Part shown: positions 1 to 48,866 of the stretch, one piece after another | Layout: each line of letters starts with the position of its first letter | How positions within the stretch are numbered: position 1 is the first letter of the stretch | IMG/VR virus record: IMGVR_UViG_2061766007_001531 | Length of the DNA stretch: 48,866 nucleotides | Reading direction: 5' to 3' (one strand) | DNA from: an uncultured virus (IMG/VR IMGVR_UViG_2061766007_001531) | Lineage: Duplodnaviria; Heunggongvirae; Uroviricota; Caudoviricetes | Made by a program: the position numbers and the translations under genes | The notes under the pieces: model-generated | The model's database searches: none | What the model was told of the DNA's origin: nothing | Seen by the model: the letters and a program-made list of their open reading frames with translations, nothing else

Positions 1-1175
1 TGACCCAGTATTACTGGGAGGCACAACAGAACGACCTAATTAACAGTGAGGTGACGTCGTTGGTTCCCTTTAGGCGCGTGCAGCAAACTTTTTGATGCAT
101 AATAAAAAGATTTGATTTGTATAATCTCCTATTAATTTCCGCGCCTAGTAGTTTTGGTAGTATGAGCCGTTGGATCGCTCAGAGCCTGCTCTGGTCGAGA
201 TCTTCTACCATATGAAACGGACAAGTGTTGGGCCTAGTAGCAAAGGAACGCACTTTAAACACGGGATTTGCTACAACGTCTCGCAGAGCAGAGAACAGAC
301 GTTAAATAGGAGTATGCTCTAGTGTCGCCTTTAGAGCGGTAGCTGGCACGATAAATATTAGGAACTGACTCCCTGCGCTTTCAATGGACGATAGCTAGAT
401 AGCAGGTTAAAAATAGACTCTTCGCCCGTCTCANNNNNNNNNNAGTTTTGATAGTATGCGCCGTTGTACCGCTCGGTGCCTGCACCGGTCGAGGTATTCT
501 ATCAGATGAAACGGACAACCGGTCTCTATGTTCTTTCGAATCGGTATATAAAATGCGAAGACCACCCACTATAGGGGATTGAAAAATATATAGCACGCCG
601 CCTTTAGAGCGGTAGCTGGCGTGTAATGAAATTAGGAACTGACTCCAACGCCACCAAAAGTACACGGGGCGAAATAAATGAAGTACTAGCACAAGTGATC
701 GCCACACGGAAAGTGTCTGAAAAACAAAAATGGGGCGCTCCAAGAACAGGAGCGAGATCAAAAGGCTCTTGCTGGTCACAGAGGGTGTGTAGAAAGCAAG
801 TAAAACACGGGTATGCCCANNNNNNNNNNTTTGTCATGGCACGTGCTTAATGAGTACATGCTTCATACTGCTGTGCCAGCATCGTTTAATTGGTGCTGAA
901 TACTAGTTGCACTAAGCAAGTTATGATTCTCCAGTATGAGTAAAAACTACCGTTTGGGCTGCGTGAGATGCGCCGGGTCCACCCTACACCGCCGCGTTGT
1001 CCTGACGCGGGATATAAATCAAATCATTGCGATGGACCGCAAAGAGCACGCGGTATATAAAGAGAATGCTCTCGCCGTGACCTATAGGCACGGACTTATG
1101 GAGATTAGGAGCCATGAATACGCTATTTGGCTTAATACTCTGTGGATAGCTAGCAAACAAATCCTAATTTCCTTT
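1..1175 (+). ncRNA. GC-rich non-coding structured RNA tract made of tandem H-type pseudoknots and hairpins (contains N gaps at 434-443 and 820-829)
   Basis: No credible ORF or SD. Repeated stem/loop/A-rich linker/loop-complement units, e.g. GTGTT225-229:AACAC258-262 with GTAGCAAA237-244:TTTGCTAC267-274, and AACGTCT275-281:AGACGTT297-303 with AGAGCA285-290:TGCTCT315-320. Compensatory changes between the 150-224 and 444-517 copies. Confidence 0.7.
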
Positions 1176-1212
1176 TATGCCCGAGTGGTGGAATGGCAGA
1201 CACCACAGACTT

Positions 1213-2043
1213 ATTAATTTGAGCACTTGGATACGAAAGTTCCAATGTGAATGTTCCCTAATTCGGTGAAAGTCCAAACTTTGGATTACGCCGAGCTAAA
1301 TTGGATTACGCTATAAAAATTTTTTCCAAAGCGTAAAAGAAAATAAAATAGTTTCCTTCTACTGTAATCACTCTTATAATGAGGTGATGAATATGCGAAA
1401 TGATATTATTGAACGCAAAAATGAAATTCTTCAATGGATTGAAGAAAATCAATCAAAAGCTTATATGTCCCGTGAGTTACATTGCAAACAAGAAACATTA
1501 AATAGATATTTGCAATTATGGGGCATTACTTATGAAGGAAACATGAGCGGAAAAGGTATGACTAAACAATCTAATAAAGGAATGAAATTGTTAGATTATT
1601 TAGCAAATAGTGCGGATGTACAGACTAATAAAGTACGACGTAAATTACTTGAAGAAGGTTATAAAGAATATAAATGTGAATGTTGCGGTAATACTGAATG
1701 GATGGGACATCCTATTCCATTGGAGGTGCATCATAAAGATGGCGACCGTAATAATAATACATTAGAAAACTTTGAACTTTTATGTCCTAATTGCCATGCT
1801 TTTACTGATAGTTATCGTGGAAAAAATAGTAGAATTAATCCATAAATGTGTAGAGACTATATAGGAACTATCTAAGTAATTATAGCAATAGATTACCAGT
1901 AATGGAGTGTAGATTACTTCGGCAGAAGTCAGCGTTAAATGGATCGTTTGATATATTGAAAATCTACTAAGCTATATTTTATATGATAAAGACATAGTCC
2001 AGACTACAACACGCAAGTGGCTATGGCAACATAGTGTAGTATG
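1213..2043 (+). mobile_element. Group I intron (IC3-like) in the tRNA-Leu anticodon (U^AA)
   Basis: 5' CTT^ATTAATTTGAG P1, P/Q-like core TTCGGTGAAA...CGCCGAGCTAAA, R-like GTGTAGAGACTA (~1847-1859), S-like AAGACATAGTCC (~1989-2000), terminal G at 2043. Same insertion site as cyanobacterial trnL(UAA) introns. Confidence 0.9.
1393..1845 (+). CDS. Intron-encoded HNH homing endonuclease
   Basis: CECCG...LEVHHKDGDRNNN...LLCPNCH HNH/Zn motif, N-terminal HTH-like segment, SD GAGGTGA. Confidence 0.9.
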   Translation: MRNDIIERKNEILQWIEENQSKAYMSRELHCKQETLNRYLQLWGITYEGNMSGKGMTKQSNKGMKLLDYLANSADVQTNKVRRKLLEEGYKEYKCECCGNTEWMGHPIPLEVHHKDGDRNNNTLENFELLCPNCHAFTDSYRGKNSRINP

Positions 2044-2133
2044 AAAATCTGTTGCTTGTATAAGCGTGCCGGTTCAAGTCCGGCCTCGGGCACTTTAATA
2101 TAATAGAGGGTAGCTTATAAAGCNNNNNNNNNN

Positions 2134-2218
2134 GCTATTGCGGCTATGGTAACATAGTGTAGTATGAAAATCTGTCGCTCTAATCAGCGTGCCGGTTCAA
2201 GTCCGGCCTCGGGCACCA
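2134..2218 (+). tRNA. Second variant of the intron 3' end plus tRNA-Leu exon 2 (2167-2218, with CCA), after an N gap
   Basis: Near-identical to 2017-2092 with a different variable arm. Likely a strain variant or a duplicate. Confidence 0.7.
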
Positions 2219-2332
2219 GTTTCCGACCAGTGATTCTCAATGTCGTAAAACTCATAGATCAAACGCGCTGATTTGGCGCACCGAGGGTAGCTGACAGGGC
2301 GCCCTCTATTTTTGTATTATGAGGAGAAATGT

Positions 2333-2809
2333 ATGAAAAGATTAATTACAATTTTACTCGCTTTTATTTTAATATTGGGATACACTTATGCCGAATCTCC
2401 CGCAACTCCGACGGATTTAGAAGAAATTGATGATAATGATTATGGATGCATAACCGCACAATTAGATAGGCAAGTTTTTCTTCAAATTTTAAATGAAAAG
2501 TCCTACTATTGTGTGGGCGATAAAGTTACTCTAGTTGCGATTCTTATAAATTTTCTTCCCGAAGATAAATGTACTTTTGTTTGGGAATATACTACAGATC
2601 ATATCACATGGCACATCGTTCCTAATGCTGATGAACAGACATATACTTTTATACTTAATGAAGAAACTACAAATTATTATTGGCGCGTAACGGTATATAT
2701 TGAAGATCCAGAGCCAATTAATATAGCAAAATTATACAAATTACATGATTATGTAACACCACTTGGCCTTTCATTATTTGTAAAACAGACAGGAGATTGT
2801 TTTGATTAA
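2333..2809 (+). CDS. Secreted/surface protein with signal peptide and possible Ig-like fold
   Basis: MKRLITILLAFILILGYTYA signal peptide, SD GAGGAG, beta-rich W/Y pattern. Confidence 0.65.
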   Translation: MKRLITILLAFILILGYTYAESPATPTDLEEIDDNDYGCITAQLDRQVFLQILNEKSYYCVGDKVTLVAILINFLPEDKCTFVWEYTTDHITWHIVPNADEQTYTFILNEETTNYYWRVTVYIEDPEPINIAKLYKLHDYVTPLGLSLFVKQTGDCFD

Positions 2810-2820
2810 GGAGTGATACT

Positions 2821-2940
2821 ATGGACGCTTTATTTGAATCACTTGTAAATACAGGATGGGGCGCAATTATCATCGGAATATTTATTATTATTGCCCTAAT
2901 AATTCATTTTTTAGATGATAATCATAATCCAAAAATTTGA
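2821..2940 (+). CDS. Small membrane peptide (39 aa)
   Basis: SD AAGGAG and a single hydrophobic stretch GAIIIGIFIIIALIIHF. Confidence 0.55.
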   Translation: MDALFESLVNTGWGAIIIGIFIIIALIIHFLDDNHNPKI

Positions 2941-2965
2941 CTTTTTATAAAAATTATATTATAAT
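2937..2965 (+). promoter_or_regulatory. sigmaA/sigma70 promoter for the tRNA cluster
   Basis: TTGACT-17-TATAAT. Confidence 0.85.
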
Positions 2966-2997
2966 TTATATGTAATAGAGAGATTTCTCTCTGATAT

Positions 2998-3068
2998 GCC
3001 GCTATCGTACAATGGTAGTACTAGTGCTTCGTAAGCACTGTATGACAGTTCGAATCTGTCTGGTGGCT
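2998..3068 (+). tRNA. tRNA-Thr(CGU)
   Basis: Cloverleaf; AGTGC-TTCGTAA-GCACT; T loop TTCGAAT. Confidence 0.9.
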
Positions 3069-3135
3069 CTTGGTCTACCGTTAGCGCTTCATGCGACCAC
3101 CTTAGGCGGAAAAACTGAGTAGAAGCGCATTTTAT

Positions 3136-3207
3136 GCCCCATTAGCTTAACGGATAGAGCGTGCGGCTACGGACCGCAATATAGGCGTCCAACTCGTCTA
3201 TGGGGTA
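3136..3207 (+). tRNA. tRNA-Arg(ACG)
   Basis: Cloverleaf; TGCGG-CTACGGA-CCGCA; atypical T loop TCCAACT. Confidence 0.85.
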
Positions 3208-3487
3208 CTTAGGTGACTGACAAGGCTTAGGTGCATGAATATTGATGATATGAGGTACCGATGGACTCATTGGTGGGAGCGAAAGTGATTACCACTAAGT
3301 CAATATAATAGGGCGGTGGGACGCGAGTGGTTATCTTAAATATAGAAAATAAGTAGTATGAACCGAGACCCTAACGGGAGAATGTACAACAGGAGTATCA
3401 GCGCTATTTTCTATTAGTATATGGAACTAATCTATCCGGAGTTCCTGCGGTTTAAGGATAGGGTTGCGGTACCTTACACCGCATTAT

Positions 3488-3563
3488 GCCGCGGTAGTTC
3501 AGTTGATAGAACAAGTGATTAGTAATCACTAGGCCGAGGGTTTGAGTCCCTCTCGCGGCTCCA
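3488..3563 (+). tRNA. tRNA-Thr(AGU) with CCA
   Basis: AGTGA-TTAGTAA-TCACT anticodon arm; encoded CCA. Confidence 0.88.
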
Positions 3564-3566
3564 TAT

Positions 3567-3859
3567 GGGGTAGCGTAGTATCGACAGGTATAATATGTAT
3601 TAAGAACACGGGTAGGCGGAGCGCCTTAAGCAGCAACTTAAAAGAAACGACGAATTTGATTTCGCTTTAGCCGCCTAATGGCTAGCTTAAACGGTAGACC
3701 TGCTAATCGGTAACTACCTGCGGCTCAATGATAGATTAGCAGCTACATATACCTTTTTTCATATTAGTTTGATGGAACTCTAAACCATCTATCGTGTAAG
3801 TAATTCTTAATATTGATTATAGGCTGGACAGGGAGTGCGACCCTCCCTCTACTCCACCA
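3567..3859 (+). ncRNA. ssrA: tmRNA; tag frame ...NDEFDFALAA* (3646-3678)
   Basis: GGGGTAG/CTACTCC-ACCA acceptor with G3:U70, TCGAC near the 5' end, GGAC...T-arm at the 3' end, tag ending ALAA. Confidence 0.93.
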
Positions 3860-3862
3860 TAT

Positions 3863-3935
3863 GCGCGCTTAGCTCAGATGGGAGAGCATCTGCCTTACAA
3901 GCAGAGGGTCGGCGGTTCAAATCCGTCAGTGCGCA
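3863..3935 (+). tRNA. tRNA-Val(UAC)
   Basis: TCTGC-CTTACAA-GCAGA; canonical cloverleaf. Confidence 0.93.
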
Positions 3936-3956
3936 CATTATTTGGAGGTATTAACT

Positions 3957-4271
3957 ATGATTGGTAAATATAAAGTAATCACATTATGTGGTAGTACGAG
4001 GTTTAAGGAGGACTTTGAACGTGTCAATCGTGAACTTACTCTTCTTGGGAACATTGTTATTTCTGTGGGTTGTTTTGGCCATAGTGGTGATTCGTTCAAT
4101 GAAGAACAAAAAGTAATGCTTGATGATATTCATAAACGCAAGATTGATATGGCAGATGCTATTTATGTAATCAATAAAGATGGGTATATTGGCGCGAGTA
4201 CTAAGAGTGAAATTGAATACGCGCACAAACATAATAAACAAATCATTTATATGGAAGATGATTTGATATAA
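3957..4271 (+). CDS. Conserved phage protein, DUF4406/NDT-like flavodoxin fold
   Basis: ITLCGSTRF...KIDMADAIYVIN..GYIG.ST..EIEYA pattern; SD GGAGG. Confidence 0.65.
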   Translation: MIGKYKVITLCGSTRFKEDFERVNRELTLLGNIVISVGCFGHSGDSFNEEQKVMLDDIHKRKIDMADAIYVINKDGYIGASTKSEIEYAHKHNKQIIYMEDDLI

Positions 4272-4272
4272 C

Positions 4273-4344
4273 GCTCCTGTAGTTCAGTGGTAGAACATGT
4301 GACTTTTAATCACAGGGCCGTGCGTTCAAGTCGCACCAGGGGCA
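4273..4344 (+). tRNA. tRNA-Lys(UUU)
   Basis: TGTGA-CTTTTAA-TCACA. Confidence 0.92.
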
Positions 4345-4351
4345 CTTGAAT

Positions 4352-4423
4352 GCCGGCATCGTATAAAGGATAAGACAAGGGACTTCTAATCCCTAAATCA
4401 GAGTTCGATTCTCTGTGCCGGTA
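4352..4423 (+). tRNA. tRNA-Arg(UCU)
   Basis: AGGGA-CTTCTAA-TCCCT. Confidence 0.88.
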
Positions 4424-4428
4424 CTTAT

Positions 4429-4503
4429 GTAGTCGGTAGTTTAATGGTAAAACCCTAGATTGTGGCTCTAGAGTCATAGGTTCAATTCCTATCCGATTAC
4501 CCA
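4429..4503 (+). tRNA. tRNA-His(GUG) with G-1 and CCA
   Basis: CTAGA-TTGTGGC-TCTAG; G-1:C73. Confidence 0.9.
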
Positions 4504-4504
4504 T

Positions 4505-4580
4505 GCCGAGGTAGCTCAGCTGGTAGAGCATGGGACTGAAAATCCCTGTGTCGGCGGTTCAACTCCACCCCTCGGCACCA
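4505..4580 (+). tRNA. tRNA-Phe(GAA) with CCA
   Basis: GGGA-CTGAAAA-TCCC; canonical. Confidence 0.93.
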
Positions 4581-4585
4581 ATTAT

Positions 4586-4614
4586 TTGACTTTTATTATA
4601 AATTATATTATAAT
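4586..4614 (+). promoter_or_regulatory. sigmaA promoter
   Basis: TTGACT-17-TATAAT. Confidence 0.85.
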
Positions 4615-4642
4615 TTTTATGTAAGAAGAAAGGAGTATTCGT

Positions 4643-4843
4643 ATGAGAGATCCGAATCGTATTGATAAATTTTGTGATGAACTTAATAAACTTTGGCACA
4701 AGGTACCAGACTGGCGCTTTGGTCAATTTATGTGGAATATAATTTCTGCCTGTCAAGCTAAAGGTATAGATACCTTTTATATGGAAGATGATAAGATGAT
4801 GGAGTTTCTCAAAGAATACTTCAAGGAGATTATTGATGAATAA
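4643..4843 (+). CDS. Hypothetical phage protein (MRDPNRID...PDWRFGQ family)
   Basis: SD AAGGAG; the motif is common in phage small proteins. Confidence 0.75.
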   Translation: MRDPNRIDKFCDELNKLWHKVPDWRFGQFMWNIISACQAKGIDTFYMEDDKMMEFLKEYFKEIIDE

Positions 4844-5774
4844 ACCGATATTGTTCGCGGGTACGCGACCATACGGCAGAGCAGAAAATATCTCTGCTCT
4901 ATATGATGCCTATAGAGGATAGAAAAAGTATATTGAAGTACACGGCGCAAATACACATCCAGACATAACTTCTGGTAACTATGATGTACTAGTAATAGAT
5001 GATTTTCCATCACAGACCCCAGGTAAGTGTATTATGATATGGCACGCTATTTAGGGTGGTAAAAGTATTGGATATGATCAGCCCGATCCTTATGTTGATT
5101 ATACGCGAACAAATATAATTGACTATATTATCGCAGCTGGGGATGGCGCCATTCCTATGTGGTCACAATGTGCGCGACTTCCAAAAGAAAAAATACTACC
5201 GCTTGGTATGCCGAGAACCGACGTCTTTATTGGTAAAAAGAAGGGCGATGGTCATACAATACTAGCTAAAAAACGCGCCTACTTCTATGCTCCAACATTT
5301 AGATGGGGTAATGAGCCGCCTAATTTCACTTTAGATTATGATTGGCTTGATGGTCAATTATCAGATAGTGAGATATTCGTGGTAAAGGCGCATATGGCGG
5401 GAGCGTAGATATTGGATAAGAATTATAAACATATAATTGAAATTCCATCTACTGAGCCATCTACTCCATATCTATATGATTGCGATGTAGTAATTACAGA
5501 TTATAGTAGTATTATATTTGATGGGTATTTACTTGGTAAACCATCTATTCTCCTTGAGAAGAAAGGCGGCTATCCTACGTATCGCAAAATGTATATGACT
5601 TATCCGCAAGAATATTCATCACGCTATGTTACTAATGAATATGATTTATTAAATACTTTAAATTCTACTCTAATGCTTACTGATGTAGAATATAGGTGTA
5701 TAGAAAAAATCGCAAATAAATGCGATGGACATTCTTGTGAGAGAATTTGTAAATTAATAAATGAATTGCGGTAA
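4836..5774 (+). CDS. CDP-glycerol glycerophosphotransferase family protein (TagB/TagF-like), 3 in-frame TAG
   Basis: One frame from ATG4836 through TAG 4920, 5052 and 5406. Motifs WH, GMPRTD, YAPTFR, KAH, DVVITDYSSIIFD. Confidence 0.85.
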
Positions 5775-5788
5775 ACCGCAATTTTTAA

Positions 5789-5862
5789 CGGGCATTGGCA
5801 CAATCGGTTAGCGCGCAGAGCTGATAACTCTGAGGTTTCTGGTTCGATTCCAGAATGCCCGA
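5789..5862 (+). tRNA. tRNA-Ile(GAU)
   Basis: CAGAG-CTGATAA-CTCTG. Confidence 0.9.
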
Positions 5863-5996
5863 TTCAGAGGTTGCGACCTCAGGTATCTTATGATGCACGT
5901 AAATTCCGTATACGTCCGAATTACTACACAAAATGATGTAGTTGGTACGGTAGAGAAAACTACGGCGCTATGCTAAGTAACAACGAAACTTGGTGA

Positions 5997-6068
5997 AGGC
6001 TGATAGTGTAATTGGCAACATAGCGGTCTCCAAAACCGTTGTTCTAGGTTCGAGTCCTAGTCGGCCTG
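5997..6068 (+). tRNA. tRNA-Trp(CCA)
   Basis: GCGGT-CTCCAAA-ACCGT. Confidence 0.92.
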
Positions 6069-6142
6069 CATGCCGTTGAGAACAAATGTGGCTTGGGCCA
6101 GAAATGCCGATGTGTAGAATGGTTCCGACTTATGGGCCGCCT

Positions 6143-6215
6143 GCTCGAGTAACCGAATGGAATAGGTATCCGGCTTAGAACCGGAGTTTTGTGAGTTCAA
6201 CTCTCACCCCGAGCA
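6143..6215 (+). tRNA. tRNA-Leu(UAG anticodon), short variable arm
   Basis: TCCGG-CTTAGAA-CCGGA; A73; no long variable arm. Confidence 0.8.
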
Positions 6216-6222
6216 CTTATAT

Positions 6223-6295
6223 GGGGAAGTAGCTCAATCGGTAGAGCACCTGCCTTGCAAGCAGGAGGTAGAGGGATCGTAGCCCTTCTTCTCCA
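6223..6295 (+). tRNA. tRNA-Ala(UGC)
   Basis: CCTGC-CTTGCAA-GCAGG; G3:U70. Confidence 0.9.
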
Positions 6296-6418
6296 CGTTG
6301 TCTAGACTGATGTGCGTTCTTTGGTTTCTGGCTGCGTACAGAGAATGTAATTAGAAAGAAATGACGGCACGGTAACTGTCGGTTGTAAAGAAGGTTTAGC
6401 TAACCAGTTACCTTTTAT

Positions 6419-6490
6419 GCGTCCAACACTCGTCGGCCGGGTACGACACTGCAAATGTCGCGTTAGTTGGTTCAACTCCAACTGGATGCT
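6419..6490 (+). tRNA. tRNA-Cys(GCA), atypical D arm
   Basis: CGACA-CTGCAAA-TGTCG; U73. Confidence 0.8.
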
Positions 6491-6689
6491 CAAGGGTACT
6501 GCTTTCCTAGCGGAATAACTGCAAGCAGCGGCAGAAGTGTCGATAGATGGGAGACGGATTTAGTAACTACTAAACACGATATTAGTAGTGAGGTAGTCGT
6601 AATTAAATAAGGAACCACGTGGATTTACCATCAACTTTTTTATTATTGAAGTGGTTATTCAATATATTATACTATAGTAGGTGATACGT

Positions 6690-6811
6690 ATGAGAACTAG
6701 AGCTGAAAAACGTCATAATGATTGGAAAAAGGCTATTCGTAAACGTAAAATCATCAATGCTTATGGATGGGATTATTATGATAATCTTCATCAATATAGT
6801 AAAAATAAGAT
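6690..6811 (+). CDS. Hypothetical protein, partial (cut by N gap); variant of 6964-7200
   Basis: MRTRAEKRHNDWKKAIRKRKIINAYGWDYYDNLHQYSKNK is nearly identical to the downstream ORF. Confidence 0.7.
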
Positions 6812-6831
6812 NNNNNNNNNNGTTTAAATAT

Positions 6832-6915
6832 GTAGAAGGATCTCGGTGTGGACTGAGGCCCGCCTGGAAAGCGGTGCGTATCGTAAGGTATGAGGTTCGA
6901 CTCCTCCTATCTACG
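6832..6915 (+). tRNA. tRNA-Ser(GGA)
   Basis: CCGC-CTGGAAA-GCGG, variable arm, G73. Confidence 0.8.
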
Positions 6916-6963
6916 CGTTATGTGGTATAGCCACATATATTATACTATAATGGAGTGATGCAT

Positions 6964-7200
6964 ATGCGCACAACCGCGGAAAAACGTCACAATGATTGGA
7001 AGAAAGCTATTCGTAAAAAGAAAATTATTAATGCTTATGGATTCGATTACTATGATAATCTTCATCAATATAGCAAAAATAAGATTCATTGTTCATGTCC
7101 GTTATGTAGCGGAAAAAGTGATATGAATCGTGGAATTGTTTCTATATCCGATAAACGTAAAATTGAGGATATGGATAGTCAAGAATTTGACAACGAATAA
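6964..7200 (+). CDS. Hypothetical protein with HCSCPLC Zn motif
   Basis: ORF track; SD GGAGTGA. Confidence 0.75.
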   Translation: MRTTAEKRHNDWKKAIRKKKIINAYGFDYYDNLHQYSKNKIHCSCPLCSGKSDMNRGIVSISDKRKIEDMDSQEFDNE

Positions 7201-7215
7201 ATTTTATAGTATAAT
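7187..7215 (+). promoter_or_regulatory. sigmaA promoter
   Basis: TTGACA-17-TATAAT. Confidence 0.85.
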
Positions 7216-7326
7216 AATTATAGAAAGAGAGATAATGTGTACAGAAGAGGCAACTTGAAGAAGTTTGTTGCAAAAGTTATAGAAAATAAAATCTCCTTTC
7301 TCACTTGCGGCGAAAGCCGCATTTAT

Positions 7327-7399
7327 CGGGGTATAGCGCAGTTGGTAGCGCGGGTGCCTTGGGAGCATCAGGCCTTCGGTTCAAGTCCGAATACTCCGA
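7327..7399 (+). tRNA. tRNA-Pro(UGG)
   Basis: GGTGC-CTTGGGA-GCATC; C1:G72, A73. Confidence 0.92.
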
Positions 7400-7403
7400 C
7401 TTA

Positions 7404-7492
7404 TAGACCGTCACAGCAAACATATATATGGTAAAAGAAGATGCTGAAAACATTAACTGAAAGGGTTCAATTCCCTTAAATTTAACGGTCTA
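7404..7492 (+). ncRNA. tRNA-like RNA (possible Y-RNA-like tRNA mimic)
   Basis: Outer stem TAGACCGT/ACGGTCTA encloses CACAGCAAA, a TGGTA D-like loop, a GATG-CTGAAAA-CATT arm and an AAGGG-TTCAATT-CCCTT T arm, with non-tRNA spacing. Confidence 0.55.
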
Positions 7493-7498
7493 GTTTAT

Positions 7499-7583
7499 GA
7501 CAGTATGGCGGAGTGGTAACGCGTCGGATTGCTAATCCGTAGCCGCCCGAAAGGACGCCCAAGTTCGAGTCTTGGTACTGTCG
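7499..7583 (+). tRNA. tRNA-Ser(GCU)
   Basis: CGGA-TTGCTAA-TCCG; long variable arm. Confidence 0.9.
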
Positions 7584-7588
7584 CGCAT

Positions 7589-7661
7589 AGACCCTTCGTA
7601 TAACGGTTTCGTACACAAGACTTTGACTCTTGTAGTGGTGGTCCGACTCCACCAGGGTCTG
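7589..7661 (+). tRNA. tRNA-Gln(UUG)
   Basis: CAAGA-CTTTGAC-TCTTG. Confidence 0.87.
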
Positions 7662-7693
7662 TTAAATAATAATAAAATGAAAGGACAAATATT

Positions 7694-8074
7694 ATGGGCT
7701 ACTACACTTATTACACAATGGAAGCACGCGGTATCAAAGATGAAAAAGAATATAATTCTATTATTCATGCCATGAAAGAGCGCGAATTGTTTGAAGATAG
7801 CGAAAATGATAAGTACGGTGTTTTTGATGAAAGTACATACGATGAAACATCTCACAGTGCTTATTTTGAAACCTATGATGATGCTAAATGGTATGATCAT
7901 ACCTATGATATGGTAAAATTCTCTAAACTTTTTCCAGATGTTACCTTCAAGCTTCATGGTGACGGTGAAGAAAGTGAAGATCTGTGGAATGAATACTATC
8001 ATAACGGCGCATCAGAAGAATGTCGCGCACGTATTGTCTATGAACTACCATGCGAGATTGAATGGAGCGAATAA
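7694..8074 (+). CDS. Hypothetical phage protein
   Basis: MGYYT...KWY...FSK.FP...F.L.G.GE pattern; SD AAGGA. Confidence 0.75.
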   Translation: MGYYTYYTMEARGIKDEKEYNSIIHAMKERELFEDSENDKYGVFDESTYDETSHSAYFETYDDAKWYDHTYDMVKFSKLFPDVTFKLHGDGEESEDLWNEYYHNGASEECRARIVYELPCEIEWSE

Positions 8075-8208
8075 TGGAAGATTTAAAACAACTTATAATA
8101 CAATCATGTGAGAATTGGCTGCGTGAACATACAGCGCCAAATGATTGGATGCCACTTTCTCGTGAAGCGGTCGAAGAATTACTTAGAGTATTAAAATTTA
8201 ATACTTGA
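8074..8208 (+). CDS. Small hypothetical protein (44 aa)
   Basis: Translationally coupled TAATG; SD GGAG. Confidence 0.5.
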   Translation: MEDLKQLIIQSCENWLREHTAPNDWMPLSREAVEELLRVLKFNT

Positions 8209-8225
8209 GTTTAATAAGTTAATAT

Positions 8226-8254
8226 TTGACTTTTTCAAAATTTTATGTTATAAT
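8226..8254 (+). promoter_or_regulatory. sigmaA promoter with extended -10, upstream of the large ncRNA
   Basis: TTGACT-17-(TG)TATAAT. Confidence 0.85.
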
Positions 8255-8326
8255 TATTATGTTGAGAGGGAAAAAGAAAACCTCTTCCAAGGTATGACAA
8301 TTAAATATCTCTCTCAACATTTAAAA

Positions 8327-8919
8327 AAGAAAGACGCTTAATTCAGTAAATTGGAACCCAGTGAAGAAGTGTTGACCGCACTGCTGGGGACACCTGAAGA
8401 GCATCCGAAATCTTGATGGGATACTTTCAAGTATCGGGCGCAAAATCGGTAACGATTAGCGATAGCGGAGAAACTCCAAATGCTAAGGGTGGGCGCTATT
8501 ATATCTAGTTGTAAACGCACGATTCCTTTCGGCGGGACAATAGAAAGCCTGGTGAATAGCTAGGCCGAATCCAGATAAGGGTTTAGCTGGTGACTGTATC
8601 AAACTCTGGAAACACCAACAACTCGCTACTGTCGATGAAAGCCAGAAATGGCATATAAGAAAGGTTTACGGTACTCGCAGGTCAAGACAGCAAGTTCAAT
8701 GGAACAATTCTAGAAAAGAATTATTGATTGATTAATTGCTGAATGGTTTGGCTCGGAGTTCAAGGTAAGCAGTCCTTGTCTAGCTAGGCGAAAGCAGGCA
8801 TAGAAAGTGATTGGGTCGCTCCCAACGCTCAGCTCTATGTTTCTAGGTTGCGGAATATGCGATGGGGATATAATAGTAAGGAGAAACACCTCAAATTTAT
8901 TGAATTAGGCGCCTTTCTT
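8327..8919 (+). ncRNA. Large structured ncRNA (~590 nt), ROOL-like
   Basis: The ends pair over ~26 nt (8327-8352 with 8894-8919), with an inner long-range helix 8496-8506:8866-8876. Own promoter, no ORF. Size and tRNA-cluster context fit ROOL; the family is assigned from memory. Confidence 0.7.
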
Positions 8920-8936
8920 ATTTGGAGGAATTTAAT

Positions 8937-9257
8937 ATGTGGGCACGTGGAGAACAACGACCGATTTATGAAATTTATGTATATGAAGAGCCGTGGACAT
9001 TAAATAAACACGGCTTTTATGATTATGGTATATCAGAGCGAGTTGGCTTTTATTATGAGCAGGAAACCGCTATTAAGGCGGTAGAAGAAAATTGGTGCGA
9101 TATTCAAGATCATTACGCACACGCCGCAATGGTTAAAGAAGTAACCCCTGGCCTTTATCCGCTTATTCCTCGTTCCAAATGTTGGTACTATATTTGGAAT
9201 CCACAAAAAGAAAAATTTGAGAAAGCAGAGGTGCCAGACTCCGACTGGTTTAATTAA
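8937..9257 (+). CDS. Hypothetical protein
   Basis: SD GGAGG; ORF track. Confidence 0.7.
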   Translation: MWARGEQRPIYEIYVYEEPWTLNKHGFYDYGISERVGFYYEQETAIKAVEENWCDIQDHYAHAAMVKEVTPGLYPLIPRSKCWYYIWNPQKEKFEKAEVPDSDWFN

Positions 9258-9258
9258 A

Positions 9259-9699
9259 ATGAAAATATATACTTCTTATTGGGCGCAAGTACGTAAGTTT
9301 CCACGCAATCTTGTTGGTTTGAATACTACTGTATGGCCACCTAAATATCGGCCCCTTGGTAAAGATGCGCGCGGAGTTATAGTTAAAAACTGTAAGCCTT
9401 TAATTCCAGGACGAGAATGTGAATATCTATGCCGTGGAAAATGCGAACCACCCCATCCGCAAGATTGTGCTTTTTTACAAACTTATAGAAAGCAATTAGA
9501 TAGATTAAACTTTAATGAGTTCTACTCATATATGAAGGATTTAGGTGAGAGAATAGCGCGCGAAGAAGCACTAGATCATGTAGACTTTGCTTTTATAGTA
9601 TTTGAACCCCCTACAAAATCTTGTAGCGAGCGCGCTCCAATACAAAATTGGTTCCGTGATAATGGAATTGAGATTGAAGAGTGGCAATCAAATATTTGA
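9259..9699 (+). CDS. DUF488-like protein
   Basis: MKIYTSY N-terminus and FEPP..SCSER...I..W C-terminal motif. Confidence 0.6.
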   Translation: MKIYTSYWAQVRKFPRNLVGLNTTVWPPKYRPLGKDARGVIVKNCKPLIPGRECEYLCRGKCEPPHPQDCAFLQTYRKQLDRLNFNEFYSYMKDLGERIAREEALDHVDFAFIVFEPPTKSCSERAPIQNWFRDNGIEIEEWQSNI

Positions 9700-9724
9700 C
9701 TTTTTATAAAATTTATAGTATAAT
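9696..9724 (+). promoter_or_regulatory. sigmaA promoter
   Basis: TTGACT-17-TATAAT. Confidence 0.85.
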
Positions 9725-9751
9725 TTTTATAGAAAGACAGGAGTGATCTCT

Positions 9752-10111
9752 ATGTGTAAGTATAGTATGAAGTCTAAGAATCGTAAGAATCATCAGAGAT
9801 GGTTCAATCAGTATTGCCGTTATGTTAATATGTGTATTGAAAACGACGATCTTTGGCTCGGTCGCTTCTGTATCGCGCAAAAAGCTACTGTTATGGAGTG
9901 GTTTGAAGACAAGAGTGGCGGTCTAATGTATGCTCTTATTGGGATGCGCGATAAAAAGACTGGTCATACTGTTGAAAGGTGGTATGATGGTCTTGAAATG
10001 GATAGTAAGTTTTGGTGGGATTTTAATGATTTCATCATACTTGATTGTAAAGTCTGGGAAGAAAACCCAGATCCGCGTGAGAATCGTATTGACTTTAGAC
10101 AAGTCAAATGA
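9752..10111 (+). CDS. Hypothetical protein
   Basis: SD AGGAG; ORF track. Confidence 0.7.
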   Translation: MCKYSMKSKNRKNHQRWFNQYCRYVNMCIENDDLWLGRFCIAQKATVMEWFEDKSGGLMYALIGMRDKKTGHTVERWYDGLEMDSKFWWDFNDFIILDCKVWEENPDPRENRIDFRQVK

Positions 10112-10498
10112 GATAACCGCAGGAAGGGGATGCGGTATAAAAATATCAACCATCTTTGTAGCGGCAGCTGAGGAAGTGCAGAACCCCGACTACATCGAGC
10201 CCTACGGCCGCCGGTGTGAATGCGACCATGCGTGAACACGGAAACCAAGACACCGTTAAAACACACCTTAAACGCTAGGCACTATTCAGCATTTCCGAAG
10301 ATTTTACCGATGTTGCTGGATATTTGAGTACGTGGCCTGCTCGTAAAATCGGCCTCAGAGGTACCAGTCACTCTGTATAATAACGACTGTGTACATAGGT
10401 GTTAGGCGGACGCACCTAAAATGTCCACCATTGGCGCTAGTGGGATAATGCGGACAGGCCCGCAAAAGTTGCCCCTTTAAGACTAGCAAATTTACTTC
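10112..10498 (+). ncRNA. Second tandem-pseudoknot non-coding RNA tract
   Basis: Consecutive H-type units: GAGTA/TGCTC with GGCC:GGCC (10326-10354), CAGAG/CTCTG with CAGTC:GACTG (10356-10389), TAGGTG/CACCTA with GGAC:GTCC (10396-10426). Confidence 0.65.
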
Positions 10499-10530
10499 GG
10501 GACGGGTTCAAAAATCCGTCCCATTTTTTA
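10499..10530 (+). terminator. Rho-independent terminator
   Basis: GGGACGG-loop-CCGTCCC followed by a T run. Confidence 0.8.
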
Positions 10531-10531
10531 T

Positions 10532-10674
10532 TTGACTTTTTTATAAACTTATAATATAATTTTTATAGATAGGGAAATGGCTATGAGTGAAATTTGGGAT
10601 ACAGCCATTAAAATAATACTTAAAGGAGATTCTGAAATTTAATATTTGACTTTAAATAAAATTTCTGATATAAT
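10532..10674 (+). promoter_or_regulatory. Two tandem sigmaA promoters (10532-10560 and 10646-10674)
   Basis: TTGACT-17-TATAAT twice. Confidence 0.8.
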
Positions 10675-10780
10675 AATTATGAAAGATGAGAAAGCTTGGG
10701 ATTATTCTGATTGCTAGATTGGACATCCCTGTACAAAATGTATTAACAGTTGTACATTTAAAATAAGAAAGGATAAAAAT

Positions 10781-10909
10781 ATGGAACAAGATAAATATCC
10801 ATGTGATAATTGTCCGCCTCCACATATGTGTGGTTACTGTACTTTATGTGAAGAATGGGAAAAGACTCATCCTAAAAAAGAAGTTAAAGAAAAATATGAA
10901 TGGGAATAA
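10781..10909 (+). CDS. Small Cys-rich protein (42 aa)
   Basis: SD AAGGA; CDNC...CGYCTLC. Confidence 0.55.
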   Translation: MEQDKYPCDNCPPPHMCGYCTLCEEWEKTHPKKEVKEKYEWE

Positions 10910-10979
10910 AAATTTTTAGAAAAAATTATTATACTTTTTCCGATTTAGCAATACTTAAAGTATGCGAGGAGATGAGAAA

Positions 10980-11180
10980 ATGACAATTAAAGAAAAATTA
11001 CAATATTTTTCTGACAATGGAATGTCTATTAGTTTTATTGCTAGACAAATGGATGTTAATCCCGCAACTTTGAGTAAATGGCTAAAAGATGAAAAAGGTA
11101 TAACTCATAAAAATGAAGAAAAGGTTTATAATACGCTTGTGGCTATTACTCAAAAATTTAATAAAATTTTGGAGGAATAA
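10980..11180 (+). CDS. HTH (Cro/XRE-like) protein
   Basis: MSISFIARQMDVNPATLSKW HTH. Confidence 0.8.
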   Translation: MTIKEKLQYFSDNGMSISFIARQMDVNPATLSKWLKDEKGITHKNEEKVYNTLVAITQKFNKILEE

Positions 11181-11182
11181 AT

Positions 11183-12070
11183 ATGCCAGCTAAAATAAAC
11201 TTGCTTAATCAACGTTTTGGCAAATTGGTAGTATTAGAAGAATTAGCAGAACGAAGGAATAATTCAGTCGTATGGCTATGCCAATGTGATTGTGGCAATA
11301 GAGTTACCTTTACCACAAAAGAATTAAGAAATGATGGATTAATTTCTTGCCATGATTGTGGTACAAAACGCAGTCCACTAAAAAGACGGGCAGCCTTAAT
11401 AGGTAAAAAATTTAATCATTTAACTGTACTAGAAGCAACCGACCGCCGCTCTGGAGGTTGTATTGTATATAAATGTGAGTGTGATTGTCCAGCCCATACT
11501 ATTACATATGTTAGTAGTAAGGAATTAATTAATGGTGGAACGAAATCATGCGGATGTATAGCAAGAAAATATCAACCAGGGGATATAATAAATAATCGTA
11601 AAATATTGGCGGATGCAGGTATGATAAATAAACATCATTATTATAAATGTGAATGTTTATTTTGTCATAGAATATACAATGCTTTAACTGGTACAATAGA
11701 TAAAACTTTTTCTTGCGGGTGTCAAAGAAGTATTGGAGAATATAAAATTCTTCAAATTTTAGAAAATAATCATATTCCTTATATTAAAGAATTTAGTTTT
11801 CCTAATTCATTATTACGTTATGATTTTGCCATATTAGATAAAGAACATAAAGTTCAAAAATTAATTGAATTTGATGGAGAACAACATTATCTTAAAAATG
11901 TAAAATCTTCTGGCTGGAATACCATAGATAAATTTATATATACCGAAGAAAAAGATATTGAAAAAAATAATCTTGCTAGACAATATGGAATACCACTTAT
12001 ACGTATTCCTTATTGGGAACGAGATAATTTAACATTAGAAATGTTATTTAATAATAAATATATAGTATAA
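11183..12070 (+). CDS. Free-standing homing-type endonuclease: repeated CxCxCG/SCGC modules plus C-terminal Vsr/DUF559-like nuclease
   Basis: FGKLVV..WLCQCDCG repeats; YDF...LIEFDGEQH...KN...IPLIRIPYW. Confidence 0.8.
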   Translation: MPAKINLLNQRFGKLVVLEELAERRNNSVVWLCQCDCGNRVTFTTKELRNDGLISCHDCGTKRSPLKRRAALIGKKFNHLTVLEATDRRSGGCIVYKCECDCPAHTITYVSSKELINGGTKSCGCIARKYQPGDIINNRKILADAGMINKHHYYKCECLFCHRIYNALTGTIDKTFSCGCQRSIGEYKILQILENNHIPYIKEFSFPNSLLRYDFAILDKEHKVQKLIEFDGEQHYLKNVKSSGWNTIDKFIYTEEKDIEKNNLARQYGIPLIRIPYWERDNLTLEMLFNNKYIV

Positions 12071-12115
12071 TCAACACGGTCTTGACAAAGACTAAGATAA
12101 AAGGAGATTAATAAG

Positions 12116-13618
12116 ATGAATGATTTTTTAAAGGCTATGAAAGAAGATACGAATTATACTCTTACAGAGAATTTTGGCATTACTCATAAATCCACTTTAA
12201 ATAAGGTGCTTGATATGTTTGGTATGGGCGGTTCCATGCGGAACCGCTCTGATGACGACGTTATCGTTATGTTCGCTAAGGCATACGACGAAGATCCGAC
12301 TCTGGCTCTGCGTTGTTTGTTCTATCTGCGCGATGTACGTGGTGGCCAGGGCGAACGGCGTTTCTTCCGTGTCTGCTATAACTGGCTGGCAAAGGAATAT
12401 CCGGATGAAGCCGAACACATGATTCTGAAAGTGGCTGAATACGGTCGTTATGATGACCTGTTCGCACTTTTTGATACTCCGTGTGAAGGCTCTATGATGG
12501 GCTATATTGCCTATCTACTGAACACTAATAAGGATCATTTGCTTTATAAGTGGATGCCTTCCATTAATGCTTCATCCAAGAATACGCAGGCTCGTGGTCG
12601 CAAGTTCGCGCGCGAGTTTGGTATGACTGAACGGGCATATCGTAAGATGCTGTCCGAGGGTCGTGTAGCATGTAATCTGGTTGAATCTCTAATGAGCCAG
12701 AATCATTGGAATCAGATTGCTTTTGACAAGCTGCCTTCTCGCGCAGGTCTTCTCTATAAGAACGCTTTTATGCGTCGTGAGGAAACCAAAGCTCGTTATG
12801 CTGAGTTTATGAGCAATAAGGAAACCAAGGTTAACGCGGGAGTACTAAATCCGGTGGATATTGCCCATCAGATCTTCGCGTATCGTGGCTATAAACCTTC
12901 TGCTACTGAGCGTCAGGCTTGGCAGAAATACTGGGATAATCTGAAGGACTATTATGATGGTCGTGAAGAACCTGGTATCGCTATCGTTGACGTTAGCGGT
13001 AGCATGTGGGGCCAGCCGCTGGAAGCTGCGGTTTCTATGGGCGCCTACATTGCCGAGCGTGGCAAGGGCCCATTCCAGAACCATTTTATCACCTTCAGTG
13101 ATAATCCTGAACTTGTCGAATTTAGCGGTCGCGATATCTATGACAAGTTCCATCGCGCGCAAGGCGCTGAATGGGGTGGAAGTACCAATATCGAAGCTGT
13201 CTTCGATTTGCTTTTGCGTACCGCAGTTGGTCATGGTACCAGTCCGAAAGATATGCCTAAAACTCTTTATATCTTTAGCGATATGGAGTTCAATGCATGT
13301 ATATCCGCTGGTCCTCGTTCACAGAGTCGTTGGCTTTCTAGCACTCGTATGCTCAATCGGAATCAGATTGATACCGTTATTGAAGCGCAGGCTCATAAAT
13401 GGCGGCAGTATGGCTATCAGATTCCTCGAGTCATCTTCTGGAACCTTGACGCCCGTCAGAACAATATCCCCGCCATCGGTGATGGATTCTCCTATGTAAG
13501 TGGTTTCTCCATGAACATGGTTGAATGTATTCTATCTGGCAAGGATGGCGTGGCTCTGATGCTAGAGAAATTGAATAGTGATCGCTATTCTTCTATCCAT
13601 AGTATCAAGGAGGCTTAA
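12116..13618 (+). CDS. DUF2828 family protein (TROVE/Ro60-like with vWA domain)
   Basis: TEN N-terminus, LFYLRDVRGGQGERR, MIDAS DVSGSM, STNIEAVF, IFSDMEF, IFWNL, VSGFS. Confidence 0.85.
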   Translation: MNDFLKAMKEDTNYTLTENFGITHKSTLNKVLDMFGMGGSMRNRSDDDVIVMFAKAYDEDPTLALRCLFYLRDVRGGQGERRFFRVCYNWLAKEYPDEAEHMILKVAEYGRYDDLFALFDTPCEGSMMGYIAYLLNTNKDHLLYKWMPSINASSKNTQARGRKFAREFGMTERAYRKMLSEGRVACNLVESLMSQNHWNQIAFDKLPSRAGLLYKNAFMRREETKARYAEFMSNKETKVNAGVLNPVDIAHQIFAYRGYKPSATERQAWQKYWDNLKDYYDGREEPGIAIVDVSGSMWGQPLEAAVSMGAYIAERGKGPFQNHFITFSDNPELVEFSGRDIYDKFHRAQGAEWGGSTNIEAVFDLLLRTAVGHGTSPKDMPKTLYIFSDMEFNACISAGPRSQSRWLSSTRMLNRNQIDTVIEAQAHKWRQYGYQIPRVIFWNLDARQNNIPAIGDGFSYVSGFSMNMVECILSGKDGVALMLEKLNSDRYSSIHSIKEA

Positions 13619-13619
13619 T

Positions 13620-14018
13620 ATGGAAATTAATATTCGCGCAGGTCAGCGCGTTCTCTATAAAGATGGCAATAGTAGCTGGTTGGTCGGCATTGTTGATTGC
13701 GGCAAAGCCGAGGTGAATGAACAGGGGGTATGGTTGCCAATCATACCCCTTGGATTCGCCCATATGGATCATGAAGATATTCCATATATTCATTGGGCTG
13801 AAATAAATACTTTATTTTTAGAAGCAAAACCTGTTGAAAATTGGATGAATAAGTTTACTAAAGAGGAATATATTCATTTTATTCAGGAAGATGATTTTGA
13901 ACGCGCGCTTGAAAATGCATGGGTATCTGATGGAGAATATTATTACTATCCTGTAAGCACATATACAGAGAAATGGTTAAATAAACAACCATTCAATTAT
14001 GTAATTAGGAGTTATTAA
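13620..14018 (+). CDS. Hypothetical protein
   Basis: SD AGGAGG. Confidence 0.7.
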   Translation: MEINIRAGQRVLYKDGNSSWLVGIVDCGKAEVNEQGVWLPIIPLGFAHMDHEDIPYIHWAEINTLFLEAKPVENWMNKFTKEEYIHFIQEDDFERALENAWVSDGEYYYYPVSTYTEKWLNKQPFNYVIRSY

Positions 14019-14233
14019 TGAAATATAAAATATTAACTCATAGTTATGCAGATGGTATAAAATTAATCGCTGATGGTTTAATAAATGGAACCGAATTAAT
14101 TGCTTTCTTTAGATGCGCTTATGTAACTACCGAAGAAGATGTAATTCATATCGTAACAGCATTTGAAATGGCAGACCTTGATTTACCTATCGATTCAATT
14201 AAATTATTTACACTATATCAAGTAATAGAGTAA
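14018..14233 (+). CDS. Hypothetical protein
   Basis: Coupled start; SD AGGAG. Confidence 0.6.
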   Translation: MKYKILTHSYADGIKLIADGLINGTELIAFFRCAYVTTEEDVIHIVTAFEMADLDLPIDSIKLFTLYQVIE

Positions 14234-14241
14234 TCTATTAC

Positions 14242-14270
14242 TTGACTTTTTTTTTAAATTATATTATAAT
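14242..14270 (+). promoter_or_regulatory. sigmaA promoter
   Basis: TTGACT-17-TATAAT. Confidence 0.85.
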
Positions 14271-14290
14271 TTTAATGTAAGAAAGGGGAG

Positions 14291-15022
14291 ATGGGTATGG
14301 CGGTAGCAAAAACCTATGCTAACATGGAGATTTGCGGCGATCCGTTTATGGAGAACAAACGGATGTATGTTAATGTTAAAGCGCCGAAAGGCCTGAAGAA
14401 AGTACGTTGGTATACTGACGCGGAATATCGTCGTATGTATCCTAATGAGGTAATTGAAAATGGCAAACGTAATATTATGGACTTTAATGCTCGTCATGTT
14501 TTTGGTTTTGGTGATGCTGGTTATATTACAATTTATCGAGGAGATGAATTGGTACTCCAAGAGTGCGTTAAAAACCATCATGAGTCCTTTCGGCGTAATC
14601 TTACTTTTGGATATTATACTCCTTCTCATATATCCGTATGTGCTTTACCGACTGGCATTACTCCTATTCGTTTAATGTGGGAAGAAGTCATGGATCATGA
14701 TGATCGAATGAAGCCGCACCCCGAAGTACAGAAAATTGTTGCTACTAAACTTGGTAATACAAGTAAGAGTAAATTTGTAGGTGTAGAAAATGCGTGGATT
14801 GAAAAAGATGTCACCGTTAAAGAGAATAAAACACGCCAAGATCATTTTGGTGAAAAACATACGCATACTTTGGTTGATGCCGAGGGCAATACGTATGTTT
14901 GGGAAACAGGCGCCAAAAATCTTGCTTGTGGTGAAACAGTTCATCTAAAGATGAAAGTTAAGAAACATGAAGAAATCAATGGTGAACAAGTTACTATTGT
15001 ATGGTATTGTAAGGTGATTTAA
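14291..15022 (+). CDS. Hypothetical protein with possible C-terminal OB fold
   Basis: ORF track; the C-terminal FG..H...D.EGN.YVW.T pattern suggests an OB fold. Confidence 0.7.
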   Translation: MGMAVAKTYANMEICGDPFMENKRMYVNVKAPKGLKKVRWYTDAEYRRMYPNEVIENGKRNIMDFNARHVFGFGDAGYITIYRGDELVLQECVKNHHESFRRNLTFGYYTPSHISVCALPTGITPIRLMWEEVMDHDDRMKPHPEVQKIVATKLGNTSKSKFVGVENAWIEKDVTVKENKTRQDHFGEKHTHTLVDAEGNTYVWETGAKNLACGETVHLKMKVKKHEEINGEQVTIVWYCKVI

Positions 15023-15228
15023 TGAAGTTACTTTGTCAACGATATGCGGGTTAGATAGCGCGATGTCCTAATTGTTACGCAATTATAGGATATGAACCAA
15101 AAGATGTATCCGCATCATAGAATATAAAATGTCCACAATGTCAATTTACAATGTGGGTTCCGTTTAATCCCAATTATAATGGTGTAATAAAAGAAAGTGA
15201 GGATAAAAAAGATGACTCTATGGTTTGA
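15022..15228 (+). CDS. Zn-ribbon protein with 2 in-frame TAG (15052, 15118)
   Basis: MKLLCQRYAG*IARCPNC...S*NIKCPQC...; SD AAGGTGA; fills the gap between neighbours exactly. Confidence 0.7.
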
Positions 15229-15442
15229 AAATCGGTTTGGTGATGCAAAGCCTATCGCTCGTTGCGAAAATAAGGATGATGTATATCGTTCTATTAACGA
15301 TTTCATCAAACAGGCTAATGCGCATAAACCCAAAGGTTCTACTCCCTTTAAAAGTTATTATATTCGGACTTGGGAGCAGGATGGAAAGACCTGGTATGAT
15401 GTTGGTTCCCATGTAGAATTCTTTTATACTACGGAGAAGTAA
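15212..15442 (+). CDS. Hypothetical protein
   Basis: YYIRTW...DVGSH.EFF motif; SD GAGGA. Confidence 0.7.
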   Translation: MTLWFENRFGDAKPIARCENKDDVYRSINDFIKQANAHKPKGSTPFKSYYIRTWEQDGKTWYDVGSHVEFFYTTEK

Positions 15443-15446
15443 TGAA

Positions 15447-15656
15447 ATGAATAACTATTTATATGATATTATCAGCGAGCAAATAATGGATTCTGATATG
15501 GTGGATAAAATTGAATGGATTGAAACAGCTTCATATGACCATCCTAATCGTGTGCATGGTTATAAAGATGATGAACCAGTACATTTGAGTATTTGGTTTG
15601 ATGAAGAAGCAGAACGATGGTATATTGAATATATGCAATTTGGAAAGGAGTATTAA
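15447..15656 (+). CDS. Hypothetical protein
   Basis: ORF track. Confidence 0.6.
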   Translation: MNNYLYDIISEQIMDSDMVDKIEWIETASYDHPNRVHGYKDDEPVHLSIWFDEEAERWYIEYMQFGKEY

Positions 15657-15657
15657 T

Positions 15658-15861
15658 ATGACTAGAACTGAACTTAATAAACTCCATCAAGCACATTTAA
15701 AATATCTATTGGATAATTCTCCAACAGATTATATTGTCGAAGACCGTGGCATTGATACTTTTAAAGATCCATGTAGTGAGTTTGTAGCTAGTGCAGGCGG
15801 TGATGTTACTGTATATCGCGTCATGGGTTATGGCCCAGAGTTTAAAATTTATATTCATTGA
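15658..15861 (+). CDS. Hypothetical protein
   Basis: SD AAGGAG. Confidence 0.65.
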   Translation: MTRTELNKLHQAHLKYLLDNSPTDYIVEDRGIDTFKDPCSEFVASAGGDVTVYRVMGYGPEFKIYIH

Positions 15862-15869
15862 GGTATAAT

Positions 15870-16079
15870 ATGAAATGGATTTATGGTGAAATACGAAGCG
15901 TTTCAAATAAGATTATGCAAACATATAGAATTAATCCTAGATATATTATTGCGATAGATCTTAACGAACGTAAAATGATAGTAGAGGGCCTAAGTGAAAA
16001 AATTCTTTACTATTCCAAAGAATATGATGAAGAAATATATAATATAGTATATGAACTTAACAAAGGAGAAAATAAATGA
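15870..16079 (+). CDS. Hypothetical protein
   Basis: SD GAGGT. Confidence 0.6.
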   Translation: MKWIYGEIRSVSNKIMQTYRINPRYIIAIDLNERKMIVEGLSEKILYYSKEYDEEIYNIVYELNKGENK

Positions 16080-16249
16080 AAATTTGGCAATCAGAGGATG
16101 ATAATATTCAATTATCTATGTCATTATTAGAATACAGATGTCTCTTCAATGCGATTGATGATCATGTAACAGAATATTGTTCTAAAAATGATATGCTCAT
16201 TACTATATTTGAACAAATGGAAAAATTCAATAAAGGAGAAAATGAATGA
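16076..16249 (+). CDS. Small hypothetical protein
   Basis: SD AAGGAG; overlaps both neighbours by 4 nt. Confidence 0.55.
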   Translation: MKIWQSEDDNIQLSMSLLEYRCLFNAIDDHVTEYCSKNDMLITIFEQMEKFNKGENE

Positions 16250-16659
16250 GACTTTGGCACGCGTCCCTTATTTCTGTTCTTCCGCGCGAACAACTTGTAA
16301 GTCAGTGGCGCGAATGTTCAGCAATTGCCGGTAAGATACAAACTTCCGGCACTCCCAATCATGTATTAGTAAACTTTATAACAGACTATGATTTTGATCA
16401 TTTCATTTCCTATGCCTATTATATTAGGCAAGAGATGACTGCGCGCAAATACCGCACTATGAATAGTGTATGGGAAAAGATTGAATCCCTTAAACCAAAC
16501 TGGACACTTTTACCGCTTGAAGAAGTATATAAGAATAAAATGAGTGATTTCTATCTAACGGTATGCTACTACAATCTATATGAAAAATATGATTGCGGTA
16601 TGTTTTATGATTTCGATGAAATTGAAAAAGTATATAGGAGGATTATTTATAATGAGTGA
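16246..16659 (+). CDS. Pyrimidine dimer DNA glycosylase/endonuclease V family protein
   Basis: MRLWH..LI..LPREQL..QWRE...H..VN...Y......EM..R.Y pattern. Confidence 0.75.
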   Translation: MRLWHASLISVLPREQLVSQWRECSAIAGKIQTSGTPNHVLVNFITDYDFDHFISYAYYIRQEMTARKYRTMNSVWEKIESLKPNWTLLPLEEVYKNKMSDFYLTVCYYNLYEKYDCGMFYDFDEIEKVYRRIIYNE

Positions 16660-16783
16660 GCAGGCACGATATTTATCATGGGTCTATAGGCGTAATCTAT
16701 TAATGGAGCGCGGCCTAGAAGATCGCAAAGGTATTATTTCTAAGTTGAATCGCAAGATCCGTAACTATGAGGCTCGCCACTGA
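16652..16783 (+). CDS. Small hypothetical protein
   Basis: SD AGGAGG. Confidence 0.55.
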   Translation: MSEQARYLSWVYRRNLLMERGLEDRKGIISKLNRKIRNYEARH

Positions 16784-16825
16784 GCCTCTTTTTTATTTGA
16801 CAAATTTTTTAATTTATAGTATAAT
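16769..16825 (+). promoter_or_regulatory. Terminator hairpin followed by sigmaA promoter (16797-16825)
   Basis: GAGGCTC-loop-GAGCCTC plus T run; TTGACA-17-TATAAT. Confidence 0.8.
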
Positions 16826-16918
16826 TTATATATGAAAGGATAGAAAATTTTTTATAGCCAAAAAATTTTCTAAATGAATAAATTGGCTATTTAATACCTA
16901 TAATATGGAGGGATTAAG

Positions 16919-17131
16919 ATGAAAGAAAAAATATTAAAATTAATTGATCTTGGTTATTCTTATAGATATCTCGCACGTATTTGTGATGTTCATCATACTA
17001 CGCTATCAAATTGGTGCGCGGGTACTACAGAATTAACGCCAACTATTAAGAATAGAATTAAAAAAGGATTACTTTCACATATCGCTCAAATAAATGAAAT
17101 TATAGGTGATGAGAATGAAAACTGGGATTGA
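16919..17131 (+). CDS. HTH protein (paralog of 10980-11180)
   Basis: GYSYRYLARICDVHHTTLSNW. Confidence 0.8.
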   Translation: MKEKILKLIDLGYSYRYLARICDVHHTTLSNWCAGTTELTPTIKNRIKKGLLSHIAQINEIIGDENENWD

Positions 17132-18125
17132 TTGTAAAAATAGAGAATGGCAAGAAATGCCTTTGGGCAAAGCTAAAAATTTAACCAATCAAACATTTAC
17201 TTACTTAACGTGTTTATTTAGAGTTACTCCACCGAAAAATCGTCATGAAAAAAATCTCGGAGTTTGGTGGCTATGTAAATGTAAATGTGGAAATGAGGTA
17301 ATGTGTAAATCTACAGATATTATAAATAATAGAACAAAATCTTGTGGATGCTATCAAAAAGAAAATCTACATACATTAAACTTTAAAAATTTAACTAATC
17401 ATAGGTTTGGTAAATTAGTTGTTACCGGTTATAAACATAATTCAAATAATCTTTTAAGATGGATTTGTCAATGCGACTGTGGAAATATAACAGAAGTAAG
17501 TACTGGTAATTTAACTTCTGGACTTACCAAAAGTTGCGGTTGTTTACGTGGTTTTCAAAGTCACATAGATGCGGATAAGTATAATTTAATTGGTCAAAAA
17601 TTTGGTTTTCTAACAGTAATAGATAAAGTTCCTTGTCCAGATACTACACATAAAGCATACTATAAATGTAAATGTGATTGTGGAAATGAAACTATTGCTC
17701 AAGCCGGAGCTTTACGTAGCGGACAGCGTTGTTCTTGCGGTCAGTGTAATAACAAAATGTCACAAGGAGAATTAGAAATAAAACAAATTTTAGATCAAAA
17801 TAATATTGAATATATTTATGATAAACCATTTTTTAAAGATTTAATTATGACTGGCGGTGGTATTGGTAGATATGATTTTATTTTAATAAAAAATAATATA
17901 CCATATCGTCTTATAGAATTTGATGGACGGCAACATACTGATGAAATGTCATTATATTACTCTCATAATTATTATTATAAAGACGTTCAATTAAATGATA
18001 AAATTAAAAATCAATATGCTTTAAAACATCATATTCCATTAATTCGTATTCCATATACAAAATTAAGACACATTGGTTATAATGACATTATGGAAGATTC
18101 ATTTTTAGTAAAAGAAGGAGATTAA
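17115..18125 (+). CDS. Free-standing homing-type endonuclease (paralog of 11183-12070)
   Basis: Three CxCxCG/SCGC modules; YDF...LIEFDGRQH...IPLIRIPY. Confidence 0.8.
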   Translation: MKTGIDCKNREWQEMPLGKAKNLTNQTFTYLTCLFRVTPPKNRHEKNLGVWWLCKCKCGNEVMCKSTDIINNRTKSCGCYQKENLHTLNFKNLTNHRFGKLVVTGYKHNSNNLLRWICQCDCGNITEVSTGNLTSGLTKSCGCLRGFQSHIDADKYNLIGQKFGFLTVIDKVPCPDTTHKAYYKCKCDCGNETIAQAGALRSGQRCSCGQCNNKMSQGELEIKQILDQNNIEYIYDKPFFKDLIMTGGGIGRYDFILIKNNIPYRLIEFDGRQHTDEMSLYYSHNYYYKDVQLNDKIKNQYALKHHIPLIRIPYTKLRHIGYNDIMEDSFLVKEGD

Positions 18126-18126
18126 A

Positions 18127-18993
18127 TTGAGAGATATATTTTATTTTACTGATGTCCACGGATGCTACGATTTATATCGTGCGGCTATGGACTACTGTTT
18201 AGAACAAGATTCTGAATGTATTGTTATTTTTGGAGGAGACGCCATTGATCGCGGGCCGGACGGATATAAAATTATGAAAGAATTACTTGCAAATCCGCAA
18301 GTAATATATCTTAAAGGAAATCATGAAGATATGTTTGTTAAAGCCGCGCAATTCGTTTTAAATCACTATCATGGGGCATTAGATGGAGATTCGATATTTG
18401 ATTTCATTTATGAATGTGAATGTGGTGAAACCGATTATGCATATGATGTAAAATTATATATTTATAATGGTGGATATCAAACTTTAAATGATTGGATGTT
18501 AGATGGAATGCCAGTAGATGTTATCAATCGCGTTGAAGAACTTCCAATTACATTTAGTTATGAGGATATGGATTTTTGTCATGCAGGAGGAAATTATAAA
18601 GCCTTTCAGCGCGCATATAGAGATGAGTATGATGGACAATATGTAAATAAAGATGACTTTATGATACTTGTATGGGATAGAAACTATCTTGGGCAAGGAT
18701 GGGCTCCAGATCGGACGTGTATTTTTGGACATACGCCGACTCCCTATCTAGCAGCAAAATACTATGGACAAGATAAAAGTTTGTCTAATGTACATCCGTG
18801 CGCGTATAATGCCACTCTTGATGATAAATGGACTGGACGTAAAATTGATATGGACACGGGTGCTGTTGCGAGTGGTAAACTTTATGTTCTTAATATATTA
18901 ACTATGCAAGCACAAGGATTGTATGATAGAGAATTAGAGAGAGATGAAAAACGTAATCATGAGATCGAAAAAATTGAAGTGATTCAGTTTTAA
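18127..18993 (+). CDS. Metallophosphoesterase (Ser/Thr protein phosphatase-like)
   Basis: DVHG, GDAIDRG, GNHE, HAG, FGHT, DTG motifs. Confidence 0.9.
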   Translation: MRDIFYFTDVHGCYDLYRAAMDYCLEQDSECIVIFGGDAIDRGPDGYKIMKELLANPQVIYLKGNHEDMFVKAAQFVLNHYHGALDGDSIFDFIYECECGETDYAYDVKLYIYNGGYQTLNDWMLDGMPVDVINRVEELPITFSYEDMDFCHAGGNYKAFQRAYRDEYDGQYVNKDDFMILVWDRNYLGQGWAPDRTCIFGHTPTPYLAAKYYGQDKSLSNVHPCAYNATLDDKWTGRKIDMDTGAVASGKLYVLNILTMQAQGLYDRELERDEKRNHEIEKIEVIQF

Positions 18994-19068
18994 TACTATG
19001 ACTTAATTTTAAGAGGAAAGCCTATTTCTTTTGGGAATAGGCTTGTTTTATTTGAAGGAGGTGGAATT

Positions 19069-21036
19069 ATGTTACCGCCATTTGGACCATTTGTGTATTT
19101 AGATTCCCTCAATAATAAATATAAAGCCTATGCTTCTGGCGCGGCTACATATAGTACATTCAATCTTCAAAAAAATTCAAAAAATAATAGTGGTCAATTA
19201 ATCGACCCGATTAAATCAGCTATAACTTAGTTAACTAATATTGCCGATAGTTAGAACTAGATTGAACATTAGGCTATTTCAAATTATTTAAAAAAAATTG
19301 ATGAACATATAAAAGATCCAGACATTCCTGATTTATTGAAAAATAAATTAAAATAGCAAAAAGCATCTATTAAAAATATAGATTTTGAAAATTTTACTAC
19401 TAATCAATATGATTTAATTAATGCTATTAATACTATTTAGCAAGATTTAAATACATATAAAAGACGTTTACAAGAAATAGTAACTCCTGTTTCTTCTAAG
19501 GTGGCAAAACAAAGATTAGTTTTTGATATACGGCCTCGCGTTGAAAATTTTTTAATGGGAGAAAAACGTACAAAAAAAACTAGTCAACGTAGTATACAAC
19601 GAGATATTAAAATAAAAGAAAAAATTAAACAAGCTTTGGGCACAAAAATAAAACCCCCAGAATTAGCTTAGGAAATTATATCATTAGTTTTTATAGATTT
19701 TAATAACTGGACTGAAAATAATAAAGGTATTTCTTATAATAAAATTTTACCAAAAGATATTGATGAGTTATTTTCTGAATATGAAGAAGGATTTAAAAAA
19801 AGAGATATGCATGGTTAGGAAACTCATTTATAGAGAATCATTAAAACTAATAGTAAAGAACTTATTACTTTAGCAAATGATGTAAAAAAAGAATTACATA
19901 GTACATATTTAAGTCAGCAAGAATATCAATTATTAAAAGATTTTGCTGATTCACCAGATAAATATAATGAAAAAGGAGAAAAGATATAGGAAAATAGAGT
20001 AATAAAAGATATTACTTATAGTAAAAGATAGGCAAAAAATTTAGTTGAAACATATAATGCTAATATTGATTCACAAGAAGGAAATATATATGCTTTTAAT
20101 TACCATACAGCAACTTCTCATGGTAATTTCTTTGAAGTTTTTTCTACTATTATTTCTTCAGGTGTTAATGTTGGCGGTAATGTTGGCGCTGATTTAATTA
20201 TTCCTATAGGTACTATTACTATTACAAAAAAAGAATAGTAGGAACAAAAAAAATTAATGACATTATCAGATTCAATAAGTAAAATATTAACAGATAATTT
20301 TAATCAACAACAAGAATATACTATAGACAATTTTAAATCTCAAATTGAATGTCAACAAAAATTATCTGATAGTTTATAGGAAAAAATGTCATTAACAGAA
20401 AAAGCATTACAAAAAATTTCCTCTGATGGAGAACAATTTTTTATTGCGCATGAATCTTTAAAATTATATCGTGGTGTAGAAACAAAAAATTCTAAATTTG
20501 AAGAATTTCATGGAAGAGAAATGAATATATTATCCGCCTTATCAAAATTATACGCTTCTCCAATACTTTCTGATAGTATGATTTCTTCAGAGCATCTTAT
20601 AACTTATTTAATTAATATTAGTAATGCTACACTTGCAAATAATAAAGAGCCATTAGAAACATATTTATCTCTATTTGCTGGCTTATTAATGTTTGATGAT
20701 ATAAAGTCATTAGCAGAAACTAGTATAGCAAGTGTTCGTGACCAAATACAAACTTAGAAATTAAATTGTATACATTTATATAATATTGGTGGAATATATA
20801 TGCCAGTATCTATATTTCTATATAACTTAATCGAATAGTTATAGAATGGTTTGACAATTATAGATAATACTAATACAGCAACTGCTAGTATAGAAGGAAA
20901 AGATCCATCAGAACCAGAAACTTCTACACTTGAAGATTGGAATCAATTGGCTCAGAATACCATATCTTCGACAACTATTTAGATTCATTTTTTAAAAGAT
21001 TTTACAGACTATATTGCTAATTTATTTAGTAATTAA
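19069..21036 (+). CDS. Large hypothetical protein (655 aa) with 18 in-frame TAG
   Basis: SD AAGGAGG, ATG19069, no TAA/TGA in frame until TAA 21034-21036; in frame with ORF 20386-20757. Confidence 0.85.
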
Positions 21037-21065
21037 TTTATATTTTTCAAAGGGGGTGATGCACA

Positions 21066-21500
21066 ATGTCCAAACTTGCTGACTTCTTTCTCGGTTTTAA
21101 AAAACGTTATGATGCTCAAGTCATAAGAAATGAAAAAATGGATGAATTCCTATTAACTGCTAAAGATAATTTTGGTAAAATTGATACAATGAACACATCA
21201 ATTACAAATCTTAGTACAAAAGTAGGAACGCTAGAAGCAAAAGTAGATGAACTATAGGGCACCATGACAGATATGGGTGAACGCTTAGAGGTTATAGGTA
21301 AAGGTACAAAAATTGAACTTCTAGAAACACTATATCGCTGGCGTAAATTACTAGTCGAACGTGGCTGGAAAACAAAAGAAGAAATGAAAGAAGTCCAGGA
21401 ATTGTATGAAATATACAATAAAAAACTTGAAGGTAATGGTCAAGGAACTCAATACTATCATGATATAGAAGCATTACCCGAAAAAGAAATTGCCCAATAA
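21066..21500 (+). CDS. Coiled-coil protein resembling holin/lysis-cassette-associated proteins; 1 in-frame TAG (21255)
   Basis: Joins ORFs 21066 and 21264 in frame; C-terminal Y..Y...L.GNG.G..Y...I.ALP pattern. Confidence 0.65.
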
Positions 21501-21529
21501 TTGACTTTTTACAAAAATTATATTATAAT
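21501..21529 (+). promoter_or_regulatory. sigmaA promoter
   Basis: TTGACT-17-TATAAT. Confidence 0.85.
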
Positions 21530-21554
21530 ATAATTAAGTAGGAAGGAGGAAATT

Positions 21555-22073
21555 ATGATTCAAGAGAAAAGAAGCAGAGCGCAAATTGCACAACTTGAAA
21601 TATATACAGATGGTTCGTGTAAAAAATTAGGAACCAATGCAACATTTGGCGGCTGGAGCTTCATTGCTCTTAGGGGCGGAGAACGAATTTATGAGGTTGC
21701 CGGAAGCGAATATGGGACCACAAATCAGCGTATGGAGTTAATGGCGATACGTAATGCCTTAGAATTCGCGCAAAAGAACCGGCATCCTAATGAAAGCGTA
21801 GTAATTTATAGTGATTCAGCCTACGCCATTAATTGTTACAATGATGAATGGTATGAAAATTGGCAGCGCAATGGTTGGGTAAATTCCAAAGGAGAAGACG
21901 TTGCTAATCAGGATTTGTGGATTCCCATAATTCCTTTCTTTGATGATTTTTGGTATCATTTCTCTAAAGTAAAAGGACACGGTTCTAATTATTGGAACAA
22001 TGAATGTGACCGCTTGGCACAAATAGAAGCACAAAAACTTAAAGATAATTTTAAAGGAGAGCAATATGGATAA
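21555..22073 (+). CDS. rnhA: Ribonuclease HI
   Basis: IYTDGS, TTNQRMEL, YSDSAY, VANQDLW, KVKGH, NECDRLA. Confidence 0.93.
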   Translation: MIQEKRSRAQIAQLEIYTDGSCKKLGTNATFGGWSFIALRGGERIYEVAGSEYGTTNQRMELMAIRNALEFAQKNRHPNESVVIYSDSAYAINCYNDEWYENWQRNGWVNSKGEDVANQDLWIPIIPFFDDFWYHFSKVKGHGSNYWNNECDRLAQIEAQKLKDNFKGEQYG

Positions 22074-22401
22074 TAGTATTTATGAAGTTGAACGCGATGA
22101 ATATGTTGGTTTTATTAGCCAACTAAACAAAGAAATGATGGATGTTGAACAGTTTTATGAAGATGATCTTACTATCATGAAAATTAAAAGTAAGAATACT
22201 GGTATTCATCTTTGCACACGCATTATCCCTACAGAGGGCGCAGAACACTATTACGTGTTTCACATGCCCGCGGATGATGAACGTATCGCGCCGAAACCCG
22301 TAATGAAAATTACTCTTGATAATAAAGAAGAGGTTCAAGCATTTTTTGACGCATTGAACAAACTCCAATTGGAGGCGAAAAAGGATGCAGGAGATATTTG
22401 A
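22066..22401 (+). CDS. Hypothetical protein
   Basis: SD AAGGAG. Confidence 0.7.
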   Translation: MDNSIYEVERDEYVGFISQLNKEMMDVEQFYEDDLTIMKIKSKNTGIHLCTRIIPTEGAEHYYVFHMPADDERIAPKPVMKITLDNKEEVQAFFDALNKLQLEAKKDAGDI

Positions 22402-22591
22402 AAATGTTAGTGATAAAGTAAAAGAAATCGCTGAAATTGCTTGGCGTCTTGCTATGGCACAACATAATCCAATGGGGGCGGCAGAATTTCTTGATAATGT
22501 TACTAACTATTATGATAAATTATTAAATGAAGAAGAAATAGAATTTCTCCGCTTCTATTTCAATATGAAGATGGAGATGATGAAAGAATGA
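22385..22591 (+). CDS. Hypothetical protein
   Basis: SD GGAGG. Confidence 0.65.
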   Translation: MQEIFENVSDKVKEIAEIAWRLAMAQHNPMGAAEFLDNVTNYYDKLLNEEEIEFLRFYFNMKMEMMKE

Positions 22592-23145
22592 AAGGTACAA
22601 TTATTATTAGTGGTAAATCTGGTAGCGGTAAAGACATGATGGCTCAGTTTATGAAAGAAGAACTCGCCAAACATGGACAGAAGGCATTAGTTATTCATTT
22701 CGCTGATGCAGTTAAGTGGTTTTGCCGTGATTTTTTAGATTGGGATGGTAAAAAAGATGAGGTCGGACGCACGCTTCTACAAATGGTAGGAACCGATATT
22801 GTGCGCGCAAAGCATCCTAATTTTTGGACTGGCATTGTAGTTGGATTAATTCAGGCATTTGAACCTACAAGTAACTTCGATGTTGCTATCGTACCAGATG
22901 CTCGATTCCCTAATGAAGTTGATATTTCATTAGAAAATTTAAAGAATTGTGTTAGTATACGTATTGAACGTACAGAAAATGGAGAACCTTGGATTAATCC
23001 AGTTCTTACAGAAGAACAGCGCAATCATCCAAGTGAAACTTCTCTTGATTGTTTTGCATTTGATTATGTAGTACATAATGATGAAGGACTAGAATTATTA
23101 AGAGAAAGTGCTGAAACAATACTTAAAGATTTAAAATATATTTAA
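22588..23145 (+). CDS. Deoxynucleoside monophosphate kinase-like P-loop protein
   Basis: ISGKSGSGKD, FAD.VK, R.LLQ..GTD, DARFPNE, H.SET.LD. Confidence 0.85.
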   Translation: MKGTIIISGKSGSGKDMMAQFMKEELAKHGQKALVIHFADAVKWFCRDFLDWDGKKDEVGRTLLQMVGTDIVRAKHPNFWTGIVVGLIQAFEPTSNFDVAIVPDARFPNEVDISLENLKNCVSIRIERTENGEPWINPVLTEEQRNHPSETSLDCFAFDYVVHNDEGLELLRESAETILKDLKYI

Positions 23146-23155
23146 GGAGAATAAT

Positions 23156-24289
23156 ATGGATTATTTTACTAGTGAACCTATGAAATATTTTGCCCCTCCG
23201 AATACTATGAGTCCAGAAATGCGTAGAACTAAGCTAGAGCAGATGATCGATAGTGGAAACTACGTATTTGGGCTTAAAACAGATGGTAACTGGTCTCGTG
23301 CCGTTATTACTGGTGATAGACAAGCACTACAAACACGCGGTATATCTACTGTAACTAAAACCTATGGTGAAATTCAAGACAAGGTACTTTTTTGGAATGA
23401 CGTTTGTGATGCTTTTATTACGGGTAACTTACAGACAGTTATATTAGGAGAAGTATATCTGCCTGGCGCAATTGATAAAGATGTCGGCGCGATTTTGCGT
23501 TGTCTTACTCCAAAAGCACTAGCACGTCAGAAAGATAACCCACTTCGTTGGAGAATCTTTGATGTCCTTGCGCTTGACGGTACAGATCTGATGAATGAGC
23601 CATTTGAAGTACGAATTGCTCATATTCCAGAAGTTGTTGGCAGAATTAATTCTCCTTTAGTTGAAGGAGTCACTTATTATGAGATGGATGATACATTCTT
23701 TGATAAAATGGGTGAAATCTTTGCTGCTGGTGGAGAAGGATGTGTTTGTTATAGAAAGGATTCTATTTATATTCCTGGCAAGCGTGGTCCTCATGCTTGG
23801 GATACTGTTAAAGTAAAGCAGGAAATTTCATCTGAAATTGATGCCTTTATTACAGGTATTGTACCAGGCGAACGTATTTATACCGGTAAAGATCTTGCAA
23901 CCTGGCAGCTGTGGGAAAATCAGCGTACCGGTGAAAAAATAATAGGTTCATATTTTGGTGAATATCAAACTGGCGGCGCTTATATTCCAGTCACTAAAAA
24001 CTATTTTAATGATTGGCCTGGTGCGATTCAAGTGTCAGTTTATGATAATAATAAAAATGAGGTTCCATTGTGTAAGGTGTCGGGTCTAACGGAAGATTTT
24101 AAAACCTCTCTGCGCGATGACCCCAAGAGATGGATTGGATGCCCAGTTTCAATCTCTGGCATGATGGTAAGCTCGGCGAAAGCAGATTCCGAAGGTAATG
24201 GTATTTCTATTCGCCATCCGCTTCTCAAGCGAATTAGAGAAAATGATATTACCAAGGAAGATTGCACACTCGCTAAAATTTTAGAATAA
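23156..24289 (+). CDS. ATP-dependent DNA ligase
   Basis: KTDG (KxDG), GEVY, FDVL, EGCV, KVK, RHP motifs. Confidence 0.88.
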   Translation: MDYFTSEPMKYFAPPNTMSPEMRRTKLEQMIDSGNYVFGLKTDGNWSRAVITGDRQALQTRGISTVTKTYGEIQDKVLFWNDVCDAFITGNLQTVILGEVYLPGAIDKDVGAILRCLTPKALARQKDNPLRWRIFDVLALDGTDLMNEPFEVRIAHIPEVVGRINSPLVEGVTYYEMDDTFFDKMGEIFAAGGEGCVCYRKDSIYIPGKRGPHAWDTVKVKQEISSEIDAFITGIVPGERIYTGKDLATWQLWENQRTGEKIIGSYFGEYQTGGAYIPVTKNYFNDWPGAIQVSVYDNNKNEVPLCKVSGLTEDFKTSLRDDPKRWIGCPVSISGMMVSSAKADSEGNGISIRHPLLKRIRENDITKEDCTLAKILE

Positions 24290-24318
24290 GTGTAAGTAAT
24301 TACACGAAGGAGGTTTAT

Positions 24319-24924
24319 ATGGATTTAGAAGAACTATTTAATGCGTTACAAACATCTGGATTTGATCCTTCTTTGTATCAGTATTTTAATTAGTTAATAA
24401 ATCATAGAACTATTATATTCAATTGTGACGTGCAAGAAGATTTAATTGAAAAGGTATTTATTCCTTTAAGAGATTTTGAATTAGATGATTCAACGGAGCC
24501 TGTAACTATTATTATGAATAGTAGCGGTGGATCTGTATCTGATGGATTTTTCCTTGCACATTATATATCCCAATATTCAAAACCTTTGAATATTATAGTC
24601 CCTGGCTATGCCTGCTCTATGGCTGCAGTTATATTAGCTGGCGGCGGTAAGAATGAAAATGTTATTAGAAGTTGTTTCCCCTGTTCTTATGCTCTGATTC
24701 ATGATGGATATGTAGCGCTTTCCGCGCAAGAGACAAAGACTGCAAATGATATCATGGCTTTTAATGATAGCGTTGATAGACAAATTAAAGAGTTCTTTGT
24801 AACAAATACTGATATTACAGAAGAAGAGTATGATTCCCACACTCGTCATCAGTGGTTCCTTAATTCAGATGAAATGCTGAAATTTGGCCTCATTGATAGA
24901 GTATACGGAAAGACAGAGGAGTGA
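24319..24924 (+). CDS. clpP: ClpP-family protease; 1 in-frame TAG (24391)
   Basis: SD AAGGAGG at the true start; NSSGGSV, ACSMAA (Ser), LIHDG (His), FGLID. Confidence 0.85.
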
Positions 24925-24928
24925 GATT

Positions 24929-26170
24929 ATGGAAATTAAACATTGGGCAGATACATCTGCTCTTTTACATTAGCCATTAATGGATTCTCAGGTACAAATA
25001 GCAATTAGTTCGATTACATTACAAGAATTAGAGCATATTAAAAATAGTGATAAAGAAAGCACATAGACTAAATTTAAGGCCCGCGAAGCAGTACGATAGA
25101 TATTAACATCTAATAAATTTGATGTTATAATGACCGATAATCATAAAATTGATAAAATGTTAAAGAAATATCCTTTCTTAAGCAATATAAATGATCATCG
25201 TATACTTTGCGCTGCGGAAATTTATGCCAATGAGGTAGGTCGTGATATAATATTTTTAACAAGCGACGCGCTTCAATATCTATCAGCATTATATATGCCG
25301 CATCTAGAAGCGGTATATCCAATGGGCACTGAATTAACAGAAAAATATGAAGAAGAATGGGCTGGCTGGGGAAATTATTATCCTAGTGAATCAGAAATGG
25401 CATTTTTATATGCCGATCCTAAAATTAATAGTTTAAAATGTAAAGTGAATGAATATGCCAAAGTTTACGAAGGAACAACCTTAAAAGATATTGTCTTTTG
25501 GAATGGACAAGAATATCGTCCATTAAAATATAAAGAAATTAAAAATGAATTTTTGGGGCAAACTATTCATCCACTAAATATTGAACAGAAAATGGCATTT
25601 GATTTATTACAAAATCCCGAAGTACCGGTAAAATTACTTACCGGTGTGCCAGGTAGTGGCAAAGACTTCTTAATGTTCTTACACGCTTGGGATTTAGTAC
25701 AAAAAGGGAAGAAAGATAAGATTATATTTATTCGTAACTTAGTTCCATTTAAAGATGCGCCAGAAATTGGATTCCTTGAAGGTTCTCTCCAAAAGAAAAT
25801 TGAATGGGGTCTAGGCCCAATAGCTAGTATATTAGGTGAAGAGGGACTTAGAAACGCACAAGATCGAGGTATGATTGAAGCTGTTAATTTAGGATTCATT
25901 CGTGGAATGAGCTGGGATAATGTAATTTTATATGTATCCGAAGGACAGAATATTACTGGCGGCGGTTATAAACTATTAGTTAGTCGTTGTGGTAAAGGTT
26001 CTGAACTTTGGATTAATGGTGATACTTTACAGACCGACGGAAAGAAATTTGAAAGCAATAACGGTATTGAAAGATTACTTGGTTCTTTAAGTGGAAATAA
26101 GTTATTTGGTACCGTTAAACTCTTAAAGACAGAACGTTCACCTGTCGCAGAATTAGCAAGTAATATATAA
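24929..26170 (+). CDS. PIN-PhoH fusion protein; 3 in-frame TAG (24971, 25064, 25097)
   Basis: PIN motifs DTSALL, LQELE, ND..I, LTSD; PhoH motifs GVPGSGK, IGFLEG, FIRG, SEGQN, SRCG, GD..Q.D. Confidence 0.88.
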
Positions 26171-26182
26171 GGAGAGATTAAT

Positions 26183-26353
26183 ATGAAGAAAGAATATACT
26201 GCTCCAAATGCAGAAAAATTAGAATTTAATTATGAAGAAACTGTAACTGCCTCTAGCACCCCTGGCCATAAGTATCGTCTATATACCGATGGATACTTTG
26301 CTTGCCGCGAGACAGCTACTGATATTTGGGTCGATGAACCTACTAATCCATAA
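26183..26353 (+). CDS. RiPP-like precursor peptide 1 (56 aa)
   Basis: MKKEYTAPNAEKLEFNYEETVTAS-STPGHKYRLYTDGYFACRETATDIWVDEPTNP; SD AAGGAG. Confidence 0.75.
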   Translation: MKKEYTAPNAEKLEFNYEETVTASSTPGHKYRLYTDGYFACRETATDIWVDEPTNP

Positions 26354-26366
26354 GGAGTGAATTAAA

Positions 26367-26555
26367 ATGAAAATCTATAATACTCCAGTAGCCGAAAAAC
26401 TTACATTCGACTATGAAGAAAACGTAACTGCTTCTCAAACCGGTCCTCATCATGGCGATGTTGGTCATGGCGTTGGTATGGGCGGAGGATGCGATCATGT
26501 TCCAGGGCATGGTAATCCAAAGTCCGATCATCCGGTTTTTGGTGGATGTGATTAA
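26367..26555 (+). CDS. RiPP-like precursor peptide 2 (62 aa)
   Basis: Same leader (MKIYNTPVAEKLTFDYEENVTAS); Gly/His/Cys core with repeated GGCD. Confidence 0.75.
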   Translation: MKIYNTPVAEKLTFDYEENVTASQTGPHHGDVGHGVGMGGGCDHVPGHGNPKSDHPVFGGCD

Positions 26556-26591
26556 TAAGTAGGCTGCGGTTACTATAAGGAGGGAAATAAT

Positions 26592-26801
26592 ATGAAAGAA
26601 TATATTACACCTATGGCACAGAAATTTGAATTTGATTATTCTGAAAATGTAACTGCTTCTAGTGCATGCAGTTATACCACAACAGATGTAAGTACTCAGT
26701 GGTGGGAATGTCATACTCGTTATGATTACGGTGATTCACCAACAGTTTGCGGATCACATGCTGAGATGTCAACCCCATATTGGGTATGTAAAAACAATTA
26801 A
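26592..26801 (+). CDS. RiPP-like precursor peptide 3 (69 aa)
   Basis: Same leader (MKEYITPMAQKFEFDYSENVTAS); core with 4 Cys, rich in Ser/Thr/Trp/Tyr. Confidence 0.75.
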   Translation: MKEYITPMAQKFEFDYSENVTASSACSYTTTDVSTQWWECHTRYDYGDSPTVCGSHAEMSTPYWVCKNN

Positions 26802-26807
26802 TAATAA

Positions 26808-26865
26808 GATGGGCGCTTCGGCGCCCATTTTTTTATTTGACTTTTTTTAAATTTTATGTTATAAT
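26808..26865 (+). terminator. Terminator followed by sigmaA promoter (26837-26865)
   Basis: ATGGGCGC-TTCG-GCGCCCAT plus T run; TTGACT-17-TATAAT. Confidence 0.85.
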
Positions 26866-26888
26866 AAAAGAAAAAAGGAGTATCACAT

Positions 26889-27185
26889 ATGTACGAATAT
26901 CAAACAACCTTCATGCAGGATTTTGCCGCGATTGAAGATTTGGGCGAAATCGAAATTAAAGAATTGGCTGAAAAACTTTTTCAGTTATGGAAAGATGATA
27001 TTGTTCATTTAACAGAACTTGTTATGGTTATTAATCATAGAAGTTGGTATTGGTATAATGTAGATGACGAGTTATGTACTATTTATACCGAACTTTATTA
27101 TGAATATGATGAAAAAGCTATTAATTATTTAGAGAGTAAAGGTAATGAAGAAGATTTAAGTTACTTCTTTAGAACTCTCGATTAA
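26889..27185 (+). CDS. Hypothetical phage protein
   Basis: SD AAGGAG; TTF..DF...LTELVMV.NH..W motif. Confidence 0.75.
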   Translation: MYEYQTTFMQDFAAIEDLGEIEIKELAEKLFQLWKDDIVHLTELVMVINHRSWYWYNVDDELCTIYTELYYEYDEKAINYLESKGNEEDLSYFFRTLD

Positions 27186-27194
27186 GGAGGATTT

Positions 27195-27740
27195 ATGAAG
27201 ATTTATTTAGCAGGACCAATTTTTACATACGGTGATCTACTTCGTAATACTGAGTGGGCAGCTAAAATTCGTGCGGCTGTGCCTGGAGTAGATTTATATT
27301 CTCCTGTTGAAAACACTGATATTAATGGTGTTGAAGGTAAGAAAAAGTTTGCAGGTTCTCAAGAAATTGCTAATAGTGATAATATCAGATTAAATAATAC
27401 TGATATTCTTGTGGCTTGCATTGATGGTGATGTTCTTCCATCAGGCACTTGCGCCGAAATCGGTAAATTTCACGAAAAGATTGAACGCGGAGATCATAAA
27501 TATATTGTTGGTATTTGTACTGATAATAGACAAATGTTTCTTACTCATAGTGAAGCCAAAGATAAGGGCGGTGCCGCCTCTCTTGGCGAACAACAGTATA
27601 GTTATCAGAACCTATATGTAACAGGATTAATTAAGCAAGGCGGTATTCTTGTAAGTAATATTGAAGATGCTATTGCTTTTATTAAAGAACACGAAAGTGA
27701 ATTTAAACCCAAAGAAGAGTTTAGATCTGATTGGGTATAA
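27195..27740 (+). CDS. Nucleoside 2-deoxyribosyltransferase family protein
   Basis: KIYLAGPIF, YSP, D......DILVA.IDG...SGT.AEIG. Confidence 0.85.
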   Translation: MKIYLAGPIFTYGDLLRNTEWAAKIRAAVPGVDLYSPVENTDINGVEGKKKFAGSQEIANSDNIRLNNTDILVACIDGDVLPSGTCAEIGKFHEKIERGDHKYIVGICTDNRQMFLTHSEAKDKGGAASLGEQQYSYQNLYVTGLIKQGGILVSNIEDAIAFIKEHESEFKPKEEFRSDWV

Positions 27741-27749
27741 GGAGGAAAT

Positions 27750-28235
27750 ATGAACGTATCAGATAAAGTTTAGGTTGGAGAATCTACTGCTGGAACTTCA
27801 ACATCAACTAATTATACTCAGACATATCATCCATGCTATCAAACAGAAAAAGGATGGGAATGCCCACGCTGTAGACGTATAAATGCCCCGTGGGTAAGAC
27901 AATGCGATTGTTCTGGAAATAATTGGACAGTTACATCAGATTGGATTTATAAACCAGATTGGTGGAAAGAGGTTACTTGTAATCCAGATACATTTAAAGT
28001 ACACCCGGATTCTACTATATATCAAGTTGGCGGTAGCGATTATAAAGTAAATGGTACTTATGTAAATGTGGGCAGAACGCAATCCAATAAAATTAATCCT
28101 AATTCAATAACTACTATGTGGAATTGTACTAATCCAGATTAGTGTCATACACCTCATTATACTACTGAAACGGTAGTAACTGCTGATGGTATACATAATT
28201 TCTATAATTTAAAAACACCAAAGGAGACTAAATAA
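27750..28235 (+). CDS. Zn-ribbon-containing protein; 2 in-frame TAG (27771, 28140)
   Basis: SD AAGGAGG; GWECPRCRRINAPWVRQCDC; ends at TAA just before the permease. Confidence 0.75.
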
Positions 28236-28236
28236 T

Positions 28237-29508
28237 ATGCTATATAATATTAATGACAAACTACCTGCAAAAAGACTATTCGTCGCGGCAATGCAGCAGG
28301 TCATTGCCTGTTTCGTTGCTACCGTACTAATTCCACAGATTTGTGGAGTACCGATTGCACCAGCCCTTGTAGGTGCTGGTATTGGTACACTAATTTATCA
28401 ACTATTTACTCGCGGCCAGTCCCCAATGTTTATTTCTTCATCGGGAGCTTTCGTAGCCGCAATCATCGGTGCACTTGCTATCGGAACAGCACCTAATTTT
28501 ACTGCTGTAGCGATTGGCGGTATTATTGTTGGCGCTATTTACTGTATTATTGGCCTTATAATTAACAATCGTGGAACTGCTTGGATTAATAAATTACTTC
28601 CACCGGTTGTTATAGGTCCAGTAGTTGCGGTTATCGGACTTAATCTAGCAACATTTATTCCAACCTATTTTCAAATGAATGGACAGTATAGTCTATTAGG
28701 TTTTGGATTAGGTATACTTACACTTATTCTAACTGCTTTAATTTCTCATTATGGTAAAGGTTTTATAAAAAATCTTCCATTTTTGTTTGCTATCCTTATT
28801 GTATATGGAATCGCGGCAGTCCTAACGGTATGCGGCGTGCCTATTATAGATTTTAGTGTCTTTAATGGTATTCATCTATTTCAAGTACCCGACTTTGCGT
28901 TCTTCCATCTAAATTTTGGAGATTTCCAACTCGGATGGTTAGTACAAGTATTATTACTATTTGCGCCCTTATCATTAGTATGTATTGCAGAACATATTTC
29001 TGACCATAAAGCTTTAAGTGCAGTTATTGGAACCGACCTTACACAAAATCCTGGCGTTGGAAAAACTCTTATTGGTGATGGTATTGCTTCTACATTTGGC
29101 GGCTTTACTTGTGGTCTAATGAATACTTCTTATGGCGAAAGCGTTGGAACAACCGGTTTTAGTAAAATATGTTCAAAGTATGTAATTACTTTGGCCGCAG
29201 TAATTATGGCGGCTTCAGCTTTCATCGGGCCGCTTCAAGCCTTCCTAGTATCCATTCCATCATGTATTTTTGGCGGCGTAAGTTGTTGCCTCTATGGATA
29301 CATTACATTAAGCGGTATTCGTACTATTATTGACAATCATCTAGATTTAGTTCATAACAATAAGAATATTCTTATTGTAGCATCAGTTTTAACTATTGGT
29401 GTATCTGGCGCCGTATGTGACTTCGGTGTAATTAGTTTAGGAACCACAGCTCTAGCTATGCTAGTTGGCATTATTCTCAATCTTATTCTTAAAGAGAAAA
29501 AAGATTAA
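28237..29508 (+). CDS. Uracil/xanthine permease (NCS2, UraA/PyrP-like)
   Basis: Multiple TM helices; SSSGAF, PPVVIGPV, EHISD, NTSYGE signature. Confidence 0.9.
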   Translation: MLYNINDKLPAKRLFVAAMQQVIACFVATVLIPQICGVPIAPALVGAGIGTLIYQLFTRGQSPMFISSSGAFVAAIIGALAIGTAPNFTAVAIGGIIVGAIYCIIGLIINNRGTAWINKLLPPVVIGPVVAVIGLNLATFIPTYFQMNGQYSLLGFGLGILTLILTALISHYGKGFIKNLPFLFAILIVYGIAAVLTVCGVPIIDFSVFNGIHLFQVPDFAFFHLNFGDFQLGWLVQVLLLFAPLSLVCIAEHISDHKALSAVIGTDLTQNPGVGKTLIGDGIASTFGGFTCGLMNTSYGESVGTTGFSKICSKYVITLAAVIMAASAFIGPLQAFLVSIPSCIFGGVSCCLYGYITLSGIRTIIDNHLDLVHNNKNILIVASVLTIGVSGAVCDFGVISLGTTALAMLVGIILNLILKEKKD

Positions 29509-29525
29509 ATATAACTTCCTATTTT

Positions 29526-29582
29526 AGAGGAGTCGAAATATCGACTCCTCTATTTGACATTTTTTTAAAATTATATTATAAT
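29526..29582 (+). terminator. Terminator-like hairpin plus sigmaA promoter (29554-29582)
   Basis: AGAGGAGTCGA/TCGACTCCTCT; TTGACA-17-TATAAT. Confidence 0.8.
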
Positions 29583-29606
29583 GTATATAGAAAGGGGTAG
29601 ATATAA

Positions 29607-30056
29607 ATGATTTACTACGTTAAAGGAAATATACTTGATCCGGAATATAGAGTATTCTGTCATCAAGTAAATTGTCAGAAAGTTATGGGCGCAGGTCTTG
29701 CTAAACAAATTAAAGAAAAGTATCCAGAAGTCTATCAGGAATATGAAGATAGAGAGTATACTTTTCTTGGAGCAATTGACTGGGTTCATACGCGTGATAA
29801 CCGTATCTGTGTGAATATGTACGCGCAGGAAGATTATGGTAGATATGAGCGTTACACTGATTATATCGGTTTCGCGCAATGTCTTATAGAACTCTCTGAT
29901 TATCTCCATTCTGTTGATAAAGATGCGAAAGTAGCATTTCCAGATCATATTGGATGTGGACTTGGTGGAGGAGATTGGCGGGTAATCTCTGCCCTCATTG
30001 AAGATTTTGAAAAGACTATTAAGCAAGATGTATATATTGTAAGAAAGGAGAACTAA
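29607..30056 (+). CDS. Macrodomain protein (Poa1p/DarG/TARG1-like)
   Basis: VKGNIL...HQVNC..VMGAGLA...AFP..IGCGLGGGDW. Confidence 0.85.
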   Translation: MIYYVKGNILDPEYRVFCHQVNCQKVMGAGLAKQIKEKYPEVYQEYEDREYTFLGAIDWVHTRDNRICVNMYAQEDYGRYERYTDYIGFAQCLIELSDYLHSVDKDAKVAFPDHIGCGLGGGDWRVISALIEDFEKTIKQDVYIVRKEN

Positions 30057-30057
30057 A

Positions 30058-30384
30058 ATGGGCCTTGATATTTATATCTTTAAAGCGAAAACTAAGAAAG
30101 TATTTCAAGAAGAGAACTGGTATGATAAAGTAGAGGAAGTATGGTATACGCGCAAATACTGGGATCTTATTCATAATATGTCCTTTATTAAAGATGCAGA
30201 AAGAGATAGTGGTGATTTTATCCAACTAACTATGGATAATATCGAAGAAATGCTCCAATTTGTCGCGCATAATCGTGACTATTTTGATGGCTTTGAAACA
30301 GTTCCCCAGCTGTGCGAAATTATCGCTAACTTTGAACAGGATTATGAGGATGGGTGGCACTATTACTTCTATTATAGTTACTAA
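30058..30384 (+). CDS. Hypothetical phage protein (MGLD..)
   Basis: SD AAGGAG. Confidence 0.7.
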   Translation: MGLDIYIFKAKTKKVFQEENWYDKVEEVWYTRKYWDLIHNMSFIKDAERDSGDFIQLTMDNIEEMLQFVAHNRDYFDGFETVPQLCEIIANFEQDYEDGWHYYFYYSY

Positions 30385-30386
30385 CT

Positions 30387-30713
30387 ATGAAAGCATTACT
30401 ACTTACAAGTGATGTAGACAAAAGTAAGTACGATGAAGGAGCATATGGATATATCGCGCCTAAAATGTTTCAGAAGATAAATGAGAAGATCCCAGGCAAG
30501 AATGGAAACTGGCGTACTCTCTTATATTATCTTATTATGCAAAAGCAAAATAGCGAAGACTTCCGCCCTGCTGAAGAAACAATATGTAAAGCTTGCGGCT
30601 TTACCAGTACTTCAAGGTATCGTGAAGCGCGCGATAAACTATGCGAATTGGGATATCTAACTCATACTCCATATAAGGAACTTAGAATTAATTATGAGAA
30701 AATAATGGAATAA
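30387..30713 (+). CDS. Winged-HTH protein, possibly replication-initiator-like
   Basis: LLYYL....FRPAEETICKACG......REARDKLCELGYL wHTH pattern. Confidence 0.6.
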   Translation: MKALLLTSDVDKSKYDEGAYGYIAPKMFQKINEKIPGKNGNWRTLLYYLIMQKQNSEDFRPAEETICKACGFTSTSRYREARDKLCELGYLTHTPYKELRINYEKIME

Positions 30714-30714
30714 A

Positions 30715-30925
30715 GTGACCGGTGAAAGGATGGACAACCGCTCAACGGTCACCTCATTTTTAACTAATTTTAGGTATCCGTTGAAAGGATGTACCACCGG
30801 TCAACAATACGCCACCCGACCGGTGAACATACGAGAAGGTATCCGTTGAACGTACACATAACAAATAAAACAAAATAAGAACATAATAATGCGGTGCGTG
30901 TCGCCCTGGCGGGCGACCACCGCGG
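30715..30925. repeat. Iteron-like repeats, A-rich tract and GC hairpin (candidate origin)
   Basis: GACCGGTGAA (30717, 30818), GGTATCCGTTGAA (30773, 30838), inverted ACCG(C/G)TCAAC (30737, 30796), A-rich 30855-30890, hairpin 30891-30923. Confidence 0.6.
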
Positions 30926-30934
30926 GAGTTAAAA

Positions 30935-31174
30935 ATGAAAGCACCATATCTAACAAAAGACGATTTTTTAAACGAACAAACAAAAGAACAAATTATTATT
31001 TTCCTTCATAATACAGAACTTCAGCTTGAAAGTCTGCGTGAACGTATGGAAAAATTAACTGGCTGCCGTGAATTTGGCGCACTTGACGGTATGAATGGTG
31101 CCTGCGTTGAATGTTTCTATAATGAAAGAGAACTATGGGATAAATGTGAAAAATTCACATTTGACATAAAATAA
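30935..31174 (+). CDS. Hypothetical protein
   Basis: SD GGAG. Confidence 0.6.
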   Translation: MKAPYLTKDDFLNEQTKEQIIIFLHNTELQLESLRERMEKLTGCREFGALDGMNGACVECFYNERELWDKCEKFTFDIK

Positions 31175-31189
31175 AATTTATGTTATAAT
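31161..31189 (+). promoter_or_regulatory. sigmaA promoter
   Basis: TTGACA-17-TATAAT. Confidence 0.85.
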
Positions 31190-31212
31190 AAAAGAAAAAG
31201 AGGTCTCTATAA

Positions 31213-31641
31213 ATGGAAATTAATACTGAAATGAATAAAGTATTTGGGCAAGAAATGGCCAAACTTTTTGCGGCAACTATTAATGAAGAAGAATTAACAC
31301 AGAAAGCACAGCAAGTTTGGACTAATATGAATAAATCAGAATGGTCATATAATTCTAGAACCGATTCTGAAATTGAAAAATATATTAAAGATCAAATCTT
31401 AGATAGGCTTTATGAAAAAATTAAAGCTATTCTAAAAGAACCAATTAATGAAGAAGCACTTGAGAAGAAAGCGCGTGAGATGGTTGATAAAGCTCGGCGC
31501 GCAGGAGAAGAAGCGATTATACGAGATATGGCTCACCATATGGCTGATAATGTACTTTCTGCTTATGGTAGAGATGAACGCATAGTACAGGGAGTATTAT
31601 CGGAAATGCGTTTACAACACGAAAAGAATAGACTTTATTAA
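31213..31641 (+). CDS. Hypothetical helical protein
   Basis: ORF track; SD GAGG. Confidence 0.7.
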   Translation: MEINTEMNKVFGQEMAKLFAATINEEELTQKAQQVWTNMNKSEWSYNSRTDSEIEKYIKDQILDRLYEKIKAILKEPINEEALEKKAREMVDKARRAGEEAIIRDMAHHMADNVLSAYGRDERIVQGVLSEMRLQHEKNRLY

Positions 31642-31653
31642 TGGAGAGTTATT

Positions 31654-31980
31654 ATGACACTACTTGATACAGTTCAAATTTATACAACGCCATTATGGTT
31701 TATAGTTATTATGGTAGTCGCGGGAGCAACCTTATTAATTACTCTTATAGAAGGCGAAGGTGACAAAGCAGGAATTATTGCTCTTATTTGTGTATTTATT
31801 CTTGCGGTAGGGATAATACTTGGTCTTTGCGGTATCCCTAAAGTATATAGTCATGATGAATATATAATTGAGCTTGACGAAAGCGCAAGCGCAACCGAAT
31901 TCTTCAAAAATTATGAAATTACTAAAACATTTGAATATTCAAATGCTTGGCAAGTTAAGAAAAAGGATGGTGTAAACTAA
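31654..31980 (+). CDS. Membrane protein (2 TM)
   Basis: Two hydrophobic segments. Confidence 0.7.
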   Translation: MTLLDTVQIYTTPLWFIVIMVVAGATLLITLIEGEGDKAGIIALICVFILAVGIILGLCGIPKVYSHDEYIIELDESASATEFFKNYEITKTFEYSNAWQVKKKDGVN

Positions 31981-32270
31981 TGAAAGTAATTGCTAAACCC
32001 CGTGGTACGGGTAAAACTCGTGAACTACTAACTGAAGCCGCACTGAATGGCGGACAGGTCCTTACTATCAATAAACGCGCGCTTCAAAACAAAGCAGATG
32101 CTTATGGAATGTCCGATGTCCTCATTCTGGAATGGGATGATATGATGTATGGCGGATATGATCCGAATAAACCACTATACATTCATAAAGCAGAAGAAGT
32201 ATTTAAGCAATTATTTAAAGAAGATTTTGAACTTAAACTTGAAGGTATGAGTGTACTTATAGGAGATTAA
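31980..32270 (+). CDS. Small P-loop-containing protein
   Basis: PRGTGKT. Confidence 0.65.
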   Translation: MKVIAKPRGTGKTRELLTEAALNGGQVLTINKRALQNKADAYGMSDVLILEWDDMMYGGYDPNKPLYIHKAEEVFKQLFKEDFELKLEGMSVLIGD

Positions 32271-32271
32271 T

Positions 32272-32604
32272 ATGATAAGAATTGGTATTATATGTAGAGA
32301 TACCGCTCAAATAGAAAAAATTACTAATCTAATATATAATTATACTCATATGCCACCGCGTCGTCATACACGAGATTTAACAGAATGGCAATTTCCACTA
32401 TTATCAATAGAAATAAAATTGCCACTCTCTGTACGTGGTTGTAGATATGATATTGGATTCTATGATGAAAGTATTGATGAAGATATAGTGAATGATATTA
32501 TTTATCCCTGTTGCTTTTGTTATGGAGCAGGAAAACCAAGACCCTTAAAAGAATTTTTATGGAGGTTTCCAGAATGGAAAAATATGATTACAGACGCGCA
32601 ATAA
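32272..32604 (+). CDS. Hypothetical protein
   Basis: SD AGGAG. Confidence 0.6.
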   Translation: MIRIGIICRDTAQIEKITNLIYNYTHMPPRRHTRDLTEWQFPLLSIEIKLPLSVRGCRYDIGFYDESIDEDIVNDIIYPCCFCYGAGKPRPLKEFLWRFPEWKNMITDAQ

Positions 32605-33002
32605 CTGATGATGTTAAAGATTGGATTGTAAATGATTCTGATATTCTTGAAGAAGGAATTAAAGAATGGCGCGATGATGATCTATATAATTGGATCTATG
32701 ATGAAGTATTTGATGAAGATTCAATCACTGGTAATGGTGCGTATTATTATGGTACAGAAGAGTTTTGCTCTGAGTGTCTAAGTGGAAATTTTGACATTTT
32801 GTATAAAGCTGCGCATGAATTTTGTATAGATGATGAAATTAATGTATTAATTAAACACTATGAAAATAAAGATCTTGCACGCTACTTTGATTGTACTATT
32901 AGATGCTATCTGCTTTGGGATTGTATTTATCAAGCGGTAGATGAATTAAAAGCAGACGGCATACTTCATTATATAGAGGATTGTAAAAATGAAGATAAAT
33001 AA
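32574..33002 (+). CDS. Hypothetical acidic protein
   Basis: SD GGAGG; DSITGNG...D.TIRCYLL. Confidence 0.7.
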   Translation: MEKYDYRRAITDDVKDWIVNDSDILEEGIKEWRDDDLYNWIYDEVFDEDSITGNGAYYYGTEEFCSECLSGNFDILYKAAHEFCIDDEINVLIKHYENKDLARYFDCTIRCYLLWDCIYQAVDELKADGILHYIEDCKNEDK

Positions 33003-33231
33003 ATATAAATCACGCGAAGAAGCAGTAGCATATTTAAACTGGTACTTTAATGATGATGATGGAAGCGCAGATATCAATGCGGTAAATGCTTTTAGATATT
33101 TAAACGAACCAGTTAGATATAAGATTAAAATGGATGGTAAATATTGTGGTAATTGTGATCATCATATAAAATATGATTATATTTATTGTCCTTATTGTGG
33201 GAGAGTAATACAATGCCATTCTTTTCAGTAA
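32989..33231 (+). CDS. Zn-ribbon protein
   Basis: CGNC...YCPYCG. Confidence 0.65.
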   Translation: MKINKYKSREEAVAYLNWYFNDDDGSADINAVNAFRYLNEPVRYKIKMDGKYCGNCDHHIKYDYIYCPYCGRVIQCHSFQ

Positions 33232-33845
33232 TAATACCAGCATATAATTCAGAGCAATATATTAGAAAAGGACTTGATAGCATCAAGGCCCAGAGTTTCA
33301 CAGACTATGAACTAATTATAGTCTGTGATTCATGTACAGATGAAACAGAGAAAATCGCGCGTGAATACACTAATAAAGTATATAAAAGTACCTATGGCAG
33401 TGCTGGTGGCTCAAGAAATATAGGATTGGATCACGCGCAAGGCGAATGGATCCTATTCATGGATGATGACGATTGGTGGCTACATGAATATGCTTTTGAT
33501 ATATTAGCAAAGAAATGTAAAAATACGTCTGATGATATAGTAGCATTTAGTTTTATATATAAGGGGAATGGATATGCGACTTGTAGTAAAGAATGGATTG
33601 CTGTATGGAATAAAGCTTGGCGCCGTTCATTTATTAATAGTAAACCATATCGTTTTCCGGAAACCCTACTGTGGGATGATGTAAAATTTCATTATGATAT
33701 TAAAAATATAGCACGATATACGCTATGGGATATGCCGCTCTATTATTATAATTATGGGCGTGAAGGCAGTGTAACAGTACGCAAAGAAAGAGGAGAATTG
33801 CGCGAGCAAGAAGTCGCAGAACATAAACAAATTTATGGATATTAA
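33213..33845 (+). CDS. Glycosyltransferase family 2
   Basis: [34 protein letters not shown]. Confidence 0.9.
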
Positions 33846-34458
33846 AATTCAAAAACTAGAAAAATTAAAGAGAGATTTAGAATTACAACGTCTAAGTTGG
33901 GCCTCTCAATGCGCCGAAGTTGGCGAGTTTACCTATGCGGATAATCCTAAAATTTGGACTTGGGGTGAAGGCGCAAAACTCTATATTGGAAAATTTTGTT
34001 CTATCGGCGCAAATGTACAGTTTCTCTTAGGTGGAAATCATCATACTGAATGGTGTAGCACCTATCCATTTAATGTCTTAACACCAAGTATTTGTCCTAG
34101 TGAAGAGCGATGCGCATCTACTAAAGGAGATATTCGAATTGGTAATGATGTTTGGATTGGTAATGATGTAAAAATTTTAAGCGGAGTTACTGTTGGTGAT
34201 GGAGCAGTAATTGGATCTAGTGCCGTAGTAGCAAAAAATATACTGCCTTATCAAATTGTAGTTGGTAATCCAGCAACAAGCAAATTTAAAGAGAAACAAT
34301 ATAGAATATCACCAATCATAGCTGTTAAAATTTTAAATATAAAATGGTGGAATTGGCCTCTTGATAAATTAGCTGAAGCATTGCCAATACTTTGCTCAAA
34401 GGATTACAATGCTTTGCTTAAATTTCATGAAGAATGGAATCAAAAATTTGACAATTAA
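33835..34458 (+). CDS. CatB/Vat-like hexapeptide O-acetyltransferase
   Basis: [42 protein letters not shown]. Confidence 0.88.
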
Positions 34459-34476
34459 TAAAAATTATGTTATAAT
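34448..34476 (+). promoter_or_regulatory. sigmaA promoter
   Basis: TTGACA-17-TATAAT. Confidence 0.85.
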
Positions 34477-34505
34477 TAAATGTAATAAGAAGAGGAAGTG
34501 ATGAA

Positions 34506-36371
34506 ATGCCTACACAAAAATATGATATTGATTCAATACAGAGCCTTGACTTTCGTGAAGGCGTTCGCACTCGTATTCAAATGTATCTTGGAAGCGATGA
34601 TATTGAAGGAACATATCAGGCTTTAAAAGAAATTATCAATAATAGTACAGACGAAGCGCTCGCCGGGTATGGTAAGAAAATTCAAATAGCAGTTAATGAG
34701 CAAGAAAATTCAGTAACCGTACGCGACTATGGACGTGGAGTACCATTTGGTACTAGAGAAGATGGCGAAAATGTTTTGGTATCTATCTTCACTAAATCAC
34801 ATACTGGTGGTAAATTTTCTCATGATGCATATAAAAATGCTTCAGGACTTAATGGAATCGGTGGTAGTTGTGTTTGTCTATCTTCAAGAACTTTTACAGT
34901 ACAAAGTTTCCGTGATGGTAAGAGAGCCGCTGCTATATTTGAAAAAGGAATTTTGAAAGAATATATTGAAGAAAAATGTACCAATCCTAATGGTACAAGA
35001 ATAGATTTTAGTCCTGACCCAGAAGTATTTTGTAATGGTGAAATTGGTTATAAATATGAACGTATTTGTCAAGATATTCAAGATATTTCATATTTATATC
35101 CTGGTATTGAATTTATAGTTTCTAATGAAACAGAAAGAAAAGTATATTGCGCGAAAAATGGTATCGTAGATTTTGTATCTACTAATGTAAAAAAGCCATT
35201 ACATAAACATATTATTACAGGTAGCGCAAGTGATGGAACAGATAGTCTTGAGATTGCTTTTCAGTGGGGTACCCGAAAAGAAACTGCATATGTATTTGTA
35301 AATGGACTTCGTTGTCCAGAAGGCGGAACACCAATTACTGGCGCAAAAACTGCTATTACAAAGACATTTAATTCTCTTACTAATGCTTCATTTGATGGAG
35401 ATAATATTCGTAAGAATTTGTTCTATGTTATTAATTGTAAGGTAGAAAATCCATCATTTGCCAATCAGACTAAATCTAAAATCAATAATGCTTCACTTCG
35501 TACACTAGCGTCTACCGCCTTCACTAATGCACTTAAAGAAATGAATACATTATATGCGAATGAATTTAGTGCAATAGTAGAAATGCTCGCTAAAATTGAG
35601 AAAGCTGAAGCAGCTGCAGAACGAGCACGTGAAGCAGTAATGAATATGGAGAAAAAGGAAGTAGAGCAGAAAAAACGCAAGGTTAGTACTTCCGACAAGT
35701 TTAAAGATTGCGAAAAGCATGGACAAGAATCTATGTTAATCATAAGCGAAGGTAATTCTGCTTTAGGTGGCCTGATGCCCGCGCGCGATGTAAAGACAGA
35801 AGCCCTGTATGCTGTGCGCGGTAAAGTTAAAAATCTAATGAAGCATCCACTTGAAGAATGTTTGGAGAATCAAGAAGTAAGTGATATCATTCTTGCGCTT
35901 GGATGTGGTATTCAAGAGAAGTATAATGCACGTAAATTGAATTATGGTAAAGTTGCAATTGCAACAGATGCTGATGTAGATGGATATGCAATTATGTGTT
36001 TGATTGCTACAATGTTTTATGTGCTTATGCCAAAGTTCATTGAAGAAGGCAGGCTATGCTGGTTACGTGCGCCTCTATATCGTTTAAGTAAAGGAAATAA
36101 GCGTGTATTTGCCTATGATGACGCGGAACTTGTGGAACTGAAGAAAAAGTATCCTGATTGGGAACAGGGACGCAATAAAGGATTAGGCGAGATGACAAGC
36201 AAAGATATGGAAGCATCTATGATGAGTAAGACTGATAGACATTTGGAGGTTCTTACTATTAGTGATGTGGAAGCTGCGCGAGAATCCTTGAAAATGCTAA
36301 TGGGGCCCGATGTTGATGACAGAAGAGATTTCCTGTTTGAGAATGTTGATTTTAGTATAATTAATAGTTGA
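34506..36371 (+). CDS. Type IIA topoisomerase subunit B (GyrB/ParE-like)
   Basis: EIINNSTDE, DYGRGVP, HTGGKF, GLNGIG, EGNSA, RGK, TDADVDG, KGLGEM. Confidence 0.95.
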   Translation: MPTQKYDIDSIQSLDFREGVRTRIQMYLGSDDIEGTYQALKEIINNSTDEALAGYGKKIQIAVNEQENSVTVRDYGRGVPFGTREDGENVLVSIFTKSHTGGKFSHDAYKNASGLNGIGGSCVCLSSRTFTVQSFRDGKRAAAIFEKGILKEYIEEKCTNPNGTRIDFSPDPEVFCNGEIGYKYERICQDIQDISYLYPGIEFIVSNETERKVYCAKNGIVDFVSTNVKKPLHKHIITGSASDGTDSLEIAFQWGTRKETAYVFVNGLRCPEGGTPITGAKTAITKTFNSLTNASFDGDNIRKNLFYVINCKVENPSFANQTKSKINNASLRTLASTAFTNALKEMNTLYANEFSAIVEMLAKIEKAEAAAERAREAVMNMEKKEVEQKKRKVSTSDKFKDCEKHGQESMLIISEGNSALGGLMPARDVKTEALYAVRGKVKNLMKHPLEECLENQEVSDIILALGCGIQEKYNARKLNYGKVAIATDADVDGYAIMCLIATMFYVLMPKFIEEGRLCWLRAPLYRLSKGNKRVFAYDDAELVELKKKYPDWEQGRNKGLGEMTSKDMEASMMSKTDRHLEVLTISDVEAARESLKMLMGPDVDDRRDFLFENVDFSIINS

Positions 36372-36378
36372 GGTAACT

Positions 36379-36546
36379 ATGACAGATAAAGAATATATCG
36401 CTCAACTAGATAAAGTTAGTAATGAAGAATTAATTAAAAAACTTGAATATTGCGGGCATGATGGATATTATAATGTAATATATTATCCAATACTTAGAGA
36501 ATTATGTAAACGATTAAATGTTGATTTTAGTATTATTAATAATTGA
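36379..36546 (+). CDS. Small hypothetical protein
   Basis: SD GAGGT. Confidence 0.5.
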   Translation: MTDKEYIAQLDKVSNEELIKKLEYCGHDGYYNVIYYPILRELCKRLNVDFSIINN

Positions 36547-36557
36547 AAGGAATAATT

Positions 36558-36785
36558 ATGGAAAAATATATTTCAGATATTAATGAAATGTTATTTATGG
36601 TTTATATTCATGGCGGCGATAATGGTGGACCATATGGTGTAAATGATGAAGGTGTTATTGAATCAATAAAGAAGTTTTTAATTCATGCCTCATTAGAGGA
36701 TAAATATATTCTTGGTACATTGAGTCGTAAATATAATAATGGAGTATACTTTGATGTGCCTCAAATTATTAAAATATATAATTGA
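36558..36785 (+). CDS. Hypothetical protein
   Basis: SD AAGGA; HGGDNGGPY. Confidence 0.6.
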   Translation: MEKYISDINEMLFMVYIHGGDNGGPYGVNDEGVIESIKKFLIHASLEDKYILGTLSRKYNNGVYFDVPQIIKIYN

Positions 36786-36810
36786 CAATAAATAAATTTT
36801 ATGTTATAAT
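36782..36810 (+). promoter_or_regulatory. sigmaA promoter
   Basis: TTGACA-17-TATAAT. Confidence 0.85.
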
Positions 36811-36830
36811 ATAAGAAAGGAGATGAGAAG

Positions 36831-38904
36831 ATGATTAAAAATGTAGATTTCCAGCAAACTATGGAGACTGCTTTTCTTAAATATAGTGCTTCGGTCGCAC
36901 AAGAGAGAGCACTGCCCGATGTAAGGGATTTTTTGAAGATTGGTTTACGTCAAGGTTTGTACGCACAATACACCAATAAGCTAACTCATAAGGATAAGTT
37001 TCAGAAGGCTCAGAAGTCTGTAGCAGCAGCCATGACGCAGAGTTATGTACACGGAGATGTTGCGATGTACGATACATTTATTCGTGTATCTCGGCCCTGG
37101 ACCGCTCATTATCCTCTTGAAGAAGTTCAAGGTAGTTATGGAAANNNNNNNNNNCGACTCTCACGCGGCCGCACGCTATGTTGAAATGCGCGCTGCTGAA
37201 CTCACAGACTATATGTTTGCGGGTCTTAAAAAGAACGCAATTAATGAATGGTATTGGAACTATGATGATTCAGAGCAAATTCCGTCAGTATTCCCGTCAA
37301 TTGGCTATTGGAATATTGTTAATGGTTGTTCAGGTATCGCCGTGGCAATGGCTACTTCGGTACCACAATTTAACCTTAAAGAGGTAAACGATGCACTCAT
37401 TAAAATTATTCGTGATCCTAATGTTACGTACGATCAGATATATTGTGCTCCGGATTTTGCTACGGGCGGTACAATTACTAATGCCGCGGAAGTAAAAGAA
37501 AGTCTAAAGCGTGGCGGTGGAAAATCAATACGTATGCGCGCAACACTAAAATATTATCCTAATGATAATATGATTCAAGCAACAGAACTACCATATAGTG
37601 TATTCACCAATACTGTAATCAATCAGTTGGCTGAACTTACACAAAATGATCCAGAATATGGTATTGATAAAGTTATTGATCATACTAAGAAAGAAGCAGA
37701 TATTCGTATTTATTTAAGTAAAGGGACAAACCCGCAGAAGATGATGGCAAAGCTTTATCACGACACATCACTTGAATACTGGTTCTCAATTAATATGGTA
37801 TTGCTTGATAAAGGAAGATTCCCTAAGGTCTTTGGATGGCGTGAAGCCTGCGATGCTTATATTGCTCATATTAGAGAATGCAAGCGTAATATAATCCAAT
37901 TTGAACTTGATAAGGCTGAAGCTCGCTTAAATGTAGTAGAAGGACTACTAATTGCCGTAGCAAATATTGATGAAGTAGTTGCTATCATTAGAGCGTCGGA
38001 AAGTCCTTCTGCGGCGGCAACAGCATTGATAAATAGGTTCGGATTCAATAAACCGCAAGTAGATGCGATTCTTGCGATGAAACTATCCGCTCTGACCCGA
38101 ATTGATGGGATAAAATTAAATACAGAGAAGGAAGAACTTAATAGGTTTATTGCTGACCAGAGACACTTACTATTAAGCCCCCAGGACTTGGATCAAACTC
38201 TTATAGATACACTAAATCTTGTATCTGAAAAATTTGGTGATTCAAGAAAAACACAAATTTCTAATATACTCGGTGAAGAGGAAGAGCCTGAAGAAATCCA
38301 AGAAAAAGATGTTGCTGTCCTTCGTTATGATAGCACCATCAAAGTAGTAGAAATGCCGCTAAAGAAGAATCTTAAGCCACAAGAAGTCTACTATACAACA
38401 AATCTTGGCTTCCTTACGCTAATCACTGATACAGGAAAAATGTATAATGCTTCTTTAAGTAAGTTAAAAATTGGTAAAGAATATAAAATCTCAGAAGTAT
38501 TTGAGAATGCAGGAGAACATCCGCGCCTGTTGATTGATACTATGAGTTTTAATGCCTACAATTCACTTACTTGTATCACCAAGCATGGATTTATTAAAAA
38601 GAGTGCCATCTCTGAATACATTGCACGTTCAAAGAAAGGTGTAGTGGTAATGAAACTTGAAGAAGGCGATTCTATTGTATCGGCAATTCTTAGTAGTGAT
38701 GATGACGATAAGATCGCAGTTATCGGAAATAATGACTATTATAATTGTTATCCTTTAAGTGATATTAGCTATACCGGACGAACAACTAAAGGCGTTAAAG
38801 CGATTAAACTTGAAAAAGATGGTTCTGTAAAAGAAGCCAAGCGGGTAGGCGATAATACTTATAAAATTACCGGTCGCGCGGTAAAAGGAGTTAAAAATGG
38901 ATAA
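36831..38904 (+). CDS. Type IIA topoisomerase subunit A (GyrA/ParC-like); frame broken only by the N gap at 37145-37154
   Basis: RALPDVRD.LK, YVHGD, QGSYG | AAARYVE (catalytic Tyr), NGCSGIAVAMAT, PDFATGG; short beta-pinwheel CTD. Confidence 0.92.
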
Positions 38905-39289
38905 GAAATATCTAGATTTATTTAAGAAATTGGCGCAAGCAACTGCTGTAACCGCCGAACAGGTAATGGAATATGATGAGTCCAAAAATGATACAAAGGG
39001 CTTTGAAACAGCGCAAATTATGCGCAATGATTATCAAGCACTTGCAGATACGCTCGAAGAAGGATTTACCATGTCCAAAGGTGATGCTGCTAAGTTGCTT
39101 GTAGCAACTATGATTCAAGCAAATCAGCTACAGGATCGTATTGATAACTTAAAAAAGGCAATGGTCGGTTATCAGACAGACCTTATTCCAAAATTACAGG
39201 AAATTATGAATAAGGCTACTAACGACGAAGAAGCTATTAAACTAGCAGAAGAAAAATTTATAATTGAAAATGAACAAGTTAATACTTGA
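38897..39289 (+). CDS. Hypothetical helical protein
   Basis: SD AAGGAG. Confidence 0.7.
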   Translation: MDKKYLDLFKKLAQATAVTAEQVMEYDESKNDTKGFETAQIMRNDYQALADTLEEGFTMSKGDAAKLLVATMIQANQLQDRIDNLKKAMVGYQTDLIPKLQEIMNKATNDEEAIKLAEEKFIIENEQVNT

Positions 39290-39314
39290 CTATTTTGAAA
39301 ATTTATTATATAAT
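39286..39314 (+). promoter_or_regulatory. sigmaA promoter
   Basis: TTGACT-17-TATAAT. Confidence 0.85.
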
Positions 39315-39382
39315 AATTGTAGAAAAGATGAGAGAATCATCTTACAATCAAATCAAATTTAAAACAAAAGGAGAAATGAATT

Positions 39383-39751
39383 ATGACTATTAACAGTGAA
39401 AGAGTTCTAAACTTTTTAAAGGAAAACTATGGTAAAGAATTTAGTAAGCAGGAAATTGCAGATGCTCTAAATATCTCTCTAAGCGCAGTAATCGGCTCCA
39501 TCAATCCTCTTGAGAAGAAGGGTTATTCTAAGATCGTTCGTGAGGAAGTTGTTGAGCTAGAAGCCGCAACCGAAACTCGTAAGGCAAAGACCAAGACCGT
39601 GAAGTATCACACTCTAACCGAAGAGGGTCTAGCCTATGATCCAATCGCTGAAGAAGCCGAGAAAGCCGCTGCGAAGCAGGCTGAAAAAGAACGTAAGGCT
39701 GCTGAAAGAGCCGCTGCGAAAGCCGCAAAGGAAGCAGAAGCTGAGTTTTAA
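39383..39751 (+). CDS. Winged-HTH DNA-binding protein with Ala/Lys/Glu tail
   Basis: SKQEIADALNISLSAV...L.KKGY...LTEEG. Confidence 0.75.
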   Translation: MTINSERVLNFLKENYGKEFSKQEIADALNISLSAVIGSINPLEKKGYSKIVREEVVELEAATETRKAKTKTVKYHTLTEEGLAYDPIAEEAEKAAAKQAEKERKAAERAAAKAAKEAEAEF

Positions 39752-39795
39752 TTAACTAATTTAGAATAAATATCGAAGCAAAGGAGAAAATTAAA

Positions 39796-40698
39796 ATGAG
39801 TAAGAGTATTCAGATTCAGGCAGGTAATAAACTAAATCTCGCCGGTATCCTTATGGATGTAACTCCCGGTGAAGGTAAACTTTCTGATGGTCGTCCTTAT
39901 AAGAGGGCGACAGTGACGATCCGTGTAAACCAGAGTTATGGCGGAAAGTCTGAAACTAGCGACATTCAGGTTGGTATGTTCGCAACCGAGTTCACTTCCA
40001 CTGGTAAGCAGAATCCTGCTTGGAAGAGTCTGCTAGATCTTCAGCTAATGAAGACGGCGCAGAATGTTGGTCCTGATAATGCCTCTCATGTGCGTCTGAC
40101 GGGTGCGACCCTACAGGAGAATAATTTCGTATCCCGCACTGGTCAGCTAATTAATGGTTGGCAGATTCGTGGTTCATTCATTAATGAAGCCAAGGTTAGT
40201 GACGTTGCGTCCTTCGTAACCGATATCTTCATTATGGATATGCATGATGAAATTAAGAATGATGAACCTACCGGTCGTCTAGTAATTAAGGGTGGTATTG
40301 TTCAGTATGGTGGAAAGCTTGACGTTGTTGAGTTCATCGTTGAAGCGCCCGATACTGTAGAATATATTTCTCGTAACTGGGAAGTCAATGGTACCGTAAC
40401 CGTTAAAGGACGTATTCGTGTTCTTTCTCAGGAAGAAGAAGTTCAGTCCAGCGGTTGGGGCGAAGATGTTCCTGAAACCACGACTCGTTTCGTGCGTGAA
40501 CTGATTATCACTACAGGTGATGATGAGTGTAAAGAAGAAGACTTCGCATATGATCCAGTTGAGATTAAGAAAGCGTTTAATGAACGCAAGGCTGCTATCG
40601 AACAGATGCAGATCAATGCTCGTGCTACTGCTCCTAAGCAGGGTGCGGGAAGCGCTAATGCCGCAGAAGCCTCCTCTAAGAAATATGATTGGGAGTAA
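39796..40698 (+). CDS. Probable single-stranded DNA-binding protein (double OB-like)
   Basis: Beta-rich, strong codon bias, short acidic/aromatic C-terminal end (YDWE), next to the AAA ATPase. Confidence 0.6.
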   Translation: MSKSIQIQAGNKLNLAGILMDVTPGEGKLSDGRPYKRATVTIRVNQSYGGKSETSDIQVGMFATEFTSTGKQNPAWKSLLDLQLMKTAQNVGPDNASHVRLTGATLQENNFVSRTGQLINGWQIRGSFINEAKVSDVASFVTDIFIMDMHDEIKNDEPTGRLVIKGGIVQYGGKLDVVEFIVEAPDTVEYISRNWEVNGTVTVKGRIRVLSQEEEVQSSGWGEDVPETTTRFVRELIITTGDDECKEEDFAYDPVEIKKAFNERKAAIEQMQINARATAPKQGAGSANAAEASSKKYDWE

Positions 40699-40743
40699 GG
40701 CGTGAGCCTTACTTCCCATTTTAAAAGAAAGGAGGAGAACTAA

Positions 40744-41745
40744 ATGGCAGATATTGATATTTTTAATTTAAAACCTTCCGTTATTGACCGCTCAGTTAAG
40801 GGCAAGTACATTCTTATTTATGGTAAGAGTAAGAGTGGAAAAACTTCATTTGCTGTATAGGCGCCCCGCACCCTAACTTGTGCTTTTGAACTTGGTCTTA
40901 ACGCTTTAAGTGGACAGTATTATGTTCCAATGCCCAAATGGGCTGATTTTAAGAAGGTACTTTCACAGTTGCGTAAACCACAAGCAAAAGAAATGTATGA
41001 TACTATTGTTATTGATACGGCAACATGGGCATATGATTTGTGCGAAAAATATGTATGCCAGAGAGAAAATGTAAGTAGTATCAGAGAAATTCCCTGGGGT
41101 CAGGGTTGGGGAATGGTAAAAAAAGAATTTTCTGAGGCCCTTCGTGAAATTACGATGCTAGGCTTTGGTGTAATTCTTATTTGCCATGATAAAGAAAAGA
41201 GTACTGATATGCATGATGAGGATGGCAATCCGATTACAATGGTTGAACCAGACGGCCCTCGTCAGATGCGCGAAGTTATTGATGCTTTGGTGGATATTAT
41301 TGGATATATTGGTACTGAGTTTGATCCAGTAACAAAAGAAAGTACTAGATATTTATATACTCGTTCTACTCCATATGTGTTTGCTGGTAGTAGATATAAA
41401 TATCTTGCCCCAAAAATCAAATTTGGATATGAGGAATTGGTTGCGGCTATTGCGGAAGCTATTGATAAAGATGTAGAACTAAATGGCGCACAGGTAACAG
41501 ACCATGTAGAAACAGTACAGATTAAAGAACGTCCATTCCAAGAAGTGATGGCGGATGCTAAAAATGCTTGGATGGAATATCTAGGCAGCGCTAAAGACGA
41601 AGAAGAAAAAGAACAGCATTTAATGTTTATGAAAGATATTATTCGTCGTGTATTTGGTTCTGAAGATTTTAAATTAAGTCAAGCGGTGCCGTCGCAGATT
41701 GACTTAGTAGAATTGTTTATTGATGAAATGAAAAATTTAGAATAA
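40744..41745 (+). CDS. AAA_24/Sak4-like ATPase; 1 in-frame TAG (40858)
   Basis: Walker A YGKSKSGKT lies upstream of the TAG (FAV*AP); Walker B TIVIDT; SD AGGAGG. Confidence 0.85.
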
Positions 41746-41841
41746 AAAAATTTTTCATAGAAAAAAATACATGGATTTCCCATGTAAATTCCTACAAATT
41801 ATATGGGAGGAAAACCCGAAGTGATTTTGGAGGTAATTTAC

Positions 41842-42909
41842 ATGGGATTTATCTATTTAGTAACAAATAAAATTAATGGAAAACAATATGTTGGAAAAAC
41901 TAAATTTGATATTAATACAAGATGGATACAACATAAAAGCGAAGCAAAACGATTAAAACCTAATGTTTATTTTGTTCGCGCGCTTAACAAGTATGGGTGT
42001 GATAATTTTACGGTAAAAGAAATTGAACAATGCCCTGATGATTTATTATTTGAGCGCGAAAAATATTATATTAAACAGTATGATACTTATAATAATGGTT
42101 ATAATTCTACTTTAGGTGGAGAAGGAAATCATAAGTATGAAACTGATGATATATTATCTTTATGGAATGATGGTTTTACTGCTAGTGAAATTGCTGATAC
42201 AATGGGAAGTTGTGTAGATACTATTTGTTTAACTTTAAAAGCAAATGAGATCACCACTACCAAGATACGCTCTCGCGCACAAAGTAAAATAAGTCAATAT
42301 AAAAAGAAAGCAATTTTACAATATTCACTTGATGGTATTTTATTAAATAAATTTAGTTGTATTCAAGAAGCAGTACAACAAACTGGCTATAGTGAAACTT
42401 CAATTAGAGATGTATGTAATCATCATCGCCATAGCTCTAATGGTTATATTTGGTGTCATGAAGATGAGCCAAAATCTATTCAACAGCTAATAGCAGAAAT
42501 TCCATTAGAAAAAACTAAACATCCCGTAGAACAATATACATTAGATGGAACACTAATAAAAAAATATAATTCTATTAACGAGGCGGCGCAAGCAATAGGA
42601 GTACATAGAAGTTCTATTGAAGATGCAGCTTCCGGTAAATCTTTTAATTGTCAAGGATATTTATGGAAATATCAAGATGATGAGCAAGATATAATAGAAA
42701 GAGTAAAACGAAATAATAATAAAAAAGATTATGCTAAAATTGCGGTAAATCAATATGATTTACAAGGAAATTTTATAGCAACATATAATAGTGCTGCTGA
42801 AGCAGCAATAGCAGTAGGTAAACCTGGTAATGGCTCATCTATTACTAAAGCTTGTAAGGGTAAACTTAAATCAGCATACAAATATAGATGGGCTTATGCA
42901 CAAGCATAA
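41842..42909 (+). CDS. GIY-YIG homing endonuclease with NUMOD1/IENR1 repeats
   Basis: FIYLVTNKINGKQYVGKT...GYNSTLGG; three QY.LDG...S..EAA repeats. Confidence 0.88.
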   Translation: MGFIYLVTNKINGKQYVGKTKFDINTRWIQHKSEAKRLKPNVYFVRALNKYGCDNFTVKEIEQCPDDLLFEREKYYIKQYDTYNNGYNSTLGGEGNHKYETDDILSLWNDGFTASEIADTMGSCVDTICLTLKANEITTTKIRSRAQSKISQYKKKAILQYSLDGILLNKFSCIQEAVQQTGYSETSIRDVCNHHRHSSNGYIWCHEDEPKSIQQLIAEIPLEKTKHPVEQYTLDGTLIKKYNSINEAAQAIGVHRSSIEDAASGKSFNCQGYLWKYQDDEQDIIERVKRNNNKKDYAKIAVNQYDLQGNFIATYNSAAEAAIAVGKPGNGSSITKACKGKLKSAYKYRWAYAQA

Positions 42910-42921
42910 GCCCAGAATTAT

Positions 42922-42950
42922 TTGACTTTTTTTATAAATTATGCTATACT
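42922..42950 (+). promoter_or_regulatory. sigmaA promoter
   Basis: TTGACT-17-(TG)TATACT. Confidence 0.75.
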
Positions 42951-42982
42951 TATTATAGAATAAAAGTATAGGAGTGAGATAG

Positions 42983-43468
42983 ATGCAACTCACAAGAAAA
43001 TGTCATGGTTGTAAACAAGATATATTAAAAGATGAAATGGTTCAGTATTCAAGTTTAACAGGTAAAACTTCATATTGGTATTGTCATGATTGTTATGAAG
43101 AAAAATTGGCGCGCGAAAGGTTCCAGATTAAAGTGTGCCAGATCTTTGGAATTAAAAGTCCAGGTCCTGTTATTTGGACACAGCGCAAAAGATTAAGAGA
43201 AGAATATGGATATACAGATGATGCGATCGTAGATTGTCTTGATTACATCTATAATGTAGAACATATGAATAAATTGACTGAATCATTGGGATTAGTTGGG
43301 CCACGCAGTATGTCAAATATGAAAAAGTGGAGAGCAACTAAGCAGGCGCAGGCGAGTAGTCTGGTTGCCGCGATGGTAAATATGGAAACAAAAGAATATA
43401 TTGTTCCAGTACAAGAGAAGAAAAAGAAGAAAGAAGAAATAAACTTAGATGACGCACTATTGGAGTAA
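42983..43468 (+). CDS. Zn-binding protein upstream of the helicase (possible loader)
   Basis: CHGC...YCHDC; position in the module. Confidence 0.6.
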   Translation: MQLTRKCHGCKQDILKDEMVQYSSLTGKTSYWYCHDCYEEKLARERFQIKVCQIFGIKSPGPVIWTQRKRLREEYGYTDDAIVDCLDYIYNVEHMNKLTESLGLVGPRSMSNMKKWRATKQAQASSLVAAMVNMETKEYIVPVQEKKKKKEEINLDDALLE

Positions 43469-43484
43469 GTAAAGGAGGAATTAT

Positions 43485-45080
43485 ATGACGCTATCCGACA
43501 CTATGGCATATCGCCAAGTAATCGGTTGCTTAATGTATAAACCTCTATTATTTTTAGAGTATCCCGACATACAACCGCAGGATTTTGATTTTAGACCAGC
43601 GAAAGTATGTCTTTTTGCGATTAAAAAATTATATGAGGCGGGAGCAACAGAGCTGTCGCCGCTTGAAGTAGATCAAGAAATCGAAAGGAGCGGCGCGGCA
43701 GCCGCTCAAGCGTATAAAGCGGAAAATGGTTTAAACTTTCTTAAAGAAGCTTATGAACACGCTACATTAGGCAACTTTGAATTATATTATAAAAGATTAA
43801 AGAAGTATTCTTTGTTAAGAAAGTTACAGAAAGCACATTATGATATTAGTAATTATTATATAGCGGATAAAGATATAAAAGATCCATTAGTAGAAGTAGA
43901 ATTAATTGATAAATTAGAGAAAGCATCATTAGAAGATATTTTAAATAGTGTTGAAAAAGATTATAGTGAAATTAGAAATGAGTTTCTCAATGGCGGCCGA
44001 ACCCAGGGAGATCCTGCGGAAGGGCTAGAAACTCTGATTGAAGAATTGCGTAAGTCACCAAGTATTGGGCCAAGTCTAGAAGGTAAGATGTTTAGTTCAG
44101 TATGTAGAGGTGCGCGCCCAGGATGCTTCTTCTTAAAATCATCATCAACAAGTGGCGGTAAGTCACGTACAAGTATATTTGATGCATGTCATATCGCATA
44201 TCCGAAAAGATGGTCACATGAGAAGAAAGCATTTATTGAAGAATATGATGCGAAGGGTGAGCCACGTGGCCCAAGAAAAGTATTATTCATTGTAACAGAA
44301 ATGGATAAGGAAGAACTTCAAACGATTATGTTGGCATATTTATCTGGGGTAGATGAAGATAGTATTTTGACAGGTAAGTATGAGTTGGGAGAATTAACAA
44401 GGGTTAAGCAGGCAGCAAAAATAATTGAAGAATATGCTGGTTATTTCATTATTGAAGAAATTAGTGATCCGAATCTTCAAAATGTAGAAGCAACTATTAG
44501 AAAATATGCGACAGTAGATGAAGTCGAGTATGTATTCTTCGATTATATTCATTCAACTGCGAGTATGATTGGTCAGTTCTCACGTAATAATGTTCGTGAA
44601 GATGTTATCTTGATGATGATGGCAAACCAGTTAAAACAATTGGCAAAAGATTATGGGTTGTTTATCTTCTCAGCAACGCAGGTTAATTCATTGGCTATGG
44701 GCGATGATGAAATGAACTTTAAAGATGAAAAGAGTATTCGTGGAGCAAAAGCAATTGCTGATAAGGCCGATATGGGTTATGTAATGACAAGAGTATCTGA
44801 GAAAGGCTGGCAATCGGTTATGCCAACTTTACAGAAAGCAGAACGAGAAGGATTAATTAAGAAAGAACAGATAGAAAAAATGCCAACTCATGTATTGGAT
44901 ATTTATAAGATGCGGCGTGGCCGCTATAAAATGATCAGAATATGGTGTTATATTCATTTAGGAACAGGAGAAAGAAAAGATTTATTTATAACAGATGCAG
45001 CGAATCAACCAATGAGTGAGCCGTTAGATTTGTTTTCTAGTGCGAGTGAGAGAGTAATTAGTATATAGGAAGAAGGATGA
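43485..45080 (+). CDS. dnaB: DnaB-like replicative helicase (ends at TAG 45068 in code 11, at TGA 45080 with readthrough)
   Basis: SGGKS Walker A variant, TEM, FFDYIH, LKQLAK, SATQVN, IRGAKAIADKAD, KMRRG. Confidence 0.88.
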
Positions 45081-45083
45081 TAA

Positions 45084-46205
45084 ATGACAACATCATTACA
45101 AGGCTTAGATCCAGAACTAGAACTTCTGGATATTACAGTACAAGATATTATTAATTCAATAACGCTAGAAGATGTTAAAATATTTCTTGAAAGTCTTGGA
45201 GTAGATCAAATTGCGGTTTATGAGGATAAAGGTTATTTGGTATGTCCAACAATATGTCATAATCCGTTAGATGAAGCCGAATCTATGAAGCTATATTGGT
45301 ATCAGAACAATAAGATATTTAGATGCTATACAGAATGTAATGAAGCAATGTCTATCTTCACTCTTTACCAGAAGTTTATGCGAATGAATTATCATAAGGT
45401 AGAGTTTGAAGAAGCAGTAGATTATGTCAAGAAATGTTTAAAACATATTACATTTTCTGGTAAAAAGAAATATAAGCCAGATATTGATTTTGATCGTTAT
45501 ACATTTGATTCATCAGTTCCAACTTTAACTGAATATCCGAAAGAAATGCTAAGTTACTTTCTTCCATATCATCATCCACTTTGGCTGCGCGATGGTATCA
45601 AGCCAGAAGTAATGGATAAATTTAGTATTGGTTTATGGAACGCAGAAAATAAGATCACGATTCCGCACTTCGATATAAATGGAAGATTGGTGGGAATTCG
45701 CGCGCGGACACTCGATCCAGAAGAAGCCGCAGAATACGGTAAATATAGACCTGTTCAAATTGGTGAGATATTATACGCACACCCACTTCACTTTAACTTA
45801 TATGGAATATATGAACACAAAGATGCGATTGAAAAAAGAAGAAGCGCGATTATAGCTGAAGGTGAAAAATCTGTGCTTCTTGATGATGGATATTATGGAA
45901 AATGGAGCAATACAGTTGCGTGTTGTGGTTCCAGTTTGAATAAATTTCAAGTTAGCTTGCTGACAAATGTATTGGGCGCAAATGAAATAACAATCGCTTT
46001 TGATAAGGAATATGAAGATTGGCGCTCAAATGAGGCGAGAGAGTATCGTACAAAGATTGAAAATATGTGTAAGAAATATCAAGGGCAAGCAACTTTTTAT
46101 TATATATGGGATATGGATAATCTTTTGGGACATAAAGATTCTCCATTTGATAAAGGTAAAGAAGTTTTTGAAAAGCTTTTTAAACATAGAATTAGAGTAA
46201 GATAA
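45084..46205 (+). CDS. DNA primase (DnaG-like)
   Basis: Zn finger CHN...CYTEC, IPHFD..G.LVGIR.R, LYG, AEGEKS, AFDKE TOPRIM. Confidence 0.85.
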   Translation: MTTSLQGLDPELELLDITVQDIINSITLEDVKIFLESLGVDQIAVYEDKGYLVCPTICHNPLDEAESMKLYWYQNNKIFRCYTECNEAMSIFTLYQKFMRMNYHKVEFEEAVDYVKKCLKHITFSGKKKYKPDIDFDRYTFDSSVPTLTEYPKEMLSYFLPYHHPLWLRDGIKPEVMDKFSIGLWNAENKITIPHFDINGRLVGIRARTLDPEEAAEYGKYRPVQIGEILYAHPLHFNLYGIYEHKDAIEKRRSAIIAEGEKSVLLDDGYYGKWSNTVACCGSSLNKFQVSLLTNVLGANEITIAFDKEYEDWRSNEAREYRTKIENMCKKYQGQATFYYIWDMDNLLGHKDSPFDKGKEVFEKLFKHRIRVR

Positions 46206-46221
46206 GGAGTAATGGTATGAC

Positions 46222-47997
46222 ATGAGATATAAATTAAGGAAGGAATTCAGCACAAATCCAGATAAAGCATTAAAAGAAATATTACAGGATCGTGGAGTCA
46301 CAGATATTGAAAACTTCATGAATCCTACTTTTGATAACTGTGAGCTAGATGCTCATAAGTTAATTAACATTGATAAAGCCGCAGAACGTCTACTATTTCA
46401 TCTACGTAGAAATAGCGATATTCTATTTGTTGTAGACTGCGATGCGGACGGATACACAAGTTCAAGTATTCTCTGGCTTTATATCAAACATATTTTTCCA
46501 GATGCACGACTTGAGTTTACCGTTCATGATCACAAACAACATGGTCTTGATGATAAAATAGATTGGATTTGTGATGAGGCAAAATGGGACTTAATTATGT
46601 GCCCTGATGCTGGTAGTTATGATGTAGATGAACATCGCAGATTAGGCGAACTAGGAATGGATGTTATCTGTTTAGATCATCATGAGCAACTATATGATGA
46701 AAACGGTAATCCTGTAATATCTGATCTACCAAATACAATTGTAGTAAATAATCAGCTATCACCAGAGTATTCAAATAAGGCTCTCTGCGGCGCTGGTGTA
46801 GTATATAAATTCTGTCAAATACTAGATGAAATGCTAGGTATTCAGCAAGCACAAAATTATATTGATTTAGCTGCGCTCGGCGAAATTGCTGACGTTATGG
46901 ACAGAACAGATGTTGAAACCAACTATATTATGATGGAAGGCTTAAAGCATATTCATAATGAGGGTCTAAAGACATTGATTGAGGCGCAGTCATATTCATT
47001 AAAGGAGAAAGCGACTTTCCCATATCCTGGCCTCGGCCCTGTAGATATTGCCTTCTATATTGCACCACTAATTAATGCTATTACGCGTGTTGGGTCTATG
47101 AAGGAAAAAGAAGGGTTGTTCTATTGCTTCATTGAACCGATGAAGCCAATGCCAAGTACAAAGCGTGGAGCAAAAGTTGGTGATATCGAATATGCCGCAG
47201 AGCAAACTGCGCGAGTAGGAAAGAATGCGAAATCGCGCCAAGACCGGCTAAAGGAACAGGCACTTGGAGTAATTGATTTTAAGATCCAAAAAGATGGACT
47301 AGCGGATAATAACATTATTGTAGTAGAGCTGGATAGTTCGGATAATGTTCAGCAAGAATTAACTGGCTTAATTGCGATGAATGTTGTAAATAAGTATCAT
47401 AAGCCAGTTATGATTGGGCGTCGCAACAATAATAATGAAATTCAAGGTAGTATTCGTAGTAGTGGTAACTTCGCTGGACTGCCTAGTTTTAAGAAATTCC
47501 TTGAAGACAGCGGTTTAGTTAACTATACAGCTGGTCATGATAATGCGGCTGGTTGGGGCCTCAATGGAGATAAATTAGATGCACTAATCAAGTATGCTAA
47601 TGAGAAACTTCATGCTGAGGACTTTGAGAATTGTTATATTGTTGATTATATTCTGGACGGTTCAGATTATAATGATGAATTGCTTGGCTCGATTAGCGCG
47701 CATCCAGAATACTTTGGAAATCATATTGATGAACCAAAGATTGTTGTAAAAAATATTCCACTAATGAGTGTGAATGTTATGGGAGCTGATAGAAGTAGTA
47801 TTAAGATTTCATATAATGGAATTGATTATGTGAAGTTCAAAGATACGGATTTTATACAGGAAGTAATGAGTAATAGGATGAAGAAGCTTACTGTATATGG
47901 GCGCGCAAACCTCAACGAATGGATGGGTAAGAAATCTGTACAAGTATTCATTGATGATTATGAGTTAGTAGAGGATAATAGTAAATATGAATTTTAA
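46222..47997 (+). CDS. recJ: RecJ-like ssDNA exonuclease (DHH)
   Basis: DCDADGYTS, HGL, LDHH, LCGAGV, GEIAD, GSIR, AGH.NAAG. Confidence 0.92.
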   Translation: MRYKLRKEFSTNPDKALKEILQDRGVTDIENFMNPTFDNCELDAHKLINIDKAAERLLFHLRRNSDILFVVDCDADGYTSSSILWLYIKHIFPDARLEFTVHDHKQHGLDDKIDWICDEAKWDLIMCPDAGSYDVDEHRRLGELGMDVICLDHHEQLYDENGNPVISDLPNTIVVNNQLSPEYSNKALCGAGVVYKFCQILDEMLGIQQAQNYIDLAALGEIADVMDRTDVETNYIMMEGLKHIHNEGLKTLIEAQSYSLKEKATFPYPGLGPVDIAFYIAPLINAITRVGSMKEKEGLFYCFIEPMKPMPSTKRGAKVGDIEYAAEQTARVGKNAKSRQDRLKEQALGVIDFKIQKDGLADNNIIVVELDSSDNVQQELTGLIAMNVVNKYHKPVMIGRRNNNNEIQGSIRSSGNFAGLPSFKKFLEDSGLVNYTAGHDNAAGWGLNGDKLDALIKYANEKLHAEDFENCYIVDYILDGSDYNDELLGSISAHPEYFGNHIDEPKIVVKNIPLMSVNVMGADRSSIKISYNGIDYVKFKDTDFIQEVMSNRMKKLTVYGRANLNEWMGKKSVQVFIDDYELVEDNSKYEF

Positions 47998-48166
47998 ATG
48001 CGTTTTTGGATATGAAGAAAAAGATAATTTTATCTGCTCATATGATAAACAACCATGTGAATGTTCTTTAGGCACTCCATGTAGGATTGTTGAACATTTT
48101 AAAGAGGATTATATAGAACAATTAAATTGGGATTATCATGCACATGAAAATCCATATGGAGGATAA
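47987..48166 (+). CDS. Small Cys-containing hypothetical protein
   Basis: SD GAGGA; open to TAA 48166. Confidence 0.45.
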   Translation: MNFKCVFGYEEKDNFICSYDKQPCECSLGTPCRIVEHFKEDYIEQLNWDYHAHENPYGG

Positions 48167-48167
48167 T

Positions 48168-48395
48168 ATGTTTTTCAACTGTCCTTGGTGCGGGAATACT
48201 TGGGAACAAGAAGAACAAGAACCACATAAATGTAAAGTATGCAATCATTATCCTTGGGAAGGAACACATGAAATGCATATGCAATTTGAAGATATAACAG
48301 CGTGGGAAAAATATAATTCTTCTCAAGAAAAAGAACAAGAATCGTCAGAAACAGCTTTCGATAGATTAAAAAAAGCGTTTCCAGATTATTTTTGA
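48168..48395 (+). CDS. Zn-ribbon protein
   Basis: CPWCG...CKVC; SD GGAGG. Confidence 0.6.
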   Translation: MFFNCPWCGNTWEQEEQEPHKCKVCNHYPWEGTHEMHMQFEDITAWEKYNSSQEKEQESSETAFDRLKKAFPDYF

Positions 48396-48420
48396 CAAAT
48401 TTTGAAAATTATGATATAAT
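48392..48420 (+). promoter_or_regulatory. sigmaA promoter
   Basis: TTGACA-17-TATAAT. Confidence 0.85.
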
Positions 48421-48444
48421 AGATATAGATAAAAGGAGAGTGAT

Positions 48445-48866
48445 ATGATGTCAAGATACCCGGGAAGTCTTCACAACCACAGTCATTTCAGCAATCAGAC
48501 TTTGCGGGACTGTATTAACACGGTTGAAAGCTTGATGGACTTAGCAGTAGAACTTGGGCATGAATGTGTCGCCTTAACAGACCATGAAACTATATCTGGT
48601 TATATTAAAGCAGAAAAGTATTATAAGAAGATTAAAGAAAAGAATCCAGATTTTAAGCTGATTCGCGGCAATGAAATTTATCTTACAAGAAATGGTTTAA
48701 CCGCGAAGAATTATGATAAAACAAAAGATAGGTATTTCCACTTTATTCTTCTCGCAAAAGATTTGGAAGGATATAAGCAAATTTGTCAGTTATCTACAAG
48801 AGCATGGCAGCGTTCGTATATGAGTCGGCGCCAGCGCAGACGTCCAACTTATTATCAGGATTTAAA
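48445..48866 (+). CDS. dnaE: DNA polymerase III alpha subunit, N-terminal PHP domain (runs off the window)
   Basis: LHNHSHFS...ALTDHE...GNEIY...HFILLAKD..GY. Confidence 0.9.
   Translation, partial: MMSRYPGSLHNHSHFSNQTLRDCINTVESLMDLAVELGHECVALTDHETISGYIKAEKYYKKIKEKNPDFKLIRGNEIYLTRNGLTAKNYDKTKDRYFHFILLAKDLEGYKQICQLSTRAWQRSYMSRRQRRRPTYYQDL

What the first reader, a model, noticed from the sequence alone, without database searches (positions are those of the whole stretch)
1..1175. Array of diverse tandem RNA pseudoknots: candidate library of type III antitoxin decoys
Seen: this GC-rich, ORF-less tract parses into back-to-back ~30-55 nt H-type pseudoknots with different sequences but one architecture (stem, loop, mostly A-rich linker, segment complementary to the loop). 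Units lie at 78-114, 225-274 (8-bp S2), 275-320 (7-bp S1, 6-bp S2), 518-561, 565-593, 649-687, 736-771, 1036-1071 and 1075-1101. Two units carry ACCG-loop-CGGTATATAAA (518-553, 1036-1061). Known: type III TA antitoxins (ToxI, CptI, TenpI, antiQ) are tandem pseudoknot repeats of this size. From memory, Eubacterium CptI has a stem followed by GGUAUAUAAA before S2, and phage phiTE escapes ToxIN using pseudo-ToxI repeats. Inference: the phage may transcribe a cassette of heterogeneous antitoxin mimics, or other protein-sponging pseudoknots, to neutralise several host abortive-infection RNases at once. No toxin gene is adjacent.
Basis: partly seen in the sequence, partly recalled or inferred. Interest (0 to 1): 0.88.

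Follow-up and report, generated by a model that had tools for sequence, protein, structure and literature searches.

The report
Modular pseudoknot RNA leading phage tRNA-Leu
The tract is most of a roughly 1.2-kb structured non-coding RNA of a large cow-rumen phage, built from three conserved domains and swappable small pseudoknots whose cores look like a bacterial RNA antitoxin (CptI), but it lacks what a real antitoxin or decoy would need.

Summary
Window 1-1175 (+ strand) is real, conserved, structured RNA. It is the ORF-free leader of a phage tRNA-Leu(UAA) gene. It holds a new pseudoknotted 5' domain (68-224, core duplicated at 444-518), the Rfam motif cow-rumen-3 (838-983), a new 3' domain (1073-1168) and several H-type pseudoknot cassettes between them. 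About 28 related loci from 31-188-kb phage contigs and rumen metagenomes show many compensatory base-pair changes. They keep one domain order but vary in number and kind of cassettes.

Three are wrong (78-114, 736-771, 1075-1101). Two are undecided.

The recalled likeness to CptI is true. Authentic CptI units read ACCNC-loop-GNGGUAUAUAAA, as two window cassettes do. The cassettes nevertheless fail the family tests. They have no single-stranded tails with a cleavage site, no repeated unit and no toxin gene. A covariance model of 24 authentic CptI units finds held-out CptI at 31-52 bits but no cassette at E<=10.

Best reading: a new large modular phage RNA of the GOLLD/ROOL kind, with CptI-like pseudoknots as building blocks. 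The decoy idea stays a minority possibility (about 0.12).

The parts
1..69 (+). 3' part of a 'G' module cut by the window start. It has a hairpin (4-8 with 14-18) and a stem (30-35 with 55-60).
   Evidence: The same module (GACCGACC, hairpin, GGAGGCAC) occurs in relatives upstream of P0, between P0 and the X core, or after X. Stem candidates are listed. An RNA-library contig continues upstream of base 2 (table 7).
71..147 (+). Helix P0 (71-78 with 140-147). It encloses a variable AT-rich interior and a conserved CAGCAA after the 5' strand.
   Evidence: Alignment A2 of 17 sequences: 4 of its 8 pairs show compensatory changes. RNAalifold predicts the helix independently.
150..224 (+). 5' domain core 'X', copy 1. 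Helices: P1 155-160/205-210, P2 172-176/199-203, P3 180-184/189-193, pseudoknot 167-171/216-220.
   Evidence: 98.4% of cells are paired, against 33-49% when partners are slid. Ten pairs show compensatory changes and 0 of 500 shuffles reach the observed values. The pseudoknot covaries in the variant loci L441 and L432. An invariant G-U pair fixes the strand as +.
223..274 (+). Type-a H-type pseudoknot with linker UAAACACGGG.
   Evidence: Stem 2 is GTAGCAAA/TTTGCTAC here. It is GTAGTGAA/TTCACTAC in L258 and GCGGCAA/TTGCCGC in L277.
275..320 (+). H-type pseudoknot: stem 1 275-281/297-303, stem 2 285-290/315-320.
   Evidence: Found by the scanner. One relative (L225/L262) keeps stem 1 and has a different 7-bp stem 2, seen by eye. 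blastn-short found no homologue.
322..372 (+). Y module, copy 1.
   Evidence: Repeated at 593-646. The two copies differ by two compensatory pairs in the outer stem (by eye). It was not found in viral contigs but is present in RNA-library contigs (table 8).
374..433 (+). Type-d pseudoknot with linker UAAAAAUAGAC. Its 3' end runs into the N mask at 434-443.
   Evidence: Relatives in L256, L258, L259, L265, L278 and L279 have differing stem 2 sequences.
444..518 (+). 5' domain core 'X', copy 2. It is part of a 294-nt tandem duplication seen only in this window.
   Evidence: 84% identical to copy 1, with compensatory changes in P1, P2 and P3.
518..561 (+). Type-e pseudoknot with a CptI-like core: ACCG...CGGU followed by AUAUAAAA.
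   Evidence: Stem 2 changes from GTCTTT/GAAGAC (L274) to GTTTTC/GAAAAC (L279).
565..593 (+). Small hairpin or pseudoknot candidate.
   Evidence: Conserved in L274 and L279 with unchanged stems. No covariation, so undecided.
593..646 (+). Y module, copy 2.
649..767 (+). Partly conserved spacer. It holds a candidate pseudoknot at 649-687 and a hairpin at 738-754.
   Evidence: Only L268 and L262 align to parts of it. Undecided.
768..819 (+). Type-a pseudoknot directly before cow-rumen-3. The N mask at 820-829 follows it.
   Evidence: Identical over 52 nt in L260, L261, L269 and L270. L276 has a change that turns a U-G pair of stem 2 into C-G.
838..983 (+). cow-rumen-3 RNA (Rfam RF03083).
   Evidence: 145 bits against a gathering score of 86.7, E 1e-33, full model. 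Present downstream of X in 14 of 20 loci scanned.
988..1035 (+). Type-e variant with linker GGGAUAUAAA.
   Evidence: One search lists relatives. My scanner did not find a contiguous stem 2.
1036..1072 (+). Type-e pseudoknot, the closest look-alike of a CptI core. Stem 1 ACCGC/GCGGU, loop L2 AUAUAAAGAGAA, stem 2 AGAGCA/UGCUCU.
   Evidence: Stem 2 is AGGACA/TGTCCT in L261. The core-only CptI model gives 11.7 bits, E 1.4.
1073..1168 (+). 3' domain. Hairpin 1075-1079/1089-1093, long-range helix 1104-1110/1162-1168 and inner helix 1111-1114/1128-1131.
   Evidence: Alignment A5 of 10 sequences: 100% of cells are paired (23-38% when slid) and 9 of 16 pairs show compensatory changes.
1179..1212 (+). 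5' exon of tRNA-Leu(UAA), which ends the transcription unit. The gene is interrupted here after anticodon position 34.
   Evidence: An uninterrupted tRNA-Leu(UAA) follows the RNA in 13 of 19 related loci. Exon borders were read.

Best explanation
Window 1-1175 is the body of one large modular non-coding RNA of a large rumen phage. Its 5' end is cut by the window start. In relatives the RNA runs about 0.5-1.0 kb from promoter to tRNA; here it is more than 1.17 kb.

**Transcription and release (inferred).** It is transcribed from a promoter upstream of helix P0, together with the tRNA-Leu(UAA) gene that follows it. RNase P cutting at the tRNA 5' end would release it.

**Conserved frame (shown).** Three domains keep a fixed order.
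- A pseudoknotted 5' domain (P0 and X).
- The cow-rumen-3 core.
- A 3' domain.

**Cassettes (shown).** Between the domains lie interchangeable H-type pseudoknots of at least four linker types. Each has a 5-8-bp stem 1, an A-rich third loop placed to lie in the groove of stem 1, and a stem 2 drawn from the first loop. The CptI antitoxin core has the same build.

**How it most likely works (inferred).** The cassettes are rigid, nuclease-resistant building blocks. They vary like expansion segments. They space and present the three conserved domains, and those domains carry the specific activity. The RNA would then be a stable structural or scaffolding RNA of the phage's tRNA/RNA island, the same kind of thing as GOLLD and ROOL. 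It is not a set of antitoxins. What it binds or assembles into is unknown.
For: **Homologues.**
- 19 distinct homologous loci were anchored on X. Three further lineages were anchored on cow-rumen-3: L441, L432, and L419 with its near-twin L449.
- They come from phage contigs of 31-188 kb. One is a complete 182,655-bp genome with terminal repeats.

**Covariation.**
- 5' domain: 98.4% of cells paired, 10 compensatory pairs, 0 of 500 shuffles reach it. RNAalifold finds the same helices.
- 3' domain: 100% paired, 9 of 16 pairs compensatory.
- Cassettes: both stems of >=5 bp in 35 of 56 instances, against 95 of 1120 shuffled controls.

**Architecture.**
- Fixed order: X, then cassettes of types a, d, e and f, then cow-rumen-3, V, W, type e, the 3' domain and tRNA-Leu(UAA). 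Cassette number varies.
- cow-rumen-3 lies downstream of X in 14 of 20 loci.
- tRNA-Leu(UAA) follows in 13 of 19 loci although its backbone differs between them.
- A consensus promoter lies 137-316 nt upstream of X in 7 of 19 loci.
- No promoter or terminator excess lies inside 1-1175.
- Type-e and Y motifs occur nowhere else in the 48.9-kb window.

**Expression.** Contigs of four rumen RNA libraries from four studies cover 1-1120.

**Context.** ROOL lies 7 kb downstream in the same tRNA island. GOLLD and ROOL are phage RNAs near tRNA islands (passages of PMC5737381, and of bioRxiv 10.1101/2024.12.08.627333).
Against: - Nothing here shows one continuous transcript, its ends or RNase P release. 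RNA-library contigs cannot show ends or strand, and such libraries may hold DNA.
- The window lacks the promoter.
- Modules move. The G module sits before P0, inside the 5' domain or after X in different phages. L276 lacks cow-rumen-3. This fits beads on a string as well as one fold.
- Single-sequence folding energies are not better than shuffles.
- The homologues are related phages, so covariation counts are partly inherited. The X-anchored set was fished with a pattern that fixes 26 bases of X, so those positions are invariant by construction.
- No long-range pairing between domains was found or tested.
- The scaffold function is inference by analogy.
Confidence: 0.5

Rival explanations
1. 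Decoy or sponge library. The cassettes mimic type III antitoxin cores and soak up host abortive-infection RNases such as CptN.
For: - The type-e cassettes share with authentic CptI the stem ACCNC/GNGGU, the AUAUAAA start of loop L2 and nearly the same loop geometry.
- Types d and f have UAAUAAAUG-like loops as other CptI units do.
- cptIN is common in rumen and gut Clostridia. CptN homologues occur in 15 of 400 genomes sampled. The 26-nt CptI core occurs in at least 120 species-level genome loci.
- One natural cptI array (L406) has three unlike repeats.
- Recalled, not read here: phage phiTE escapes ToxIN with pseudo-ToxI repeats.
Against: - There are no single-stranded tails or cleavage site. 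These make both CptN interfaces.
- 0 of 6 non-cognate CptI neutralise.
- CptI models do not pick the cassettes out of the window, while held-out CptI scores 31-52 bits.
- Cassettes abut each other without spacers.
- They are embedded in a conserved domain order with non-pseudoknot domains.
- The host is unknown.
Confidence: 0.12
2. Leader that serves the tRNA. It would be a nuclease-resistant, highly structured 5' leader that stabilises or times the maturation of the phage tRNA-Leu(UAA) precursor.
For: - It always lies directly 5' of a tRNA-Leu(UAA), even where the tRNA backbone has been replaced.
- A second unit of promoter, type-e cassette and tRNA-Thr exists in L257 (in L259 the promoter and cassette are seen, the tRNA was not called).
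- Recalled analogy: arrays of pseudoknots before the tRNA-like end of tobamovirus RNAs.
Against: - About 1 kb with three strongly conserved domains is far more than a leader needs.
- Fifteen other tRNAs of the island have no such leader.
- cow-rumen-3 and X carry conserved unpaired bases, which suggests a function of their own.
Confidence: 0.15
3. RNA partner of the phage's 500-aa DUF2828/DUF7788 protein (window 12116-13615; the PHROG family is annotated 'RNA-binding protein'). It would work in the way Y RNAs partner Ro60-like proteins.
For: - The protein matches phrog_850 at E 3e-119, DUF2828 and DUF7788.
- It is present in 4 of 5 related phage records, 10-15 kb from the RNA.
- The kinship of DUF2828 with the Ro60 TROVE domain is recalled, not tested.
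Against: - The co-occurrence is among related phages, so it is only synteny.
- No Y RNA or YrlA match lies in 1-1175.
- No Ro-binding helix was identified.
- The distance is 11 kb.
Confidence: 0.08
4. Chance parse of non-functional spacer DNA.
For: With 4+4-bp stems the pseudoknot count equals that of shuffles. Folding z-scores are not significant.
Against: Extensive compensatory changes, an Rfam match at 145 bits, conservation across about 28 loci, and presence in RNA libraries.
Confidence: 0.02

Closest known systems
cow-rumen-3 RNA (Rfam RF03083; from the motif survey of Weinberg et al. 2017, PMC5737381, whose supplement could not be read here)
   Same: Window 838-983 is a full-length member at 145 bits. 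It comes from the same habitat.
   Different: Rfam describes a 141-nt motif. Here it is the middle domain of a 0.5-1.2-kb RNA with new 5' and 3' domains and pseudoknot cassettes. One relative (L276) lacks it altogether.
GOLLD and ROOL, the large ornate phage RNAs near tRNA islands
   Same: Large, rich in pseudoknots, phage-borne and next to or fused with tRNA genes. GOLLD has a conserved part and a variable part and sometimes carries a tRNA (passages). A ROOL lies in this same island.
   Different: No match to either model in 1-1175. The build here is cassette-like, with gain and loss of small units. Oligomer formation was not tested.
CptI, the RNA antitoxin of the CptIN type III toxin-antitoxin system (Rao et al. 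2015, PMC4627078, passages seen)
   Same: H-type pseudoknot of 33-39 nt. Stem 1 is ACCNC/GNGGU or similar. An A-rich L2 (AUAUAAA or UAAUAAA) follows stem 1, with short L1 and junction.
   Different: No 5' or 3' single-stranded tails, no cleavage site, no tandem copies of one unit, no terminator followed by a toxin gene, and not recognised by CptI covariance models.
Pseudo-ToxI repeats of Pectobacterium phage phiTE (recalled, not read here)
   Same: A phage carrying antitoxin-like RNA.
   Different: phiTE repeats are near-copies of the host's ToxI unit, tails included. The cassettes here share only the core motif.
Upstream pseudoknot domain before the tRNA-like end of tobamovirus RNA, and the stable RNAs co-transcribed with phage T4 tRNAs (both recalled)
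   Same: Consecutive pseudoknots directly 5' of a tRNA-shaped element; unexplained stable RNAs in a phage tRNA operon.
   Different: No sequence relation. Those systems are in an mRNA 3' UTR and in a much smaller RNA, respectively.

Membership tests
Type III antitoxin, CptI family | H-type pseudoknot core with a 5-7-bp stem 1, an A-rich L2 after stem 1, and stem 2 drawn from the first loop | tested here: met
   The window cassettes at 518-561 and 1036-1072 have this build. The same scanner recovers authentic CptI units. The S1/L2 letters equal those of L405 CptI.
Type III antitoxin, CptI family | Tandem direct repeats of one unit (usually 2-3 near-identical copies) | tested here: not met
   The repeat search finds no tandem 30-55-nt unit in 1-1175. 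The only long repeats are the 294-nt-spaced X and Y copies. One natural array (L406) is heterogeneous, so this feature is not absolute.
Type III antitoxin, CptI family | Single-stranded 5' and 3' tails that carry the toxin's cleavage site and form both protein interfaces | tested here: not met
   Model R1, built from 24 authentic units with tails, gives no match in 1-1175 at E<=10. Held-out CptI scores 31-52 bits. The interfaces are described.
Type III antitoxin, CptI family | Statistical match of the core alone | tested here: inconclusive
   Core-only model R2: 1036-1069 scores 11.7 bits, E 1.4, rank 2 of 12 matches in the window. The model is too short to decide.
Type III antitoxin, CptI family | Terminator and toxin gene (CptN, ToxN or TenpN) directly downstream | tested here: not met
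   tblastn with CptN: best E 3.7 in the window, and no hit at E<=0.01 in 171 held phage loci. A tRNA-Leu gene follows the tract. ToxN and TenpN were not searched.
Type III antitoxin, CptI family | Neutralises its toxin | not testable with these tools
   Needs a kill/rescue assay.
Rfam antitoxin families (ToxI and others) | Match to a curated covariance model | tested here: inconclusive
   No such match at E<=10 in 1-2400. Rfam 15 also gives no match on authentic CptI repeats (positive control), so the library does not cover CptI.
cow-rumen-3 (RF03083) | Score above the gathering threshold over the full model | tested here: met
   145 bits against 86.7, model positions 1-141.
GOLLD / ROOL | Match to RF01998 or RF03087 | tested here: not met
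   No match in 1-1175. The ROOL of this window lies at 8333-8910.
Large ornate phage RNAs of tRNA islands (a kind, not a homology family) | Longer than 400 nt, ORF-free, several covarying helices and pseudoknots, phage-borne, next to tRNA genes | tested here: met
Large ornate phage RNAs of tRNA islands (a kind, not a homology family) | Protein-free homo-oligomeric assembly | not testable with these tools
   Needs cryo-EM or light scattering.

The most novel reading that the evidence does not exclude
The phage RNA strings together uncleavable look-alikes of CptI-type antitoxin cores of several specificities. As one abundant transcript, it would titrate or mis-assemble type III toxin RNases (or other pseudoknot-binding defence proteins) of its Clostridia hosts. 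That would be an RNA-only, multi-target anti-defence sponge, and CptI-type antitoxins and these cassettes would share ancestry.
Probability: 0.12. Interest if true: 0.88.

Novelty: new variant of a known kind. Interest (0 to 1): 0.66.

Why it matters
- It turns an orphan 141-nt Rfam motif into the core of a much larger, cassette-built RNA. It adds a third kind of large structured RNA, beside ROOL and GOLLD, to the tRNA islands of large rumen phages. RNA libraries of several studies hold it.
- Natural gain, loss and exchange of small pseudoknot units gives a ready-made mutational series for dissecting function.
- The exact sharing of the stem-1/A-rich-loop signature with CptI links a phage RNA and a bacterial antitoxin at the level of a structural motif. 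That makes one question directly testable: do phages use antitoxin-like RNA folds against type III systems, or is this fold simply a favoured stable brick?

Tried and rejected
**Searches that found nothing**
- blastn of 1-1300 against 50,697 phage records: no match.
- The exact 22-mer of the Y module: 0 viral contigs.
- Three loose patterns gave mostly chance hits and had to be screened by BLAST.
- No whole genome is held for the window.
- Earlier findings by place and by sequence: nothing.

**Literature**
- A search for 'cow-rumen-3' found 0 papers.
- The supplement of PMC5737381, which should describe the motif, could not be read. Any published remark on its flanks may have escaped me.

**Tests that could not decide**
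- The Rfam negative for antitoxins carries no weight for CptI.
- MAFFT alignment A6 of type-a cassettes put gaps inside stem 1. I made no column counts on it and used the register-free test instead.
- Single-sequence folding of six sub-stretches gave no signal.

**RNA libraries**
- RNA-contig cover is low at 1121-1200 and absent at 2241-2400. I do not use this as evidence.
- The many 'joints' were obtained at 85% likeness. They probably come from related phages with other cassette sets. They agree with the module borders (222|276, 274|791, 426|736, 433|669, 811|930) but are not counted as proof.

**Ideas considered and dropped**
- Hammerhead or HDV-like ribozyme for X: the topology and core letters do not fit, and there is no Rfam match.
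- T-box leader: wrong context.
- Internal promoter inside P0: no scan hit, and P0 covaries.
Full report
**What is in the sequence**

- Window 1-1175 has 44-47% G+C. The next 900 bases have 32-35%.
- It has only mechanical ORFs. None of the three I tested matches a Pfam family.
- Runs of ten N mask 434-443 and 820-829.
- Rfam places a full-length cow-rumen-3 RNA at 838-983 (145 bits, gathering score 86.7). Nothing else in the tract scores above noise.
- The repeat search shows a 75-nt module at 150-224 and 444-518 (84% identity), and a second module at about 322-372 and 593-646. Together they form a 294-nt tandem duplication.
- The differences between the two copies are largely compensatory in candidate helices.
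- Directly after the tract, at 1179-1212, lies the 5' half of a tRNA-Leu(UAA) gene.
- The rest of the first 9 kb of the window holds 15 tRNA genes and a ROOL RNA.

**Is the pseudoknot parse more than chance?**

I wrote a plain H-type pseudoknot scanner and compared the tract with 100 dinucleotide shuffles.

| Setting | Observed | Shuffles (mean +- sd) | Shuffles reaching it |
|---|---|---|---|
| stems >=4+4 bp | 20 | 19.7+-1.9 | 53 of 100 |
| stems >=5+5 bp | 11 | 6.2+-1.8 | 1 of 100 |
| Watson-Crick pairs only | 5 | 0.9+-1.0 | 0 of 100 |
| A-rich linker required | 5 | 1.8+-1.0 | 0 of 100 |

- Minimum-free-energy folding of six sub-stretches is no better than shuffles.
- So the single sequence gives only a moderate signal.

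**Relatives**

- No cultured phage matches.
- A pattern from the 75-nt module found 7 viral and 20 metagenome loci. After removing duplicates and one chance hit (L280), 19 distinct homologues remain.
- A second scan anchored on cow-rumen-3 gave 9 true loci among 32. Among them are three new lineages with a diverged 5' domain: L441, L432, and L419 with its near-twin L449.
- The contigs are phage-like and measure 31-188 kb. One is a complete 182,655-bp genome with terminal repeats.
- The window is therefore a fragment of a large rumen phage. Its other genes fit this: topoisomerase II, DnaB-like helicase, primase, RecJ-like exonuclease and several homing endonucleases.

**Domains supported by covariation**

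- *5' domain (window 68-224), 17 sequences.*
  - Helix P0 encloses a variable AT-rich stretch. It is followed by P1, P2, P3 and a pseudoknot.
  - 98.4% of cells are paired, against 33-49% when partners are slid.
  - Ten pairs show compensatory changes, and 0 of 500 shuffles reach the observed values.
  - RNAalifold finds the same helices unaided.
  - The pseudoknot is invariant in that set because the search pattern fixed it. In L441 and L432 it reads GCCATC with GATGGC (L441; GGTGGC in L432) instead of CCGTT with AACGG, which is compensatory.
  - An invariant G-U pair fixes the strand as +.
- *3' domain (1073-1168), 10 sequences.* 100% of cells are paired (23-38% when slid), and 9 of 16 pairs are compensatory.

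**Cassettes**

- Four conserved A-rich linkers mark the cassette types: type a, UAAAACACGGG; type d, UAAAAAAUAGAC; type e, GG(U/G)AUAUAAA; type f, UAUAAAUGUCGG.
- Without relying on an alignment, I asked whether a stem 1 ending at the linker and a stem 2 starting after it both reach 5 bp.

| Type | Instances with both stems >=5 bp | Shuffled flanks |
|---|---|---|
| a | 10 of 15 | 28 of 300 |
| d | 5 of 9 | 19 of 180 |
| e | 15 of 27 | 39 of 540 |
| f | 5 of 5 | 9 of 100 |
| all | 35 of 56 | 95 of 1120 |

- Two window instances touching N were skipped. A few instances outside the RNA were kept.
- Stem sequences differ widely between copies. For type a, stem 2 is GTAGCAAA/TTTGCTAC, GTAGTGAA/TTCACTAC, GCGGCAA/TTGCCGC or GGGYGT/ATGCCC.

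**Verdict on the nine units**

- Supported: 225-274, 275-320 (one relative only, by eye; no blastn-short hit), 518-561 and 1036-1071.
- Undecided: 565-593 and 649-687.
- Wrong:
  - 78-114 is the variable interior of P0.
  - The second stem of 736-771 is really stem 1 of the type-a pseudoknot at 768-819. That pseudoknot is identical over 52 nt in four relatives.
  - 1075-1101 is a hairpin of the 3' domain.
Together these make up more than a third of the tract.

**Architecture**

- Across loci the order is constant: promoter (a consensus match 137-316 nt before X in 7 of 19 loci), sometimes a G module, then P0 and X. Next come a variable set of cassettes of types a, d, e and f, then cow-rumen-3 and modules V and W. 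A type-e cassette, the 3' domain and tRNA-Leu(UAA) close the unit.
- The tRNA is called directly downstream in 13 of 19 loci. The rest end early or have an interrupted gene.
- The tRNA-Leu backbone differs between phages, yet the anticodon stays UAA.
- cow-rumen-3 follows X in 14 of 20 loci scanned, at distances of about 90-600 nt.
- L276 is a minimal form without it.
- The G module changes place between phages.
- Inside 1-1175 there is no excess of promoter-like or terminator-like sites.
- Type-e and Y motifs occur nowhere else in the 48.9-kb window. The looser type-a and type-d patterns have 3 and 2 stray matches in coding DNA.

**Expression**

- Of 20 public runs that hold part of 830-2123, six are RNA libraries.
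- I laid four bovine-gut RNA libraries from four studies on 1-2400. Their contigs cover the tract (21-28 of 30 bins have depth) at 85-100% likeness.
- Contigs cannot show ends, strand or level, and DNA may be present. This shows only that the sequence and its relatives are in RNA libraries.
- Many contigs join the window's modules differently, at 222|276, 274|791, 426|736, 433|669 and 811|930. This fits related phages with other cassette sets. At this likeness, such joints are only suggestive.

**The antitoxin question**

- *Rfam.* It gives no antitoxin match, but it also fails on authentic CptI repeats. That negative therefore means nothing for CptI.
- *The real CptI sequence.* I took it from a primer printed in Rao et al. 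2015.
- *Spread of CptI and CptN.*
  - A 26-nt piece of CptI occurs in at least 120 genome loci, mostly Lachnospiraceae.
  - With the CptN of one such locus I found homologues in 15 of 400 Clostridia genomes.
  - I collected 24 distinct upstream units. Their pseudoknot covaries: 84% of cells paired, and 9 of 10 pairs compensatory.
- *Resemblance.* One authentic unit (L405) has the very stem ACCGC/GCGGU and AUAUAAA of the window cassette at 1036-1072. Loop lengths are alike too.
- *Model tests.*
  - A model of the 24 units with tails finds held-out CptI in four other loci at 31-52 bits.
  - It finds none of the window's cassettes at E<=10.
  - In 19 related loci its best hits are 18.4 bits (E 0.1, a type-e unit elsewhere in a tRNA island) and 11.8 bits (E 4.7).
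  - A core-only model gives 11.7 bits, E 1.4, for 1036-1069.
- *What the toxin needs.*
  - CptN binds the single-stranded 5' and 3' ends of CptI.
  - It cuts at A45.
  - It is not neutralised by any of six non-cognate pairings.
- *What the cassettes lack.* They abut each other and have no such tails. There is no repeated unit and no CptN-like gene.
- *Conclusion.* The cassettes share a structural motif with CptI but are not CptI family members. Decoy action is possible only by a mechanism unlike known antitoxin binding.

**Most likely explanation**

- The tract is one large modular RNA, co-transcribed with tRNA-Leu(UAA). RNase P probably releases it (inferred).
- Three conserved domains carry the function.
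- CptI-like pseudoknots serve as stable, exchangeable bricks.
- It belongs with GOLLD and ROOL as a large structured RNA of phage tRNA islands (passages). It differs from them by its cassette build.
- Earlier notes of this scan report other unexplained ornate RNAs in rumen-phage tRNA islands. I did not test them.
- What the RNA binds is open.
- Rivals are a decoy sponge (0.12), a tRNA-leader role (0.15) and a partner RNA of the phage's DUF2828/DUF7788 protein (0.08).

**Limits**

- The 5' end is cut by the window, and two stretches are masked.
- The homologues are related phages, and the main set was ascertained on X.
- No experiment-grade evidence exists for transcript ends.
- The supplement that first described cow-rumen-3 could not be read.

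Noticed in passing
window 1179-2218: The tRNA-Leu(UAA) gene is split after anticodon position 34 (5' exon 1179-1212). The insertion of about 830-950 nt looks like an intron and carries an HNH endonuclease ORF (1384-1845; phrog_10822, E 5e-28). The last ~25 nt of the insertion plus the 3' exon occur twice (2019-2093 and 2142-2216), and only the second copy ends in CCA. There is no Rfam group I match. L261 has the same insertion. RNA-library contigs include forms without 566 nt (1274|1841) and without the duplication (2011|2142).
   Followed up: partly
window 8333-8910: A full-length ROOL RNA (277.6 bits) lies in the same tRNA island. ROOL is present in 2 of 5 related phage records.
   Followed up: partly
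window 12116-13615: A 500-aa protein with DUF2828 and DUF7788 domains (phrog_850 'RNA-binding protein', E 3e-119). It is conserved in 4 of 5 related phage records and sits near a metallophosphoesterase and a ligase-like gene. It may be a Ro60-like RNA-handling protein; that kinship is recalled, not tested.
   Followed up: partly
window 3567-3859: A sub-threshold tmRNA match between tRNA genes (34.5 bits against a gathering score of 47, E 8e-11), with an overlapping permuted-tmRNA match.
   Followed up: no
window 10116-10151: A further ACCGC...GCGGUAUAAAAAU unit lies in a GC-rich patch (10.1-10.5 kb, GC 0.49). The core-only CptI model picked it up at 9.8 bits, E 3.8.
   Followed up: no
L257 (about 1094-1330 nt after X); L259 (about 913-1018 nt after X, and 4298-4345 minus strand): Type-e cassettes also occur outside this RNA. 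In L257 one sits between a second strong promoter and a tRNA-Thr(CGU) gene. L259 has the same promoter and cassette, but no tRNA was called there. L259 holds another unit 1.7 kb upstream (18.4 bits with the CptI model).
   Followed up: partly
This suggests recent horizontal spread of this cptIN locus.
   Followed up: no
L406 2018-2134 (minus strand): A natural cptI array upstream of a CptN homologue has three unlike pseudoknot units rather than identical repeats.
   Followed up: no
window 28237-29505: The phage carries a xanthine/uracil permease family gene (PF00860, E 5e-57).
   Followed up: no

Follow-up and report, generated by a model that had tools for sequence, protein, structure and literature searches.

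The tRNA cluster of phage T4 encodes non-tRNA stable RNAs of unknown function, which are co-transcribed with the tRNAs and released by the tRNA-processing enzymes. Small pseudoknot RNAs are also found in phage-bacterium conflict: the antitoxins of type III systems consist of pseudoknot RNA arrays, and in the ToxI-like ones the units are near-identical tandem repeats of ~34-36 nt located beside a toxin gene. A phage reportedly is able to escape a type III system with a pseudo-antitoxin array. ROOL RNA is described as abundant in at least one strain, and GOLLD as consisting of a conserved and a less conserved part and as being linked with tRNAs in some cases (10.1101/2024.12.08.627333; PMC5737381).

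The locus analysed here lies at the start of a stretch of 48,866 nucleotides from an uncultured virus of the Caudoviricetes (IMG/VR record IMGVR_UViG_2061766007_001531), called the window in the following. It encodes a leader RNA that, like ROOL and GOLLD, is phage-encoded, non-coding, rich in pseudoknots and tRNA-adjacent or tRNA-linked; unlike them, it consists of separable small units with cassette exchange at the strain level and not of one large nested fold. The window also contains a ROOL RNA (RF03087) at 8333-8910 (277.6 bits), and ROOL was found in only one of the five relatives that carry module A of the leader. ROOL and GOLLD models gave no match in positions 1-3000 at E≤10; modules A and B are not members of these families. 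Compared with the T4 small stable RNAs, to which it is likened by description only, the leader is much longer and modular. In contrast to the repeats of ToxI-like arrays, its units are all different and 45-75 nt long, and no tandem repeat was detected.

The described RNA cow-rumen-3 shares leader, strand and phages with A, and the string AGTATGAG...CCGTT(T)GG is common to both. The 141-position Rfam model of cow-rumen-3 leaves out A, B and the upstream hairpin, however, and the fold of A is its own; region 150-646 gave no match to RF03083 at the gathering level or at E≤10. Cow-rumen-3 appears to be just a segment of a modular phage RNA that is much longer, and since A and the upstream hairpin are further constant parts beside it, the family annotation should be extended.

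Layout and RNA-library coverage of the tRNA-Leu leader

Region 1-1178 of the window is part of a non-coding leader RNA of more than 1.1 kb, which is encoded on the + strand and belongs to a tRNA-Leu(UAA) gene. The leader is found in the tRNA clusters of uncultivated large phages (~180 kb) from the gut of ruminants (cattle, sheep) and is a chain of independently folding small RNA modules (Table 1). Its constant parts are an upstream hairpin (H), module A and cow-rumen-3; between and behind them, strains gain, lose and exchange pseudoknot-type units of 45-75 nt. The explanation that we favour overall, with some reserve, is that A is the constant domain of a modular tRNA-Leu leader, that swapped cassettes follow behind it and that the two copies in the window are probable strain alleles.

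Table 1. Positions of the leader modules and of the adjoining tRNA gene in the window.
Feature	Position	Strand	Details
5′ leader unit, hairpin GACC..GGGAGGCAC type	1..60	+	window begins within the transcription unit
H hairpin	70..148	+	stem TTAGGCGCG (70-78) with CGCGCCTAG (140-148); AT-rich loop starting CAGCAA
Module A, copy 1	150..224	+	P1 155-160/205-210; P2 173-176/199-202; P3 180-184/189-193; loop CCTG 185-188
Module A, copy 1, pseudoknot	167-171/216-220	+	CCGTT/AACGG
Two variable pseudoknot-type units	225..321	+	225-275 and 276-321
Module B, copy 1	322..372	+	stem 322-326/345-349; conserved loop 327-344; linker; conserved tail 357-372
Variable unit, CTGCGCTTTCAATGGACGAT...GCAGGTTAAAAATAGAC type	373..433	+	relatives in L205, L010, L011, L012, L135, L211
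10-N run	434..443	.	probable scaffold gap, two strain variants set in tandem
Module A, copy 2 (second allele, probable)	444..518	+	75-nt repeat of copy 1
Variable unit X and small hairpin CCC-ACTATA-GGG	519..594	+	match to L179, L211
Module B, copy 2	594..646	+	stem 594-599/618-623; loop 600-617; tail 631-646
Further leader units	647..819	+	767-819, conserved pseudoknot-type unit
Cow-rumen-3 RNA (RF03083)	838..983	+	145 bits, gathering score 86.7
3′ leader part, further small structured units	984..1178	+	matches L014, L141
tRNA-Leu(UAA) gene, leader end	1179..2093	+	5′ exon 1179-1212, intron 1213-2044, 3′ exon 2045-2093; read from sequence

The order of the constant parts is fixed wherever the sequence suffices, with A upstream and cow-rumen-3 downstream. 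Cow-rumen-3 was found at the gathering level 3′ of A in ten of 17 loci and in three of four loci of an independent set; L310 contains a diverged copy at this place. A locus that shows the complete order is L303: the promoter is followed by the H hairpin, A, one 43-nt unit, cow-rumen-3, tRNA-Leu and a terminator-like hairpin. This minimal form has a length of ~620 nt, a size suited to probing and cryo-EM, and the leader is present in rumen RNA libraries. Taken together, small size and presence in RNA libraries offer a practical route to the question why large phages set ornate RNAs beside tRNA genes.

A promoter of the type TTGAC[AT]-N16-18-TA[TA]AAT is present 127-306 nt 5′ of A in eight of the 20 relative loci, and in L306 a unit of the kind seen at 1-60 lies directly 3′ of a TTGACA-N17-TATAAT promoter. 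At the other end of the leader, relatives carry intron-less long-arm tRNAs of 82-85 nt at the same place 3′ of cow-rumen-3. The intron in the window contains an ORF (1384-1845) for an HNH endonuclease (phrog_10822, E 5e-28), which is also the ORF nearest to the leader units. Six ORFs of the leader were compared with Pfam and five had no match at E≤0.1; the sixth, 936-1217, showed only a sub-threshold match to Vint (E 0.063, 13.5 bits against a cut-off of 27 bits).

Several stretches outside A and B are shared with related loci: 2-24 matches L126 and L200, and 768-819 matches L013, L146, L157 and L229, with 100% identity in each case. Identity is 87% to L014 over 1004-1301 and 90% to L141 over 1036-1199. 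A blastn search with 100-1380 against 50,697 public phage records gave no match.

A, B and the units are covered by contigs from four rumen RNA libraries, each of a different study, and one of these libraries is a size-fractionated small-RNA library. In the latter, there is depth in bins from 95 to 1175 and none in 1176-1400, the part that contains the tRNA exon, the intron and the ORF start. This points weakly to expression of the leader, as contigs from RNA libraries can include DNA, and strand, ends and level cannot be read from them.

The H hairpin has a stem that covaries among the relatives (TAGGCGC/GCGCCTA, TAGGCACA/TGTGCCTA, TAGACACCT/AGGTGTCTA, CGGCGCG/CGCGCCG and AGACGCTA/TAGCGTCT), and A is located directly 3′ of this long-range hairpin. 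Apart from copy 2 of the window, all copies preceded by 60 nt or more of sequence (19 of 19) carry the CAGCAA of the loop 55-109 nt 5′ of A. A promoter scan of the H loop found none.

Fold, covariation and distribution of module A

Module A is a domain of 75 nt. It comprises helix P1 and a P2-P3 hairpin placed at a three-way junction, and the strand following P1 forms a pseudoknot with the 3′ tail. According to a repeat search the two copies in the window are 75 nt each, 84% identical and 294 nt apart. An earlier note on this DNA had listed compensatory changes between them, and these can be read from the sequence as claimed: TGGTAG/CTACCA vs TGATAG/CTATCA, GATC/GATC vs TACC/GGTA and CAGAG/CTCTG vs CGGTG/CACCG. 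That note had also called the pseudoknot CCGTT:AACGG and the CCTG loop invariant, which is correct for both copies of the window and does not hold for the wider family. In L308 and L310 the pseudoknot is CCATC/GATGG, the loop is CCCG in L306 and a different one in L308, and L308 and L310 both have a replaced internal loop in the A hairpin.

For the comparison, 21 distinct copies from phage and metagenome contigs were used (20 pairs, 418 cells). Pairing is retained in 99.3% of the 418 cells, compared with 89.8% in shuffles, and double-sided changes were found in 12 of the 20 pairs, two of them in the pseudoknot; none of 500 shuffles equalled the observed pairing or the covariation score. Sliding the partner strand by 1-3 columns lowered the pairing to 29-49%, and RNAalifold predicted P1-P3 independently from the 21 homologues. 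The selection on RNA structure that had been proposed for A is thus real, and A is a conserved structured RNA element. Conservation is higher in its unpaired nucleotides than in its helices. Sampling was narrow (one habitat, related phages), and with an effective sequence number of only 1.44 for the A model the double changes stem from few independent events.

The topology is that of an H-type pseudoknot with an inserted hairpin: P1 (six pairs, two double-changed) crosses the pseudoknot helix, whose five pairs are 100% paired in the 21 copies and include two that are double-changed, a thinly supported covariation, which derives from a single sub-lineage (L308, with L310 in the same state). Single-sequence folding energies are no better than those of shuffles for A (z = 0.72 and -0.28) and unremarkable for B (z = 0.80 and -1.23); the support for both modules is comparative and not thermodynamic.

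Two of the A pairs, 27-58 and 34-49, are G.U or U.G in all 21 copies, and six further cells contain G.U; such pairs exist only on the + strand and would be C.A on the other one. This bears on the possibility that A and B act as DNA, for instance in recombination, in protein binding or as a small mobile repeat, in which the helices would be palindromes. The borders of the modules do coincide with recombination breakpoints between strains, and the window lists two copies. Against this, the stems of A change their sequence with pairing retained and the region is found in four RNA libraries, and with one A per genome in five of five relatives it is not a dispersed mobile repeat; we regard a role as DNA as extremely unlikely.

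Rfam 15 models searched over 1-3000 gave nothing on A at E≤10, which makes A novel relative to this release, as had been suspected. The same search produced a match to SNORD49 across 287-370 with E 3.4, which was rejected as a chance match. A covariance model of A identified covarying homologues in relatives, beyond the two copies of the window. The candidate filter demanded CCGTT and AACGG, and the AT-rich candidates that it dropped are plainly unrelated. A scan of IMG/VR with a cow-rumen-3 motif returned seven loci, four of them on contigs missed by the A pattern; in all four loci found independently of this pattern the A model placed A upstream of cow-rumen-3, and these four copies contain compensatory changes at positions that were fixed in the original search pattern. 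In bacterial genomes the A pattern returned 68 loci, none of which passed the test for flanking A sequence, and the AT-rich rejects were judged unrelated.

A is single-copy in each of five phage records, two of which are at least 98% complete (181 and 177 kb). The picture of a free-standing module that brackets cassettes does not fit: relatives carry one A per genome, and its constant partners are the hairpin upstream and cow-rumen-3 downstream. A pairing between A and cow-rumen-3 was also considered and rejected. It shows no covariation, and L303 alters P1 of A with the matching cow-rumen-3 string unchanged.

Module B, exchangeable units and the tandem arrangement

The two copies of module B share two blocks of 100% identity, 326-347/599-620 (22 nt) and 357-372/631-646 (16 nt). 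A composite B pattern is found twice in the window, with 0.00 expected from 100 shuffles. The stems are GTGTC/GGCAC and CACGCC/GGCGTG, as the earlier note had stated; they differ by two double changes and one wobble-to-Watson-Crick change. Copy 2 is covered by RNA contigs of X1, X3, X8 and X12, and the RNA-contig variants T325C (X1, X3) and G346A (X8) both keep the 325-346 pair.

In DNA collections an exact 20-mer of B gave no locus. The 16-nt tail gave four loci, all in unrelated coding DNA, and a 14-mer gave at least 108 loci with none resembling B among the matches listed. A two-part B pattern gave no locus in IMG/VR, and with a covariance model of the two copies just these two were detected in the window and 17 relative loci. 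Of the proposal that B is a covarying RNA motif, one part stands, as the stem is kept in two RNA-library variants, and one does not, as no homologue was found in the DNA collections; the structure is based on two copies and two single-site variants. Likewise, A and B bracketing the units is not a general architecture, since the B model detected no B in any of the 17 A loci searched, and IMG/VR gave none. B is classified as one lineage-specific cassette unit, with fixed loop and tail and a covarying stem. A long-range pairing of the B loop within 1-1400 was rejected: the best duplex has -18.5 kcal/mol and was equalled by 29 of 100 shuffled loops, and is therefore not significant. An 8-nt complementarity between the B loop and copy 2 of A, noticed by eye, is covered by the same non-significant duplex test.

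The units behind A differ between loci, and among the 21 distinct copies A is trailed by ten different ones. The idea of cassettes therefore holds, and exchange of units as proposed in the earlier note is also seen in contigs from the RNA libraries, which join A to other units and show many alternative unit joints. Near-identical strains that differ by whole pseudoknot units between fixed domains represent a natural experiment in RNA modularity; in the literature searched, whole-unit pseudoknot swapping between fixed domains was not found described for phage RNAs. Unit 225-275 is common to L011, L200 and L205 and shows compensatory changes in the stem GTAGCAAA/TTTGCTAC. Unit 276-321 had no match among the relative loci compared; it contains the complementarities AACGTC/GACGTT and AGAGCA/TGCTCT. 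Positions 372-429 are 100% identical to L205, and units akin to 373-433 with covarying stems were found in L010, L011, L012, L135 and L211. Region 446-594 is 93% identical to L179 and L211, and there non-B sequence comes next. The small H-type units contain A-rich linkers. The units between A and B had been described as pseudoknots; by complementarity they look H-type, with covariation detected by eye for one stem of 225-275 and for the stems of 373-433.

The repeat search detected the pairs of A and of B, one weak 20-nt family and nothing else. Copy 1 of A is 98.8% identical to A in L014 and copy 2 is 94.5% identical to L146, L205 and L011, compared with only 84% between the two, so each is nearer to copies on other contigs than to the other one of the window. 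Copy 2 is the sole copy that lacks the upstream H hairpin. Near-identical RNA contigs proceed from 433 to another unit and then to 645 or 669, and none enters 444. Moreover, diverged duplications flank three of the five N runs of the window, and the gap at 6812 cuts an ORF which restarts at 88% identity. From this we infer that the two A/B copies are probably strain alleles of one locus, placed in tandem by the scaffolder across a gap, and not paralogues. Less probably, the N runs are masks and A/B is a true tandem duplication: in the topoisomerase gene the reading frame continues across the N run, and no duplication flanks it.

Possible roles of A and of the cassettes

Our best guess for A is a constant domain within a large phage RNA, with a tertiary or partner-binding role. 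Tentatively, we propose a stable, structured leader RNA with a constant core and payload cassettes, which would be released by tRNA processing. A sigma-70-type promoter 130-300 nt 5′ of A would transcribe the leader along with the tRNA, and the tRNA-processing enzymes would free the leader, the RNase P cut at the tRNA 5′ end creating its 3′ end; this release is deduced from established tRNA processing. The freed leader might then act as a stable structured RNA after the manner of ROOL and GOLLD. A, the hairpin and cow-rumen-3 would form a constant tertiary core or a docking site (for protein, for RNA or for self-assembly), and the variable cassettes would be an evolving payload.

The strand order of A (P1, P2, P3, P1′, P2′) is that of the nested double pseudoknot of HDV-like ribozymes, with a hairpin between the crossing strands. 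A might thus be a small self-cleaving ribozyme or processing element, which would detach the leader from the hairpin or the tRNAs upstream and thereby define where the cow-rumen-3 RNA starts. The very strong conservation of the unpaired nucleotides and the fixed position between the upstream hairpin and the remaining RNA fit this idea. HDV-like ribozymes, however, have five paired regions including P4 and P1.1 and a catalytic cytosine, and this set is not present in A. The P4 hairpin is absent, and the 3′ strands of P1 and of the pseudoknot are separated by just 5 nt, too little to accommodate it. This 5-nt strand (TATGA, GATGA, AATGA, TAGGA) contains no C in any of the 21 copies, so a candidate catalytic cytosine is lacking in the joining strand. 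No Rfam ribozyme family matched at E≤10, and the internal loop of the A hairpin is exchanged in two loci as described above. Self-cleavage by A therefore appears quite improbable to us.

The compact, aptamer-sized fold with its pseudoknot junction and near-invariant joining nucleotides, together with a promoter about 130-300 nt 5′ of A, would also suit a ligand-sensing aptamer (riboswitch) that governs read-through into cow-rumen-3 and tRNA-Leu. A riboswitch combines a conserved aptamer with an expression platform before the regulated gene. Behind A, ten unrelated units were found in the 21 copies, thus there is no conserved expression platform, and no terminator-like site follows A on the + strand. 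Downstream are a non-coding RNA and a tRNA rather than a gene of a metabolic pathway, and riboswitch models of Rfam gave no match in 1-3000 at E≤10, which makes regulation of this type very unlikely.

By analogy to type III systems, the cassettes may be RNA decoys in phage-host conflict, such as type III antitoxin mimics or sponges for host RNases, with A and cow-rumen-3 serving as stabilising or processing handles. The fast turnover of cassettes between near-identical strains resembles that of arms-race loci, the units are small H-type pseudoknots with A-rich linkers, and the locus is part of a tRNA island. On the other hand, Tandem Repeats Finder applied to 1-1400 with a minimum score of 30 returned no rows; the tandem near-identical short repeats of type III antitoxin arrays are absent from this region. 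A decoy function is in our judgement improbable.

A more far-reaching version of the proposed stable leader RNA is that hairpin, A, cassettes, cow-rumen-3 and tRNA-Leu make up a third large phage RNA class beside ROOL and GOLLD. Its core (hairpin, A and cow-rumen-3) would fold or assemble into a particle, and the hypervariable cassettes, B among them, would be swapped among strains because each neutralises a different host factor, which would amount to an RNA counter-defence island in a tRNA operon; we consider this unlikely. A link of the leader to a protein of phrog_850 ('RNA-binding protein'), encoded farther downstream in the window at 12116-13618, was also considered and dropped; this protein has no PDB sequence relative and matches DUF2828 and DUF7788 in Pfam.

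Conservation and folding of module A

A repeat search showed that the two copies of module A, a domain with three helices (P1-P3) and a pseudoknot, are each 75 nt long and share 84% identity at a spacing of 294 nt. In module B, a unit of stem, loop and tail, the core (326-347 and 599-620) and the tail (357-372 and 631-646) are 100% identical between copies. The repeats and every helix pair quoted in the earlier note were correct as written, as confirmed by this search and a sequence check. That note had suspected novel motifs, and a comparison with the already described motifs of Rfam returned no family matching module A or module B even at E ≤ 10. Single-sequence folding of both modules is unremarkable (z-scores −1.23 to +0.80), therefore the whole case rests on comparison.

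A pattern derived from the hairpin of module A recovered five IMG/VR contigs. In metagenomes it matched 112 loci, of which 15 contain module A (three on the same contigs as the IMG/VR matches, one identical to L013); the others are chance matches, mostly in GC-rich DNA. Module A was found in none of the 68 loci in bacterial genomes that match the hairpin pattern. Independently of the pattern, IMG/VR was scanned for the cow-rumen-3 motif (RF03083), which yielded seven loci, and a covariance model located module A upstream of cow-rumen-3 in all four loci from contigs new to the A pattern. One more locus, L310, was recovered by a P1-based pattern. These five copies vary at positions fixed in the first pattern. 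L303 carries C-G instead of U-A in P1, U-A instead of C-G in P2 and A-U instead of G-C in P3, L306 has the loop CCCG, and in L308 and L310 the hairpin is replaced and the pseudoknot reads CCATC/GATGG.

Across the 21 distinct copies, which are close kin (effective number 1.44), pairing holds in 99.3% of the 418 cells of the four helices, versus 89.8% in shuffles. Both sides have changed in 12 of 20 pairs (39 cells), with the covariation of the pseudoknot stemming from one sub-lineage. None of 500 shuffles came up to the real alignment in pairing, in double-change counts or in covariation score, and sliding the registers reduces pairing to 29-49% of cells. RNAalifold predicted P1-P3 without guidance, and in the main subfamily the helices are less conserved than the unpaired stretches. 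The proposed selection on RNA structure is thus borne out by covariation in homologues beyond the window's two copies; module A is an RNA domain whose fold is conserved. Every one of the 21 copies has G.U or U.G at two pairs, and G.U occurs in six further cells, therefore the + strand is the folded strand. These pairs speak against the alternative that A and B are DNA elements.

The tRNA-Leu leader and its exchangeable units

Relatives carry module A in single copy: the 17 pattern-derived loci have one match each, as do five phage records, among them two that are at least 98% complete (181 and 177 kb). Directly before module A comes a long-range hairpin (H hairpin), whose 3′ strand adjoins it and whose loop starts with CAGCAA. 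This hairpin is located 55-109 nt upstream of A in 19/19 copies with enough upstream sequence, and the second window copy is the sole one without it; in the window and at the equivalent place in 18 relatives the stem covaries over 7-10 bp. Cow-rumen-3 follows A on the same strand; it reaches the gathering score in 10/17 and 3/4 loci and is a diverged copy in L310, and a tRNA of 82-85 nt comes next in relatives. A sigma-70 consensus promoter is found 127-306 nt upstream of A in eight of 20 relative loci. The smallest unit, L303, comprises promoter, hairpin, A, a 43-nt unit, cow-rumen-3, approximately 235 nt, tRNA-Leu(UAA) and a terminator-like hairpin. The tRNA-Leu leader is modular; it contains cow-rumen-3, and module A is one of its fixed parts.

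The H hairpin loop is AT-rich and 33-87 nt long, always with CAGCAA first, and two such hairpins stand in tandem at L012, L013, L141, L157, L179 and L211. Module A (161-172) and the 3′ part of cow-rumen-3 (931-958) have AGTATGAG followed by CCGTT(T)GG in common, and AATGAG- or TATGA-type strings recur in the loops of both; judged from sequence, these strings could reflect common descent or the same binding partner.

The earlier note had regarded the units between A and B as swapped like cassettes. Ten unit types, judged by eye, follow A among the 21 copies. Window segments 225-275, 373-433, 519-594 and 767-819 recur at other loci in changed order; 276-371 and 595-766 do not recur in the compared loci. 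Contigs from RNA libraries contain many alternative joints (e.g., 222 to 276, 222 to 669, 223 to 736, 238 to 791), and comparable units preserve their stems through compensatory change. The exchange of units therefore stands, with the whole leader as its scope and B itself as a cassette.

A composite B pattern occurs twice in the window and in none of 100 shuffles, and no counterpart was found in IMG/VR or the compared loci. The two copies have the same 18-nt loop and the same 16-nt tail; their stems are set apart by two double changes and by one pair that is wobble in one copy and Watson-Crick in the other. B is covered by RNA-library contigs from four studies, and these contigs contain T325C (library sources X1 and X3) or G346A (X8); one B pair therefore occurs as U.G, C-G or U-A. 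One contig has a loop change, G607A, and no significant pairing partner was found for the B loop.

Two alleles or one tandem

Diverged duplications (84-88% identity) border three of the five N runs, which appears to be the signature of strain variants on either side of a scaffold gap. Repeats spanning a 10-N run in the window thus deserve distrust. RNA contigs near-identical to 276-433 lead on to another unit, of 38 nt, and from there to 645 or 669, bypassing 444-644. The first A copy is 98.8% identical to L014 and the second 94.5% to L146, L205 and L011, compared with 84% between the two. We consider it probable that they are two strain alleles rather than a true tandem in one genome; the covariation argument holds under either reading.

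Features of the window.
Feature	Position	Remarks
H hairpin	70-148	
Module B	322-372; 594-646	
N runs	434-443; 820-829; 2124-2133; 6812-6821; 37145-37154	each exactly ten N
Duplication at N run	150-224; 444-518	module A
Duplication at N run	2019-2093; 2142-2216	tRNA-Leu 3′ exon
Duplication at N run	6651-6811; 6922-7085	gap cuts ORF, which restarts at 88% identity
Cow-rumen-3	838-983	Rfam motif
tRNA-Leu(UAA)	1179-2093	split between U34 and A35; 832-nt insert ending in G
HNH endonuclease ORF	1384-1845	inside tRNA-Leu intron
15 tRNA genes	2998-7662	
ROOL RNA	8333-8910	full-length; 277.6 bits; 670 nt past last tRNA

Expression, possible role and genomic setting

Part of 444-819 is present in 17 runs recorded as RNA, all labeled bovine or sheep gut or bovine metagenome, and in six further runs without library record. 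Most of 142-1175 is covered by contigs of four RNA libraries, each from a different study, and one of these, a small-RNA library, has depth in every bin of 95-1175 and zero in five bins over 1176-1400. Such contigs, which cannot prove transcription, strand or ends, hint at transcription of the leader. The leader might be co-transcribed with tRNA-Leu and released by tRNA-processing enzymes; A, H hairpin and cow-rumen-3 would then make up the constant core of a stable phage RNA, or its docking site. Alternatives to this role are module A as a ribozyme or riboswitch and the cassettes as a decoy array. In its setting, a phage RNA by tRNA genes, the leader is comparable to ROOL and GOLLD. Two sources describe these as phage RNAs near tRNA islands with unknown function; GOLLD combines a conserved with a less conserved part, and in some cases tRNAs are linked to it (PMC5737381; 10.1101/2024.12.08.627333). 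Cow-rumen motifs are not taken up in the main text of PMC5737381; we found no paper naming cow-rumen-3, and wider searches gave no description of this leader.

The tRNA-Leu gene is split at the classic group I intron site of such genes, and at E ≤ 10 the Rfam group I model has no match on the insert. Behind a 10-N run, intron end and 3′ exon recur as a second, diverged copy at 2134-2218, and in L179 the intron site holds an insert of 47 nt. No convincing gene was found in 1-1380, where five of six ORFs tested had no Pfam match at E ≤ 0.1; for the sixth (936-1217) the only match, to Vint, is sub-threshold (E 0.063, 13.5 bits versus a 27-bit cut-off).

The window comes from a large phage, and all its ORFs of at least 160 aa and most listed shorter ones are on the + strand. 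It encodes topoisomerase II subunits, DnaB-like helicase, primase, RecJ-like exonuclease, DNA ligase, PhoH, RNase H and several HNH or homing endonucleases. ROOL is also present in only one of the five related phage records with module A. A 500-aa protein (12116-13618) matches phrog_850, 'RNA-binding protein' (E 3e-119), and Pfam DUF2828 and DUF7788, with no sequence relative in PDB; it is a candidate partner of the phage's structured RNAs. A xanthine/uracil-type permease (28237-29508; Pfam Xan_ur_permease, E 5e-57), a nucleoside 2-deoxyribosyltransferase (27195-27740) and glycosyltransferases are likewise encoded and suggest nucleotide or DNA-modification metabolism.
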